The notes beneath the pieces are model-generated. The model searched no databases. It was given only the letters and a program-made list of their open reading frames with translations, and was not told the DNA's origin. Below, piece by piece: positions 1-64,000 of a stretch of 64,000 bases of DNA. Source of the DNA: Planctomycetota bacterium. Its GTDB lineage: Bacteria; Planctomycetota; GCA-002687715; CAIWVZ01. The position numbers and the translations under genes are program-made. The stretch lies in assembly GCA_044222185.1 (NCBI GenBank), contig JBGANV010000008.1, positions 160,001-224,000 on the forward strand. Direction: 5' to 3'. Position 1 is the stretch's first letter. Every line of letters starts with the position of its first letter.

Positions 1-76
1 CGCCGTCGTTCGTATGAAACGACACGTGCATGAGCCGACGACGCCGCGAGTGGCGCGGGAGTTTTCGACCGGACAC

Positions 77-105
77 TTCACGAGCGGGGTAGGCTCCTGC
101 ATAAT
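77..105 (+). promoter_or_regulatory. Possible sigma70-type promoter for the ORF at 163
   Basis: TTCACG (77-82), 17-nt spacer, CATAAT (100-105), 57 nt upstream of the ATG at 163. Confidence 0.3.
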
Positions 106-162
106 CGGCGCTCGTCGACGTGCGGATCCACCGCGCGCTGGCACCGCCGAAACGAGCCTGCC

Positions 163-477
163 ATGTGGAGAAACCAGCTCCTCCATCATCTCGCCGACTA
201 CGCGTCGGTGCTCGGCGACTGCCTCGGCAGCTGCGCACGGCCTGAAGACCGGCAGGCATTCCTCCGCGCCCTCGCCTTCGTGGGAATCCTCCTCGGCAAG
301 ATCAACGACGAGGAGCCCTACGCCGAGCTGCGCGAGTGCATCGACGCCGAGGATCGCAAGTTCGGATGGAACCTGCTCTCCCGCGACGATGGCAAGGTCG
401 CCGAAGTCGCGTGGACGAACTTCCGTGACGCGTTCAACGAGTTGTTCGAGCAGGAACGCGCGCTGAAGCGACGGTGA
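163..477 (+). CDS. Hypothetical helical protein (104 aa)
   Basis: ATG-TGA ORF with strong GC3 bias and protein-like composition, unlike the overlapping Arg/Pro-rich shadow ORFs. No family recognised. Confidence 0.7.
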   Translation: MWRNQLLHHLADYASVLGDCLGSCARPEDRQAFLRALAFVGILLGKINDEEPYAELRECIDAEDRKFGWNLLSRDDGKVAEVAWTNFRDAFNELFEQERALKRR

Positions 478-486
478 CCGCGCGGC

Positions 487-2244
487 TCACCGTTCGAGCC
501 GCCCGCCCTTCTCGGCGTCGAAGCGCAGCCCGAACTCGGGCTTTCCAGACGGGCACGAGACGAGCCAGGCGACCTTCACGCTCCCATTGCCAGGGATTCC
601 GCCGTCGAGCAGGAGGCGCTCCGGGTGCTCCTTCACCAGCGCCGTCTTCTCGCGCCGATAAGGCCCGCTCACGGTGCCACCGGAGATCACGCGGCCGTTG
701 CGCATCGAGAACGTGATGCGATCGGGCGTGCCGATCCCCTTCTGGTCGGCGATCGCCGCGCGCGTGGGGATCGATGCGCGATTGCGGATCTCCACCTGGA
801 TGCGCCACAGGCCCGTCGATACTTCCGTGACTTCGGGTGCGTCCCAGTCGATCCGCGGCATCTCTCCCGCATGGTAGAGCGAGAACGCCATGTTGCGGTG
901 ACACAGCTCCTCCAGCATGAACGTGGGCGGGACGCGCGAGGCGTCCTTCTTCCATCCGCCGATCTCGATGTCCCCGTAGAGCGGATGCTTGTACGGTTTC
1001 CACTCGGCGAACCGGGCGCCGAGTTCGACGCGGTCGTCCCATTTCATCCGGGCGAGGTCGTCACGCGCTTCGATGCCGAGGCCGTCGCCGTCCTTGCGTC
1101 CGTAGTACTGCGGCGCGCTCCACAGCTCGTTCGTGATGGAGAAGATCCCGAGCCCCTCGTAGGTCCAGTTCACGAACCCGCCGTGAACCGTGTAGAGATC
1201 CCGCCAGATGATCATGTACCGGTAGAACGGAAGCATCTCCTCGCCGACCTTCCCGATGCGATCGTAGACGGCCGCGTCCGAGCCTGGATAGTCGCCGAAG
1301 GACTGCGCACCCGGTCCGCGAAGGATCATGCCGCCCGCGTTGTGGTACGACTGCACAGCCGCGATGTTCGGGTGCGCGAGGATGAAGTCGGCGATGCAGC
1401 GGCACTCGGGATTCGACAACGGATAGGCGCCCGCGCCGAACTGCACGTGGTCGGGCTGCCAATCGCTGGGCCAGTTGCGGTTCATGTCGTAGCCGCCGGG
1501 CCCGTCCTCGTTGATCTGGCCGTCGCCGTCGTCGTCGATGCCTTCGGATCCAAGCAGGATGTAGTGCCCATCCTCGCCAGGCTTCACGCGCTTCATGATG
1601 CGCGGATCGTCGGGGTCGGGGTTGAACGTGCCCCCGTGGTCGACGCGCTTGCGCATCTGCGTGATCGACCCGTCGCCATCCAGATCGTTCGGCGGGTCCT
1701 CGTCGGCGACGCCGTCCCGATCGTCGTCGATGGGCATCTTGCCCGAACGCGACGAGCTCGACGTGTTGGGATTGTGGAACCAGTAGTCGCGGCCGTCAGG
1801 ATTCTGCGACGGGAGGATGTAGAACGCCTTCGTCGCCAGGAGGTCCTTCACCTTGGCGTTCCGCTCGGAGTTCTCCGTGAGGAACCACAGGGTGTAAAGG
1901 CAGACCTCGCCGCCTTGGATCTCGTTGCCATGCACGTTGGCGTCGACCCACATGGCGGGGCGTCGCTCGATGGGCGTGCCCCCTCGGTTCGCGACGGTGG
2001 CGACCCACATGTCGCGGCCTTCGAAGCTCTTGCCGATGGACTCGAGCGTCACCAGATCGGGCCACGCCTTGGCGATCTTGCGCATCTCGTCGACGAGTTC
2101 CTCGTAGTCGTAGAAGCGGTTGAAGGCGATCTCGACGCGGGGCTTGGGCGTGACGGGATTTTGCGAGCGGACGGCAGGGGCGCCGACGAGGACGAGACAT
2201 GCGACCGCGAGCGCGAGGGTCCGGGACGTCTTCGGGTGATTCAC
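487..2244 (-). CDS. Secreted M14 family zinc carboxypeptidase (catalytic residues intact)
   Basis: GTG start overlaps the upstream stop (GTGA, 2241-2244). Signal peptide ends AVRS|Q. Motifs DANVHGNE (HxxE), DMNRNW, SYHNAGG (third Zn ligand) and ITNELW (catalytic Glu), plus DxDxDG Ca-binding inserts. Confidence 0.9.
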   Translation of the reverse strand: MNHPKTSRTLALAVACLVLVGAPAVRSQNPVTPKPRVEIAFNRFYDYEELVDEMRKIAKAWPDLVTLESIGKSFEGRDMWVATVANRGGTPIERRPAMWVDANVHGNEIQGGEVCLYTLWFLTENSERNAKVKDLLATKAFYILPSQNPDGRDYWFHNPNTSSSSRSGKMPIDDDRDGVADEDPPNDLDGDGSITQMRKRVDHGGTFNPDPDDPRIMKRVKPGEDGHYILLGSEGIDDDGDGQINEDGPGGYDMNRNWPSDWQPDHVQFGAGAYPLSNPECRCIADFILAHPNIAAVQSYHNAGGMILRGPGAQSFGDYPGSDAAVYDRIGKVGEEMLPFYRYMIIWRDLYTVHGGFVNWTYEGLGIFSITNELWSAPQYYGRKDGDGLGIEARDDLARMKWDDRVELGARFAEWKPYKHPLYGDIEIGGWKKDASRVPPTFMLEELCHRNMAFSLYHAGEMPRIDWDAPEVTEVSTGLWRIQVEIRNRASIPTRAAIADQKGIGTPDRITFSMRNGRVISGGTVSGPYRREKTALVKEHPERLLLDGGIPGNGSVKVAWLVSCPSGKPEFGLRFDAEKGGRLER

Positions 2245-3899
2245 TTGGGATCCTCCGCCGCGACGAGCGTCGCTTGCGCCGCGCCAGCCTTCTCCGACCA
2301 AAGGGCGATGCGAATCTCCTCGCCCGCGCGAGCGCGCACGACCCAACGCAGCTTGCGACCGCCGCCCGAACCCGCAAGCGGCTCGAGCATGGTCCGCGGA
2401 TCGCCGGCCTCGAATCGATCCGGCGGCAGATCGAGGGTCAAGCGCGAAGGCAGCACCGTCCGGGTCCGCGTCGCGATGCGAAAGACCGTGGGCCATCGCC
2501 CGTCGTTGCGCACGACGACCGTGACTTCGTGCAATCCGGCTCCCAGCGCGCGGATCTTGGGCTCGAGGAGCACGACGCGGGGGAACTGCGCGGCGAGATC
2601 CAGGATGAACGACGCGTGTCGCTTCGCCAGGTCGTCCAACCGATCGGCCGTGGGGTTCACGTCCGAGAGCGGCACGAATCCCCCGATCTCCACGTCGCCG
2701 AGGGTTGGATGCTTGAACGGCTTCCACGCCACGAACCCCTTGCCCGACAGGCGCACGTCCGAATCGACGAGGCGGCGCGTCTCGTCCGACTCGGGTTTCT
2801 TGCCGCTGGGGAGCGAGGCCGCCTGCTCGGGCTTCGGCGCCTCGAACACCTTGGCGGCGAAGGCGGGCACTCCGAACTGGAAGTAGGCCCACTGGTGGAG
2901 CGCGCCGTCGGGTTTGTCGTCCTGCTTCTTCTCGAAGCCCAAAAGCTTCTTGAACGACGCGGACGCCTCTTCGAACACGGGGCGATCGTCTTCCTCGATT
3001 CCGTTCGGCACTTGACCGCCGCCCTTCGCGGCGGGCGGGGTCTCGACGAGGTTGTCGCGATGACCGAGCACCAGCACGGCGACGATCTCGTGATGGTCGA
3101 GCACGTGGCGGATCAGCGCGCGCGTCTCCGGCTCGGAGATGGGCGTGATGCCGGCCGCGCGATCGAACTCCTTCCAGCCGTGGGGGAAGTTGCGATCGAA
3201 GTCCACACCGCCGGGGCCGTCTTCGTTGAGGACGCCGTCGCCGTCGTCATCCTGGCCTTCGCTCTCGAGGCGGAACTCGCCGATCTCGCCTTTCTTGCGG
3301 TCGGCGCGCACGAGGAGGCGCGGATCGTCCGGCGACGTGCGCCACTCGCCCAGCGGGTCGCGCACGCGCATCTGCGTGATGATGCCGTCGCCATCCAGGT
3401 CGTCCGGGCCATCTTCGTCCGTCACGCCGTCGCGGTCGTCGTCCACGGGGCGGAGGTTCCCGCGGCGCTCGCGCAACGAGCCCTTCGCGGCTTCCGTCAC
3501 GGCGTCGACGGCGACGCACGGGATCACCTCGATGGCGACACGGGTGAGCAACTCCTTCAGCTTCGCGTCCGTCGATGCGTGATCGAGGAATGCTGCCGGA
3601 AGCCGTGACGCGACGAGCATGGAGCCTGCCGCGTCCGGGTTCAGCCCCGCGACGACGAGCAGACGGGGACGCTTCTGCGGCTCGACGGCCCCCGGGAGCG
3701 CGACGAGCACCGAGCGCAGCGGCGTGCCGGCTGCGGACTTGCCGAATTCACCGATCCGCACGTCGGTCGATGGCCGCGTCTCCGCCGAAGCGAAGAGGCG
3801 GGACGGTTCGACGTCTCGCGGTGTCACCTGCGCGCGCAGGCATCCGATCAGAGAGAGGACGACGAGCCCCACGCGCACCGGGCCGATGATTCGCTGCAT
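2241..3899 (-). CDS. M14 carboxypeptidase-like paralog with degenerate active site
   Basis: Colinear with the downstream M14 protein (DDDRDGVTDED, DFDRNFP, WKPFKHPTLGDVEIGG). HxxE is replaced by AGLNPDA, and the third His and catalytic Glu positions are not conserved. GGGAG RBS precedes the ATG at 3899. Confidence 0.85.
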   Translation of the reverse strand: MQRIIGPVRVGLVVLSLIGCLRAQVTPRDVEPSRLFASAETRPSTDVRIGEFGKSAAGTPLRSVLVALPGAVEPQKRPRLLVVAGLNPDAAGSMLVASRLPAAFLDHASTDAKLKELLTRVAIEVIPCVAVDAVTEAAKGSLRERRGNLRPVDDDRDGVTDEDGPDDLDGDGIITQMRVRDPLGEWRTSPDDPRLLVRADRKKGEIGEFRLESEGQDDDGDGVLNEDGPGGVDFDRNFPHGWKEFDRAAGITPISEPETRALIRHVLDHHEIVAVLVLGHRDNLVETPPAAKGGGQVPNGIEEDDRPVFEEASASFKKLLGFEKKQDDKPDGALHQWAYFQFGVPAFAAKVFEAPKPEQAASLPSGKKPESDETRRLVDSDVRLSGKGFVAWKPFKHPTLGDVEIGGFVPLSDVNPTADRLDDLAKRHASFILDLAAQFPRVVLLEPKIRALGAGLHEVTVVVRNDGRWPTVFRIATRTRTVLPSRLTLDLPPDRFEAGDPRTMLEPLAGSGGGRKLRWVVRARAGEEIRIALWSEKAGAAQATLVAAEDPK

Positions 3900-3984
3900 G
3901 CTCACTCCCGCGCCCGTGGTGGGCGCGAACGGGCGGGAGTGTACCAGCGAGCCGAACGCGCGCGCCGACTTCCGCGCGCGCCGA

Positions 3985-5085
3985 TCAGGTACCCGTCGCT
4001 CCGGCCCTGGGGATGAGGTGGACGGCCGAGGCCTTCACGGCAGCGGTGATCGATGCGCCGACGGCGATTTCCAGATCCTCGATCGCCTGCCGCGTGACGA
4101 GGGCCGCGAGCGGCACGCCGCAGTCCACGTCGACACGGAAAAGCGGCCCCTCAGCCGTCACGGCCGTCACGCGACCACCGAAGGTGTTGCGTGCGCTCGT
4201 GGGCGCGACCCCGCGCGCCAGCGTCACCGCATCGGCTCGGATGCAGACGTGCACGTCTTTCGTCGCCACGTCGGGGGCGGCCGCGAGGAATCGGACGTCG
4301 GCGGCGCGCACGCCCGCCAGTCCGTCGACGACCTCTTCGATGTGACCTGCGAGCACCGTTTCCGTGCCGACGATCCGCGCGACGGAGACGTGGGAGGGGC
4401 GCGAGAACACGTCTTCCACCGATCCGCTCTGGACGACGCGCCCATCCGCGATCACGGCAATCGCGTCGCCGAGGGCGATGGCGTCGGTCGGATCGTGCGT
4501 GACGAGGATCGACGGGATTCCGAACGCCGCCAGTTGCCGGCGCAGCTCGGAACGGGCCGATTGCCGGGCCACGCCGTCGAGCGCCGAGAGCGGCTCGTCC
4601 AGCAGCAACATGCGCGGACGCCGCGCCACCGCGCGCGCGAGAGCGACACGCTGCTGCTGGCCGCCGGAGAGTTCCCGCGGGAGGCGCCGCTCCAGGCCCT
4701 CGAGACCGAAGGCGCCGAGGAGCTCATCGAGACGCGCGCGTCGTTCCGCGGCGGGACGGTCGCGGAGTCCGAAGGCGATGTTGTCCGCCGCGCCGAGATG
4801 CGGAAACAGCGCGTAATCCTGGAACGACATGCCGACGTCACGGGCCTGAGGCGGTTGGTGAATTCCCGCGGACGCGTCGGCCCAGACCACTCCGTCGACG
4901 ACGATCCGCCCCGACTCGATGCGCTCGAGGCCGGCCATCGCTCGAAGGATGGTCGACTTCCCGCCGCCCGAGGGTCCAAACAAGACGGTGCTGTGCGCGG
5001 CCCCCATGGGCCCGCTGAGCGCTGCGGTGATCTGCGGTCCGCGTGGCCAGCGAACCGCGAGATCAGCCTCCCAAGCGGCGCTCAT
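3985..5085 (-). CDS. modC: Molybdate ABC transporter ATP-binding protein with TOBE domains
   Basis: Walker A GPSGGGKST, FQDYALFPHL, LSGGQQQRVALARA and LLLDEPLSALD, with a C-terminal TOBE (SARNTF...AAVKASAVHL). ATGA overlap with the modB stop. Confidence 0.92.
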   Translation of the reverse strand: MSAAWEADLAVRWPRGPQITAALSGPMGAAHSTVLFGPSGGGKSTILRAMAGLERIESGRIVVDGVVWADASAGIHQPPQARDVGMSFQDYALFPHLGAADNIAFGLRDRPAAERRARLDELLGAFGLEGLERRLPRELSGGQQQRVALARAVARRPRMLLLDEPLSALDGVARQSARSELRRQLAAFGIPSILVTHDPTDAIALGDAIAVIADGRVVQSGSVEDVFSRPSHVSVARIVGTETVLAGHIEEVVDGLAGVRAADVRFLAAAPDVATKDVHVCIRADAVTLARGVAPTSARNTFGGRVTAVTAEGPLFRVDVDCGVPLAALVTRQAIEDLEIAVGASITAAVKASAVHLIPRAGATGT

Positions 5086-5726
5086 CGTCGCCTCCGTCGC
5101 GTCGCGATCTGAACGACGAACAGGCTCGCGATGGCGAACGCGACGAGTACCGCTGCAGACCGGCCGGCGGCGGCGTAGTCGAGGGCCTGCACGTCGTCGT
5201 AGATCGCGATCGACAGCGTCCGCGTGGCGCCGGGCACGGAGCCGCCGAGCATCAGCACGACGCCGAACTCGCCGAGCGCATGGGCGAAGGCGAGGGTCGC
5301 GCCGGCGACGAGGCCGGAACCGGCGAGCGGCATGACGACGCGGCGCAGCGTCGATGTCCGCGACACGCCCAGACACCACGCCGCCTCCACGAGCCGGCGG
5401 TCGACGCCGTCGAACGCGGCCGTCCACGTGCGGACGGCGACGGGGAGATTGGCGATGACGGATCCCACGAGCACGCCGGTGAACGTGAACGGCAGGCGGC
5501 CGAACGCGCGCCCGATCGCCCCATCCGGCGCGAGGAGCAGGAGGAGGTAGAACCCGACGACCGTCGGCGGCAGGACGAGCGGGAGCGACACGATCGCCTC
5601 GATGACGTCGCGCCAGCGCGAGCGCATGCATGCGAGCGCGTACGCGAGCGGGCCCGCGACGATGGCCAGAACCGCGACCGTCGCGACGGCGAGCTTCAAC
5701 GAGACGGCGAGTGCGGTCCAGTCCAT
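5082..5726 (-). CDS. modB: Molybdate ABC transporter permease
   Basis: SLPLVLPPTVVGFYLL, EAA loop (LVEAAWCLG) and FAHALGEFGVVLMLGGSVPGATRTLSIAIYD. Lies between modA and modC. Confidence 0.93.
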   Translation of the reverse strand: MDWTALAVSLKLAVATVAVLAIVAGPLAYALACMRSRWRDVIEAIVSLPLVLPPTVVGFYLLLLLAPDGAIGRAFGRLPFTFTGVLVGSVIANLPVAVRTWTAAFDGVDRRLVEAAWCLGVSRTSTLRRVVMPLAGSGLVAGATLAFAHALGEFGVVLMLGGSVPGATRTLSIAIYDDVQALDYAAAGRSAAVLVAFAIASLFVVQIATRRRRR

Positions 5727-5731
5727 GGTCG

Positions 5732-6565
5732 TCAGTCCGGCGCGTGCTCGAATCCGAAGCGCAAGAGGACGGTGCGAGCGGCGGCGGACCGAAGGAATTG
5801 GACGAAGGTGGCTGCGGCGCTGCGGTCCGTCGCGTCCTTCAGGATGCAACCTCCCTGGACGATGGGCGGGTGCAGTTCCGCGGGGACGAGGACGCTCCGG
5901 CCCGCGGCGACCATCGTCGGCGCAAGCCCGAGCGAGTACGCGATGAGGCCCACGTCCGCCGCGCCGCTCTCGATGAACTGGGCCGCTTGCGCCACGTTGT
6001 CGCCGAGGACGAGGCGCGGCGCGACCGCGTCGTGGAGTCCGCGGGCCTTCAGAGCGGCGATGGCCGCTCGGCCGTAAGGAGCGTGCGCGGGGTTGGCGAT
6101 GGCGACGTGCGCGACCGTCGGATCCGTGAGCACGCTCAGACCGCGGCTCGCCAGGTCGAGGGTCGAAGTCTTGCGCGTCCACAGGGCGAGACGTCCGACG
6201 GCGTAGGTGAAGACGGAACGGGGCTCGGCTCGACCGCGTGCAGCCAGCGCTTCCGGATACGAGACGTCGGCGGACAGGAAGACGTCGAAGGGCGCCGACT
6301 GCGCCAACTGCGTCGCGAAGGCTCCCGAGGACCCGAACGTGGGCACGAGTTCGATGTCGCGGTGCTCGGCCGCGAACGCGGCGATGAGCTCCGGGAACGC
6401 GAATCGCAGATCCGCCGCCGCCGCCACGCGGACCGATCGCACCGCCTTCGGCGCATCCGCCGGGCCGCAGCCGACGAGGAGCGCCGAGAGACAGAGGATC
6501 CCGATCGACCGGTTCACGCTCCGGCGCGGATGCGGGCACGAGCCTCGTTCGTGGCGTGACGACAT
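5732..6565 (-). CDS. modA: Molybdate ABC transporter substrate-binding lipoprotein
   Basis: VAAAADLRFAF, FGSSG, APFDVFLSAD, IANPAHAPYGRAA and GDNVAQAAQF, with lipobox LVG|C. The start is either ATG 6565 or GTG 6517. Confidence 0.9.
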   Translation of the reverse strand: MSSRHERGSCPHPRRSVNRSIGILCLSALLVGCGPADAPKAVRSVRVAAAADLRFAFPELIAAFAAEHRDIELVPTFGSSGAFATQLAQSAPFDVFLSADVSYPEALAARGRAEPRSVFTYAVGRLALWTRKTSTLDLASRGLSVLTDPTVAHVAIANPAHAPYGRAAIAALKARGLHDAVAPRLVLGDNVAQAAQFIESGAADVGLIAYSLGLAPTMVAAGRSVLVPAELHPPIVQGGCILKDATDRSAAATFVQFLRSAAARTVLLRFGFEHAPD

Positions 6566-6656
6566 GATGCCGACGGTACTCCACGAGGCCGAAGCCTTCG
6601 ACCTCGGCAAGGAAAGGTTGCTCGGCGGCCGGTGGCCGTCGAGGTAACCTGCCGCC

Positions 6657-7022
6657 ATGCCGACACTCATCGAGAAGGCCACGCGCATCACGGCCGCGGG
6701 CAACAAGCCGAAGCTCATCGACGAATACGTGGGCCGAGTGAACTCGAAGACCGCCGACGTGAGCGTCGCGCACATGCGCTCGCCGGGCGGTTGGGTCGAG
6801 CCAGGCCAACGCCCCGAGTTCGACGAGTACACGCTCGTGCTGAAGGGCGCGCTGCAAGTCGACTTCGAAGGCGGCTCGCTGACGGTCCGGCCCGGGCAAG
6901 CCGTCATCACTCACCGCGGCGAGTGGGTTCGCTACTCGACGCCGGAGGCCGACGGCGCCGAGTACGTCGCCATTTGCCTGCCGGCGTTCGCGCCGTCGAC
7001 CGTGCACCGCGATCCGGCGTAG
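6657..7022 (+). CDS. Cupin domain protein (EutQ-like)
   Basis: KPKLIDEYVGRVNS, GWVEPGQRPEFDEYTLVLKG and GEWVRYSTP match a small cupin beta-barrel pattern. Confidence 0.85.
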   Translation: MPTLIEKATRITAAGNKPKLIDEYVGRVNSKTADVSVAHMRSPGGWVEPGQRPEFDEYTLVLKGALQVDFEGGSLTVRPGQAVITHRGEWVRYSTPEADGAEYVAICLPAFAPSTVHRDPA

Positions 7023-7027
7023 TCGGC

Positions 7028-7260
7028 GCGGAGCGCCGCACGACCCGAGCGTTCGCGAGGGCGTGCGGCAGGACCGCCGGACGACCGAGGCGCAGCCGAG
7101 GCGTCCGGTCCGGCCGACGTCGATGCGCTGACAGGCTCCCGATCATCATGCCGGCATCAGTGATCTCGCACCGGGCCCAGTTCCACGCCAGTTGGCCCGC
7201 GCGGGACGCGCGGCGATCCCGCCAGTCCCCGCCGAGACGGCGGTGGACTGGGCGCTCCGC
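7028..7260. repeat. Structured intergenic repeat (REP/MITE-like), copy 1
   Basis: Bounded by the inverted repeat GCGGAGCGCC (7028-7037) / GGCGCTCCGC (7251-7260), with internal hairpins. Nearly identical to 7322-7533 over the first ~150 bp. Confidence 0.85.
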
Positions 7261-7321
7261 GAAACCCCGACGAAGCGCGGCGTCGCAAACTCTCGTCTCT
7301 CCCGCCTCTCTCTCGAGCGAA

Positions 7322-7533
7322 GCGGAGCGCCGCACGACCCGAGCGTTCGCGAGGGCATGCGGCAGGACCGCCGGACGACCGAGGCGCAGCCGAGGCGTCC
7401 GGTCCGGCCGACGTCGATGCGCTGACAGGCTCCCGATCATCATGCCGGCATCAGTGATCTCGCACCGGGCCCCATCCCACCCCCATCGGCCCGCGTGAGC
7501 CGCGCCGCGATCCCGCCAGTCCCCGCCGAGACG
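7322..7533. repeat. Structured intergenic repeat, copy 2 (offset 294 bp from copy 1)
   Basis: Direct repeat of 7028-7239. Confidence 0.85.
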
Positions 7534-7656
7534 CCACGACGGTCGATCGGGACCTCGTCGATCGGCATCGCATCGCGTGCGACGGAGGGAGCAACCTGAA
7601 TCGGCGCAGCTCGCGGCTCGATCCCCACGGGGCTTGCCGACCCCGCCATCGAGCGA

Positions 7657-8742
7657 TCAGACCGCCTTGGTCCTTCGCGCGGGCATCGTGCGCCCGACCT
7701 CCGCGCTGAGGTTCGCGGCGCGCATCGTCCAGGCGGCGAGCTTGCCGTCCTTGTCGAGGAGAAGGTGCAGCGGACCCTCGGCCAGACCGAAGCGTGCCCG
7801 CGGGATCGACTTCTCGAAGCCACCGTCGTCGACGATGACCGGCCAGACGTAGCCCCGTGCCGTGAGACCCGCGCGCGCCACGGCGGCGTCCGCTGATCCG
7901 TCGATGGTCACGACGGTGACCAGCGATAGTCCCTGAGGTGCCCAACGTTCGACGAGCCCGTGGAGCGCGGCGGTCTCGCGCCGGTCCGTATCGGAAACGT
8001 AGTCGCCGACGTTCGATTCGAACGTGATGATCCAAGGCCGACCCTGGGGCGTGAGGGGCTGCCCCACGGCGGGATCGGCGGCAGCACCTGGAGATGGCAA
8101 GTCGAACTTGGTCCCGACGGCATCACAGAGCCGACGCAATCGCGTGGCCTCGCGGGAGATCTCGCGGGAGCGCTTCGCGATCGGCTCGAGAAGGTCGAGC
8201 CACGCCTTCTGGCGCGCCGATGACGCCGTGGCGTATTTCACGAGGCGCAGGATCGCTCCTTCGACCTCGAAGTCCCGCGGCGCGACCGAGAACGATGCGC
8301 GAACGATCGCCTCGCGCTCATCGAGGGGAGCCGTGAGCACGGTCGTCGCCGCCAGCGCCCGCGCGCCTGCCGCAGCCGCCTGGAGATCGGAACCCGACGT
8401 CGCATCCACGGCCGCGGTCTCGACGAAGACCGGCGCCGCGTCTTTCTGGACGGTGCAGAACAGCGTCCACCGTCGTCGCATCACCTCCGCGATGCGTTCA
8501 TGACGCGGCGCCACCTGCATTAGCTCCTGCGCGAGACGTTGCTGGCTCTCAGCGGCCTCACGGACCTGTCGGTCGAACCGTGCCAGGGACTCCGCATCCG
8601 TGCCGTCGGACATCGACGGGAAGACGACGGCGTCGTAGTCGCGCAGGATTGCCGTCGCGTCGCGCACCTGCGCCGGGAGGCAAACCCCGCAAACGGCGAA
8701 CACACACGCGAACACACCGAGGCGCAAGACGGCGAGGTGCAT
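7657..8742 (-). CDS. Secreted protein with C-terminal TlpA/thioredoxin-like fold lacking CXXC
   Basis: Signal peptide ends LPA|Q, followed by a helical N-terminal part. The C-terminus (GRPWIITF...GLSLVTVVTID...WPVIVD...FGL..GPLHLLLDKDGKL) follows the TlpA pattern, but no Cys occurs at the CXXC position. Confidence 0.7.
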   Translation of the reverse strand: MHLAVLRLGVFACVFAVCGVCLPAQVRDATAILRDYDAVVFPSMSDGTDAESLARFDRQVREAAESQQRLAQELMQVAPRHERIAEVMRRRWTLFCTVQKDAAPVFVETAAVDATSGSDLQAAAAGARALAATTVLTAPLDEREAIVRASFSVAPRDFEVEGAILRLVKYATASSARQKAWLDLLEPIAKRSREISREATRLRRLCDAVGTKFDLPSPGAAADPAVGQPLTPQGRPWIITFESNVGDYVSDTDRRETAALHGLVERWAPQGLSLVTVVTIDGSADAAVARAGLTARGYVWPVIVDDGGFEKSIPRARFGLAEGPLHLLLDKDGKLAAWTMRAANLSAEVGRTMPARRTKAV

Positions 8743-8798
8743 GGCGCGAGCCTACCACGGCGAGTGTAGGCCGGCGGGCCTGGGCCAGACGGCGAGCC

Positions 8799-8967
8799 CG
8801 ATGCCGGTCCGCGCCAGCTCGTCCCGAAGGACGTCGGTGAGGTCGAAGAGCTTGCGCTCGCGGAGCAAGCGGCGGATGTCGTGGACGACCTGCATGACGG
8901 GGCCGCGATTGCCGGCGGTCGCCTTCTTCGCGTCCGTCCCGTCGGGCAACACGCCGAGCACATCGCC
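8799..8967 (-). pseudogene. Duplicated or displaced 3' fragment of cysS
   Basis: Ungapped 169-bp match to cysS 9574-9742 with 26 mismatches by hand count. It encodes GDVLGVLPDGTDAKKATAGNRGPVMQVVHDIRRLLRERKLFDLTDVLRDELARTGI. Confidence 0.85.
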
Positions 8968-9220
8968 ACCGGCCAGCGACCCGTCCACGCGGATGTCCTC
9001 ATCACCTCCCGGCCACGAGATGCCGATCCCCCGCCCAATCAACCGCCAACGCGAACGGACCGCCTTCGTCGCGTTCACCGGTTGCGGAACCGAGACGAGG
9101 GGCGCGGCGACAGGCCTGACGTCCGAGCACCGGGCTCTCTTTGCGCGCGCCCGCTGACGGTCCCACCGCGAGCCGGCGTGATCGTCGTTCGCGAAAACGC
9201 GGGCGATCGCGACATCGCAA
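8968..9220 (-). pseudogene. Degenerate DUF2442-like gene remnant
   Basis: APLVSVPQPVNATKAVRSRWRLIGRGIGISWPGGDEDIRVDGSLAG resembles the DUF2442 consensus (PL.W.PRL..AT...R..W.LIG.G.GIHWP.LDEDISV.GLL.G). The N-terminal part is scrambled and has no clean start. Confidence 0.6.
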
Positions 9221-9243
9221 GTCCTCGCACCTCGCAAGTGCGA

Positions 9244-9472
9244 CGGAGCGCCGCACGACCCGAGCGTCAGCGAGGGCGTGCGGCAGGACCGCCGGTCGAC
9301 CGCAGCGAAGCGAGGACGACCGGTCCGGCCGATCTCGACGCGCTGACAGACTCTCGATGATCACGCAGCCATCAGTGATCTCGCACCCGGCCCCATTCCA
9401 CGCCCGTCGGACCGCGCGAGACGCGCGGCGATCCCGCCGGTCCCCGCCGAGACGGCGGAGGACTGGCGCTCC
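9244..9472. repeat. Structured intergenic repeat, copy 3
   Basis: Runs CGGAGCGCC...GGCGCTCC with the same module order as copy 1, at lower identity. Confidence 0.8.
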
Positions 9473-9529
9473 TACGCGCCGCTCGATCGCAGCCGGCGCA
9501 CGGTTCGACCGGAAGCGTTCACGAGATCC

Positions 9530-11004
<1,475 letters not shown>

Positions 11005-11005
<1 letters not shown>

Positions 11006-11820
11006 CACTTGGTGAAGACCGAGTCGTCGATCCCCTTGTTGACCTTGTAGTTCGCGAACTGCATGACCGTCTCCGGTCCGGCCTTGCCGCCCTGCGTGCC
11101 GATGATCGTCGTCTTCGAGACGAGGGTGATGCCGTCGACGTCGGCGTACTCGAACTTCATCGTGTTGGTGGTGCCCGACGCGGCGTCACCGAACTTCGTC
11201 GCGACCTCGGAGAGGAAGAACTTGCCCTTCCGCTCGGTGTAGGTCATGTCGATGTCCTGCGTGCCGCCGGCCGGCGACGTCACGTGCGCCGACTTCACGA
11301 GGCCGCGCTCGTCGAACGTGAGCAGCTCTTCGCGGAACTGCTGCTTCGACGCCTCGGACTTCGCCGTGACCTTCACCTTGTTCTCGCCGTCCATCACGAT
11401 CTCGTCGCCCGTGCGCTTGCCGAGTTCGGACTGGCCGACGACGACGCGGACCATCATCGGCGCATTCACCTTGGCCTGGGTCTTGACGGTGGGCAGCAGG
11501 AGCTCGAGCTGAGTCTTCTTGTCCGCGGGAGTGTTCGCCGGAACGACGACGTCGGTCGCGACCTTCTCGGGAGCCTTCCACTGCACCTGCATGGTCAGGA
11601 GCATGGTGCGTTCAGGGTTGATCGGGAGGTCGATGTCGAAAGCGACGTCCTTCAGTCCGTTCTCCTGAGGGACATACATGAGGGAGTCGTGTTTCTGGAG
11701 CAGCTTGACCGCTGCCGGATCCTGTTTGGGAGCTGCGGTCGCAGGCGGTGTGGCCGGATTCTGGGCGAGGACGATCGAGCCGATGAAAAACGCCGCGATT
11801 CCGAAGGGCAGGCACTTCAT
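11005..11820 (-). CDS. Secreted hypothetical protein, possible LolA-like fold
   Basis: Signal peptide ends VLA|Q and the mature part is beta-rich. The C-terminus TVMQFANYKVNKGIDDSVF is typical of LolA-like / outer-membrane lipoprotein-sorting proteins. Confidence 0.7.
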
Positions 11821-12036
11821 GACGATTTGACTCCAAGGGGTCGATGAGACCCGTGCATCCCGTCGATGCACCCCCCGTGCCAGGACGGGAAGTCCGCCGG
11901 AGGCCGCACATTCTGGGCGTGGGACGCGGGATGTACAACGAGCGCCCCGCCAACACCGGGAAATTGACCTGCCCCGTGGACATGGACGTCCTCAGCCGGG
12001 CGCAGATCGCAGTCGACTCGACACCGAGGAGCAGCC

Positions 12037-12612
12037 ATGGCCTGGATCCGACTCATCCAAGACGGGGAAGCGACCGGACTGCTGAAGCGATTGTTCGACG
12101 AGGCGATCGCGCGAGCCGGCCGCATCTGGAACATCGTCCGTGTGATGAGTCGGCGACCGAAGCAACTGGACGCGTCGATGGCGCTGTACCGAGAGGTGAT
12201 GTTCGGTGAGTCCGCACTCACGCGTGCCGAGCGCGAGATGGTCGCGGTCGTCGTGTCCGCCACCAACGGTTGCTTTTATTGAACCGTCGCACACGGATTT
12301 GATCTCCGGTCGGAGATCGACAAGACCGAACGAGTCGACGCGATCGTTCGGGAATGGCGAAATGCAGAGCTGTCGAAACGCGAGCGCGCGCTGTGCACGT
12401 TCGCCGAAGCGCTGACGAAGAACCCGGGTCACTCGCGAGAGAACGATCTCGCTCCGCTGCGCGAGGTCGGACTCGACGATGACGCGATCACCGATCTCGT
12501 TCAGGTGATCGCATACTTCAACTACATCAACCGCGTCGCTGATGGACTCGGTGTCGACCCGGAGCCGTTTTTCCCGTCGCGCGCTGAACATTCAGAGCAT
12601 CGAACGACGTGA
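12037..12612 (+). CDS. AhpD/CMD-family peroxidase-related selenoprotein (CxxU, in-frame UGA at 12280-12282), 191 aa
   Basis: GAGGAG RBS. LTRAEREMVAVVVSATNGCFY-TGA-TVAHG continues in frame with AhpD-like sequence (LSKRERALCTFAEALTKNP...LREVGLDDDAITDLVQVIAYFNYINRVADGLGV) to TGA 12610-12612. The UGA sits at the second Cys of CxxCxxxH. Confidence 0.88.
12299..12320 (+). promoter_or_regulatory. Putative bacterial SECIS hairpin
   Basis: GATCTCC-GGTC-GGAGATC forms a perfect 7-bp stem (12301-12318), extendable by two pairs. The loop starts with GG, 25 nt after the UGA. Confidence 0.7.
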
Positions 12613-12675
12613 TGCGTTTTCTTCCATCTCGCGATCGTGCGAAGTAGCATGTCGCGGACAACGGAAACGCATCAC

Positions 12676-13524
12676 ATGGTCACGAAGGAAATCTCAGCAC
12701 TGTTGATGTTGCTCGACGATGAAAGCCCGGACGTCGTCGCCGCGGTTCGCGAACGCCTGCTCGCTCTCGGCGAAGATGCTCTCGCCGCCGTGCGTGACGC
12801 AGCGCAGTCGGACGACGCGCGACGCCGCCTCGCTGCACGCGCGACCGAACGCGCGATCCTCGCGAAGCGGTGCGAGCGCGCGCTCGCCGACTACCTCGCG
12901 CAGGACGAGATCGACCTCGAGACCGCCGTCATCATGCTCGCGAAGGTGAACGACCCGTTCATCGACGGCGATGCGATCCGTGGCCGGCTCGACGAGCTCG
13001 GCAAGCGCGTGCGTGAACTCCTCCCGCAAGCGTCGACACCGAGCGAGCGCGCCGCGCTCCTCGGTCAGGTGATCCACGGACAGGAAGGCATCACCGGCGA
13101 CGAGCAGGACTACTATCACCCCGCCAACTCGTACATCGACCTGGTTCTGGATCGGAGGAAGGGAATCCCGATCACCCTCGCGGTGATCTACGTGCTCGTC
13201 GGGCAGCGCGCAGGCCTGAACGTGTTCGGGATCGGCTTTCCGCGCCATTTCGTGGCGGGCTTCATCGATGGCGCGTTCAGCGTTCAGATCGACGCCTACC
13301 ACGGTGGAAAGCTCCTGGACCGTCAGGCCTGCGCGGACATGCTCTTCGCGCAGAACCTCCCCTACCACGAGTCGTTCTTCGCCCGCGCGACGCCCAAGGA
13401 CATCCTGCGGCGCATGCTCGGCAACCTGGCCTTCGTCTACCGCGACCGCAACGACTCGCCGCGTCTCGCACGAAGCGAAGCTCTCCTGTCCAAGCTCGAC
13501 CGGCGGCTCGCCCGCAAGGTCTGA
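12676..13524 (+). CDS. SirB1-like / transglutaminase-like (Transglut_core2) protein with N-terminal HEAT-like helices
   Basis: GDEQDYYHPANSYIDLVLDRRKGIPITLAVIY, GIGFPRHF and ILRRMLGNL. An alternative start lies at 12649. Confidence 0.85.
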   Translation: MVTKEISALLMLLDDESPDVVAAVRERLLALGEDALAAVRDAAQSDDARRRLAARATERAILAKRCERALADYLAQDEIDLETAVIMLAKVNDPFIDGDAIRGRLDELGKRVRELLPQASTPSERAALLGQVIHGQEGITGDEQDYYHPANSYIDLVLDRRKGIPITLAVIYVLVGQRAGLNVFGIGFPRHFVAGFIDGAFSVQIDAYHGGKLLDRQACADMLFAQNLPYHESFFARATPKDILRRMLGNLAFVYRDRNDSPRLARSEALLSKLDRRLARKV

Positions 13525-13609
13525 ACCTGCGCGGCGGACCTCCGCCCGCGCACCCGGCCGCTGTTAACCTCGCCCACCGCCGAAGTCCGGCGGTGCGAGC
13601 AACGACAGC

Positions 13610-14770
13610 ATGGCCGACGACCTCCTTAAATGGCGCCCTGAGTTCCCGATCCTCCAGAAGTCCGTCTACATGATCTCGAACTCGCTCGGCGCCATGCCGC
13701 GCGGCGTCTTCGACGAGATGAAGAACTTCGCGGAGATGTGGGCGACGCGCGGAGTGCGCGCGTGGCACGAGGGCTGGTGGGAGATGCCGATCACCGTCGG
13801 CAACATCCTGTGCGACATCCTGGGCGCACCGCACGGCACCATCACCATGCACCAGAACGTGTCGATCGCCGAGAGCATCCTGCTCTCGTGCTTCGACTTC
13901 TCCGGTCGGCGCAACAAGGTCGTGTACACGGACATGAACTTCCCGTCCGTGATGTACGTCTTCGAGGCGCAGAAGCGACGCGGTGCTCGCATCGTCATGG
14001 TGAAGAGCGACGACGGCATCGGGGTCGACACGCAGAAGCTGCTCGACGCCATTGACGAGGAAACGCTCCTCGTTCCGATCTCACACGTCCTCTTCCGCTC
14101 GGCATTCATCCAGGATGCCAAGGCGATCATCGAGAAGGCGCATCGCGTCGGGGCGAAGGTGATCCTCGACGTGTACCAGTCGGCCGGCACGGTGCCGCTG
14201 AACCTCACGGAACTGAAGACGGACTTCGCCGTGGGCGGCTCGGTCAAATGGCTCTGCGGCGGGCCCGGCGCGGGTTACCTCTACGTGCGACCCGATCTGG
14301 CGGCGACGCTCGAGCCGGCCTACACGGGCTGGCAGGCGCACGAGCGGCCGTTCGAGTTCGAGATCGGCCCGATCCATTACGCGAAGGATCAGTTCCGCTT
14401 CCTCAACGGAACACCGCACGTGCCGGCGCTCTATGCAGCGCAGTCCGGCTACAAGATCATTCGCGAGATCGGCGTGCCCCGCATCCGTGAGAAGTCGAAG
14501 CGCCTCGTGAAGATGATCATGGAGCGCGCGCTCGGGCACGGCATCAAGATCACCTGCCCGGCCAACGAGCATCAGCGCGGCGGGACGGTGGCGCTCGACG
14601 TCCCCGAAGGCAAGCAGGTCTGCGACGAGCTCATCCGCCGCGAGTTCGTCGTGGACTACCGCCCCAAGTCGGGCATCCGCGTCTCGCCGCACTTCTACTC
14701 GACGGAGGAGGAGTGTCTCGCCGTCGTCGACGAGGCCAAGAAGATTCTGCGGGAGAAGAACCTTGGGTGA
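13610..14770 (+). CDS. kynU: Kynureninase (aminotransferase class V, PLP-dependent)
   Basis: YMISNSLGAMP, NFPSV.Y, LDVYQSAG, GGSVKWLCGGPGAGYLYV (PLP Lys) and DYRP..GIRVSPHFY. Adjacent to kynB. Confidence 0.85.
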   Translation: MADDLLKWRPEFPILQKSVYMISNSLGAMPRGVFDEMKNFAEMWATRGVRAWHEGWWEMPITVGNILCDILGAPHGTITMHQNVSIAESILLSCFDFSGRRNKVVYTDMNFPSVMYVFEAQKRRGARIVMVKSDDGIGVDTQKLLDAIDEETLLVPISHVLFRSAFIQDAKAIIEKAHRVGAKVILDVYQSAGTVPLNLTELKTDFAVGGSVKWLCGGPGAGYLYVRPDLAATLEPAYTGWQAHERPFEFEIGPIHYAKDQFRFLNGTPHVPALYAAQSGYKIIREIGVPRIREKSKRLVKMIMERALGHGIKITCPANEHQRGGTVALDVPEGKQVCDELIRREFVVDYRPKSGIRVSPHFYSTEEECLAVVDEAKKILREKNLG

Positions 14771-15392
14771 GCGACGGATCTGGGACATCTCGCGCACCGT
14801 CGACGAATCGACGGCCGTCTGGCCCGGTGACACGGCGTTCTCCCGCAAGTGGGTGATGCGGATCGACGGCGGTTGCTCGTGCAACGTGTCGACGGTCACG
14901 CACACGGTCCACTGCGGGACTCACGCCGACGCACCGCTCCACTTCGTCGATGGCGCCGCGGGAATCGACGCCGTGGACCTGCGGAAGTACCTGGGACCGT
15001 GCCGCGTGCTGACGGCGAAGAGCGCCGATTGCCTTCGCGTCACCGACCTCGCCGGCCTCGATCTCGCGAAGGAAGAGCGGCTGCTCGTCCGCGGTCCGGA
15101 CGCGCTGCGCGACGACGAGTGGCGCGACGAGTTCTTTCATTGCTCCGTCGACGCCGCGCGTCACGCCGCGACTCACGGGCTTCGACTGCTCGGGCTCGAC
15201 ACGCCCTCGATGGACTTCATGACGTCGAGAGAGCTCGAGGCTCACAAGGCGTTGATCGCCGGCGGGGTCGCGATCCTCGAAAACCTGGACCTCTCGGCCG
15301 TGCCCGACGGTCGCTACGAGCTCATCGCGCTCCCGCTGCGCATCCGCGGCGCCGACGCGTCGCTCGTCCGCGCCGTGCTCCGCGAGATCTGA
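14763..15392 (+). CDS. kynB: Kynurenine formamidase (cyclase family)
   Basis: WDIS, VWPGD, HCGTHADAPLH (HxGTHxDxPxH), GLDTPSMD, ILENLDL and YELIALPL...ADAS.VRAVL. TTG start overlaps the kynU end. Confidence 0.88.
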   Translation: MGERRIWDISRTVDESTAVWPGDTAFSRKWVMRIDGGCSCNVSTVTHTVHCGTHADAPLHFVDGAAGIDAVDLRKYLGPCRVLTAKSADCLRVTDLAGLDLAKEERLLVRGPDALRDDEWRDEFFHCSVDAARHAATHGLRLLGLDTPSMDFMTSRELEAHKALIAGGVAILENLDLSAVPDGRYELIALPLRIRGADASLVRAVLREI

Positions 15393-15417
15393 CGCCGCGC
15401 CGCGCGTGGCGCGCGGC

Positions 15418-15969
15418 TCAGCGACGCATCCGCGGGACGGATTTCAATCGATCGACGTCGGCGAGTGCCGCCGCGAACGCGGCGCGGAGCTCGTCACCGC
15501 CGACGTCCGCATCCAGACCCTCGTCGCGCAGGCGCCAGGAGTTCGCCGTTCGAGAGCGCGAAAGCCACGCGGGTTTGCCGATCGCGCCGAAGTCGTACCG
15601 GGCTCGCGTGACAGGCGAGGACTCGGGCAACGGGGTCTGATCGCAGACCGAGAGGAAGTAGGCGCAGCTGCGAACGTCGCTCAGAGGCCAGATCGCGCCG
15701 TCGTGCCAGGAGTCGTTTGCATCCGTGCGCCATCGAAACTGGACCTGGTACCACGTCGACAGTCCTTCGCAGACGCGGCCCACCTGGAACGAGATCACGC
15801 GGCTCGCGTGGGATCGGTCGCGGATCTGCACGTCGGACGTCGGCAGCCACTCCTCGATCTGCGCGTATGTCGTGAGATCCGAACCCGAGGTGGGCGAACC
15901 GACCGCGGAATCGCGCCCCGCCACCAGCAGCATCACGCCAGCTCCCACTGCCGCCATCTTCGCGAGCAT
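15418..15969 (-). CDS. Hypothetical exported protein
   Basis: Strong GGAGGAGG RBS before the ATG and a hydrophobic N-terminus. No family recognised. Confidence 0.6.
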   Translation of the reverse strand: MLAKMAAVGAGVMLLVAGRDSAVGSPTSGSDLTTYAQIEEWLPTSDVQIRDRSHASRVISFQVGRVCEGLSTWYQVQFRWRTDANDSWHDGAIWPLSDVRSCAYFLSVCDQTPLPESSPVTRARYDFGAIGKPAWLSRSRTANSWRLRDEGLDADVGGDELRAAFAAALADVDRLKSVPRMRR

Positions 15970-16089
15970 CGGGCCTCCTCCGTCAGGCGTCGCGAGCGAA
16001 GTGCTCCGATTCCGCGGGCGATGGCCTGGATCGCGAAGAGCCTACAGCGGGTGGGCGACGATGGGCAGGTGGGCTCTTGAAGAACACGC

Positions 16090-16337
16090 GGGCATCAGTG
16101 ATCTCGCACCGGGCCACAATCCACGCCCGTTGGCCCGCGCGAGACGCGCGGCGGTCCGGAGCGCCGCTCGAACCGCAGCGATAGCGAGGACGAGCGGCAG
16201 GATCGCCGGTCGACCGCAGCACAGCGAGGACGACCGGACCGGCCGATTTCGACGCGCTGACAGGCTCTCGATCATCACGCGGGCGTCAGTGATCCCGCAC
16301 CGGGCTCCGCCGAGACGGCGGAAGACCGGCGCTCCGG
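16090..16337. repeat. Structured intergenic repeat, copy 4 (partial 3' module plus one shortened unit)
   Basis: The GCATCAGTGATCTCGCACCGGGCC module is at 16092. A unit bounded by CCGGAGCGCC (16156-16165) / GGCGCTCCGG (16328-16337) follows. Confidence 0.8.
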
Positions 16338-16345
16338 CGGCGCGA

Positions 16346-17791
16346 TCAAACCGCGGCGGGCTCGGCGGGCGCGGGCCGCTCCGAATCGGCGGCGCGGAAC
16401 TCGCGTTGCTTGACGATCTCGAGGGCGGCGGCGCGGTAGCCCTCGGCGAGCGTCGGGAAGTTGAAGATGTGATCGATGAACACATCCACGTCGTCGCCGG
16501 CGAGAAGCGCCATCTGCGCGACGTGAATGATCTCGGTGGCGCCGTCGCCGATGATCTGGGCACCAAGGAGCTTCTTGCCCGCGGCGTCGGCGACGAGCGT
16601 CAACATGCCGTGCCGGATCGCACTGATCTGACCGCGCGCGAGCTCGCTCAGCGACACGCGACCGAGGATGATCTCACCGTGCACCTTGCGCGCATCCGTC
16701 TCCGACAACCCCACGCTGGAGATCTCCGGGACGGTGTAGATGCCGATGGGTATCATCTCCGGCGCATGCCCCAGATCGAGGCCGAGCGAGTGGCGAACGG
16801 CGCGACGGCCCTGCTCCATCGACGACGACGCGAGCGACGGTGGCCCGATCACGTCACCGACTGCGTAGATACCGGGCACGCACGTCTGACAGAACTCGTC
16901 GACGACGATCAAACCGCGATCGCTGAGCTTCACGCCCGTGGCGGGGATGTTCAGTCCTTCGACGTTGGACACGCGTCCGAGTGCACACAGCAGCTTGTCG
17001 CTCTTGACCACCGTCCCATCGTCGAGAGTCGTGACGACGGCCGAGAGCCCGTCCCATTCGACGGACGTGGGCGACCGACCTCCGAGGAACGTCCCGCCCT
17101 GCTCTTCGAACGAGCGCACGAACCGCTCGCTCAACGTGGAGTCGACGCACGTCAGCGGCAGTTGTGCCTTGTCGATCATCGTGACCTTCACGCCGAGGAC
17201 CTGGAAGATCGAGGCATATTCGCTGGCGATGACGCCGCCGCCCAACACGGTGAGCGACGCCGGGAGGTAGATCATCGAGAGCACGGAGTCGCTGTCGAGG
17301 ATGAACTCGTGGTCGATCGGCACGTTGGCTGGCGCTCGTGGACGCGACCCGACGGCGATCACGATGACGTCCGCCGAGATGTCGCGGGTCTTGCCCGACG
17401 GAGCCATCACGCGCAGCGACTTCGGCCCCGTGAACGACGCGCGTCCGTGCCACAGTTCCACGCCGGCACGACGCAGTTGATGATCCATCACGCGAACGTG
17501 ACCGCGCACGACCGTCTCGAGACGCGACATGAGCGTCTCGACCTTGATCTCGGGCGGGATGTTGACGTCCAGCGTGCCGCCGGTCCGCTCGCGAAGGCTG
17601 GCGAGATTCACGGCGGTCTCGCGCAGCGTCTTGCTCGGAATCGTGCCGCGATGAACGCACGCTCCGCCGACGCCGAGCTCTCGCTCGATCATGACGACGC
17701 GTTTCCCCGCCTTGGTGCCTTGGATCGCGGCTGTCTGTCCCGCAGGTCCGCTCCCGATCACCACGATGTCGACGTGCGCCATCTCGCTCAT
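16346..17791 (-). CDS. sthA: Soluble (Si-specific) NAD(P)+ transhydrogenase
   Basis: GSGPAG FAD motif, GGACVHRGTIPSKTLRE (single-Cys CxxxGT typical of SthA), GGGVIASEYAS, GDVIGPPSLAS and FNFPTLAEGYRAAA. Confidence 0.92.
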   Translation of the reverse strand: MSEMAHVDIVVIGSGPAGQTAAIQGTKAGKRVVMIERELGVGGACVHRGTIPSKTLRETAVNLASLRERTGGTLDVNIPPEIKVETLMSRLETVVRGHVRVMDHQLRRAGVELWHGRASFTGPKSLRVMAPSGKTRDISADVIVIAVGSRPRAPANVPIDHEFILDSDSVLSMIYLPASLTVLGGGVIASEYASIFQVLGVKVTMIDKAQLPLTCVDSTLSERFVRSFEEQGGTFLGGRSPTSVEWDGLSAVVTTLDDGTVVKSDKLLCALGRVSNVEGLNIPATGVKLSDRGLIVVDEFCQTCVPGIYAVGDVIGPPSLASSSMEQGRRAVRHSLGLDLGHAPEMIPIGIYTVPEISSVGLSETDARKVHGEIILGRVSLSELARGQISAIRHGMLTLVADAAGKKLLGAQIIGDGATEIIHVAQMALLAGDDVDVFIDHIFNFPTLAEGYRAAALEIVKQREFRAADSERPAPAEPAAV

Positions 17792-18651
17792 GAAACCGCA
17801 TCCATGGAACTGAGCACCCTCTGGCTCGTGGCGACGAGCGCCGCCACGTCGTCGGGGTAGAGATTCAGCGCTTGCACGACCGCGAGGTTGCGCAGGTCCT
17901 CGACGTCCAGGCTGCCTCCCAGCAACATCCGGTCGGACAACTCGTCGGCGAGCGCGGTCATGGCGGCGAGTTCCTGGTAGGTCGGAGCCTGCTCCCATGC
18001 GTGGTGGAACTCGATGGCCTCGGCGACCTGCTTCGAGAGGTTCCACTTCGTCGCGAACTGCGCGCCCACGCCGGCGTGCATCTCGTCGATGACGGGAAGC
18101 ACGGCCTCACGCGACGGCATCACGACGCTCTTCGCCACCGCGGCAGCGGCGCCGAAGATCACCGACTTGCCCATGTCGTGCAGCAGGCCGCAGATGAACG
18201 CACCTTCCACGTTGCGACGCCGCGCCCGCGCGATCTCCTTCGCGAACAGCCCGCTTGCAAACGAGTGCCGCCAGAGATCGCGGGCCTCCGCCTCGAACGG
18301 TTTCACGGTGACCATCCGCGACCGGACGGAGACGGCGAACGCCATGTCGCACAACGCCGCGAACCCGATCCGGCTGATGGCTTGCTGCAGCGACACGATC
18401 GGCTCCCGGCCTGCGTAGAGCGGGGAATTCGAGATGCGGAGCACGTTCGAAGCGAGCGCCTGATCGCGATGAATGAGCTCGGCGAGCTTCTTGGCGTCCG
18501 TGTCTGCGGACTGCGAGAGCGACAAGACCTGGTTGGCGACCTCGGGCAGGGGCGGAATCTCCAGCGTGCCTGATGCCAACGACTTGGCGAGGTGCTCGCG
18601 CACCTTCGCCGTCCACTCACCCGTGTCGATGATCACTTCCGTTTCAGCCAT
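17788..18651 (-). CDS. HDOD domain-containing protein
   Basis: IPPLPEVA, DQALASNVLRISNSPLY, SLQQAISRIG, LWRHS, AFICGLLHDMGK and W.L...V.EAIEFHH. ATGA overlap with sthA. Confidence 0.92.
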   Translation of the reverse strand: MAETEVIIDTGEWTAKVREHLAKSLASGTLEIPPLPEVANQVLSLSQSADTDAKKLAELIHRDQALASNVLRISNSPLYAGREPIVSLQQAISRIGFAALCDMAFAVSVRSRMVTVKPFEAEARDLWRHSFASGLFAKEIARARRRNVEGAFICGLLHDMGKSVIFGAAAAVAKSVVMPSREAVLPVIDEMHAGVGAQFATKWNLSKQVAEAIEFHHAWEQAPTYQELAAMTALADELSDRMLLGGSLDVEDLRNLAVVQALNLYPDDVAALVATSQRVLSSMDAVS

Positions 18652-18753
18652 TGCCCCCGCCTTGCTTAGGTGATTTCGGCAAGGCAGGGGTTTCGCCCCA
18701 AGGGCTGCGCGGGAAGCCGGATCCGTCAGGCGGCGTGCCGCAGTGCGACGGTC

Positions 18754-21700
18754 TCAGTCACCTTTGACCGCGACCCGTACGCCGTCGCACCACGACTTCG
18801 CCTCGTCGGAGTAGTAGAGGTAGGCGCGGGAGGCGGCGCCAACGTAGGTTCCAGCGACGGCAGCGACGAGATTCAAACGGATGTTGACCACCTCGGACGG
18901 CTTCAGGCATCGCTTGTAGAACACGACGTCGCCGTCGCGGACCTCGTAGAAATCGGCCAATCCTGCCTTCACGAGTTCCTTCAATTGATCATGCCGAGGC
19001 TCGAGGCCGCCGGGGATGCCGACGATCGCGACGGCCATGGGCTGCCCCTCGGCGGTCGCGTTCGAGAACGTGACTTCGAGGTCGGTCGTTTCGCCCTGGC
19101 GCACGCTCGGCGATGCGAGCTTCGTCGCCAGCTTCACCTTGCAGTCGCCGGCCGACGGCGGCTTCTGCGTGTGGTAGCGAACCGTGATCGCGTAGGGCAT
19201 CTCCGATCCGCCATCCATCGCCAGCTCGATGCGATGGTTGCCGGCCGTCAACGTGTTCGTGAACGCCGGCATCTCGAGCGCACCTTTGTCGTCCGTCGTG
19301 AACGGGACCGTGCCGATCGCCTTGCCGTCGACGAGGAGCGTCACCTTCCCCGGAGCCTTCGGGCGCGCATTCGCCGCGTCGTATCCGAGGATCGCCTTCA
19401 GCGCGAGGATCGTGCTCTGCGTCGCGCCGAAGCGACCCCCCTGGCACTGCTGGAACAGCCAGATTGCAGCACGATCGCACGAAGGCATGTGACCGCCCGC
19501 GCGCAACCACGCCATGATGGCGAGGGATGTGGTCTCGACCTCGAGGCTCGTTCCGCTCGACCGCGTGATGCTCGTCGTTGCGCCCCGCACGGCGCCGTCC
19601 GTCCCCTGCTTGCCGTTGAGCCTGTCGAGGATCGCAGGCGCCTGCGGGTGCTTGCCCAGGTACATCACGTTGGCTGCGAGGGCGAGGAAGTAGGCATCAT
19701 CCGACTCCTTCGCCCGCGCCGCGACCCACTCGATTTCCTTCTCGAGTCCACGCTCGCCGGCCTCCAGCAGCGCCCACACGATGTAGGCATTCGTGATGTC
19801 GTCGGGCGCACCACCGAACGAGTCGAGCGCCTGCGGATTCCGCGTGAAGCCACCCTTCCCATCGCGGCGATCGCGCAGCCAGGAGCGCGTGCGCTCCAGC
19901 ATCGAGCGGTCGACGCCGTAGACGCGGCTCATGTCGACGAACTCCATCACGCCATAAGCGGTCAACGCTTCGTGTCCCGGATTGCCGCCAAACCACTCGT
20001 AGCCTCTCTCCTTGCACTCATACCCGGTCAAGCGCTTGTATCCCGAGTCGAGGAGCTGTTTGGCGCGCGCGAGCGTAGCGCCGTCGTCGACGTGATGCGT
20101 CGACAGGTACTCCATGACCAGCACGTTGGGGTATGCCGTCGAGCTCGTCTGCTCGAAACAGCCACACGGCTCGGTGAGCAACCCCTTCAGCGCATCCGTC
20201 AGCGTCGCGAGAGGCGAAGGGTAGATCCGCGCCTCCGCCACAAGGCTCGACGCGTCGAGCTGGTCGGGAATCACCAGGTCATGCGCGATGCGCTGCGTCA
20301 ACCGGCCGCCGAACGCGACCATCACGGGGAAGCCCGCGGGCACCACGCGGATGCGGCGCTTCACCTCATCGGTGAGCACCCCGGACTGCGCACGCACGAC
20401 GACGTCGACCCACCCGTTGAGCTTCCCTGCCACGAGGGTGAGGCGGCCCCGAGCCGAACCATTCGCGGGGACCTGGATCTCCGGATCGTTCCCCTCCTTG
20501 GTGACCCCGGCACCGGCGTCGGCCGTCAACGTCGCCGCCATCGCCGCGTCCGTGGCGTTGTTGATCGCGACCGGTATCTCCAGCACGTCGCCCGCGGTCA
20601 CGACGAGCGGAAGCTTGGGTTCGACGAAGAACGGCTTGCGGGACTCGATGACGGCATCCGCCGATCCCAGCGCTCCGTCCTTGCCGACGGCGTCGGCCAT
20701 CACGCGGAAACTCGTGATGGAATCGGAGAGGTCGAACGAGACCGCGGCGCGCCCCGTCGCGTCCGTCGATACACCGCAGTTCCAGTAGAGCACTTCGGTG
20801 AAGTCAGTTCGTTCCGAGGTCCGCCGATCGGGACGGCTCGCGTGGGCGTATTCGCGAACGACCACGCGCTTCTTGAATTCACCGATGTCGAGGGCCCGCG
20901 CGCGGTCATCGTCGCCCAAGAGAGCATCCCGCGCTTCCCCCGCCGGGGCTTCGAACTTGGGCTCGTTCTTCGGAGCGGCGGCCTTTCCCGCCGGAGCCGC
21001 GCCGAGGCGTGCGGCCCCGTCACGCGGCCCCGCGCCCATCCGCAATTCCTCCACGACGGCATCGACCATGGCGGCGCCGGGACCGCCGCCACCCGCGAGC
21101 CTTCCGAACTTGGTCACTTCGGGTTCTTCGACGACCGCGAAGGCGCGGCGCGCCGCATCGCCGTGCCTGGCGACGAACGCGCCCACGTCGACCCACGCGA
21201 ATCGCCTCCAGCCCTGCGTGCCGAGCAGGAGGTCGATGGCGACGTCGGCCGCGGGCCCCGTCTCGAAGAACCGCTCCGAGTCCATGAGCTCCTTCACGTC
21301 GGAACCGATCAGGGCCTGCGCAGGCAGTCGCGGCGCTCGCTCACGACGCTCGATCTGGTTGAGCACGGCGTCATCCGTCACACGCAAGCCGACGAGAGCC
21401 GGAACGGGCTTGCCGTCCTGGTCCGTCGTCGTGACGTCGACCGTCACCTTCTGCCCAGGCACGCCGCGTGTCGTCGAGGGTTTGACGGCGACGATCACGG
21501 CACGCGCTGGCTTGCGATAGATCAGCCGCTCGGCGCGAGGCGTTCCCTTGGAGTCAAGTACCGTCACCCGGAGGATGCCGTCGAACTCGGGCGCGATCTC
21601 GATGTCGCGCGTGACGCTCGTGCCCGCTTGCGCGGCGGCCGACTCCCGCTTGATCTCCTTGGCGAATCGAGCGACGACGACGGACACGGACTCATCGGAG

Positions 21701-22788
21701 GTGGCGCCGATCGACAGGCGCAGCGGTTCCGTGGGGCCGATCACGCGCCGCGCCGCATGCAGCGTGAATCCGCGGGGCAGCACTTCGGGCAGTTCGATCA
21801 CCTGCGTGTTGCCCACGGGCTTGTCGATGGCAAGCCTGTAGCGCGTCCCGGCTGCAGGAACGAAGCCGAAGCGCCCCCTCCCCTCGTGTCCCACTTCGAA
21901 CGTGGCGACTTGCGACCCGCTCGGGTCGAGAACGCGGCCGGACAGATCAACGGGCTTGCCGCGGACGTCACGAGCCTCGAAGTAGACGTGGTTCTCCACG
22001 CCTGCGACGAGATCGCCGCCTTCCGGATGGATCGCCACGTCGACCTTGTTCAGGACGATCGGGATCGTCTTCGCTGCCGTCTCCTGAACGCCGCCATCCT
22101 CGATCACGCAGGCAAGCGAGCCGTCGCCCGTCTCGACTTTCGAGGGGAGGACGAACTCGACGTGCCCCCGGCCGAGCCCGTCGAGGCGCGTCTCGCTCCG
22201 GTGGATTTCCCCACCATCGACGCGGGCGACGATCGTGACCTTGGCACCGGCCGGGATTCCGCCCTGGGCGCGCGTGACCGTGAGCGACGCCGCGACCGTC
22301 TCGCCGGCGCCGTAGCCCTTTCGCTCGAACTCCAGATCCGTGCGGAGGCGGGGCACGCGGTACGCACGCACGTCGAACTTGAGCTCGGCCGGCGGACAGC
22401 CGATCGACGGAAACGACGCCACCGCGGTGTACTCACCCCCGGCGACACCCTCGGGGATGGTCCATTCTGCGCCACCGCACCCGTTGGAGATCGACGCGCC
22501 GAGCTGCGCCACCGGATCGCCCTTCGGAGACTTGATCACGAGGCGTGCGGGACGGACTCCGCTGACGGGCACGCGCGTCGATGCGTCGAGGTGGAATGCC
22601 GTGAGCCGCACCGTTTCGCCCACGCGGTAGATCGGTTTGTCGCTTTGGATGAACGTCCGCGCACCCGGCGATGCGCTCGGCGTCAGGTCGACATCGGGCG
22701 TCGGCATGAGCGAAACGGCGACGAGGGCGACGACGAACGCGAGGCGAGCGCCGAGAGGCCGGATTGCGGCGGAGACTTCGGGAACCAT
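18754..22788 (-). CDS. Alpha-2-macroglobulin / thioester-containing protein
   Basis: MG2 start (FIQSDKPIYRVGETV), A2M domain (RTDFTEVLYW...FDLSDSITSFRV), thioester motif PCGCFEQ, TED helices (GYKRLTGYE, LTAYG, FGATQSTILALKA) and receptor-binding-like C-terminus (MAVAIVGIPGG...ASRAYLYY). Confidence 0.92.
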   Translation of the reverse strand: MVPEVSAAIRPLGARLAFVVALVAVSLMPTPDVDLTPSASPGARTFIQSDKPIYRVGETVRLTAFHLDASTRVPVSGVRPARLVIKSPKGDPVAQLGASISNGCGGAEWTIPEGVAGGEYTAVASFPSIGCPPAELKFDVRAYRVPRLRTDLEFERKGYGAGETVAASLTVTRAQGGIPAGAKVTIVARVDGGEIHRSETRLDGLGRGHVEFVLPSKVETGDGSLACVIEDGGVQETAAKTIPIVLNKVDVAIHPEGGDLVAGVENHVYFEARDVRGKPVDLSGRVLDPSGSQVATFEVGHEGRGRFGFVPAAGTRYRLAIDKPVGNTQVIELPEVLPRGFTLHAARRVIGPTEPLRLSIGATSDESVSVVVARFAKEIKRESAAAQAGTSVTRDIEIAPEFDGILRVTVLDSKGTPRAERLIYRKPARAVIVAVKPSTTRGVPGQKVTVDVTTTDQDGKPVPALVGLRVTDDAVLNQIERRERAPRLPAQALIGSDVKELMDSERFFETGPAADVAIDLLLGTQGWRRFAWVDVGAFVARHGDAARRAFAVVEEPEVTKFGRLAGGGGPGAAMVDAVVEELRMGAGPRDGAARLGAAPAGKAAAPKNEPKFEAPAGEARDALLGDDDRARALDIGEFKKRVVVREYAHASRPDRRTSERTDFTEVLYWNCGVSTDATGRAAVSFDLSDSITSFRVMADAVGKDGALGSADAVIESRKPFFVEPKLPLVVTAGDVLEIPVAINNATDAAMAATLTADAGAGVTKEGNDPEIQVPANGSARGRLTLVAGKLNGWVDVVVRAQSGVLTDEVKRRIRVVPAGFPVMVAFGGRLTQRIAHDLVIPDQLDASSLVAEARIYPSPLATLTDALKGLLTEPCGCFEQTSSTAYPNVLVMEYLSTHHVDDGATLARAKQLLDSGYKRLTGYECKERGYEWFGGNPGHEALTAYGVMEFVDMSRVYGVDRSMLERTRSWLRDRRDGKGGFTRNPQALDSFGGAPDDITNAYIVWALLEAGERGLEKEIEWVAARAKESDDAYFLALAANVMYLGKHPQAPAILDRLNGKQGTDGAVRGATTSITRSSGTSLEVETTSLAIMAWLRAGGHMPSCDRAAIWLFQQCQGGRFGATQSTILALKAILGYDAANARPKAPGKVTLLVDGKAIGTVPFTTDDKGALEMPAFTNTLTAGNHRIELAMDGGSEMPYAITVRYHTQKPPSAGDCKVKLATKLASPSVRQGETTDLEVTFSNATAEGQPMAVAIVGIPGGLEPRHDQLKELVKAGLADFYEVRDGDVVFYKRCLKPSEVVNIRLNLVAAVAGTYVGAASRAYLYYSDEAKSWCDGVRVAVKGD

Positions 22789-22954
22789 GTGGAACTCCGT
22801 TCCAGGTTGACTGCGGGCTGGCGGTCCGTGCACGCCCTCTGACGCGGCGCCGCGTCCGGAAGTTCCGCGGGGCCAACGCGGCCCGGATCGGGCGCCGATC
22901 GTCCCGTACTCGCATCTGCATCCCGCGCGGGTCCCTCAAAGGCGCGTTCGGCCC

Positions 22955-22960
22955 TATAAT
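22955..22960 (+). promoter_or_regulatory. Candidate -10 element for the clostripain gene
   Basis: Perfect TATAAT in the divergent intergenic region, 76 nt upstream of ATG 23037. No clear -35. Confidence 0.4.
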
Positions 22961-23036
22961 GGCCGCCCTTTGGGTTCCGCCTCAGCCTCCCCCGAGGCGT
23001 GTTCTGTCCGACACGAGAGACTCTCGAGATTCCTCC

Positions 23037-26000
23037 ATGACCAAACCACTTCCGCGACTGCGTCTCGCAGCCCTGCTGTGCATGCTCGCCACGACCGTGT
23101 TCGCCCAGGGCACGGCGAGTCAGCCGACGACGTCGGGACCGAAGACGGACTCGCAGCCGACCGACAAACGCGCGTCGAAGGATGTGGACTTGCGGAAGGA
23201 GTGCGGTGTTCTCGGCGACGTCTTCCGCCATCGGACGGCGCTTCACTTCCTGCGAAACGACAAGGAGGCGCGGGACGCAATCCTGAAGACGATCGATCCC
23301 GAGTCGGCGAACTCGGTCCGCAGCTTCGTGGAGAAGGACGAGCGATTCACCGAGCTCGACTATCACTTCGTCGAGAAGATGCGGAACTGCGAGCAACGCA
23401 TCCTGAACCGTCTCCGCGCCGATCGCTTCCAGGGGCTGGCCGACTTCCTCGAGGCGGTGAAGGAGAAGGCCTACCCGCAATCGGTCCCCTTCGCCAACCT
23501 GGTCGAGACGGTCGAGCTCAATGCGCGGTGGGCGGCGCGCTCGGGGCGGCTCGACAAGGACGATGACACGCTGAAGGACAGCCTCAAGAAGCTCGCCTCC
23601 GAAGCGGTGCGCATCGAAGGCACGTCCGGTCATTCCATGGACGAGATCGCGAAACTGGCATGGAAGGAGACGAAGCCGGACGACTTCCCCGCGAGCTGGT
23701 TCGATCAGAGCTCGGAGATCGTGTCGTACGAATTCGGCGTGATCCCCGAGGCGAAGGACTTCCCCCAGTTGGATCTGGCGACGGCGACGCGCGAGCAGTT
23801 CCTGACGTTGCCCGGCGTCGACGACGACATGGCGGACGGGTTCATCAAGTATCGGAAGCGCAACGGCATCCAGGGACCCGAGGAGCTGCGCTTCGTCGAG
23901 CAGATTCCGGCGCACATGGCCGAACCACTGCAATCCCTCTGCAGCGTGAGCCGGAGCGAGGTTGCCAAGCGCCCGAAGAAGAAGTGGACCGTCATGGTCT
24001 ACCTCAATGCCGCCAACAACCTGGAGCCGTTCGGCATCGGCGACATGAACGAAATGGAGCGCGTGGGCTCGACGTCAGAAGTGAACGTGGTCGTCGAGTG
24101 CGCACGCTTCCGCGGCAAGCAGGCGCTGAAACCCAACTCCCAGTACCTCTCGAATCCGTACTCGGATTTCAGCGGCGCGTTCTACTTCGGTCTCGACAAC
24201 TCGCCGGGGACCCGCCGCTATTACATGCTGAAGGACGACGACAAGGTCCGCCTGCGCTCCGTCCTCGTGGAGAACATCGGTGAGACCGATGCCGGGCGCC
24301 CCGAGCCTCTCGCGAATTTCGGCAGATGGGCCGTGGAGAACTATCCGGCCGAGCACTATTGCCTCGTGATCTGGAACCACGGCGCCGGCTGGGCCGGTGT
24401 TTCCATGGACGAGAACACCCATCACGGCATGGATCTGCCGGAGGTGCGCAGTGCGCTGGAATCGATCACGGCGGCGCTCGACAAGCAGGGAAAGAAGAAG
24501 ATCGACATCGTCGACTTCGACGCCTGCCTCATGGCGACGGTCGAGGTGGCGTACGAGCTGCGCGACCACGCCGATTTCCTCGTCGCGTCGCAAGAGACGG
24601 AACCCGGCGACGGGATCCCGTACACGGACTCCCTCGGCTGGCTCGCGCGCTTCCCCGAGGCTCCGGCCGCGTCGTTCGCCAAGGCGCTCGTCGAGACCTA
24701 CGTGAAGTCGTACGCACCCGAGGGCTCGCAAGTCGGCAGCGGCGACTTCTGGTCCGGCGGCGAAACGAAGTCGGTGATCCGACTGTCGCGCGTCGCCGAG
24801 GTGCGAGACGCGATCGAGGCCGTGGGCAAGCTCCTCCAAAAGAAGAACGACCTTCTCGGCGACGTGGCGGACGACCTCGTGAAGGAGTCCCGCAAATACA
24901 TGGGTCGCCTCGTCGACATGCAGGACTTCCTGACGCGCGTCTCGAAACACGAGAAGAGTGACCAGGAGCTGAAGGCCGCGGTCGAGCGCGTCACCGACCT
25001 CATCGGTTACCCGAACGACGGCAAGGACAAGCTCGTGAACGAGGTGGTGATCACCCGACGCACGGCAGGCGCCGTCGTGTGGGGTTTCAACGGCTGGGCG
25101 ACCCCACCGCGCAGCCTCGCGCCGTTCGTCTCGGGCTCGCGTTACGCCAAAACGCCCCTCACGGGTCCTGATGAGAAGGGCAATTACACGGCGAACATCA
25201 AGTTCCCACCCATGCTCCGCAACACGAAGAGCGGCAAGATGGAGTTCGTGAAGGAGATCAATTACCGCTTCGAAGACGATGGCGAGAAACGCACGGTGAA
25301 AGACTTCGCGAACACGTTCTTCACGACGGATTTCCCGTCCGACAGCGCGGTCGTCGCCGAGGGACACAACATCGGCAACAACCGATCGCACGGGATCTCG
25401 CTCTACTTCCCCGCTTATCTCGGCTTCGACAAGAACTATCGGCGGCTCCAGTTCTCGCAGGACTCGGCCTGGGCAGCGTTGTGCGAGAAGTTCCCCATCA
25501 AGAAGATCGAGAAGCGGGCCCCCATCGCGCTGCTCGGACTGAATCACGTGACGAAGGCCGACCGCGAGACCTTCGGCGCGCTCGCCGTGCGCGAAGCCCT
25601 CGAGAAGAAGGTCCGCGCGCACGATTGGAACACGACGTACGTGTCCGATCTCGGCACGATGAAGCGGACGGCCGACGGCATCCGAGATCCCCGTCCCTAT
25701 GGCGAGGACTGGGCGGAGACGCTCGCGCATTACACGGACGGCACCGTGATCCTCGACAACCACAGCGGCGGCGAGCTTGGCGGCGGTGGAGCCGACATGT
25801 CGGAGATGTTCGCCATGATGATGGGCGGAGGTTCGGCGCCGCGGTTGCCCCGGGCCGTCGGCCCCGAGGGGCGCCAGGTGCTGCGCTATCTGCAGGCTGG
25901 CGGGCGGCTCCTCCTCGGCACGTCGGCTGCGACGCAGACCGTCTGGGACACACCGCTCTATCGCGACGCGCTGGGCCTCGAATACGTCCGCACCTGGAAC

Positions 26001-26405
26001 CGCGGATACGCCTTCAAGCTCGCGCGGCCGGCGACGGCGAAGCCAGACACGACTTTCGAAGTCGAGCCGGCCCGGAAGGGCGAGGCGGTCACGGTGTTCG
26101 CCGCGCGCGACGGCGTCGAAGGCATCGAGCCGTTCGCACTGCTGCCCGACGGCCAGATGATCGGCGCCAAGATCGCCCGCGTGGATTCGACCACGCGCAA
26201 GCCCTACCGCGCCGTGATCCTCGGCTTCTACCTCACCGACGTGAAGGGTGACGACAATCGCCGCGCGATCCTGAAGGAAGCCCTGGAGTTCCTAACGCCG
26301 TCGGCGGCTCCGGCACCGTCCCTCCCGATCGCCGCCGACTCACGACCGGCGCCGGCGGGCGAAGTCCTGATCGGCACGAAGTCGACGGGGACCGGCGGCG
26401 GCTGA
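23037..26405 (+). CDS. Secreted clostripain-family (C11) cysteine peptidase with ComEA-like helix-hairpin-helix domain
   Basis: Signal peptide ends VFA|Q. The HhH segment is LDLATATREQFLTLPGVDDDMADGFIKYRKRNG. C11 motifs are KKWTVMVYLNAANNLE, LVIWNHGAGW (His), DFDACLMATVEV (Cys), ASQETEPGDG and SHGISLYFP. Confidence 0.9.
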   Translation: MTKPLPRLRLAALLCMLATTVFAQGTASQPTTSGPKTDSQPTDKRASKDVDLRKECGVLGDVFRHRTALHFLRNDKEARDAILKTIDPESANSVRSFVEKDERFTELDYHFVEKMRNCEQRILNRLRADRFQGLADFLEAVKEKAYPQSVPFANLVETVELNARWAARSGRLDKDDDTLKDSLKKLASEAVRIEGTSGHSMDEIAKLAWKETKPDDFPASWFDQSSEIVSYEFGVIPEAKDFPQLDLATATREQFLTLPGVDDDMADGFIKYRKRNGIQGPEELRFVEQIPAHMAEPLQSLCSVSRSEVAKRPKKKWTVMVYLNAANNLEPFGIGDMNEMERVGSTSEVNVVVECARFRGKQALKPNSQYLSNPYSDFSGAFYFGLDNSPGTRRYYMLKDDDKVRLRSVLVENIGETDAGRPEPLANFGRWAVENYPAEHYCLVIWNHGAGWAGVSMDENTHHGMDLPEVRSALESITAALDKQGKKKIDIVDFDACLMATVEVAYELRDHADFLVASQETEPGDGIPYTDSLGWLARFPEAPAASFAKALVETYVKSYAPEGSQVGSGDFWSGGETKSVIRLSRVAEVRDAIEAVGKLLQKKNDLLGDVADDLVKESRKYMGRLVDMQDFLTRVSKHEKSDQELKAAVERVTDLIGYPNDGKDKLVNEVVITRRTAGAVVWGFNGWATPPRSLAPFVSGSRYAKTPLTGPDEKGNYTANIKFPPMLRNTKSGKMEFVKEINYRFEDDGEKRTVKDFANTFFTTDFPSDSAVVAEGHNIGNNRSHGISLYFPAYLGFDKNYRRLQFSQDSAWAALCEKFPIKKIEKRAPIALLGLNHVTKADRETFGALAVREALEKKVRAHDWNTTYVSDLGTMKRTADGIRDPRPYGEDWAETLAHYTDGTVILDNHSGGELGGGGADMSEMFAMMMGGGSAPRLPRAVGPEGRQVLRYLQAGGRLLLGTSAATQTVWDTPLYRDALGLEYVRTWNRGYAFKLARPATAKPDTTFEVEPARKGEAVTVFAARDGVEGIEPFALLPDGQMIGAKIARVDSTTRKPYRAVILGFYLTDVKGDDNRRAILKEALEFLTPSAAPAPSLPIAADSRPAPAGEVLIGTKSTGTGGG

Positions 26406-26455
26406 TTCCACGCAGGTCGCGCGAAGAAGCCCAGGACGGTCGAGGCCGTCGATGT

Positions 26456-26485
26456 CCGGAACCGCATGAACCCTCGCGGTTCCGG
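26456..26485. terminator. Stem-loop between convergent genes (possible terminator)
   Basis: CCGGAACCGC-N10-GCGGTTCCGG is a perfect 10-bp inverted repeat 50 nt after the clostripain stop. No U-tract. Confidence 0.35.
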
Positions 26486-26979
26486 TACCTGGAGATCAAT
26501 CCACGCGACCACGACCGTCTCCTCGAAGCTCCGAACGACTCCGACGGCGGGACGAATGCGCGCGGAACGCGCTGATGCGACCCGAGCCCAGCGACCGCAA
26601 CTCGGAGCCGACGGCGCGACCGAAGACGGGTCAGGCGTCGTTACGGAACACCGTCGCGACCGAAGCGCGGGGACCTCGTCGACCGGCCCGTCGCGCCTCG
26701 CCCGACACGGCCGGTCGAAGCTCCGCAGGCCGCCGCGGTCGAGAGAGAATCAGGAGGAGCGACTGCATACGGGTCAGCACACGCGGCCCCGGGTCGCCAT
26801 GAGTCCGCCGTGTGCGCTCGGGACGCCGGAACTCATTCCCAAGGTCTTTGAGACACGCGCGCTCGCGCCCACCATCCGGAGGCGCGTGCACGACTGTCGG
26901 CTCCTCCGATTTGACGGGTGGGCCGCGGTGGCCCGCCCGGCTCCGATCCGGTGGCAATCCGGCTCCGTCGGGCAGCCGC

Positions 26980-29900
26980 TCAAATTCCCGTGCGGTAGCG
27001 CGGCCACGTGAACCGGAAACCCACGGGGCTCGCGGGATCCAGGTAATAAGCCTGCATCGTGAACATCAGGTTCGCCGCTGGGTTCGGCGCCAGGATCCCG
27101 TTGACCTCGAAATGGCCTCCCGGCGCCGTCCTTGCACCCGACCCGAACACTGCGAAGGGCTGCGCTGGACCATGTACGCCGAGACCGTCAAACACCACGA
27201 CTTCAGTCGGGCTCGAGAGTCCATAGACCATGTTGTAGGCCGCACTCGGCCAGGGAACGACCTCGAGCGGGTTGAGGAGGTCGAGTTCCAGCGTGAACGC
27301 CTGGTTCGGCGCACAGCCCTCGAGAACGATGTCGAAGGGCGCGCCCGGCACGAGCGGATCGGCGAGCGGATGGTGGCCGATCGTCCCGAGGTTGTTTGCG
27401 GTCGCGCCGAGGCCGACACGCAGCGCGAGCGCATTGGAGACGTTTCCGTTGCAGTACTTGATCGCAATCGCGAGGCCTCCGTGGTGCTGGGCGAGGAGGA
27501 ATCCGCTTGGAATCGTTGCGACGAAGTGCGGCAGCGGAAAGCTGGCCAACTGCGTGTTGAGCGCGACTCCGTCGGCATGAACCTGCCATCCAAGGAGGTT
27601 CGGGCTGCCCTGGAGCGATTGCGCGGACACGAGCACGGCGACATTGACCGACGGCGACAGCGCGGTCATCAGCGGAATCGAGCCGGGAGAAAGCCCAGTG
27701 AGCTCGACCCCGTGAACCGTGAAAGTGGCGGGTGCCGTTGCGCCACCGTAACCCGGCGGGTTCACAACGGTCACGGAGTGCGATCCGAGAGTCAGCCCCA
27801 TGGTCTCGAGGCCCGACGCCGTCAGCTCCGTCGAGCTCACGAACGCTGTCGTCGGGACGACGACGCCGTCGATTGCGACGGTGCTCGTCGGCAGGAAGTC
27901 GACGCCGGTCACAGTCAGTGGCGATAGGGGACCACAGATATGACGGCTCGAGGGCGACAACGCGCTGATGGAGGGATTCGGCTGAACGACGCTGAATGGC
28001 AGTGAGGAGGACGTGCCTCCGCCAGGCCCGAAGTTGACGACCGTGATCTGTCGAGTCTGAGGTGTCGACGTCATGGCAGACGTGATCGTCGCCGTGAGCC
28101 GAGTGTCGGAGACGAACGCCGTCGAGAGGCTGACGCCCTGACGCCTCACGACCGACGTGGCGACGAAGTTGGTCCCGTCGACGGTCAGCGTGACTGGACC
28201 GACGCCCGCAAGCACGGACGTGGGTGCGATGCTCACCAACGTCGGTACCGGATTCGTGATCGTGAACGTGACGCTGTTGCTGGTCCCGCCGGCGGGAAGG
28301 GGGTTGAAAACCGTCACCGACGCGGTCCCCGCCTGCGCGACATGCGTGGATCCAACGCTGATCGTGAGTGTCGTCGAGTCGACGTAGGTGGTCGGTCCGA
28401 TCTGAGCTCCGTTCCATCTCACGCGACTGGATGTGTTGAATCCCGTCCCCGTCACGGTGAGGGTGAACGTGGGGCTTCCAGCCAGCTGCGATGAGGGCGA
28501 GATAGACGTGATCATCGGCACCGGATTGGGCGTGAGTGACACCAAACTCGTGATGCTGCCGAATGGGGTTCCCACGCCGCCGTCTTCCTGTTGAGTGACG
28601 ACGATCGCGTGCCAGCCAGGCTGGAGCGCCATGCCCGTAACCTGGGTTCCCGTGACCGCGCGATCGCTGATGAGGGCCGCCGACGCGCCGCGCCAGCCAC
28701 TGTTGGGTGCCGGTCCAAAGAGGTGCCAGGAGAGCATGCTGGAAACACCAGTGACGCTGATGCTGTAGTTCGCGGCCGCCGGGACGTTGAATTCCTGAAC
28801 TCGGATCGCGCGATTCAGGCCCCAGGCCACTGTGAGCGGCGTGCCCACCGTGAGCGTCGTGACTCCCGCATGCTCGACCTTGCCCGGCCATCCCAGAAGA
28901 CAGGGCTCCGCGCACCAGCCGGTGACGGGACTCACGCTCCCAGTTGACCCGTCCGCGATGAGAAACTCGGGCCACGCCGCTGCCACGTCTTCGCTCAGCA
29001 CGCCGGCCATCGCCACTGAGCAGTTGCCGAGGCTCGAAACGCCGACGACTTCGAAGTGAGACCCGCCCGGCGCGATCGTGATGATCGAGGACGTTCCGAT
29101 GTTCGAGCGCGGCGCGCCGCTCGTCAGCGCGAGCGAACCCGTCGCCGAACTCGTCCCGGAAAGCCCTGCGAATCCAAAGGCGTAATCGACCGCCGGCATG
29201 GCCGGACCCGGTGTGCTCCTGACGATCGCAAGCGCGTGCCAGCCGGCGGCCAGCGTAATGGGCCACGTTTGGCCGGTCGATGTGAAGCCGGATGCGACTG
29301 GTGTTGGAGTCGACCACGATTCGGGGCCAGCATCCGGGTCGTAGATCGCCCAGTACAGCCCGCCCGATGCAGAGAGAAGGAAGTCGGTCCCGAAGTTGAC
29401 GAACCCGCCCCCGGCCCCCGGCACGTCGAACTCGTAGAGGTCGAGTTGACGATTGGCGTCGAGCGTTGCGGACACGCGAGACATGCATGTGATCGGCGTC
29501 GCCACACGATGTTCGAGAACCCGGATTCCCGAAACAGGGAAGCAGGACTGCGCGTGGACGACTCCCGTCGTATTTCCGAGTGGATGGTTGCGGCCGTCCG
29601 CGAGGACGATGTCGACGGGGCTTTGCCACGCGGCTGCGCCACCGAGGAAGAAGCCGGCGCAGTCCGTCGAGGCGACGCCATTCCACACGCCTGCGCTCGG
29701 TTGCACCGTGAACTGCGTGAAGGGAACGCCACTGACCTGATACGGAACGTTCGGGGACAACGTCACGTTCGGTGGTGCCGAGGCGAGGAGAGCGCCGAAC
29801 CTGAACGTCTGCGCTGTAAAGGACGACGAGGTGCGAAATATGGCGAACACGTAGGTGCCCGCGGTCGAGATCGCGAGTGACGCGGCGGTCTGGCTCAGGT

Positions 29901-30441
29901 TCGTCCCCGAGAGCAGTGGGGTAGTCCCAGAGCGCGTCACGACCGTCGTCGGAGAACTCGGTCCGTAGAGTCGCCAGGCCGCCGTGTTCGGTCCATCGAG
30001 ATAGACCGCGAGCGTGGCGTTGCCAGCCGACGCGGGCGAGACCGTGAGTTCGATCAAACGGATGACATCGCCGGCGCCGAATGCGATCTCCTCGTAGCCG
30101 TCGCTGAGATTGCCTGCAGCGACTGCCGATTGGAGCGTGGCGGGCGACGACCCGGCATTGCGGCTGGCGCTCCCGGTCTGGACCGGTGCCGTCCCACCGT
30201 TGGGGGGAAACAACACGAACTCGCACGCTCCCCCCGCCGCGTCCGAAACCGAGTTGTTCTGGACGAGCCGCCAATCGGATGTGGACGACAACGCGACCCC
30301 CGACCAGTGATTGTCATCAGGGTCGAACGCCCCGAGCGCCGTCGGGCTCGCGCTGATCGTGACTGGTGTCGTCGACGGCACGACCTGGGCCACCGCAACC
30401 GCCGGAATGAGAAGAGCCAGAAAGAGGGTGCGTGGATTCAT
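26980..30441 (-). CDS. Large secreted protein with repeated beta-sandwich modules, 3-4 IPT/TIG domains and the shared C-terminal domain
   Basis: GGAGG RBS and signal peptide ending AVA|Q. IPT/TIG repeats (P.ITSISP....G..FTLTVTGTGF...S.V...T.YV.ST.LT...VTV.NP.P.GGTS). Ends MFTMQAYYLDPASPVGFRFTWPRYRTGI. Confidence 0.85.
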   Translation of the reverse strand: MNPRTLFLALLIPAVAVAQVVPSTTPVTISASPTALGAFDPDDNHWSGVALSSTSDWRLVQNNSVSDAAGGACEFVLFPPNGGTAPVQTGSASRNAGSSPATLQSAVAAGNLSDGYEEIAFGAGDVIRLIELTVSPASAGNATLAVYLDGPNTAAWRLYGPSSPTTVVTRSGTTPLLSGTNLSQTAASLAISTAGTYVFAIFRTSSSFTAQTFRFGALLASAPPNVTLSPNVPYQVSGVPFTQFTVQPSAGVWNGVASTDCAGFFLGGAAAWQSPVDIVLADGRNHPLGNTTGVVHAQSCFPVSGIRVLEHRVATPITCMSRVSATLDANRQLDLYEFDVPGAGGGFVNFGTDFLLSASGGLYWAIYDPDAGPESWSTPTPVASGFTSTGQTWPITLAAGWHALAIVRSTPGPAMPAVDYAFGFAGLSGTSSATGSLALTSGAPRSNIGTSSIITIAPGGSHFEVVGVSSLGNCSVAMAGVLSEDVAAAWPEFLIADGSTGSVSPVTGWCAEPCLLGWPGKVEHAGVTTLTVGTPLTVAWGLNRAIRVQEFNVPAAANYSISVTGVSSMLSWHLFGPAPNSGWRGASAALISDRAVTGTQVTGMALQPGWHAIVVTQQEDGGVGTPFGSITSLVSLTPNPVPMITSISPSSQLAGSPTFTLTVTGTGFNTSSRVRWNGAQIGPTTYVDSTTLTISVGSTHVAQAGTASVTVFNPLPAGGTSNSVTFTITNPVPTLVSIAPTSVLAGVGPVTLTVDGTNFVATSVVRRQGVSLSTAFVSDTRLTATITSAMTSTPQTRQITVVNFGPGGGTSSSLPFSVVQPNPSISALSPSSRHICGPLSPLTVTGVDFLPTSTVAIDGVVVPTTAFVSSTELTASGLETMGLTLGSHSVTVVNPPGYGGATAPATFTVHGVELTGLSPGSIPLMTALSPSVNVAVLVSAQSLQGSPNLLGWQVHADGVALNTQLASFPLPHFVATIPSGFLLAQHHGGLAIAIKYCNGNVSNALALRVGLGATANNLGTIGHHPLADPLVPGAPFDIVLEGCAPNQAFTLELDLLNPLEVVPWPSAAYNMVYGLSSPTEVVVFDGLGVHGPAQPFAVFGSGARTAPGGHFEVNGILAPNPAANLMFTMQAYYLDPASPVGFRFTWPRYRTGI

Positions 30442-31138
30442 GGTCGGGTCCTCCGGGACTTCGCTCAGCGGGCCCCACGGATGGGCCGCAGCGAACTCAT
30501 GTCCGTATCAACGGAATCCGAAGCCGTGGGCGTCGCGGAATCCCCCGGGCGGCCTGATTGCAGCCAGACCGGAAGCGGCGCGCGCCAACGGTGCGGAGTC
30601 CGCCCACGGCCTGGCCGTCCACGGCTCTGCGTTGATCCAGCGACGCGGGATTCTCGGTGCGGAGGCAACAGGCCGCGTCCGAAAGGACGGGACTTGGTTC
30701 GGAAACTCCAGCGAGGCGGCGACGTACGGCCTGCGCCGGACGCGCGTGGTGCAAACTTCGATCGTTTGAAACGGTCCGTTCCGGTCCGCGCCCGACGACG
30801 TTCCTCAGGGGATCACGCTGGCGGTCGTCGAGACGCTCCGCGCGTCCGCCAGTCCAGGAGTCCCATGGGAAGGAACTTGCCGTCCGTTCGATGACTGCGC
30901 CGGGCCGTTGCCGCTGCAAAGTCCGGTACTGCGCGGGGGACGCAGACTTCGCGGGCTTCTGCAACGACATGCGGGATCGAGCCGTCGCCGCCCTCGAAGA
31001 AGCTCGTCAGCGCGATCGGCCGCCCGTCGGGTAGTCTGACTTCATGGCCGACCGCGAAGTTCATCGCACGCTCACGATCGACTGCGGTCCGCGCGCGGCG
31101 TGGGCGGGGTCGACGTTCGGAGTCGGCTGAGGCGTCGC

Positions 31139-33889
31139 ATGGAACCGCACGAATCCGCTTCGACGCTGAACGAGTTCCTGCATCGCTTCCTCGACGACCG
31201 CGACCGCGGCCGGATCGCCTCGCTCGAGGAGTATCAGGCGACCTTTCCCGAAGCGGCGGACGCGATCGCCACGGAGTACGAGCGACTGACCTCCACGGGC
31301 GACGCCGAAGCGGCGAGCCCGGATGCGATGGCTGAACGCCAGAGTTCCCTCGGCGGCGGCTCGCGCATCGGCCCCTATCGCATCGTCCGTCGTCTGGGAC
31401 GCGGCTCGTTCGGGCTCGTCTTTCTCGCCGAGGACGTCCGCCTCGCGCGCCAGGTCGCGCTGAAACTACTGGCTCGCGCGGGCCTCGAGTCCGACCGGGA
31501 ACGCGCCCTCTTCGAACGCGAAGCCGGTATCGCCTCGCGCCTCGACCACCCGGGAATCTGCACGGTGTTCGACGTGGGACGGCACGGAATCTGGACGTGG
31601 ATCGCCATGCGCTACATCCCCGGCGAAACGCTCGCAGAGCGCCTCACGGCGCCGAGTGATCGCCTGACGCTGCGCGAGATCCTCACGATGATCGAGAAGG
31701 TCGCGCGCGCACTGGACGTCGCGCACGAGACCGGCGTCGTTCATCGCGACGTGAAGCCGGGGAACATCATGGTGACGCCCGACGGCGAGCCGATCGTCGT
31801 CGACTTCGGACTCGCGCGCGATCGGTCGATCGGGGCACCGACGCTGACGTTGAGCGGCGAGGCCACGGGAACGCCCGCGTACATGTCGCCCGAGCAGATC
31901 GATTCCGCGCGGGGGGTCGTCGACCATCGCACGGACGTGTGGTCGCTGGGGGTGACGCTCTACGAAGCGGTCACGGGCGAGCGCCCCTTCGACTCCCCCA
32001 CTCAGGCCGGGTTGTTTCGGGCCATCCTCGACTCCGAGCCGCCGGCACCCGTCCGGGATCGAAAGCGCGTGGGCCGAGACCTCGCGATCATCATCCAGAC
32101 CGCGCTCGCGAAAGACCGCGAACGCCGCTACGAGTCGGCGGCAGGGTTCGCCGACGACCTGCGCCGATTGATGACCCACGAGCCCATCCGCGCACGGCCC
32201 ATGGGCCTCGCGAGCCGAACGTTCCGCTGGGCCAGGCGCAACCGCCTCGTGGCAGCCCTCCTCGTCGTCGTCACGGGCCTTTTCATCGGCGGCATCGCGA
32301 CGACGGCTGCGCTGCTGGCGCGCGCCCGGACCAACCTCGAGGACTGGGAGCGACTCGCCGACGGTCGGAAACTCGAGGAACTCGAGCGGATCGCGCGCGA
32401 TGAACTGGTACCGATCGTTCCGGAGAAGGCGGACGCAATGGAGCCGTGGCTTGCCGCCGCGCGGGCACTCGTCGCTCGACTCGACGATCATCGCCAGGCT
32501 CTCGAGTCGATGCGACGTAGAGCTCGCCCCGAGACCGAATCGACGCGACTTCGCGAAGAGCGGCGCCGCGAGCAGCCGCGCGCCGACCTGAAGATCCTCG
32601 ATCTCGCCATCGAAAACCTCCGCCTGCATCGGGCGAACGTCGAACGGGTGTTCGGGACGCCGGAATCGCGCCGGAGTGCGGATCAGCTGCTGAAGAACCG
32701 GCTCCGCGTGCTGGCTCAGCGCCGCGCGGCGGCGGCGGCCAACATCGCCGCGCGAACGGTCTTCGATTTCGACGACGACCGGGATCAGCTCCAGCACGAC
32801 AGACTGGCGGATCTGATCGCCGGACTCGAGCGGTTTGCATTCGGAGGCCCAGGGGTCCCCTCGCTCCTCGCCAACGTGGAGGATCGCCTCGCGACCGCGC
32901 GGGGGCTTCGGGCTCGAACGATCGATTCGCACCGCGAGGCCTGGAACGCCGCCATCGACCGCGTCAGCCGCAATCCGCTCTACCGTGGCCTCATCCTTCG
33001 CGAGCAGGTGGGGCTGATTCCGATCGGATGCGATCCCTCGACGACCCTCGAAGAGTTCGTCGACGGCCGCATGGGAGCGATCCCGACGCGTGATGAGCGG
33101 CGCCAGTTCCGCGTGGAGTCCGAGACGGCGATCGTGTTCGTGCTTCTGCCCGGCGGCACGCTCACCCAGGGGGCTCAGCGCGACCGTCCCACGTCACCGC
33201 AGTTCGATCCCGCGTCGACCGCCGACGAGATCCCCCTGACGACGGTGCCGCTGGACCCGTTCTTCATCGGGAAGTTCGAGGTGACCCAGGGGCAGTGGAT
33301 GCGCTGGCTCGACGACCTCCCGAGCGGGTACGAAGTCGGCGCGTCGGAGGGCGGTGAGGTCGTCGATCTCCGGCACCCGGTGGAATCGGTGAGCTGGCAC
33401 GACTGCACGTACATCCTGCGCGCCTATGGGTTCTCGTTGCCTACGGAGGCCCAGTGGGAGTACGCGTGCCGCGCGGGAACCGGGACCCCCTACTTCTGCC
33501 GCGAGGACGAGCTGTTCCGATTCGCCAACCTCGCCGACATGACGTTCGACCGCGTCGTCCAGTCGCGCGGGTACAAGACGGAGGCCTGGGACGACGGCCG
33601 TTATCTGCACGCGCCGGTGGGCGTGTTCCGCGCCAACGGCTTCGGGCTGCACGACATCCTCGGGAACGTCTCCGAGTGGTGTCTGGACTGCTACGGGAAC
33701 TATGCCGAGCCGGCTCGCCGCGGCGACGGATTGCGTGACGGAGCGGACAAGCGGTATCGGGCCGTGCGTGGCAGCTCGTGGATCGGGAGTGCGGCACACG
33801 CGCGCTCCGCCTCCCGCAATCGCACCGAGCCGGGAAGTCGCGGTGTGAGCATCGGGCTTCGCGTCGCACGCGCCCTCTCCACGCCGTGA
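31139..33889 (+). CDS. Hanks-type Ser/Thr kinase - TM - coiled coil - FGE-sulfatase (CLec-fold) sensor
   Basis: LGRGSFGLV, VALK, HRDVKPGN, DFG, GTPAYMSPEQ and DVWSLG. TM helix LVAALLVVVTGLFIGGIA. FGE motifs are FIGKFEVTQGQW, PVESVSW, LPTEAQWEYACRAG, NGFGLHDILGNVSEWC and RGSSW...GLRVAR. Confidence 0.93.
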   Translation: MEPHESASTLNEFLHRFLDDRDRGRIASLEEYQATFPEAADAIATEYERLTSTGDAEAASPDAMAERQSSLGGGSRIGPYRIVRRLGRGSFGLVFLAEDVRLARQVALKLLARAGLESDRERALFEREAGIASRLDHPGICTVFDVGRHGIWTWIAMRYIPGETLAERLTAPSDRLTLREILTMIEKVARALDVAHETGVVHRDVKPGNIMVTPDGEPIVVDFGLARDRSIGAPTLTLSGEATGTPAYMSPEQIDSARGVVDHRTDVWSLGVTLYEAVTGERPFDSPTQAGLFRAILDSEPPAPVRDRKRVGRDLAIIIQTALAKDRERRYESAAGFADDLRRLMTHEPIRARPMGLASRTFRWARRNRLVAALLVVVTGLFIGGIATTAALLARARTNLEDWERLADGRKLEELERIARDELVPIVPEKADAMEPWLAAARALVARLDDHRQALESMRRRARPETESTRLREERRREQPRADLKILDLAIENLRLHRANVERVFGTPESRRSADQLLKNRLRVLAQRRAAAAANIAARTVFDFDDDRDQLQHDRLADLIAGLERFAFGGPGVPSLLANVEDRLATARGLRARTIDSHREAWNAAIDRVSRNPLYRGLILREQVGLIPIGCDPSTTLEEFVDGRMGAIPTRDERRQFRVESETAIVFVLLPGGTLTQGAQRDRPTSPQFDPASTADEIPLTTVPLDPFFIGKFEVTQGQWMRWLDDLPSGYEVGASEGGEVVDLRHPVESVSWHDCTYILRAYGFSLPTEAQWEYACRAGTGTPYFCREDELFRFANLADMTFDRVVQSRGYKTEAWDDGRYLHAPVGVFRANGFGLHDILGNVSEWCLDCYGNYAEPARRGDGLRDGADKRYRAVRGSSWIGSAAHARSASRNRTEPGSRGVSIGLRVARALSTP

Positions 33890-33928
33890 TCCGCGCAGCG
33901 CGGGGGGAGTCGCAGACCGCCGCCCAGC

Positions 33929-34591
33929 TCAATCGAGACCTCGCTCCGCCTCCGCCTCGCGGGCCACGTCATCGAACGCCGATTCCGGGAGCTGCTCGCG
34001 CAGGCGCGCCAACGCGCGGTGGAGCCTGACGTTCACCGCGTTGGCCGCGAGGCCGAGGCGGGCGGCGACCTCGGCAGCCGGCTGTTGCTCCACCAGCCTG
34101 AGCACGATCACTTCCCGATCCTGCGGGTCCATTGCCGACAGGGTCCGAGCGACCAGGCCATCACGCTCTCGGCGGATGATCTCGCTCCAGACGCCGGGCG
34201 CGCGATCGGCCACGCCATCGAGTCCCGGGCCGCCGTCCGTCGACGCAGCGCCTCGCGCCGTCGGCCTGCGCGCCTCGCTCCGAAGCAGCTCGTTCACCCG
34301 AAGCAGCACCGCCCGGGACAGGAATCGAAACAACACCGGCGTGTATCGTCCGTCGCGCGCCACGAGATCCGCAAGCCGCGGCAGCGCGACCTGCCACGCA
34401 TACTCGACGACATCCTCGGGGTCGCACACGTGCCGAAGCCGATCGCGCATGCGATAGCGGGCCTGCTGGACGAGGATCGGCGAGATCCGCGCGACAGTCC
34501 AATCGAGATCGCCGGCATCCCCGTCGATCGCCCCGCGAATCCGGCGCGACGTGCCAGTGAACGAGCGTCGGTCGTCGGCGCGCTCCGTCAT
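33929..34591 (-). CDS. ECF RNA polymerase sigma factor (kinase-associated type)
   Basis: Sigma2 DPEDVV and sigma4 DREVIVLRLVEQQPAAEVAARLGLAANAVNVRLHRALARLR. Paralog of 46279-46953. Confidence 0.9.
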   Translation of the reverse strand: MTERADDRRSFTGTSRRIRGAIDGDAGDLDWTVARISPILVQQARYRMRDRLRHVCDPEDVVEYAWQVALPRLADLVARDGRYTPVLFRFLSRAVLLRVNELLRSEARRPTARGAASTDGGPGLDGVADRAPGVWSEIIRRERDGLVARTLSAMDPQDREVIVLRLVEQQPAAEVAARLGLAANAVNVRLHRALARLREQLPESAFDDVAREAEAERGLD

Positions 34592-34689
34592 GGCCCAGAG
34601 AGTACTCTCGCGGGGCGCAGCCGGCACCACGGGATCCCGGCTCGATTCCGCGCAAGCTCCTCATCGGGCCGCGAGAGCCACGGGATCGA

Positions 34690-36711
34690 TCACGGCCCGA
34701 ACCGCACCTCGACCGCGTTCGAGAGCGCGACGCCCGTCGACGGATGGATCACCGCGGCCTGCAAACCGAGCGTGAGTCCCGCGAGCGGCGGCGGCGCCAG
34801 GACAGGCAGGTCGAGCACGCCCAGAAGGCCTGTGTTCGAGAACCCGAACGCGGGATCCAACCCGTTGACGAGGATCGAGAACGGGTCGAGATCCAGCTGC
34901 CCGATGCCTGGAAACAGCGTCGTCCCCGGAAGCGTGAACCCTCCGAGCATCACGATCGGCTGGAGCGGCGCGCCCAGGATCCCGATCGTGAACGGAGAGT
35001 CGATCGTGACGTCGACGAAGTAGGGTCCCGGTTGGTTCGTCGCGACGGACTCGCCGTTGGCGTTCGTGGCGCCTGCGATGTCGAGGATCGCCCTTCCCGG
35101 CTGAGGTGCCTGGCCGACCGTGTCCGCGGTAGCGCCCGTCACGGCGATGGCGTCCAGGATCCAGGAGCTGGAACCGGTTCCCATGTACGTGAAGCGAACT
35201 CCGAAGTCCGACGCGGGCGCGAGGAAGGAGGTGAGATCGACGGTCACAGGGTCACCCGCCACCGTGCCAGACGAGTTGGCGTAGACAGGGAACGCCACGT
35301 TGTTGACGAGAACCTCGACCAGGCACGAGCTCGCGCAGCCGGGGCACGTCCGGTGCCACTGCAGGAACGAGAGCACGATCGGCCCCGCGACCGGCGGCGC
35401 GGCGAGGCCGGGGGTCGTCATCGTGGTCGACAACGCCGCCGGGGCGCTCGCGTTCGAGTCCGCGATCGCCGCGTTGCACCCGAACACCGGAGGAAGACTC
35501 ACCGCTGGCGGTCGATCGAACCGGAATCCAGGGAAGCCCGAGAGGGTCTGCACGGACCACCCGGCCGGCGCGAACGCGGAGACCTCGTCGTCGAAGTCGG
35601 AGCGTTCGAGGATCGGAGTGCCACGACTTGCGGCACAGTTCGCGCCGACGTGCACGGGCGCACCGCCGCAGAGCATGGCGAGCGTCATCCCCGGGGGAAG
35701 CATCGGGATGCCGGCAACGCAGACCTCGGCAGCCTGGAACACGGGAGTGCCCGGCGCCACGCCCTGGATCAGCAGGGGCTGGCCATGTATGTCGACACGG
35801 ATCGAGCCCGCCGTGGCCGTGAACACGCCCGACTGAGGTGCGTTGACGTTGATGGGCGCGGGCGAGCTGACGCAGACCTCGGAGCCGCGGAGCCGGTCCG
35901 CAGGCTGAAAGTTCACGGGCCCCATGCTGTACACGGCGCCGTCGCGACCCCTGCGTCCGAAGTGGAGTCCGCCGTTGGGCGAGTAGTTCCCACCCGTCCC
36001 GCCTTTCAGATCGCCACGGCGTCCGCCGGGCGTGGTCGTCGTGGCCTGCGCGCGGCCGCCGCTTCCACCGTCACGCCCCTCGCACCCTCCTGGCGCGCCA
36101 GTCTTGTCGCCCCCGTTTCCGCCACGAACGACGCCATCGTTGCCGAGAGCAACGCCGTGAAGCGTCACGGAACCACCGGTGCCCGCTCCCTTGCCATCAC
36201 CACCTGCGCCTCCATTCCCACCGCGGATCGTTCCGCCAGCCGCGACCGTGATCGGTCCCTGCGCGGTGACGGTCACACCGCCACCGGATCGTCCATCCGA
36301 GGTCGCCGTGCTGTTCGCGCCATCGGCTCCCTGGATCGTCGCCCCGGTACCGACGTGCACGCCGCCCGCGCCCGCCGTCACGCGGATTCCCGGCGTCCCG
36401 CGGAGGCGGGTGTCGTCCCCCGCGTTCCCGTTCGCCGAGGGTTGGAGGACCAGTTCGTGGACCCTGACCGCCGCGGCCTCGATGATCCCCGAGTCGCCTG
36501 GGACGACGGCCTTGTCGAGCGGCCCAGGAGTTCCCGCCGGGTTCCAGTTCGCCGGGTCGGTCCATTGGGCGTTCCCCCCGGCACCCGTCCAGGTTCGCAC
36601 CGCTCCACCGGGTGCCTGCGCGGCACACCGGTCGAACGACCCGATCGCGAGGACCAACGAGCCGATGATGATGGAACCACGGACACCGGATGCTGAGATC
36701 GTGCGCTTCAT
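34690..36711 (-). CDS. Secreted Gly-rich adhesin-like protein with the shared C-terminal domain
   Basis: Signal peptide ends CAA|Q. WTGAGGNAQWTDPANWNP motif (G8/autotransporter-like N-terminus), GGNGG repeats and a jelly-roll-like segment. Ends AGLTLGLQAAVIHPSTGVALSNAVEVRFGP. Confidence 0.8.
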   Translation of the reverse strand: MKRTISASGVRGSIIIGSLVLAIGSFDRCAAQAPGGAVRTWTGAGGNAQWTDPANWNPAGTPGPLDKAVVPGDSGIIEAAAVRVHELVLQPSANGNAGDDTRLRGTPGIRVTAGAGGVHVGTGATIQGADGANSTATSDGRSGGGVTVTAQGPITVAAGGTIRGGNGGAGGDGKGAGTGGSVTLHGVALGNDGVVRGGNGGDKTGAPGGCEGRDGGSGGRAQATTTTPGGRRGDLKGGTGGNYSPNGGLHFGRRGRDGAVYSMGPVNFQPADRLRGSEVCVSSPAPINVNAPQSGVFTATAGSIRVDIHGQPLLIQGVAPGTPVFQAAEVCVAGIPMLPPGMTLAMLCGGAPVHVGANCAASRGTPILERSDFDDEVSAFAPAGWSVQTLSGFPGFRFDRPPAVSLPPVFGCNAAIADSNASAPAALSTTMTTPGLAAPPVAGPIVLSFLQWHRTCPGCASSCLVEVLVNNVAFPVYANSSGTVAGDPVTVDLTSFLAPASDFGVRFTYMGTGSSSWILDAIAVTGATADTVGQAPQPGRAILDIAGATNANGESVATNQPGPYFVDVTIDSPFTIGILGAPLQPIVMLGGFTLPGTTLFPGIGQLDLDPFSILVNGLDPAFGFSNTGLLGVLDLPVLAPPPLAGLTLGLQAAVIHPSTGVALSNAVEVRFGP

Positions 36712-36881
36712 GACTTGCCTGTTCTGGGGGATCGCGCCGCGCGGCGAGCGCCAGGCCCGATCGGGCCGCCGTGCGTCGCGCGACGTGAAGCCAAGACGGC
36801 GCCCGTCGACCGATTGCTACGGAATCGCGAACTTCGCGGATTCCGTAGCGAAATCAGGGCGGCGTCGTCCTACCGGGGAGC

Positions 36882-37439
36882 GTGAGCGAGCCCATTGCCA
36901 TCGAGCAGGTCCCCGGCCACGATGGCCTCGTGGCTGACGCGCCGACAGATCCCGCATCGGCATCGGAAGAAATTCATCGCCGCCACGGGCGATGGATTCG
37001 CGCCGTCGTCCGACGCTGGTTTCCGCAGGCGTGCGACGATCTCGCGCAGGAGGTCATGCTGAAGATCCAACAGGGCGTCGGCGCCCTCCGCGCGAGCGAC
37101 GACGCGCAGACGCGAGCGTGGATCGCGCAGACGATCCGGTCCGTCTGCATCGACGAAGTGCGCCGCCGCAAGCGCGTTCCGGGCTTCGTCGCGCTCGACG
37201 AGACCGTTCCCGCGTCGACCGATCGCGTCGTCGCGGACGCGGAGACGCGCGACCGGGTCGAACACTTGAAGAACCGCGCATGGGCCGTGTTGTCCGCGCG
37301 CGAGCGCCAGGTCCTTTCGCTTCGCTTTCACGAAGGTCTCTCGTTTCGGCAGATTGCCGAGCTGCTGGACGTTCCTCAGGGCTCGGTGACGGGCTGGTAT
37401 TCACGCGCACTTCTGCGCTTGCGGGAGGCGATCCAATGA
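36882..37439 (+). CDS. ECF RNA polymerase sigma factor
   Basis: CDDLAQEVMLKI, AWIAQTIRSVCIDEVRRR and LSARERQVLSLRFHEGLSFRQIAELLDVPQGSV..WYSRALLRLRE. ATGA overlap with the anti-sigma gene. Confidence 0.9.
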   Translation: MSEPIAIEQVPGHDGLVADAPTDPASASEEIHRRHGRWIRAVVRRWFPQACDDLAQEVMLKIQQGVGALRASDDAQTRAWIAQTIRSVCIDEVRRRKRVPGFVALDETVPASTDRVVADAETRDRVEHLKNRAWAVLSARERQVLSLRFHEGLSFRQIAELLDVPQGSVTGWYSRALLRLREAIQ

Positions 37440-38155
37440 GCTGCATCGATCCCAGCGTTCGCAACCGACTGCTCACGGAAGCCGCCGAGCCCGACGCCTG
37501 GCGATCGCACGTTGCCGCGTGTCCGGAATGCCGTGCGATGCTCGCGGACTCCGAACCCGAGGTCGTGCATCCGAGCGGCGCGGCACTCGTCCGATTCACG
37601 CAGTCGCCATCCGAGATGGACCCGGTCGTTCGGCGGCACGTCGCATCGCACCTCGAACGCTGTGGCCACTGCGCGGAGGCTCTCGCGACGGTGCCGAGGA
37701 TCGACGCGCCATCCGGTTCGCACCGCTTCGCCCTCGCCGGTTTCGCGGCCGCGGCAACCGTGGCGCTCGCGTTCTTCGTCGTCCGCATGTCCACGGGAGG
37801 CGGCCCCGACGGCGGCTCGTCGCGGCCCGCTGATGTCGCCGTGATCATCCTGGCGAGCCAGCGCGGCGCCGCCGCCGAATCGCTGCCGGCGACGGCCACG
37901 CTCCTCCACTTCCAGCCCGTGCTCGCCGAGCCCGTGGCGATCGGTGACTCGATCCGTCTCGAGATCGAGGACGAAGCGGGCCATGTCGTCGTCTCCGAGA
38001 CGGTCACGATCGCGTCCCTGGACCCCGACTGGGGCCGTCCGGTGATCCCGGTCGTCCGCGCGCGGCTCCCGGGCGGCGCCCTGAAGATCCGGCTTTCGCT
38101 CGCCTCCGGAACCCGAGCCGAATTCTCGTGGACCCTTCCGGCGCCGCCCAGGTGA
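37436..38155 (+). CDS. Membrane anti-sigma factor with two zf-HC2 (HxxxCxxC) motifs and a periplasmic beta domain
   Basis: HVAACPEC and HLERCGHC, then TM helix FALAGFAAAATVALAFFVV. Translationally coupled to the ECF. Confidence 0.85.
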   Translation: MSCIDPSVRNRLLTEAAEPDAWRSHVAACPECRAMLADSEPEVVHPSGAALVRFTQSPSEMDPVVRRHVASHLERCGHCAEALATVPRIDAPSGSHRFALAGFAAAATVALAFFVVRMSTGGGPDGGSSRPADVAVIILASQRGAAAESLPATATLLHFQPVLAEPVAIGDSIRLEIEDEAGHVVVSETVTIASLDPDWGRPVIPVVRARLPGGALKIRLSLASGTRAEFSWTLPAPPR

Positions 38156-38167
38156 TGCCGTCGGGTC

Positions 38168-40453
38168 TCACCGATCGCGTACGGCGCCCAAGTCTCGTCC
38201 GAAGAGCGCGATGGGCGCCCAGAGTGCCGGGTGCGACGTGGCCTTCGTGGCGATCATGGAGCGCTGCGCCGTCCGTACTCCCCCGGGAATGCTCTCGCCG
38301 GACTTCAGCGCGATCGTGAACGCCTCGAAGAACCGCGGCGCCGCGCGATCGTCCACGGGTGCGACCGATGCCAGCACGAATCGCGCTCCGGCGACGAGAA
38401 AGCAGCGCGCGAGTCCGCGGACGCTCTCGCCGGCGATCGGCGTGCCGAATGCGCTCGAGCAGGCGAGAACGCTCACGAGCCGGGCCCGTGTCTCGAGTCC
38501 CAGGATCTCGGGAAGCGTGAGGAAGCCATCGTCTCCCCTGGCCGCATCCGGCGAAAGCAGCAGGGCCGTGCGGGCCCCGTTCGTCCGATCGACGACGGCG
38601 TGGCACGCGAAATGGACGTGACTCGCGCCGGGCATCGCGCGCCGCACACTCGCCTCCGTGGCCGCAGCGTCCGTGAGAGTGTGACCTCCGAGGGTCTTCG
38701 TGAACGCGGTCGCCTCGCGTGTCGCGAATGCCAACGGTGCGAGTCGACCGATCCCGAAGTGTGCAGCGAGCCCCGCGTCGTAGCCCGCGCCGCCCGGGAA
38801 GCCGACCGCCATGGGTTCGCCGGACTCGGCCTCTGGCTGCGTCGCAAGCAGGCACCCGAGCGTCGGGACGAACACCAGCTCCCGCAACGCGCCGAGGTAG
38901 CGTTCGTTCGTCGTTCCCTCTCCCGGGACGACGAGCGCGGCGAGCGGGACCTCGTTCCACCTGCCGAAGCCGGCGATGACGAGGCGGCGACTGCCGCGGC
39001 AGCTCTCCCACACCGGTCCGATCAGGGCGTCGAACACTGCGCGACCGCCCGCGTCCAGCTCCGCCCGCGACGATGCCAGGCTCCCGATCGCACGCACGAA
39101 CGGAGCCGCGATCGAATCGATGCGATCGAGCGCGCCGAGGTCCGCGAACGTGACACCGCGTGACCCGATGGAGATCACTCCGCCGCGATGGGAACCCGCC
39201 ACGAACACGAGGATCGTCGCGTCGCTCGACCTGGCGGCGTCGGCCACGCGCTGCACGTCCACCGGGTTCCCGACCCAAACGGGCTGGGCACGCCCGCGGA
39301 TCCGGAACAGCTCGGTGAGGACTCCCGCGCGGCCCACCTCGGTCACGGCCAGCGCCTGTACCACGTCCGGCGCCCTTCCGGCTCCGCCGCGTGCGAGGAA
39401 CAACCCGAAGTCCTCGTAGATGTGGTGGACTTCGCCGTCGAAGCTTCTCAGCGCCATGTCGAGAGGGTCGTCGGACGCGCTCCGCGCGCCTGCGATTCCC
39501 GATCGACTCTTCGATACGAGGCTGAACTCCTCCCGGTAGTGCGGCTCCGCCTGGGCGAGATCGCCTCGCGCGTCATGCACGTGTGCCAGCAGGCAGTGGT
39601 CGCGGACGATCTCGCGATCGGGGCGGCTCGTGGCGGCCGAGTGTCCGGTGCACGCCGCCGTGGCGTGAGCGAGCGCCTCGTCGAGAAGGGCGCTTCGCGC
39701 GGGCCCCGCATCGAGCCGGAGCGCGGTCTCGACGGCGAACCGCCCGCACGCGTTCTCGTCGTTCGCGACGAGGTTCGCGGGAAGCCCGAGCTTTTTGTCC
39801 AGCTCGAGCACCCGTCGACACGCGTCCAGCGCCTCACGCAGCTCGGCGACATCCGACGATCCGTCGAAGCTCAGGCTGAGCGACAGAAGCGCGCTCCGTT
39901 CGGCGCCGGAATCGCTTTGCGCGCGTGCTTCTGACGCGAGCTTGCGGGACTTCTCCCGAATCGCCGCCGGCGTGAGGTCGCGGGCATCTCGGGCGGGTTG
40001 GAGAAGCCGGTCGACGGCGTCCGTGGTCTTTCCAGCCTTCACCCGCACGGCTCGGTAGTTTTCGAGCGCCGTGACTGCGGCGCCGACAGCTCCCGCGCGA
40101 CGATGCAGCTCGAAGAGGCACTTGTGAGCCTGCCACGCAGCCGGCCAGTCCGACGCGGCCTCGGCGAGCGCGGCCGACCTTCCCCACGCCCGCACGCCCA
40201 GCGGGTAGTCGCCGTCCCGCAACGCCAGGCCGCCGAGGGTCTCCCAACCAGCGCGACAACCGTCATGTTTCGCCAGGACACGTTGGGCGATCGACATCGC
40301 CGCACGCAGGTCGGCCATCTTGGCGACCTGCGACCAGCGTGCTGCGTCGCCCGGCTCGTCCATCAGCGAGTTGGCGACGTCCTGGCCGACGGCCGCCAGC
40401 ACGAGGCAGGCGACCAGCCCCACGGCGCGAATGAAGATAGAAGGCAGTCCCAT
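38168..40453 (-). CDS. TPR-CHAT (caspase HetF-associated) protease with predicted signal peptide
   Basis: Signal-like N-terminus ending AVG|Q, then helical repeats. CHAT motifs are VPLAAL, LAFATREA, ATEASVR, HVHFACHA (His), DGFLT..EI..L, VSVLACSS (Cys), GLARCFLVAGA and HPALWAP. Confidence 0.9.
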   Translation of the reverse strand: MGLPSIFIRAVGLVACLVLAAVGQDVANSLMDEPGDAARWSQVAKMADLRAAMSIAQRVLAKHDGCRAGWETLGGLALRDGDYPLGVRAWGRSAALAEAASDWPAAWQAHKCLFELHRRAGAVGAAVTALENYRAVRVKAGKTTDAVDRLLQPARDARDLTPAAIREKSRKLASEARAQSDSGAERSALLSLSLSFDGSSDVAELREALDACRRVLELDKKLGLPANLVANDENACGRFAVETALRLDAGPARSALLDEALAHATAACTGHSAATSRPDREIVRDHCLLAHVHDARGDLAQAEPHYREEFSLVSKSRSGIAGARSASDDPLDMALRSFDGEVHHIYEDFGLFLARGGAGRAPDVVQALAVTEVGRAGVLTELFRIRGRAQPVWVGNPVDVQRVADAARSSDATILVFVAGSHRGGVISIGSRGVTFADLGALDRIDSIAAPFVRAIGSLASSRAELDAGGRAVFDALIGPVWESCRGSRRLVIAGFGRWNEVPLAALVVPGEGTTNERYLGALRELVFVPTLGCLLATQPEAESGEPMAVGFPGGAGYDAGLAAHFGIGRLAPLAFATREATAFTKTLGGHTLTDAAATEASVRRAMPGASHVHFACHAVVDRTNGARTALLLSPDAARGDDGFLTLPEILGLETRARLVSVLACSSAFGTPIAGESVRGLARCFLVAGARFVLASVAPVDDRAAPRFFEAFTIALKSGESIPGGVRTAQRSMIATKATSHPALWAPIALFGRDLGAVRDR

Positions 40454-40702
40454 GAATCGGTTTGCCGGGATACTCGCGGCGGCCCGAGCGGCGCCGTCCC
40501 CCGAACATGCGCGCCAGCATACCCGCGAGCGAGCCGCGGGACGGCCGCGCAAGCCCAGCCTGGGCCTGATCGATGACTCTCGCGAGGCTGGCAGCCGGCC
40601 GCGGCGGAAATTCGAGCTCGCCATGTGACGGACGCGCCATTGGTCCGATGGGGAGGTCCGCGCGGATCCGCGCCCCCGAGGCCGCAGCCAAGGAGTCACG
40701 TC

Positions 40703-43648
40703 ATGGAAGTCACGACAGCGATTCGACTGACCGTTGCAGGCGTCGCCCTCGGTCTTTGCTGCGTTGCAACCCGCGCGCAGGCATCTCCCCCCGTCGAAGG
40801 CGACCGTCCGGGGACGACTTCGGCGGCTCGCATCATCCCGTTTCCAGGCCTGGGGTTGGACGTCACCCGCACGAAGACGGTCGACGCCCGATCGGGTGAG
40901 GTACGCGTCGTCTGGCGCGACCAGCTCGGGCGCGTGTGGCGATACGCGGACCTGGTCCAAGGTGAGCGCGACGCCCGCGCGGCCCAGCCCCGATTGAAGT
41001 TGCATGCCGATCTACGCGCGGAGATCGACCGCGACCCGCGCACCGTGCGGAACGTGATCGCCTGGCTCGCGTGCGACACGCAGCGGCTCGACGCGTACGC
41101 GGCGCAAGCCCACGCGACGAGCGATCCTCCGGACGGTGACGCCCGCATACTCGAAGCGATCGAGAAGCGCATCGAAGACGATCTCCGCGACGAGATGTCG
41201 CGCACGACGGCCCCGTTCGCCGCGCGCCTCGAGGCCGCGGGGCTCCGCGTCCGGAGCGTCGCCAGCACGGCCCCCGTCGTGTTCTTCGACGCGACGGGAC
41301 CGGCCGTCCTGTCCATCGCCGCCATGCCGGAGGTCGACGCCCTCTATCTCGAGACCGCTGCACGCGCCGACGCGGACGAGAGCTCGAACGCAACGCACCG
41401 GGTCGCGCGCGTGCACCGCCACGGAGTTCGCGGCGGCGCGCTCCGCGTTGCGGTTCTCGAAGACAACGGCATCTCGCAAGCCTGCCCGTACCTCACCGTC
41501 GATCAGTGGTCCGACCCGTTCAACATCGTGCCGGACCAACACGTCCATGCGACGGCGGGCTGCCTCGCGTCGCGCCTTCCGCAACGGATCGGCGTGGCGC
41601 CGGACGTGACGCTCTTCTGCGCGAACGCCGCGAGCTACTCGGACTCGGACCTGGCGGTGGCCAACGGATGGGCCGTCACGTACGGCGCCCAGGTCATCAA
41701 CATGTCGTTCGCCGGAACCAACCCCACGGGGACGCTGAACTACCTCGACCGGTACTTCGACTTCCAAGCGCGCTACGCCAACGACTCCTACGTCGCCGCC
41801 GCGGGGAACGACGGCATCGGCCACCATGTGAGCTGGCCCGGTTGGAACGTCATCTCCGTGGGCAGCCATTCGGACGGCAACACGGCCGACTGGTCCGACG
41901 ACGCCATGAGTTCGTTCTCCAACACGGGTGACAGCGCCACCGGGTGTCGCAAGCCGACTCTCGTCGCCGTGGGGAGCGACGTCGACACTCTCGGACTCGG
42001 ACCCACGTGGCTGGCCGACGGACTCAACGGGACGAGTTTCTCCGCGCCGGCGTGCTCGGGAACCATGGCCGATGCCCTGATGGTGAATGGCTGGCTCGCC
42101 GCGTATTCGCCGGCGGCGCTGGCGCTGGTGATGGCGACCGCGTGGCACAACGTCGAAGGTGTCGGTCGGTACTCGGACCTGGATGGGGCCGGCGGAATGA
42201 ACACGTTCGCGGCCTATCGTTGCGCCGCCACCAACTCGATCGCCTACGGGCAGCTCACGGCTGCGAACTTCAACAGCCCGGCGGCGACCTACATCCGCAA
42301 CATCATGCTTCGTGGCGGCGACAAGACGCGCATCGCGATCGCGTGGTACTCCGACGGGGACTCGAGCTACACGACGACGGCACTCCAGACCGACCTGGAC
42401 CTTCGCGTGTTCGCCGGCCAGAACCAGTCCGCTGGCGTCGCCCTCGCCTCGTCGTCCTCCTTCGACGACAACTTCGAGATCGTCGAGTTCACGCCGCCCG
42501 TGACGGGCTGGTACTCGGTGAACATCAGCGCACCCACGCTCCTCGCCGGCCACGAGGTCTACGGCCTCGCCTACTCGCAAAAGACGCGCGACACGTCGTC
42601 GTTCACGCTCCGTGCGCGAACGGTCGAGAACTCGCCGCTTGCGGGTCCGACGGTCGGCAACGGCTCCTACTTCATGGATTTCCAGGCCCCGGGAAGCCCG
42701 TCGGCCAGCTGGTTCTCCGTCCCCAGCGGAACCCTCGGCGACGGCTTTCCGATCTCGCCCGAGACCTGGTGCCCCGTGGCATTCGACGGTGTGACGTCGG
42801 TGTTCTTCAACCAGATCGGCATCCCCGGCGGAATTTGGAGCGGATACTCGGGCACGCTCGACGCCGCGGGCGTGGGAACGACCAACCAGGTCTCGATCCC
42901 GGCGATCCCGGGAATCGCGGGGCTGACGATCTACCACGTGGGTTTCACGCTGGCGCCAGGCTCGCCGGACGGGATCAAGGAGATCTCCGAGGTACACGCC
43001 GCCAAGCTGTGGCCCGCAGGCGTCGACCACCCGCTGGCGGACGACGGATCGTTCCAGCAGGTGCTTCCCTTCCCGTTCCGGTTCTTCGGTGTGAACTACA
43101 CCTCCGTCTTCGTGAACGCCAACGGCAACCTCACGTTTGGCGTCGCGGACGCGAGCGCGTCACAGAGCCCGGCTGCGCTCCTCGCCGGCCGGCCGCGAAT
43201 CGCGGCGCTCTGGCGCGACCTCGATCCGTCGACTGCAGGCGCGGAAGGTGCGCCGGCCATTCGCGTGCGCGTCGTCGCACCCGCCGATCCCGAGGTCGTC
43301 ATCGAGTGGACGTCGGTGCCCCGCTTCGGCGTCACGGATGCGAACACCTTCCGGGTGACGCTGCGACCCGACAACTCGATCAAGATCGAGTACCTCGACT
43401 GCGGAGCGACGGACGGCATCGTGGGTGTGGCGCCGGGGTACGGGATTGCGGCGACGGCGCCCATCGACCTGACGCTCCACGGAAACGGCACCTGGTACGC
43501 GGGGCCGAACGAGGCGTATTTCGAGTCGTTCACCGCCGCGAACCCATTGGACCTCGCCAGCACGAACGGCTACTGGAACGAGATCCGCTTCGTCCCCTAC
43601 GACGCCCTCGCCAACAACTACCACGTGTACTTGGACGTGACCCGGTGA
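40703..43648 (+). CDS. Secreted S8 (subtilisin-like) serine peptidase with internal shared domain and C-terminal NIDO-like domain
   Basis: AAGGAG RBS and signal peptide. Motifs VAVLEDNG, QHVHATAG, VINMSF, AAAGNDG, KPTLVAVG and NGTSFSAP. P-domain-like DLDL...DDNFEIVEF, then LPFPFRFFGVNYTSVFVNANGNLTFG. Confidence 0.88.
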   Translation: MEVTTAIRLTVAGVALGLCCVATRAQASPPVEGDRPGTTSAARIIPFPGLGLDVTRTKTVDARSGEVRVVWRDQLGRVWRYADLVQGERDARAAQPRLKLHADLRAEIDRDPRTVRNVIAWLACDTQRLDAYAAQAHATSDPPDGDARILEAIEKRIEDDLRDEMSRTTAPFAARLEAAGLRVRSVASTAPVVFFDATGPAVLSIAAMPEVDALYLETAARADADESSNATHRVARVHRHGVRGGALRVAVLEDNGISQACPYLTVDQWSDPFNIVPDQHVHATAGCLASRLPQRIGVAPDVTLFCANAASYSDSDLAVANGWAVTYGAQVINMSFAGTNPTGTLNYLDRYFDFQARYANDSYVAAAGNDGIGHHVSWPGWNVISVGSHSDGNTADWSDDAMSSFSNTGDSATGCRKPTLVAVGSDVDTLGLGPTWLADGLNGTSFSAPACSGTMADALMVNGWLAAYSPAALALVMATAWHNVEGVGRYSDLDGAGGMNTFAAYRCAATNSIAYGQLTAANFNSPAATYIRNIMLRGGDKTRIAIAWYSDGDSSYTTTALQTDLDLRVFAGQNQSAGVALASSSSFDDNFEIVEFTPPVTGWYSVNISAPTLLAGHEVYGLAYSQKTRDTSSFTLRARTVENSPLAGPTVGNGSYFMDFQAPGSPSASWFSVPSGTLGDGFPISPETWCPVAFDGVTSVFFNQIGIPGGIWSGYSGTLDAAGVGTTNQVSIPAIPGIAGLTIYHVGFTLAPGSPDGIKEISEVHAAKLWPAGVDHPLADDGSFQQVLPFPFRFFGVNYTSVFVNANGNLTFGVADASASQSPAALLAGRPRIAALWRDLDPSTAGAEGAPAIRVRVVAPADPEVVIEWTSVPRFGVTDANTFRVTLRPDNSIKIEYLDCGATDGIVGVAPGYGIAATAPIDLTLHGNGTWYAGPNEAYFESFTAANPLDLASTNGYWNEIRFVPYDALANNYHVYLDVTR

Positions 43649-43701
43649 GTCGCGTGCCCGGCTGAAGCAGCCATCGAACGGACGAGGAGTAGACTCCGGC
43701 C

Positions 43702-46254
43702 ATGGAACGCGGCGAAACGTCACACGAGCCACGAATCGGCGGAGCCTCGCCTCCTCCCGGCGAGGAGGCGGTTCTCGCCGAGTTCCTCGACGTCTACGCG
43801 ACGGACGCCGCGCGCGGCGCGACGCGTACGCTCGAGGAGTACCAGGGCATGTTCCGCGGCTTCGAGGACGCCGTGGCGCGCAGCTTCGAACGACTCCGCG
43901 CGCCGTCGGCGGAACGGCACGAGGAGCCGGAGCGGATCGGCCGCTTCCGCCTGCTGTCCGAGCTGGGCCGCGGAGGCCAAGGCGTCGTCTACCTCGCGGA
44001 GGACGAGCGTCTCGGCCGGCGCGTGGCGCTCAAGGTCATTCGCGGGATCGGCGCGTTCCGCCCCGAAGTCCTCGCGCGGTTCGAGCGCGAGGCCGCGATC
44101 GCGTCGCGTCTGGACCACCCGGGGATCTGCACGGTGCACGAGGCCGGCCAGTCCGGGTCGACCGCGTGGATCGCCATGCGGTACGTGCCCGGGACGACGC
44201 TCGCATCGGTTCTGCGTTCCCAGGCCGGCCGCCCGGACGCCGGGCGGATCGACGCGTTCACAGAGATCGTCGAACGTGCTGCACGCGCACTCCATGCGGC
44301 ACACGAAGCTGGAATCATCCATCGCGACATCAAACCGGCGAACGTCATGCTCGCGCCCGACGGCGCGCCCGTGCTTCTCGACTTCGGCGTCGCACACGAG
44401 TTGCGCGAGGACGCCCACGAGGGGCTGACCGTGACTGGAGACCTGCTCGGAACGCCGGCCTACCTGTCGCCCGAGCAGATCGACCCGGCGCGCGGCCCCA
44501 TCGACCGCCGGTCGGACGTGTGGGCGCTCGGCGTCACGTTGTTCGAGGCGACGACAGGCGCTCGGCCGTTCGACTCCCCGACGCGCGATGGAATGGTGCG
44601 AGCGATCCTCGATCGGGAGATTCCCGATCCCAGGCGCGTGAACCCGGCAATCTCGCGGGATCTTCGCGCCGTGCTCGCGACCGCGATCGAGAAAGATCCG
44701 CGGCGCCGGTACGCGACGGCGGCCGATCTCGCCGACGACCTCGCGCGGTTGCGCGCGCGGCAGCCCGTGCGGGCGCGACCCGCGGGCGTGCTCGTCCGGA
44801 CGCGGCGCTTCTGCCAGCGCGAGCCGCTGGTCGCATGGAGCCTCGCCGTGGCGTTCGTCGGGTTGGCAGTAGGGCTCGTCATCGCGCTGGGTTCGCTCGC
44901 GAACGCGCAGCGGCAGCGTGATGCGACGGAGACTGCGCTGCGCGCCTACGACCAGTTGGCGGACGTCGTCGTCGTCGCCGATCTGCTCGCGACCGTGGAC
45001 GATCTCTGGCCACGGCGCCCGGAGAAGCTCGTCGCCATCCGGGAATGGGTCGCCTCGGCGCGCGAGGTCCTCGCTCGCCGCGAGATGCATCGGCAGGCAT
45101 TGTCCCTGCTCGGTGCTCGCCGCGACGGCGATGCCGTTGACGCACGCGTGCGGTGGCGCCGCTCGATCCTCGAAACGTTGATGTCCGATCTGGGGCGCCT
45201 GGAGACGGCGGTTGCCGACGTGGCGAAGAGGGAGGCGATCGCGTCCGACGTCGTCCGTCGCACCATCACCGAGCACGAAGCGCGATGGCGCGAGTGCATC
45301 GACCAGCTCGGCGGCGATCCCCGGTTCGCTCACGTCCATCTGGAGCCACGGCCCGGATTGATTCCGCTTGGTCGCAACCAGGACTCGGGGAACTGGGAAT
45401 TCTGGCTCGCGGAGAGCGGTGATGCGCCAGCCGTCAACACGTCGGATTCCGTGAAGCGCGCGGTCGTCGGCGACGCGACGGGGCTCGTCTTCGTCCTCCT
45501 TCCCGGTGGATCGTTCACCATGGGCGCACAGGCCGTGGATCCGGACGCACCGACGTTCGACCCCGCCGCCCGATCGGACGAAGCGGTCGCGACCGTGATG
45601 CTCGATCCATTCTTCATCTCGAAGTTCGAGATGACGCAGGGACAGTGGCTCACGATCGCGGGCACGAACCCCTCGACCTACTCGCCGGAGCGCGTGCTCT
45701 ACGGCGCACCGGCCACGCTCGCTCACCCGGTCGAACAGGTGGACTTCAACACCGCGCGGAAGGTCCTCCGCAGGCTCGACCTCGACCTCCCGACGGAAGC
45801 ACAGTGGGAATACGCCTGCCGCGCGGGCACGAACACGGCCTGGTCGACGGGCCACGACGTCCATGCGCTCGCGGGCGCGGCGAACCTGGCCGACTCGGCG
45901 TTCAAGCGTGCGCAATCAGGCGATCCCGCCACGGGCGTGGAGCTCTGGTTGGATGACCGATATCCATGTCACGCGCCGGTCGGCACGTTCGCGCCCAATC
46001 CGCTCGGCCTTCACGACATGCACGGCAACGTCCTCGAGTGGTGTCTCGACGCGTACGTTCCGGCGCCGCACGCACCGAGGCCCGGCGACGGTCTTCGAGA
46101 GGCCGGCGAGGGTCCCACGGGTGTTGCTCGCGGCGGCAGTTTCTACACCGACGCCGCCGTCGCACGGTCCGCGGCCCGGTTCGCGCCGCGCCGGTCGAAT
46201 GCCGCGATCTATCTGGGAGTCCGGCCCGTCATGGCGGCTCGCCTCACGCGCTGA
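43702..46254 (+). CDS. Hanks-type Ser/Thr kinase - TM - FGE-sulfatase (CLec-fold) sensor, paralog of 31139-33889
   Basis: LGRGGQGVV, VALK, HRDIKPAN, DFG and GTPAYLSPEQ. TM helix LVAWSLAVAFVGLAVGLVIAL. FGE motifs are FISKFEMTQGQW, LPTEAQWEYACRAG, GLHDMHGNVLEWC and RGGSF...GVRP. Confidence 0.93.
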   Translation: MERGETSHEPRIGGASPPPGEEAVLAEFLDVYATDAARGATRTLEEYQGMFRGFEDAVARSFERLRAPSAERHEEPERIGRFRLLSELGRGGQGVVYLAEDERLGRRVALKVIRGIGAFRPEVLARFEREAAIASRLDHPGICTVHEAGQSGSTAWIAMRYVPGTTLASVLRSQAGRPDAGRIDAFTEIVERAARALHAAHEAGIIHRDIKPANVMLAPDGAPVLLDFGVAHELREDAHEGLTVTGDLLGTPAYLSPEQIDPARGPIDRRSDVWALGVTLFEATTGARPFDSPTRDGMVRAILDREIPDPRRVNPAISRDLRAVLATAIEKDPRRRYATAADLADDLARLRARQPVRARPAGVLVRTRRFCQREPLVAWSLAVAFVGLAVGLVIALGSLANAQRQRDATETALRAYDQLADVVVVADLLATVDDLWPRRPEKLVAIREWVASAREVLARREMHRQALSLLGARRDGDAVDARVRWRRSILETLMSDLGRLETAVADVAKREAIASDVVRRTITEHEARWRECIDQLGGDPRFAHVHLEPRPGLIPLGRNQDSGNWEFWLAESGDAPAVNTSDSVKRAVVGDATGLVFVLLPGGSFTMGAQAVDPDAPTFDPAARSDEAVATVMLDPFFISKFEMTQGQWLTIAGTNPSTYSPERVLYGAPATLAHPVEQVDFNTARKVLRRLDLDLPTEAQWEYACRAGTNTAWSTGHDVHALAGAANLADSAFKRAQSGDPATGVELWLDDRYPCHAPVGTFAPNPLGLHDMHGNVLEWCLDAYVPAPHAPRPGDGLREAGEGPTGVARGGSFYTDAAVARSAARFAPRRSNAAIYLGVRPVMAARLTR

Positions 46255-46278
46255 CGCAGGAAGCGCGCCCCGGCTTCG

Positions 46279-46953
46279 TCACGCGTCCGACAGCTCGTCG
46301 ATGAACGACGGCGGCAGACAGTCGCGCAGCTCCGCGAGGGCGCGCGCGTACCGCATGCGCAGGGTGCCTTCATCGACGCCGAGCTTGCTCGCGGCGACGG
46401 CGTAGGGCATCTCTTCGATGGCCCGCAGGATGAGGATCTCGCGATGAGCCGGGGTGAGCGCCAGCAGCATCGCGTCGATCCGACCGACGGACTCGCGCCG
46501 CATGCACTGCGTGACGACGCCAGCGACATCGGCCGTGATCTCGCGGCTGTCGCCCCTCTCCTCCGCGTTCGAACCTCCCAATTCCACCACGCCCGGTTTC
46601 CCAGCCACGTGCTTCTCGATGAGGTGCTGATAGCTGCGCAGGAGTATGGTTCCGAGGAAGCGGAGCAGCACCGGCGTGAAGCGGCCCTCGCGCGCGACGA
46701 TGTTGCCGAGCTTCGGCAACGCGGCCGCCCACACCTTCTGCACGAGGTCTTCGGGGTCGTAGAGACCCTGCAGATGTCGGCTCAGTCGGTATCGTGCCTG
46801 CGTCATGAGGAGCGGCGTGAAGTGTTCGACGATCCACTCGAGACTGACGCGCTCGCCCTCGATCGCACGCCGGACGTGCAGGCTCGTCACGTCGGAACCA
46901 CTCACGGGCGGTCGGTTCCGCGTTCGGTCGGAATCGGGAGGAACTGTGGGCAT
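46279..46953 (-). CDS. ECF RNA polymerase sigma factor (kinase-associated type)
   Basis: DPEDLVQKVW and HREILILRAIEEMPYAVAASKLGVDEGTLRMRYARALAELR. Paralog of 33929-34591. Confidence 0.9.
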   Translation of the reverse strand: MPTVPPDSDRTRNRPPVSGSDVTSLHVRRAIEGERVSLEWIVEHFTPLLMTQARYRLSRHLQGLYDPEDLVQKVWAAALPKLGNIVAREGRFTPVLLRFLGTILLRSYQHLIEKHVAGKPGVVELGGSNAEERGDSREITADVAGVVTQCMRRESVGRIDAMLLALTPAHREILILRAIEEMPYAVAASKLGVDEGTLRMRYARALAELRDCLPPSFIDELSDA

Positions 46954-46974
46954 CGCGCATCAGCCTACTCTGAC

Positions 46975-47118
46975 GGATCGGTCGGATTGGCAGTGGCTGC
47001 ACAAGTTCCGCGAAGCGATCCACCGCCGCGACCACGCACCCCTGACGGGGGACGTCGAGATCGACGAGGCGTACGTGGGCGGGCCCGAGCCGGGCGTTCA
47101 AGGGCGCGACCTCCGTGA
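46975..47118 (+). mobile_element. IS1595-family transposase remnant
   Basis: DWQWLHKFREAIHRRDHAPLTGDVEIDEAYVGGPEPGVQGR matches the IS1595 HTH/DDE junction (AW..LHK.R.AM...L.G.VE.DE.Y.GG). It has no start, no C-terminus and no visible inverted repeats. Confidence 0.8.
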
Positions 47119-47286
47119 GAACAAGTGTACTTCAGCTTCGGTCCGGTGCCCTCATACCTGATTGGGTCCACGCTCTACGTGCAGGCCGTCGCACTCCACA
47201 ACTCACTCCCCGGAGGCGTGGGGCTCAGCACGCACGGAAACCCCGCGCTGCCGACACCGGCCCGCCGGCTCGACTTCGTGCCCTAG
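47119..47286 (+). pseudogene. 3' remnant of a secreted-protein gene (shared C-terminal domain only)
   Basis: The frame reads VYFSFGPVPSYLIGSTLYVQAVALHNSLPGGVGLSTHGNPALPTPARRLDFVP*, matching the C-terminal motif of neighbouring secreted proteins. It abuts the IS fragment. Confidence 0.65.
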
Positions 47287-47411
47287 GCAGAACCGGTCGG
47301 CGATGCCGTCAGCGGCTGTCACCGGCACGACGCCAGAAAAAGCCTGTCCGGACTGCACGGCGCTCGCCAAGTGACGGAATCGGCGATTCCTCGGACACAG
47401 GAGCTAAGCAC

Positions 47412-49979
47412 ATGCGATCGACGAGCGGCCTTGTGGCTTGCGTTGCAGCCATCCTCACCATCCTGACTGACGGCATCGCAGGCGCTCAAACGCCGCGGCT
47501 ACAGGAGGTTGAAGCTGAGTTTCCCAGCGGCATCCACCCGTTCTGGAACGGGTTCACGGACATCGACGGCGACGGGGACATGGACTGCATCGCCGCGTCG
47601 TTGTTCCCCCCGACTTCCGGCGTTTGGCTGAACGACGGATCAGGGCGGTTCTCCCCTGGCCCCTTGTTCGGGGGTCATGTCGCGACGGTCATCGCCACGG
47701 GAGATCTCGACGGCGACGGACTCCCCGAAGTGGCGTTCGATATCCTCGCGAACGTCTACGTCAGCAAATTTCTCGGAGCATCGTTCGCCCCTGTCGTGAC
47801 GACACTTCCATCCCAGACCGGCACGGTTCCGAAAGCCATTTCGATCGTCGACGTCGACAACGACGGCCGCGCCGACATCGTTGCGAGCTTTGGCCCGTCC
47901 CCCACGGCCCCTGCCGTACCGACGAACCCCCAGGTCGTCTTTCACAACAATGGCAATCTCCAATTCACTGTGACCCCAGGCGCAATCCACCCTTCCATGG
48001 GCCCGCACACGCTCGTCGGGCCCGCAAACCTGAACAACGACAATTTCCCCGATCTGGTCTATGTTTCAGTCGCGAACGGTCCGCCCAGCCGAACGATTTA
48101 TTGGCTGGCCAACAACGGAGCCGGCGTTTTTCAGTCTGTCACGGGCGGCATCTCCACGGGTGCATACTTCGGTGACGAAGTCCTCCCGATGGGTGACTTC
48201 AACGGCGACGGCCTCACGGACATCGCCACAGCGGTCGGGAGCACCACGACGTCAACCGTCGTTCAACTTCGTTCGCTCACTCCGACGACATCGACATTGA
48301 TCGCCACACTGACGTGGAGCAACGGCGGGTACCCACGAGGCGTCATCGACGTCGACGGGAACGGCGTCGACGAAATCGTCCAGGGCTTCAGTGCGACGGC
48401 CCCCGGCTGCCGCATCTTCGACGTCAGCACAGGCTCCGTCGTCACCACGATGGCTGATCTGAATGCCTTCTCTGTTGCCGACTTGGACGGAGACGGTCTT
48501 CGTGACGTGCTCGCCTACAGATACTTCGACGACGCGACGTGGCGTGTGTTGATCAACCGTGGCAATGGTCAGTTCGCAGACCTCGCGAATGGGAAGACGA
48601 GCAGGCTCCCACCTCTGATCAGGCCCGGGCCTGGCAACCCGATCAGCCTGTATGACGCCGAGGGTGATGGCGACATGGACGTCATCCAAGTCCTCGGCGC
48701 GCCGTACCTCGCGACCACTGCAGCGACGCTTCTGATCGGCCGGAACGATGGAGCCGGCAACTTCACCGTCATTTCGCCACTGCCGTCCGTCACGTCTCCG
48801 CAGAATCTATACCCCGGGATGAAGCCGGGCGACTTCAACGGGGACGGACTCGTGGACATGGGGATCATTCGGACATCGTCACCCACGACTGTGATATGGC
48901 AGTCGAACTTCGCAGGCGCCTTTACGCTCGTACCCGCATCGACCGTCGCGTCGAACCCTGCCGCTCAAGCCGTCGCAGACTTCAACAACGACGGCCTCTC
49001 CGACTTCGCAATCCTCGAGACCGCCTCGCCGCCCTTTCTCAAGATCCTGACGAACGCCGGTGGAGGGGTGTTCGTGCCGGCCAGTTACACGTCGCCCTCG
49101 ATCACGAACGCCGGCGCGGATGCCGTGCTGACGGCAGATTTCAACGGCGATGGGTTCCACGATGTCCTCGTCAGCACCTACGGTGGCTCCGGTACCCGTC
49201 AGGTCGTCATCTTCGTGAACAATGCAGGGACGGGGTTCACGCCGACGGCCACGCTCGCTCCTCCCTCGTACGGGGCCTACTATTCGGTGGCCATCGGAGA
49301 TGTCGACGGAGACGGAGACTTGGACGTCCGTGTCCTCGACAACATCTATCTGAACAACGGGCAAGCGTCGTTCGTTGCTGGTCCGACGATCACCTTCAGC
49401 ACGCAGTCGATCCCGGATTGGCAACTCGCCGATCTGAACGGTGACGGGCTGGCCGACATCTACTCTCGTCGCGTCTGGCACCCGGCGACTGGAGGTGGGA
49501 CTTTCGGATCGAGTCAGCCGATTCGCCCCGCGGCCGGATTCGGGTACCAGGGTTCCCAGACCGACATCTTCCTGGCGGCCGACCTCGACCGCGACGGCGA
49601 CGTCGATCTGGTCGCCTCCGAAACCGGAGCGGTGATCACCAACATGTCGCGTCATCTTGGACGAGGGGCGATGCCGCGGCTCGGCCGTACCGCGACGCTC
49701 GAGCTTGCGGGTCCGCCGTCCACAGCCTGGCAGCTCTTCGCCGCCGCATCCTTGCTGCCGGCGCCGGTGACGGTCGCACCGTGGGGCGCAGTGGGCATCG
49801 ACCTCGCATCCGTGATCGCGGTGATTCCGGGCTCGTTCGACGCATCGGGCCATGCGACGGTCTACGTGCCCGTCCCGCAGAACCCGTCCCTGATCGGGAT
49901 TGCCGTTCATTGGCAGGCAGCGATCCCGTCGATCCAACGTGTCACACCTCGCGAGACGACGAGCGTGCTTCCGTTCTGA
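47412..49979 (+). CDS. Secreted FG-GAP/VCBS repeat protein with the shared C-terminal domain
   Basis: AGGAG RBS and signal peptide ending AGA|Q. More than 12 DxDGDGxxD / DFNGDG repeats. Ends VPVPQNPSLIGIAVHWQAAIPSIQRVTPRETTSVLPF. Confidence 0.92.
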   Translation: MRSTSGLVACVAAILTILTDGIAGAQTPRLQEVEAEFPSGIHPFWNGFTDIDGDGDMDCIAASLFPPTSGVWLNDGSGRFSPGPLFGGHVATVIATGDLDGDGLPEVAFDILANVYVSKFLGASFAPVVTTLPSQTGTVPKAISIVDVDNDGRADIVASFGPSPTAPAVPTNPQVVFHNNGNLQFTVTPGAIHPSMGPHTLVGPANLNNDNFPDLVYVSVANGPPSRTIYWLANNGAGVFQSVTGGISTGAYFGDEVLPMGDFNGDGLTDIATAVGSTTTSTVVQLRSLTPTTSTLIATLTWSNGGYPRGVIDVDGNGVDEIVQGFSATAPGCRIFDVSTGSVVTTMADLNAFSVADLDGDGLRDVLAYRYFDDATWRVLINRGNGQFADLANGKTSRLPPLIRPGPGNPISLYDAEGDGDMDVIQVLGAPYLATTAATLLIGRNDGAGNFTVISPLPSVTSPQNLYPGMKPGDFNGDGLVDMGIIRTSSPTTVIWQSNFAGAFTLVPASTVASNPAAQAVADFNNDGLSDFAILETASPPFLKILTNAGGGVFVPASYTSPSITNAGADAVLTADFNGDGFHDVLVSTYGGSGTRQVVIFVNNAGTGFTPTATLAPPSYGAYYSVAIGDVDGDGDLDVRVLDNIYLNNGQASFVAGPTITFSTQSIPDWQLADLNGDGLADIYSRRVWHPATGGGTFGSSQPIRPAAGFGYQGSQTDIFLAADLDRDGDVDLVASETGAVITNMSRHLGRGAMPRLGRTATLELAGPPSTAWQLFAAASLLPAPVTVAPWGAVGIDLASVIAVIPGSFDASGHATVYVPVPQNPSLIGIAVHWQAAIPSIQRVTPRETTSVLPF

Positions 49980-50300
49980 TCGTCGGTCCGCCCTGCGAAG
50001 CCAGGGTGGACGGCTTCACGACCTGAGTGACCCGTGCGGCGCATCGGGTTCGATGAAACGACGCGACCGCACGAGTCCGCGCTCCGGACGTGCCGGCTCC
50101 CCGCCAGAGAAACCCCCATGCTCCCCATGAGCACAGGTCATGCACGCTTGGAGCGAGGACTCCTGCGGTCGCCTCGCTGTCGAATCAATCGCACCAGCCC
50201 AGCACCAGCACCCCCATCGAGAACCGATCGAAGGAGAACCCGCGCGCCGGCCGCGTGAACCACGAACTCGCTGCCTGGTCGGCCAGGATCGGCAGCGGAT

Positions 50301-52508
50301 TCACTGTCCGCGCAGCCGACGCGCTTGTTGAATCATCCGGAGCACTTCGGCCCGAGGACCCGTGAGATCGCCCGTCGCACCTTCGCGAACGAGCTTCTCG
50401 AGCGTGTCCCACGGCGGCGCCGTGCTCTCACGCAACCCGCAAAGCTCCAGGCCGAACATCGCGATGGCCGAAGCCAGCCGGAAGTCGGACGACGTCTGCG
50501 ACACGTCACGCCCTGCGTCACTCGCGGATGCCTCCACGGGAGGCGCCGTCCGCGATTCGTTCGGCTTCTGGTACCGCACGGTCACGGTCAACACGTCGTT
50601 GCTGTGACTGCGATCCTTCGCCGCGCGATCGGGCTGATAGCGCAGCGGCGACTTGCCATCGGGCCTCGCCACGTTCGGCGACGTCGACGGGATGATCTCG
50701 TAGAGCGCCACCACGTCGTCGCCGGACCCGAGCTGACCGATGGGGCCACGGTCGTCGCGTGCCGCTCCATCGCTCACGCGGCGGTTCGTGTAACCCACCA
50801 GTCTGTACGAAGCCACCATGTTCGGATTGAACTCGACCTGGAGCCGAACGTCGCGAGCGACGACGAAGAGCCGAGACCCGATCTGATCGGCCAGCGAGCG
50901 ACCCGCATCCCGTTCGTCGGCGAGCACGCCACTCGTTCCCTCGACGCGCGTCGCGAGCGCCTTCATGGCATCACGACCCGTACGGTTCTGGCCCACGGTC
51001 ATGACCGTGAACTGGACGCCGGGCCGGGCCTTGCCGATGACCACGTCGGCCCATGCCGGTTCGGCCTGACGATCGGACTCGAACGCCGCGTCCGTGATCA
51101 GCACGACGCGATTCGTGCCGTTCGACACCAGGTTCTCGGTGGCCGCGGCATACGCGAGCTCGAGGGCGTCGCCGCCGGACTTCCGCGCCGAGGACGACGC
51201 GACCAGCGCATTCACCGCATCCCGAAGCTTCGCGGCGTCGCTCTTGCGGCAGAAGATCGAGGGCGCAACGACGTGCGATCCGCCGTTCGTGGCCGCGACG
51301 ATCGCGACGCGATCGTTGTCCGTGAGGTGAGCGATCACGTCGCCGAGCGCCCGCCGGACCAGGGCCAGCTTGCCGCTCTCGCCCATGCTTCGCGAGAGAT
51401 CGACGACGAACACCAGGTTCGCCCGTTGACGGACGCCCTTCCACGGAACCTGCCGCCCCTTGATGCCGACGAAGGCGAGGCGGTGTTTCAGATCCCAGGG
51501 GCACTGCCCGACTTCGAGCGTCACCGACAACGCCCTCTCGCCATCCGCATTCGGCAGATTCCACGAGAGGAAGTTGACCATCTCCTCGATGCGCACGGCG
51601 GCCGGGTTCGGCAGAAATCCTTCCGTGAGGCGATCACGCACCTCCACGAATCCGCTTCCGCCAACCTCGACGGAGAACGTGGATCGGGCGTCTTCGCCGT
51701 CCGTCGTCCGATAGGACGCATCGGGGACGAAATCGAGAGGTTCGATCGTGGCCGGATCGGGCGCGTCGGCGATGGGAATCCGTGGTGCCGTGACGGCGGT
51801 CGGCTTCATCGGCGCGGATGCCGTGGGCGGTCGAGGATTCCGTGGTGGCGGTTCGGTGTGTCCCTTGGTGACCGCCATGCTCGGGCCCGGCTCGTTCGGC
51901 ACGGTCGGGCGATCGTCGTCGGTCGGCGTGACGCCGTCGCGGTTGGCGAACTCCCCGCCGTGCGGCGAGATCGGAGGCACGACGACTCCGTCCGACGGAA
52001 CGCCTGGGATGGAGCTCACGTTCGGGCGGTCGACGTCGTCTCCGAGCTTCGGATCCGACATGCGCGGAGTGATCGTGAACGTCAGGTTCGTTTCGTTCTC
52101 CGGCTCGGGCACCGCAGTCGGCGGCACGCCCCGGTTCACCACGAAGAACGCTCCGATGAGGATTGCCGCGGCCGCCGTCGCCCACGCGGGGCGCGAGTGC
52201 CACAAACGCCGGCGTTGATTCCACGAAGCCGCGACCGGCGCATCCTCATTCGCATCGACCGGATCGGTCTCGTCGGCCGTGAGGGCCTCGGCGATCGCCA
52301 GCTTCGCGTCGGCGCTGAGGCCGGCCGTCAGCGCCACTTCCTGTTGCAGTTCCTCGCCCAGGAACCCGGCAGCCGACCGGATCTGCTCGACTTCGAAGCG
52401 GGCCGCCGGGTTTCGTGAGAGGAATGCCTCGACTTCGGCCGCCTCGGACGAGTTCAACTCGCCGAGCGCGTACGCCGTCAGTCTGGGATCATCGAACTCG
52501 AACTCCAT
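50301..52508 (-). CDS. Anti-sigma-like N-terminus - TM - YfbK-like vWA domain protein (vWF_A, VWA, DUF3520)
   Basis: DDPRLTAYALGEL...EVE (anti-sigma domain without Zn ligands), a TM helix and a Pro-rich linker. Then STFSVEV, AVRIEEMVNF, NLVFVVDLSRSM (MIDAS), NRVVLITD, QVEFNP..VASYRLVGY.NR and VVALYEI. Confidence 0.9.
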   Translation of the reverse strand: MEFEFDDPRLTAYALGELNSSEAAEVEAFLSRNPAARFEVEQIRSAAGFLGEELQQEVALTAGLSADAKLAIAEALTADETDPVDANEDAPVAASWNQRRRLWHSRPAWATAAAAILIGAFFVVNRGVPPTAVPEPENETNLTFTITPRMSDPKLGDDVDRPNVSSIPGVPSDGVVVPPISPHGGEFANRDGVTPTDDDRPTVPNEPGPSMAVTKGHTEPPPRNPRPPTASAPMKPTAVTAPRIPIADAPDPATIEPLDFVPDASYRTTDGEDARSTFSVEVGGSGFVEVRDRLTEGFLPNPAAVRIEEMVNFLSWNLPNADGERALSVTLEVGQCPWDLKHRLAFVGIKGRQVPWKGVRQRANLVFVVDLSRSMGESGKLALVRRALGDVIAHLTDNDRVAIVAATNGGSHVVAPSIFCRKSDAAKLRDAVNALVASSSARKSGGDALELAYAAATENLVSNGTNRVVLITDAAFESDRQAEPAWADVVIGKARPGVQFTVMTVGQNRTGRDAMKALATRVEGTSGVLADERDAGRSLADQIGSRLFVVARDVRLQVEFNPNMVASYRLVGYTNRRVSDGAARDDRGPIGQLGSGDDVVALYEIIPSTSPNVARPDGKSPLRYQPDRAAKDRSHSNDVLTVTVRYQKPNESRTAPPVEASASDAGRDVSQTSSDFRLASAIAMFGLELCGLRESTAPPWDTLEKLVREGATGDLTGPRAEVLRMIQQARRLRGQ

Positions 52509-52532
52509 GTGTCTCTCCAGGTGCTCGGAGCG

Positions 52533-53063
52533 TCAGCTCCGGTCTCCCGCGACCTCTCGCCGAACGGCCTTGAGGCCGATGTGAATCAAATAGCCCACGT
52601 TGGACACGCTCAACTTCGTGATCCGACTGATCTCCTTGTAGGAGAGTCCGTGTTGGAACTTCAGCCGGATCACCTCCTGCTGGTTCTCGGGCAGGTGGGC
52701 CAGCGCGCGCAGCATGCGGAATCCCTCTTCTCGCTCCTCGAGGGTCTCGACCGCGGGTGCTTCCGCGCTCCGCATGCGTGCGACGTCCTCGTCCGTGAGC
52801 GGAGTGAGCCGTCTGTCTTTGCGCCGGGTGTCCAATGCCAGATTCCTGCAGACCGTGTAGAGCCACTCGGCGAGCTTGTGCTCGACCGACTGGCGGTCCT
52901 GGCGACAGAGCTTCAAGAACGTCTCTTGCACCAGGTCTCGGGCCGCTTCGAGATTCCCGACCAGCCGCGCTGCGTAAGACGTGAGCCCGCTCTCGAACCG
53001 CTCCACGGCGGTCATCACCCAGTCCGAGCCTGGGTCTGGTTTGGCGGGTTCATCGCTCGTCAT
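52533..53063 (-). CDS. ECF RNA polymerase sigma factor
   Basis: ARDLVQETFLKL, WLYTVCRNLALDTRRK and LPENQQEVIRLKFQHGLSYKEIS...NVGYLIH.GLK. Directly upstream of the anti-sigma-vWA gene. Confidence 0.93.
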   Translation of the reverse strand: MTSDEPAKPDPGSDWVMTAVERFESGLTSYAARLVGNLEAARDLVQETFLKLCRQDRQSVEHKLAEWLYTVCRNLALDTRRKDRRLTPLTDEDVARMRSAEAPAVETLEEREEGFRMLRALAHLPENQQEVIRLKFQHGLSYKEISRITKLSVSNVGYLIHIGLKAVRREVAGDRS

Positions 53064-53266
53064 GCGCGTCTGCCGGAGATTCCAACCGGTCCGAACACCT
53101 CTACCACGGGCGGACCGCGAACTTCTTAGAGACGAGGGCGGAAGGCGCAGCACGCCCCGGCCACCCGGATGCGCAGCGCGAGGTGCATAGGTGCATGGTC
53201 TACAACGACTTGCACCCCATCGAACGTATGAAACGGCCCCCGCCCAGGCCGACTAAGATCGCCGCC

Positions 53267-55303
53267 ATGACTCACGAAACGGGACCCGGCCTGCTCGTCC
53301 TCATGTCCATCGTGTTCGCGGCCGGGTTGGGCGCCCCCGCCCAGCAGCCGACCGAGATCACCGCAGACGTCACGCTCGACCCGGCGAAGACCTACGGCCC
53401 CCTCCTGATCAAGGCGTCCCGGGTCACGATCGACGGCCGCGGCGCCTGGGTCGTCGGCGCGACGACGGGTCCGGCGAAGGGTTTCAAGGGCGACGGCATC
53501 CAGGCCAAGGGCGTGAGCGGGGTGACCTTGAGGAACGTGAACGTGAAAGGGTTCGAGACGGGTCTGCACCTCGAGGACTGCACGGGTTGGACGGTCGAGG
53601 GCTGCAACCTGTCGAACAACTTCCACGACCCGGATTTCGACTGGGGCGAGAACGGCCGGCGCGGCGGCATCGTCCTCGAGCGCGTCACGAATTCCACGTT
53701 CAGGAACAACAAGGCCAACGACGTCTGGGACGCGTGCGTCCTCGTGCGGTCACACAAGATCACGCTCGAGGGCAACGACTTCTCTCACACGTCGAACACA
53801 TGCCTGAAGCTCTGGAACGCGTGCGACAACGTCATCTCGCGGAACAACCTCAGCTACGGGATCCGCATCAAGCCTGGGGAGGTCCACGCGCGCGACTCCA
53901 CGTCGGTGCTCATCGAGAGCGGCTCGGACCGCAACGAGATGACCGACAACGATTGCACTCACGGCGGCGACGGGATCTTCGTCCGCGTGCTGAACGGGTG
54001 GGTCAGCAAGCACAACCGGTTCGTCGGCAACGACACGTCCTACGCCCACAACAACTGCATCGAGGCGTGGTCGCCGGAGAACACCTGGATCCGCAACAAG
54101 GCGAACCACGGGAGCTATGGCTTCTGGCTCGGCGCCTCGGACAAGAACGTCTTGATCGAGAACGAGGCCGCCTGGAACGGACTCGCGAACGGCAACCACA
54201 ACTCTCCGCACCTGCCCGATTCATGCCATGCGGGCATCGTCTTCATGTTCGGCCCGTCGAGTCACACGGTGCTTCGCAAGAACGACTGCCACGACAACAA
54301 CGGCGCCGGGATCGCGGGGATCGGTGACATCGACTCGAAAGGCGAGAAATGGAAGGCCTTCCACTGGGTCGTCGACGAAAACCGCCTCTCGAACAACCGG
54401 TGGGGCATCTACCTGCAACACGCAGACTGGATCGACGTCGGACCGAACGTCTTCGTCGGAAACCGCGACGGGGAGATCAAGGACGCGGGCGGCGTGACCA
54501 ATCTCTTCCGCCGCGAGGGCACGTTGCCCGTGATGGAGCCGCCGAAGTTCAACATGGTCGTCACCGGTCACGGCCGCGTGGGCAAGTCCATGGCATTCGC
54601 GGCGAAGAGCGTCCGCGACCCGGGTCGCGGGCAACTCACGTATCGATGGGACTTCGGCGAGGGCCAGCCATCGACGCTCGCTGAAACCGGGCACACGTTC
54701 ACGAAGCCTGGTTTCTTCCGGGTCGGCGTCACCGTCTCGAACGGCGTTCTCTCGTCGCTCGGGTGGAGCGACGTCTACGTCACCGAAGACATCCCCGAGC
54801 TGGCGACGGAACATGCAGCCGGCGGTTGGACCTGGACCGACGCGAGCTCCAAGGTCGAGTTCACGGATGACGCCGCGGAGGTGATCGCAGGCAAGTCCTC
54901 GGTCCACGCGCACGCCGAGCCCTACGGAGGAGGCCGCCTGTGGATCTCCTGGCCCAAGGGCCGGGACGCGAGGATCTCCCTCGCGGGCAAGTCCTCGGCG
55001 GTGTTCTGGCTGAAGGTGCGCAACGAGAACGTCCCCGCGTGGCAGGACATGAACCCGCTGGTGACGCTCCACCAGGACGGCAAGACGTCGGCGACGTTCA
55101 CGCCGACGCGTGACTTTCTCAGTGCTCCGCCGTGCAACGAGGCTCGTGACGGCTGGGCCTACTTCGTCGTTCCGCTCGCCGGCGGAGGCGAGTGGAAACG
55201 AACAGGCGGCGCGATCACGACCGTGAACTCGATTTCACTCGGGTTCGATTCGTGGGGCGCGCCGCCGCTCGACGTCTGGATCGACGGCCTCGCGTTCAAG
55301 TGA
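53267..55303 (+). CDS. Secreted right-handed beta-helix (NosD/pectin-lyase-like) protein with PKD and C-terminal carbohydrate-binding-like domain
   Basis: Signal peptide ends APA|Q. Asn-ladder PbH1 repeats, PKD motif LTYRWDFGEG....HTFTKPG.F.V..TVSNG, and a jelly-roll-like tail (VFWLK...VWIDGL.F). Confidence 0.85.
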   Translation: MTHETGPGLLVLMSIVFAAGLGAPAQQPTEITADVTLDPAKTYGPLLIKASRVTIDGRGAWVVGATTGPAKGFKGDGIQAKGVSGVTLRNVNVKGFETGLHLEDCTGWTVEGCNLSNNFHDPDFDWGENGRRGGIVLERVTNSTFRNNKANDVWDACVLVRSHKITLEGNDFSHTSNTCLKLWNACDNVISRNNLSYGIRIKPGEVHARDSTSVLIESGSDRNEMTDNDCTHGGDGIFVRVLNGWVSKHNRFVGNDTSYAHNNCIEAWSPENTWIRNKANHGSYGFWLGASDKNVLIENEAAWNGLANGNHNSPHLPDSCHAGIVFMFGPSSHTVLRKNDCHDNNGAGIAGIGDIDSKGEKWKAFHWVVDENRLSNNRWGIYLQHADWIDVGPNVFVGNRDGEIKDAGGVTNLFRREGTLPVMEPPKFNMVVTGHGRVGKSMAFAAKSVRDPGRGQLTYRWDFGEGQPSTLAETGHTFTKPGFFRVGVTVSNGVLSSLGWSDVYVTEDIPELATEHAAGGWTWTDASSKVEFTDDAAEVIAGKSSVHAHAEPYGGGRLWISWPKGRDARISLAGKSSAVFWLKVRNENVPAWQDMNPLVTLHQDGKTSATFTPTRDFLSAPPCNEARDGWAYFVVPLAGGGEWKRTGGAITTVNSISLGFDSWGAPPLDVWIDGLAFK

Positions 55304-55318
55304 GGCCGTCGATTCCCG

Positions 55319-56833
55319 TCACGGAAGGATCGTCAGTTCGTTCGCGTCGCTGAGCACGATTCCCGACGGATTCGAGGGATCGTTCACGGCCCACTGCGAG
55401 TAGCCCTTGAAGCACGCGAGGGCCGGGATCGCCGGAACGGCGACCGGCACTTCCGCGCAGCCCGTGAGGTCCGTCGCCGTGGGGATGAAGAAGTTCAGGC
55501 TCGCGTCGATCCACAGGTTGCCGATCGCCCCGAACGACAGCGGGAGCGGGGCGCCGAAGGCCGCCGACGTTGCCGTGCCGGTCGCGATGAAGAGCAACGC
55601 GCCCTGGTTCGGAGCGCCATTCACGAGCGAGAGGACGGCGTTCGTTCCGATCGTGTGGCCGTAGCCGGTCGTCACGGCGCGCGGGCGGCCGCTGATGCCG
55701 ACGCCGCCGTAGCCGAACGCGTACCCTTCCTGCCGGACCTGGCCTCGGATCTCGCCACTCGGGTTCGCCGCCGTGTGGATGTTCACGTAGAAGTTGCCCT
55801 TGTTGAGCGTGATGGCCTGAGCGGCGGTCAACGTCGCCGTGCCGGTGATCGGCGACGGTCCTGCGACGAAGCCGATCGTCACGCCGCCGTTCTGACCGAC
55901 CACACCCGTGTGGATGTGCGCGGCCGACGGGGCACCCGAGAGTCCTGCGTAGCTGACGCTGTAGGTCAGCACGTTCGTCGCCGGGTTGAACTCGAGGTAG
56001 GCGCAGCCCGACCCGGTGGTCGTCGTCGGCGGATTCTCCTGCCCGCCGTCGAGCGTCGCCGAGAACGACGTGAGCTCGGGCACGATCTGCCCGCGGATCT
56101 CGCCACCCGGGTTCGCCGCCGTGTGAATGTTGAAGTAGAGGCCGCCGGCCTTCAGGGTCGTGATCTGCGCCGCCGTGAGGGACGCCGTGCCGCAGAAGTG
56201 CGTCGACGTGCCGTTGAGCGCGAAGAGGACCGGGCCCGCGACGCCGACGGCGCCGCCGTGGACGTGCGCGGCCGTCGAAACCGGAACGGTGGACTTCACG
56301 TCGTAATAGATCGTGCCTTCCGGCTCGTTCAGCCGGACCCAGGCCGTGCCGGCGAACGGACTGCCCGTGGGGGGCGTTTCCTGCGCGCCGTTCAGCGTCG
56401 CCTTGAAGTAGGCCTTCTGGGCCGGAACGATCTGACCCCGGATCTCACCACCCGGATTCGCAGCCGTGTGGATGTTGCAATAGAAGCCCTCGGTGAACAG
56501 CGAGAGCTGTTGAGCCGCGGTCAGCGCTGCGGTCTGGCCCTCGAACGTGCCGGGCCCCGTCTGAACGAGGGGGAAAACAACCGGTCCATTCACGCCCACC
56601 GCAGCCGAGTGGATGTGCGCAGCCGTCGGCGCACCGGTGAGGCCGGTGAACCCGACCAGGTAGGAGATCGTGTTGCTCGGCCGGTTCAGGGTGATCGAGG
56701 CAATCCCCGTCCCCTGAGTGACCACCGCCGGGACTTCGTTCGCGCCATTCAGGACCGCTTCGAATTGGAACTGTGCTGAAAGCGGCAACGCCGCCGCTGC
56801 GAACAGAGCCGCAGCCAGGAAGATTCGCTTCAT
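55319..56833 (-). CDS. Secreted protein with three CHRD domains and the shared C-terminal domain
   Basis: Three repeats of L.G.QE.P...AAH(I/V)H....G..G.V...Y.NIHTAANP.GEIRGQ. Signal peptide ends LSA|Q. Ends YSQWAVNDPSNPSGIVLSDANELTILP. Confidence 0.92.
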   Translation of the reverse strand: MKRIFLAAALFAAAALPLSAQFQFEAVLNGANEVPAVVTQGTGIASITLNRPSNTISYLVGFTGLTGAPTAAHIHSAAVGVNGPVVFPLVQTGPGTFEGQTAALTAAQQLSLFTEGFYCNIHTAANPGGEIRGQIVPAQKAYFKATLNGAQETPPTGSPFAGTAWVRLNEPEGTIYYDVKSTVPVSTAAHVHGGAVGVAGPVLFALNGTSTHFCGTASLTAAQITTLKAGGLYFNIHTAANPGGEIRGQIVPELTSFSATLDGGQENPPTTTTGSGCAYLEFNPATNVLTYSVSYAGLSGAPSAAHIHTGVVGQNGGVTIGFVAGPSPITGTATLTAAQAITLNKGNFYVNIHTAANPSGEIRGQVRQEGYAFGYGGVGISGRPRAVTTGYGHTIGTNAVLSLVNGAPNQGALLFIATGTATSAAFGAPLPLSFGAIGNLWIDASLNFFIPTATDLTGCAEVPVAVPAIPALACFKGYSQWAVNDPSNPSGIVLSDANELTILP

Positions 56834-57091
56834 CTCATCGACTCCTATTGCTTCAGGGATCTGGCCGACCGGAGGGACACCTCGTAGCCCGCACGGAAGA
56901 CCTGAAGGTCAACCGCGGCAGGCAGGCAAGAATTTCACGGTGCCGGGTCGGGGGCGCGATTGTAGGGGTTCGTGGATTACGGCCCGCCTCGTTCTCCGGA
57001 TTGTCTGGCGGCCGTGGCGCTCGGTTTTTTCGGGGCTCGCCCGCAGCGCCTCCGTGTCCGAGGCACCGCTCCGGCTACGATGCGCGCCATC

Positions 57092-57493
57092 ATGGAACGA
57101 CAGATCGTTCGTGTCGCCGGATTCGTCGAGCCAAGGGGTTACGAAGATGCGCTCGTGCTGAAGGGCGCATCGGAATGGCTCGTCCTCGGGGGCCACGTCG
57201 CCTTCGACGCAAGTCGCCGTATCCTCCACCCCAATGACCTCCTCGGGCAGTTTCGCGTCGCGTTGCGGAACCTCCGCGCGACCCTTCGTGCGGCCGGTTT
57301 CGAGCCCCGCCACGTGGTGAAGCTCACGATCCACGTCACCAGCGTCGACGACTACCGCGCGAACCTGAAAGCCCTGGGCGCCATCTGGAAGGAGGAGTTC
57401 GGCCGCGAGTACCCGGCCATGACGCTCCTGGGGGTGTCAGGGCTGATGGAGGTCGGCTCCGTCGTGGAGATCGACGGCCTGGCCGCGAAGTAG
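57092..57493 (+). CDS. Rid/YjgF family protein (non-Arg subfamily)
   Basis: PRGY, GGHVAFD, QFRVALRNL...L.AAG....HVVKLTIHV, YPAMTLLGV and VEIDGLA. The catalytic Arg of RidA is replaced by Met. Confidence 0.88.
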   Translation: MERQIVRVAGFVEPRGYEDALVLKGASEWLVLGGHVAFDASRRILHPNDLLGQFRVALRNLRATLRAAGFEPRHVVKLTIHVTSVDDYRANLKALGAIWKEEFGREYPAMTLLGVSGLMEVGSVVEIDGLAAK

Positions 57494-57689
57494 CAGGCCG
57501 GGGCGAGTCCCGCTCCGTGGGGCATGGGCGAGGACGACCGGGAACGCGTGACGGTTGGGGTTCGGTGCCGGGTCGGGTGGGCGCGAGTGAGCTCGTGCGG
57601 CGCCGCTCGCCGTGCACGCCGTCCCGCGCGGGGCGCGCGGCGATCCGCCCCGGCCTCGCCGGGTCGGCGGTGGACCCGGAGCTCCGGCT

Positions 57690-59960
57690 CTACTCTCGCC
57701 GGCCGAAGCCGACGTCGACGTACTGCCCGCCGCGGGTCTGGGTGCAGTGCACGGCGATGACGTTCCGGCCGGTGACGAAGGCGGTACGAGCGGACTCGGC
57801 CAACGGCCGCGTGACGTATCCCGTCGTGTAGCCCTTGCGCTCGAAGACGCGTTGGCCGTTGGCGAAGACCTCGACGTCCTCGTCGTGGTGGATCAGGACG
57901 TGGGTCGGCCGCTCGCCGTCCTTCAGCTCGATGACGCGACGGAGCCAGATGCCAGGAGTCGCCCAACGCGTCCGCGCCACGGCGCCGGGTGTGCCCTCGG
58001 TGCCGAATCCGGCAGGGCCCTCCTTCCACCCGGCGTCGTCGAATGCAGTCCCCTCCCAACCCGCTGGCGGCGCCGCGTCGAGCAGGTATCGCCACGAGAC
58101 CGGCGTCTCCCGCGACGTCGGCGTGATCGTCACGACCTTGGGCGGTGGAACGAAGAGCCGCTCGTTCGCCGCACGCACCCGCGCCTCGTCGAGCTTGGGC
58201 TCGCGGTCATAGGTCATCAGGCCGTTGACCTCGACCTCCACGTCCGTCGTCTGCGTGTAGATCGCCGCCGACAACCCGCTCGCAGCCAGATCGCGCAACT
58301 CGTCGGCAAGCCCCAGGTACGCGTCCGTGAGCGCGGCAGTGGTCGGATAGGCGACGTATCCCCAATTCCCATCCTTCTTCCACGTGTGGCCGGGCACGGG
58401 ATGCCCGAGCCCCCCGAACTCGCCGAGGACGAGCGCGCGGGCGGGATCGTTCGCCGGCATCGCTGGACCCGGATAGGCGTGGATGTCGAGAACGTCGCCG
58501 CACCGCTGGTCCGTCCACCCGCTCGCGTTGTCGATGAGACGCGTCGGGTCCAGGGCGCGCACCCGCTCGACGTATTTCGCCGTGTCGTGCTGCCCCCACC
58601 CCTCGTTGAACACGACCCACATCACGATCGACGGGTGTGCCCGCCGCCCGTTGATGAGCGCCCGCAACTCGCCATCGAACTGCAAGGCGGCGTCGGCCGA
58701 CCGTGCCGTCTGATCCTCCTTCGCCGCGTCCCCGCTCGGCATGTCCTGGAACACCGCGAGTCCGAGCTTGTCGCACCAGAAATACCAGCGCTCCGGCTCG
58801 ACCTTGACGTGCTTGCGTGCGCAGTTGAACCCGAGCGCCTTCGTGCGCTCGATGTCGAACCGCAACGCCGCATCGGTCGGCGCGGTGTAGAGGCCATCCG
58901 GCCAGAACCCCTGATCCAGAGGGCCCACGAAGAAGTAGGGTTTCCCGTTCAGGCACATGCGCGCGCGACCCGAGTCGTCCTTCGTGAGCGTGACGCGGCG
59001 CAGGGCCGCGTAGCTCTCGACCTCGTCGAGGACGACCTCGCCTCGCAGCAGCCGCACGCGAACGCCGTAAAGCGTTGGCGTTTCGGGCGACCAGGCCATC
59101 GGTGCCGCGAGTTCCACGCGCAGGTTCCGGAACGGCCGCACGCTCGAGCGCGCGGATGTCTGCGGATCCTTCTCGTGCGACACCGTGACCTCGACCGAAA
59201 GCTGCGCCGCCGGATCGTTGACGGACACGTCGAAGAGCAGGGCCTTCATCGCGTCATCCGCCGACGCAGACACGGCTGTGATCCGCGACGCCGGCACCGA
59301 CTCGAGCCACACGGTCTGCCAGATCCCGGTCGTGGGCGTGTACCAGATCCCCTCGGGCTTGCGGACCTGCTTGCCTCGGGGCTGCGTGCCTCCGTCGGTC
59401 GGGTCGTCGACTGCGACTGTGATCTCGTGCTCCTTCACGTCGGCAGCCAGTGCCGCCGTGATGTCGAGGCTGAAACCGTCGTAGCCGCCGCGGTGGCGGC
59501 CCACCTCGTGCCCGTCGACTCCGACGACGCACTCCCAGTCGACGGCTCCGAAGTGCAGCAGGACTCGACTCGACGCTGGCCACGCCGCCGGAACGGTGAA
59601 GGTCCGGCGATACCACAGGCGTTGATCGGGACCGACGGCCCGCATCACGCCCGAGAGGGCCGACTCCACGGGGAACGGCACGAGGATCCGCCCGTCCCAT
59701 TTCGACGCGGACGCCTCGGCGCGCGGCGCGATCGCGTAGTCCCAGAGCCCGTTCAGGCTCACCCAGTGGGGTCGCGTCAGCGTGGGCCGCGGATGCTCAG
59801 GGAGCGGTGCCGCTGGGTCCACGTCCTTCGCAAAACGCGTCATCAGCGGCCCGGCAGCAGGCTTCCACGCCTGCTGCGCGCCGCCGGCCGCGGCGAGCAG
59901 TCCCAAGAAGAGGATCGATGCAGGGACCGTGCTTCGACGAAAGGGACTGCTGCGCGTCAT
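57690..59960 (-). CDS. Secreted glycoside hydrolase family 2 (beta-galactosidase/galactofuranosidase-like)
   Basis: SLNGLWDY, ILVPFPVESALSG, LLHFGAVDW, H.GGY, GIWQTVWLE, LDQGFWPDG, GFN..RKHVKVE, WVVFNEGWGQ (acid/base) and LGEFGG (nucleophile). Confidence 0.93.
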   Translation of the reverse strand: MTRSSPFRRSTVPASILFLGLLAAAGGAQQAWKPAAGPLMTRFAKDVDPAAPLPEHPRPTLTRPHWVSLNGLWDYAIAPRAEASASKWDGRILVPFPVESALSGVMRAVGPDQRLWYRRTFTVPAAWPASSRVLLHFGAVDWECVVGVDGHEVGRHRGGYDGFSLDITAALAADVKEHEITVAVDDPTDGGTQPRGKQVRKPEGIWYTPTTGIWQTVWLESVPASRITAVSASADDAMKALLFDVSVNDPAAQLSVEVTVSHEKDPQTSARSSVRPFRNLRVELAAPMAWSPETPTLYGVRVRLLRGEVVLDEVESYAALRRVTLTKDDSGRARMCLNGKPYFFVGPLDQGFWPDGLYTAPTDAALRFDIERTKALGFNCARKHVKVEPERWYFWCDKLGLAVFQDMPSGDAAKEDQTARSADAALQFDGELRALINGRRAHPSIVMWVVFNEGWGQHDTAKYVERVRALDPTRLIDNASGWTDQRCGDVLDIHAYPGPAMPANDPARALVLGEFGGLGHPVPGHTWKKDGNWGYVAYPTTAALTDAYLGLADELRDLAASGLSAAIYTQTTDVEVEVNGLMTYDREPKLDEARVRAANERLFVPPPKVVTITPTSRETPVSWRYLLDAAPPAGWEGTAFDDAGWKEGPAGFGTEGTPGAVARTRWATPGIWLRRVIELKDGERPTHVLIHHDEDVEVFANGQRVFERKGYTTGYVTRPLAESARTAFVTGRNVIAVHCTQTRGGQYVDVGFGRRE

Positions 59961-59992
59961 GCTCCATCTCCGTTCTCGAGAACGGACGGAGC

Positions 59993-61024
59993 CTACTGAA
60001 CGGTGATCTGAATGCCACCGCTCAACGCGAAACCATCGACGTTCGACGGATCGACGACCACGAGCTGGGCGGAGACGACGAGCGGCACGCCGGAAGCGAA
60101 CGGCGCCGTGAAGTTCCCGGGGAATGGCGGAAACGCCAGACCGTTGATGAACGTGAGGCCCGGCGACAGCAGATTCACGTTCGCGATCTGGCCCGAGCCG
60201 GGGAGCTGGAGGGCGCCGCCACCCAGCGGCACGAGCACGTCGGGAATCGTGACGGCGATGTCGAAGCCCTGCCCGATGCTTGCGCTCGACACGCTGACGT
60301 TCGAGGGAACGGTCAATCCGCGCGTGACCAGCGCCGGCAGGCACGGGAAGGACTCGACGAGGTCGACCGACATCCCGGCGTTCGGCTGGTTCGCTTGATA
60401 GAAGCCGTTGCCCCCGGTGAACGTCAGGCGGACCTTCATGGCGAAGAGGCCGTTGGACGTCGGAAGCTGGGTCGTCGGATTGAAGAACGCTCCAGCGTGG
60501 CGGAGGTTCGTCGCCGTGCGGTGAGCGTTGAATCCGCCGGTGACGCCTGCCGACGACGTGTAGAAGATCGCGATGTCCGTGACGCCATCCCACACGAACC
60601 CAGCGGCCCCGAATCCCGGGAGCGGCGTCCAGGTGTTGAGCGTCCACGGGAACGTGTAGGGCCCGGACGTCAGGTCGTGGACGACCGTCGGACTCGCGAT
60701 GTTCGCCTCCCATTGGCCGGCGACGGGCGGGTTGGCCGCCAGATGTCCGATGGACATGCGCGCTTGCGGCGCGTTGTAGGTGCCGGCCGTTCCCGAGGAC
60801 GGCGCGATGGCGGCGTCGGTGAGAACGGCACCGGGGCAGACGCCACCCGCGGTGAGCTGGGCGGCGGTGTACACGTGAAGCGTGGCGAACCCGTTGACCT
60901 GCGCGAACGGAAACGCATTCGACGTCCCCGTCGTCGGGTTGTTGTTCTCGATGTAGACGAGCTGCGCCGGCACCATCGCTGCGACCAGCGACAGCACCAT
61001 TGAAAGTCCGGCAAATGAACGCAT
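59993..61024 (-). CDS. Secreted hypothetical protein with the shared C-terminal domain
   Basis: Signal peptide ends VPA|Q. Beta-sandwich N-domain (NAFPF...W.P.....FVWDG). Ends VVSAQLVVVDPSNVDGFALSGGIQITVQ. Confidence 0.8.
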   Translation of the reverse strand: MRSFAGLSMVLSLVAAMVPAQLVYIENNNPTTGTSNAFPFAQVNGFATLHVYTAAQLTAGGVCPGAVLTDAAIAPSSGTAGTYNAPQARMSIGHLAANPPVAGQWEANIASPTVVHDLTSGPYTFPWTLNTWTPLPGFGAAGFVWDGVTDIAIFYTSSAGVTGGFNAHRTATNLRHAGAFFNPTTQLPTSNGLFAMKVRLTFTGGNGFYQANQPNAGMSVDLVESFPCLPALVTRGLTVPSNVSVSSASIGQGFDIAVTIPDVLVPLGGGALQLPGSGQIANVNLLSPGLTFINGLAFPPFPGNFTAPFASGVPLVVSAQLVVVDPSNVDGFALSGGIQITVQ

Positions 61025-61281
61025 GGAATTCCTCACTCTCGGCAACGGTACGGTGGGCGATCCACGAACGCCTCCGCCACGCGGCGAAGGCCGGAACCGC
61101 GAACTGTTGCGAAGCTTACCTCACGGCGCCGAAGGCGTTGCGCTCCATCGCCGAGGGGCCGCACGGAATTTCCCGACTACCGGCGGTCAGGGACGCCCGC
61201 TGAGGGCGGCACGACGCGACGGGCGGGTGTAAGCTTCTCGCGCTGGCAGAAAATCCCAGGAACTGCCGGCAGGAGCCGCCC

Positions 61282-61746
61282 ATGGCGTCACTCACGCTCC
61301 GCAAGCACCTCGCAGCACCGCGTGACCGTGTCTTCGATGCTGCGGTGGATATCCGCAACTCCGCCGGCCGGATCAGCGGCATCAAGAGAGTCCACATGCT
61401 CACCGAGGGGCCGACGCGCGTCGGCACCCGTTGCGAACGGACTCGTACACACCAGGCGCGGGAAATGACCGAAGCCCTGGAGGTCGTTGCACTCGATCGG
61501 CCTGCGCGCGCGGCCTTCCTCTGCCGCAGTGCGACCGCGTCCTGCACGGCCGCCTACACGTTCCTCGCGGTCGGCGAGGAAACGGAAGTGGAGATCACGC
61601 TCGACGTGCGCCCCATCACACTCGTCGCGCGGATGACCACGTTCGTGACCAACGCTGCCCTCCACGCATGCCAGCGCGTGATCGAGCAGGACCTGGAGGA
61701 TCTGCGGCACTTCGTCGAAGGCAAGCCCGCGGTGGCGCTTGCCTGA
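61282..61746 (+). CDS. SRPBCC (polyketide cyclase/START-like) family protein
   Basis: AGGAG RBS. LAAPRDRVFD...I.GI..V.MLT.GP..VGTR..RTR pattern and C-terminal helix EQDLEDLRHFVE. Confidence 0.85.
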   Translation: MASLTLRKHLAAPRDRVFDAAVDIRNSAGRISGIKRVHMLTEGPTRVGTRCERTRTHQAREMTEALEVVALDRPARAAFLCRSATASCTAAYTFLAVGEETEVEITLDVRPITLVARMTTFVTNAALHACQRVIEQDLEDLRHFVEGKPAVALA

Positions 61747-61764
61747 CGCCGCGCGGACGGATCG

Positions 61765-62934
61765 TCACTTCGGCCGCGAGTCGGCGACCGGCGTCACGGG
61801 CTCGAACCTGACGTCGGCGAAATCCGTCGTGCTGTCGGACTTGGTCCAGAGCCCCGCGCGACCGTTGAGGAAGTAGCTGTCGACGGCGGTCGTCGTCGCC
61901 GCACCGTCGACCGTCGCGACGAGCTGCGTCCCGCGGGCGGAGAACTCCAGCGTGTGCCATCGGTCGTCGTCCGTGGGACACTTCACGACTCCGCCGGGAA
62001 GCGTCTTCCGGATCCCGTTCGCGACCCGAAAGATCCGCAGATCGGCCTCGGCAGCGTTCGCGCGTGCGACGAGGTAGTTGCCCGGATCCTGGAATCGCAG
62101 CACGACTCCGGCTGCGCGGTCGATCAGCCCCGCAGCGAAGCGGAAGCGCACGCGCCCGACGACGTCGGCGGCGAAGAAGCGCTTCATGATCGCCATGGGG
62201 AAGCGAATCCCCGTGCGATCGGCTTCCGCCTGGCGGAGGAAGCGCTGGCCGCCCTCTGCACCGATGACCCATCGCCCGAGCAGGCCATGTCCGCCGACGA
62301 CCGAGTCGATGGACCCAGGCACCTCGTTCACCCCCCCGTCGAGCGCGAGCGTCACGGGTTCGGTGCTGAACACGAAACGGGGCGGAAGGTCCGGGAACTG
62401 CTCCTCCTCGTCCTCGTCCTCTTCCGGTCGCGGGCCCAGGGTGACCGTGATCGTCAGCGCTTCGTCCCCGCGCTTGACGGCAAGAGTGGTGCGCTCGCCG
62501 ACGCGACGCGATCGAACTGCCTGGGCGAGCGTCGCCTTCGATGTCGTCGGGTCTCCGCCCAGGAGCTTGATGACGTCACCCGGTCGCAGCCCCGCGTCCG
62601 CCGCCCCGGTCAACGGGTAGACGTTCGTCACGCGAACGCCGCCTTCGACGGGCTCCGCGTCCACTCCGAGATAGGGCACGGGGATCACGTCATCGAGCGC
62701 CAGCCTGGCGTCCAGGTGCGCCTGCGCCATCTGAATCGAGATCCTCGCATCGAGCTTCATCAGCAATTCACGGCGCAGCAGGGCTGGATCATTGGTCGAT
62801 CCGTGGACACGCGCTTCAGTTCCCGCGGCAACGGGACGCTCGGCCGGCTCGATGGCCGGCGCAGTGGACGGCCGGAACCCACTCACGGACAACGCCAGAA
62901 CCGCCGCCACGACGCTACAGACCCAGGACTTCAT
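61765..62934 (-). CDS. Secreted PDZ domain protein with C-terminal concanavalin/DUF1080-like domain
   Basis: Signal peptide, PDZ (PYLGV...GVRVTNV.P..GAADAGLRPGDVI) and an acidic linker. Then DRAAGVVLRFQD..NYLVARANA.E, WHTL and GRAGLWTKSDSTT.F. Confidence 0.85.
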   Translation of the reverse strand: MKSWVCSVVAAVLALSVSGFRPSTAPAIEPAERPVAAGTEARVHGSTNDPALLRRELLMKLDARISIQMAQAHLDARLALDDVIPVPYLGVDAEPVEGGVRVTNVYPLTGAADAGLRPGDVIKLLGGDPTTSKATLAQAVRSRRVGERTTLAVKRGDEALTITVTLGPRPEEDEDEEEQFPDLPPRFVFSTEPVTLALDGGVNEVPGSIDSVVGGHGLLGRWVIGAEGGQRFLRQAEADRTGIRFPMAIMKRFFAADVVGRVRFRFAAGLIDRAAGVVLRFQDPGNYLVARANAAEADLRIFRVANGIRKTLPGGVVKCPTDDDRWHTLEFSARGTQLVATVDGAATTTAVDSYFLNGRAGLWTKSDSTTDFADVRFEPVTPVADSRPK

Positions 62935-63135
62935 CGTCATTCTCCGGGGAGGCGCCGATGGCATGCGAGCCCGCCGTTCGTGCGCGCGCGATGCGCCCCC
63001 CCACATCGGGCCGATGATAGCGATCGCCGAGGCGCCACAGACGGCGCGCCGGGCGGCCGGCGAACGCGCAACAGGTGTTTCAGCGAACGACGCTCCGAGG
63101 TCGAGACCCCAACGTGATAGCGTGTCCGCCGCCAG

Positions 63136-63789
63136 ATGATCGTCACCGGACTGAAGAGATACACCAGCGAGCCTGGTGCGGCCTTCTATCGACGGAAGTA
63201 CGAGCGCTCGATCGCGCGACGGATTTCCAACCGACTGGAGCTCCGCACCGTGCGACGTGCGCTTGCGGCCGCCGGGCCCGCCGAGACGATCCTCGACATC
63301 CCCTGCGGCGCGGGCCGTCTCGTTCCGACGTTGCTCACGCATGCGCGACGCGTCGTCTGCGCGGACATCTCCGCGCCCATGCTGCGGCAGGCGTCGGATG
63401 CGCTGGCTCCCGTGCGGGAATCCGGTCGCCTCGCGTTCACGAAGGCGTCAGTCTTCCACCTGCCGTTCCCCCAGAAGGCCTTCGATGCGGCGGTGTGCTG
63501 GAGACTCACGCATCACCTCCCCGACGAGACCGATCGACGCCGCCTCTTCGCGGAGCTGGCGCGCGTGAGCCGGCGGTTCGTCGTCGTTTCGTTCTCCGAC
63601 GGAGAGAACCCCAAGGGCATCCGCCGGGCGAAGAGCCGCAAGCGCGCCGGCCGCCAGACCAAGCACGTCACCTTGACGCAGGCTCAGGTGATCGCCGAGG
63701 CGAAGACCGCGGGGCTGGAACTGGCGGGGATCTTCCCCCTTTCGCGCTGGTTCTCCGTGGTGACGGCCGCGTTGTTCGTCGTGCGCTGA
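63136..63789 (+). CDS. Class I SAM-dependent methyltransferase (type 11)
   Basis: ILDIPCGAGR, ADISAPML, LPF...AFDAAVCWRLTHHL and ELARVSRRFVVVSF. Confidence 0.9.
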   Translation: MIVTGLKRYTSEPGAAFYRRKYERSIARRISNRLELRTVRRALAAAGPAETILDIPCGAGRLVPTLLTHARRVVCADISAPMLRQASDALAPVRESGRLAFTKASVFHLPFPQKAFDAAVCWRLTHHLPDETDRRRLFAELARVSRRFVVVSFSDGENPKGIRRAKSRKRAGRQTKHVTLTQAQVIAEAKTAGLELAGIFPLSRWFSVVTAALFVVR

Positions 63790-63859
63790 CGCGATCGCGG
63801 CGCGCTCTTTCCACGCGCGAGACTCCGAGCGTATGCTGCGGACCCGGAGGTCCTCGTCC

Positions 63860-64000
63860 ATGTTCGACATCAGCTCGCGCGCCGCGTTCGCCGCGGCAAT
63901 GACGTTCGTCGCCGCGACGTGCGGAGCCCAGACCACGATCTTCACGTTCAGCGGCGCCACACCCGGTGAGACGTACGGAGCCTCCGTGCGCGGAGTGACC
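63860..64000 (+). CDS. Partial (5' end) secreted protein, probably FG-GAP/integrin-alpha repeat
   Basis: GGAGG RBS, then MFDISSRAAFAAAMTFVAATCGA|QTTIFTFSGATPGETYGASVRGV. Runs off the window end. Confidence 0.65.
   Translation, partial: MFDISSRAAFAAAMTFVAATCGAQTTIFTFSGATPGETYGASVRGVT

Follow-up and report, generated by a model that had tools for sequence, protein, structure and literature searches.

An AhpD-like gene of the CxxU selenoprotein family, with an in-frame UGA and a conserved SECIS hairpin, in Planctomycetota DNA

A short gene on the + strand of the window, which is the whole 64-kb stretch of Planctomycetota DNA that was analysed (64,000 nucleotides), raises the question of whether its in-frame TGA ends a protein or is read through. 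The frame opens with an ATG at 12037 and runs for 81 codons to a TGA at 12280-12282, after which it stays open for another 109 codons up to a second TGA at 12610-12612. Standard gene callers return an 81-aa ORF for what would be a 191-aa gene (12037..12612, +). The first-pass annotation had placed the first TGA at the second Cys position of the AhpD motif, with 109 more codons behind it, and re-reading of the frame gave the same result: codon 82, the putative Sec codon, lies in the context C-F-Y-TGA-T-V-A-H. When the window was filtered for TGA codons with open frames on both sides, coding-like composition, a Cys redox motif and a SECIS element, the codon-82 TGA was the sole site left. With regard to the signals around the gene, a putative Shine-Dalgarno-like GAGGAG (12026..12031, +) is found 5 nt upstream of the ATG, while a search for a promoter-like site for the gene found none. 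The weak terminator-like hairpin that spans the stop codon (12597..12615, +) is not significant, with one found against a chance expectation of 2.1.

The readthrough protein, with U scored as C, matches the TIGR01926 profile with 171.3 bits against a cutoff of 81.8 and covers positions 1-177 of 178. The parts upstream and downstream of the TGA match positions 1-81 and 84-177 of this profile, respectively, and are therefore consecutive pieces of one family member. Furthermore, the AhpD core profile TIGR00778, which describes the E-x11-CxxCxxxH helix-turn-helix, is matched above its cutoff (41.5 against 27.8 bits). The protein has a fold related to that of NF041238 (AhpD_rel_CFYUT) and to that of NF053654 (YciW-related (seleno)proteins), and its CFYUT is identical to the motif in the name of the former; however, it falls below the cutoffs of both, with 82.2 of 175 bits for NF041238, a profile of 357 aa, and 30 of 310 bits for NF053654.

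AhpD-like selenoproteins have been known for some time. The family was described in 2005 from 27 Sargasso Sea sequences (PMC1088965), followed by 299 "AhpD-like 1" sequences in the GOS data (PMC2398784), in line with the statement of the first-pass annotation that AhpD-like CxxU selenoproteins are known from metagenomes. The family also has a BSepDB page (PMC13326102), and a table of selenoprotein families of prokaryotes from 2026 lists it as "AhpD-like protein, TIGR01926, CxxU" (PMC13188914). The likeness of the window gene to this family is one of profile and motif, namely a TIGR01926 score above the cutoff and CxxU, and what is new is the sequence only, at about 63% identity to the nearest genome relative found. 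Judged from its sequence, the gene is a real but ordinary new member of a selenoprotein family known since 2005.

Homologous loci were collected in one scan of GTDB genomes with the subfamily alignment, and were chosen by the pattern YFNYINR[VI]. The sample consists of the best 80 of at least 575 confirmed loci, none of them from the genome of the window itself, and represents the closest relatives rather than the whole family. These 80 loci encode proteins with 46-63% identity to the window protein, the nearest being at about 63%, and comprise 35 Planctomycetota, 24 Chloroflexota, 7 Acidobacteriota, 6 Actinomycetota, one each of Verrucomicrobiota, Pseudomonadota and Gemmatimonadota, and 5 unclassified loci. 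The first-pass annotation had asked whether homologues carry TGA or Cys at codon 82: TGA is present in all 80 (best 80 of at least 575; seven phyla), followed by 97-173 open codons, and the hairpin described below is conserved as well. Within the active-site helix-turn-helix (12235..12294, +), E67, C79, Y81, U82 and H86 are each invariant in 81 of 81 genes, as are Y160, F161, N162, Y163, N165 and R166 of the YFNYINR motif in the C-terminal half (12514..12534, +). A third cysteine, C120 (12394-12396), is retained in 71 of the 81 genes and is also present in 6K40, a homologue of solved structure. The part downstream of the TGA is under purifying selection, and not under the relaxed selection that the first-pass annotation had considered, with uncorrected pN below pS in all of the 25 closest of 64 pairs, the pN of the downstream half being usually above that of the upstream half.

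Five of the 80 loci are from Ca. Actinomarina (L044, L052, L053, L065 and L070, 10001-10549) and carry the AhpD-like Sec gene with the same hairpin. A tblastn search of plasmids returned distant homologues only, all below 60% identity and at 32-44% among the 25 listed of 656. In Thermus plasmids from this search (H10-H12) a TIGR01926 gene lies beside a cyclase-family gene, possibly by coincidence.

Inside the coding region, at codons 89-94, a hairpin (12299..12320, +) follows the UGA. Its 7 Watson-Crick pairs (12301-12307 with 12312-12318) enclose the loop GGTC (12308-12311), 25 nt past the UGA, as the first-pass annotation had described, and the stem stretches to 9 pairs by the addition of G-U and A-U, with -12.5 kcal/mol and a z-score of -2.4. 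The agreement with the general bacterial SECIS model that had been put forward was also reproduced, with our own script rather than bSECISearch and with the criteria of PMC13188914, section 5 (loop of 3-9 nt, stem of 4-16 bp, G in the first two loop positions, spacing of 16-37 nt, MFE of at most -7.5 kcal/mol): the loop is of 4 nt, the stem of 9 bp, the loop starts with GG, the spacing is 25 nt and the energy in this test is -11.8 kcal/mol. Of the 1440 TGA triplets of the window, 175 pass this model and 38 are equally strong; moreover, the 101-nt region around the hairpin has a z-score of -0.61, and an Rfam scan of the window gave no match to SECIS or any other family. The hairpin of this single sequence, taken alone, is weak evidence, and its significance comes from its conservation in homologues.

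In the ungapped alignment of 81 sequences, 81% of the cells of the stem are paired, against 34-48% in slid registers. Changes on both sides of a pair were counted in 19 cells against 5.6 in shuffles, with none of 500 shuffles as high, although two of the five covariation measures do not rise above the shuffles and relatedness can inflate the others. RNAalifold, unprompted, returned the same stem with its central four pairs. Two codons of the hairpin are nearly fixed, Leu90 being CTC in 73 of 74 cases and Arg91 being CGG or CGT in 79 of 80 (best 80 of at least 575), even in genomes of 32% GC; their codon entropies are 0.10 and 1.07 bits, respectively, against 1.55-2.41 bits at 38 other conserved degenerate columns. 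This codon use holds the first two loop bases to G[G/U], in agreement with the published rule for bacterial SECIS loops (PMC13188914, section 5). A strict test for a perfect stem is passed by 56 of the 80 loci (best 80 of at least 575) against 808 of 8000 control positions in the same genes, and the 24 of 80 that fail the strict -7.5 kcal/mol test mostly have shorter stems at the same place. Because of the compensatory changes and the nearly fixed synonymous codons, the hairpin is a selected bacterial SECIS.

Protein databases give a more varied picture of the site. Among 82 full-length homologues, 38 carry Trp there, 35 Cys, 7 Gly and 2 Arg, and 36 of the 120 database matches are C-terminal fragments, many of which start with M or V just past the site. 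A quick tree groups 32 of the Trp proteins and five TGA-bearing loci in a single clade with full support, so that Trp at the site is probably an artefact of gene callers using code 4; one Trp protein (P0002) is 95% identical to the product of locus L053, whose DNA has TGA. Seven other proteins (P0004, P0007, P0011, P0012 and P0032-P0034) have the motif TxxC, with Thr at 79 and Cys at 82, and are nested in the TGA group of the quick tree; here Sec appears to have been replaced by Cys and the first Cys to have been lost. Two proteins have Arg at the Sec position (P0003 and P0027), which could be due to mutation of one base of the TGA, to an error in sequencing or to real decay.

With regard to the selenocysteine machinery, selA, selB and selD have no match within the 64-kb window, where ARAGORN found no tRNA, and no tRNA-Sec was found in the 80 loci with flanks of up to 10 kb. 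Genes of this machinery lie beside 3 of the 80 loci (best 80 of at least 575; 1.2 Mb of flanks), all above NCBIfam cutoffs. In the Planctomycetota locus L047, selB follows the gene on its strand after 167 nt; in L009, also of Planctomycetota, selA and selB are about 3 kb from the gene; and selD is present at L050. Some planctomycetes use Sec (PMC4807772). For Actinomarina, a 2026 preprint (10.64898/2026.04.03.716425) reports that all 84 complete genomes carry selA, selC and selD together with a selB of divergent sequence, and describes the selenoproteins of the genus as mostly uncharacterised; the word "AhpD" is absent from its main text.

Two further candidate selenoprotein genes were seen in the homologous loci. 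In L012 (3-992, -), a DUF3179 gene (200 bits for the Pfam family when read through) at a distance of about 0.7 kb from the AhpD-like gene has a SECIS-like hairpin and, within a UxxC motif, an in-frame TGA at 659; it likely encodes a second selenoprotein. In L074 (6561-7160, -), a frame with a TGA at 6803 encodes what by eye is a thioredoxin-like UxxC with a lipoprotein-like N-terminus, again with a SECIS-like hairpin; this candidate has no match in Pfam or NCBIfam.

As had been noted, cysS, and with it a 288-aa ORF, lies divergently to the window gene, on the - strand. A functional link to cysS was rejected, since cysS is near the gene in only one of the 80 loci (best 80 of at least 575) and the neighbourhood is local synteny only. 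The nearest named CysS, at 72%, is from Planctomycetota. Downstream, transglutaminase-like, kynureninase-like and arylformamidase-like genes follow in this order, the last two (13610-15392, +) both scoring below NCBIfam cutoffs, and a functional link to kynU/kynB was likewise rejected, as each occurs in 1 of 80 loci. Two Planctomycetota loci, L001 and L025, have neighbouring genes in common with the window, which, together with the CysS match, makes a host in the Planctomycetota probable. No conserved partner gene emerged, the 15 annotated recurrent neighbour families (of 45 listed) being generic or unassigned, and a scan of window genes around it identified no ahpC. Elsewhere in the window, two similar pairs (31100-34630 and 43702-46953) each include a Ser/Thr kinase fused to an FGE-sulfatase domain, which in each pair is convergent with a sigma-70 region 4 gene. 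A large gene for a clostripain-family peptidase and an alpha-2-macroglobulin-like gene diverge from each other (18754-26405), which makes a protease and inhibitor pair possible.

Taken together, the TGA shared by all 80 loci, the covarying hairpin, the two matching parts of TIGR01926, the purifying selection and the sel genes beside some homologues argue for one intact 191-aa selenoprotein in which UGA 82 would be decoded as Sec. We give this reading, which is that of the first-pass annotation, a probability of about 0.93. A different decoding, in which a host devoid of Sec machinery would translate the UGA as Cys or some other amino acid by a route without Sec, would agree with the lack of sel genes in the window, with cysS at about 1 kb and with the Trp and Arg residues (38 and 2 of 82) of database homologues. 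However, the hairpin fits the model for SelB binding, sel genes adjoin homologues (L009, L047 and L050), cysS accompanies only 1 of the 80 loci (best 80 of at least 575), and the Trp residues probably go back to gene calling, given the clade of 32 Trp proteins with five TGA loci; we regard this route as very improbable. A targeted literature search on UGA-to-Cys recoding found nothing relevant. Scarcely more probable than this route is the broader proposal that the host, or some carrier lineage, without selA, selB and tRNA-Sec uses the conserved hairpin to control readthrough of the UGA, with Cys as one possible residue. If true, such hairpin-controlled readthrough without Sec machinery would be a SelB-independent route of programmed recoding.

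A true stop, with the split pair made by stop and restart, would account for the 36 C-terminal halves in the 120 database matches, many of which have M or V as their first residue, directly past the site. Restart is nonetheless unlikely: the next codon is ATG or GTG in only 9 of 80 loci (best 80 of at least 575), and in the window gene the first in-frame ATG, GTG or TTG comes only at codon 157. Moreover, splitting the protein would cost it the second redox residue and interrupt the catalytic helix (H80-93 of the predicted structure), and overall this explanation appears less probable still than a non-Sec decoding. A sequencing error or a pseudogene has in its favour that TGA is the usual stop here, used by 21 of 23 family-matched genes, and is refuted by the conservation of the same TGA across 80 of 80 independent genomes (best 80 of at least 575), including the syntenic L001 and L025, together with pN below pS downstream in 25 of the 25 closest of 64 pairs; of all the explanations considered it is the least credible, with a probability close to nil. 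Genome-wide reassignment of UGA (codes 4/25) was rejected on the basis of the same 21 of 23 family-matched window genes ending in TGA, and kynB ends where its profile ends.

An AlphaFold model, built with Cys replacing Sec from a 42-sequence alignment, has a pLDDT of 94.4 and the all-helical AhpD/CMD fold, with residue 82 inside helix 80-93. Its best structural match is 6K40 (TM 0.86, rmsd 1.6, 41% identity), which we infer to be DR1765, and by sequence the closest proteins of solved structure are AhpD-like ones from Deinococcus, which carry Cys at this position (6K40/2OYO; E 6e-38). The D. radiodurans proteins have the same E..CxYCxxxH arrangement as the window protein but differ from it in having Cys instead of Sec at the second position, as PDB homologues do in the codon-82 column, and in lacking the D-L-R-x-E stretch that encodes the hairpin. 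The spacing of E67, C79, Y81, U82 and H86 is that of the proton relay of PA0269 (Glu36/Cys48/Tyr50/Cys51/His55), and such a five-residue relay is described for both PA0269 and the M. tuberculosis AhpD (PMC3141380); on TIGR00777, the mycobacterial-type AhpD profile, the window protein scores far below the cutoff, with 26.3 against 191.95 bits. The peroxidase activity of PA0269 is weak and the substrates of AhpD-like proteins are mostly not known (PMC3141380).

If UGA 82 is decoded as Sec, SelB would bind the G-containing hairpin loop 25 nt past the UGA and deliver Sec-tRNA(Sec), giving a C79-x-x-U82 redox centre in which E67, Y81 and H86 could serve as a proton relay within the AhpD fold. The selenolate at 82 would then, most likely, reduce hydroperoxides or oxidised thiol partners, a C79-U82 selenosulfide would close with C79 as the resolving residue, and a donor would re-reduce the enzyme. 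From homology, we infer a peroxidase or thiol-reductase activity. Sec usually sits at the catalytic position, and the seven nested proteins that keep Cys 82 but have Thr 79 point to U82 as the nucleophile. The relay residues, though not the identity of the attacking Cys, are confirmed in PMC6300522, and in Sestrin2 the first Cys is catalytic and the second is not (PMC4674687), which speaks against U82 as the nucleophile.

The function could also be a different one with Sec still inserted, such as that of a selenium-based reductive dehalogenase like Bmp8 or another small-molecule reductase. The debrominase Bmp8 has the same fold (6OHI, TM 0.77), the little-known substrates of AhpD-like proteins (PMC3141380) leave room for it, and no AhpC-type partner is seen among the 15 annotated of the 45 listed recurrent neighbour families; even so, the identity to Bmp8 is 20% against 41% to the Deinococcus AhpD, whose loss raises H2O2 sensitivity (review PMC8945050), and the annotated neighbours offer no dehalogenation context. 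We consider such a function unlikely, if less so than any of the alternatives to Sec insertion discussed above. A targeted literature search, with subscription journals mostly outside it, found no biochemical study of a Sec-form member and only a review.

Reading the gene through corrects its annotation from an 81-aa fragment to a 191-aa enzyme, and its annotation as a selenoprotein predicts Sec machinery in the host genome. The subfamily, which databases often mangle into C-terminal fragments or proteins with Trp at the site, gains a tight SECIS signature. Finally, the five Ca. Actinomarina loci provide a named candidate redox selenoprotein for this genus.
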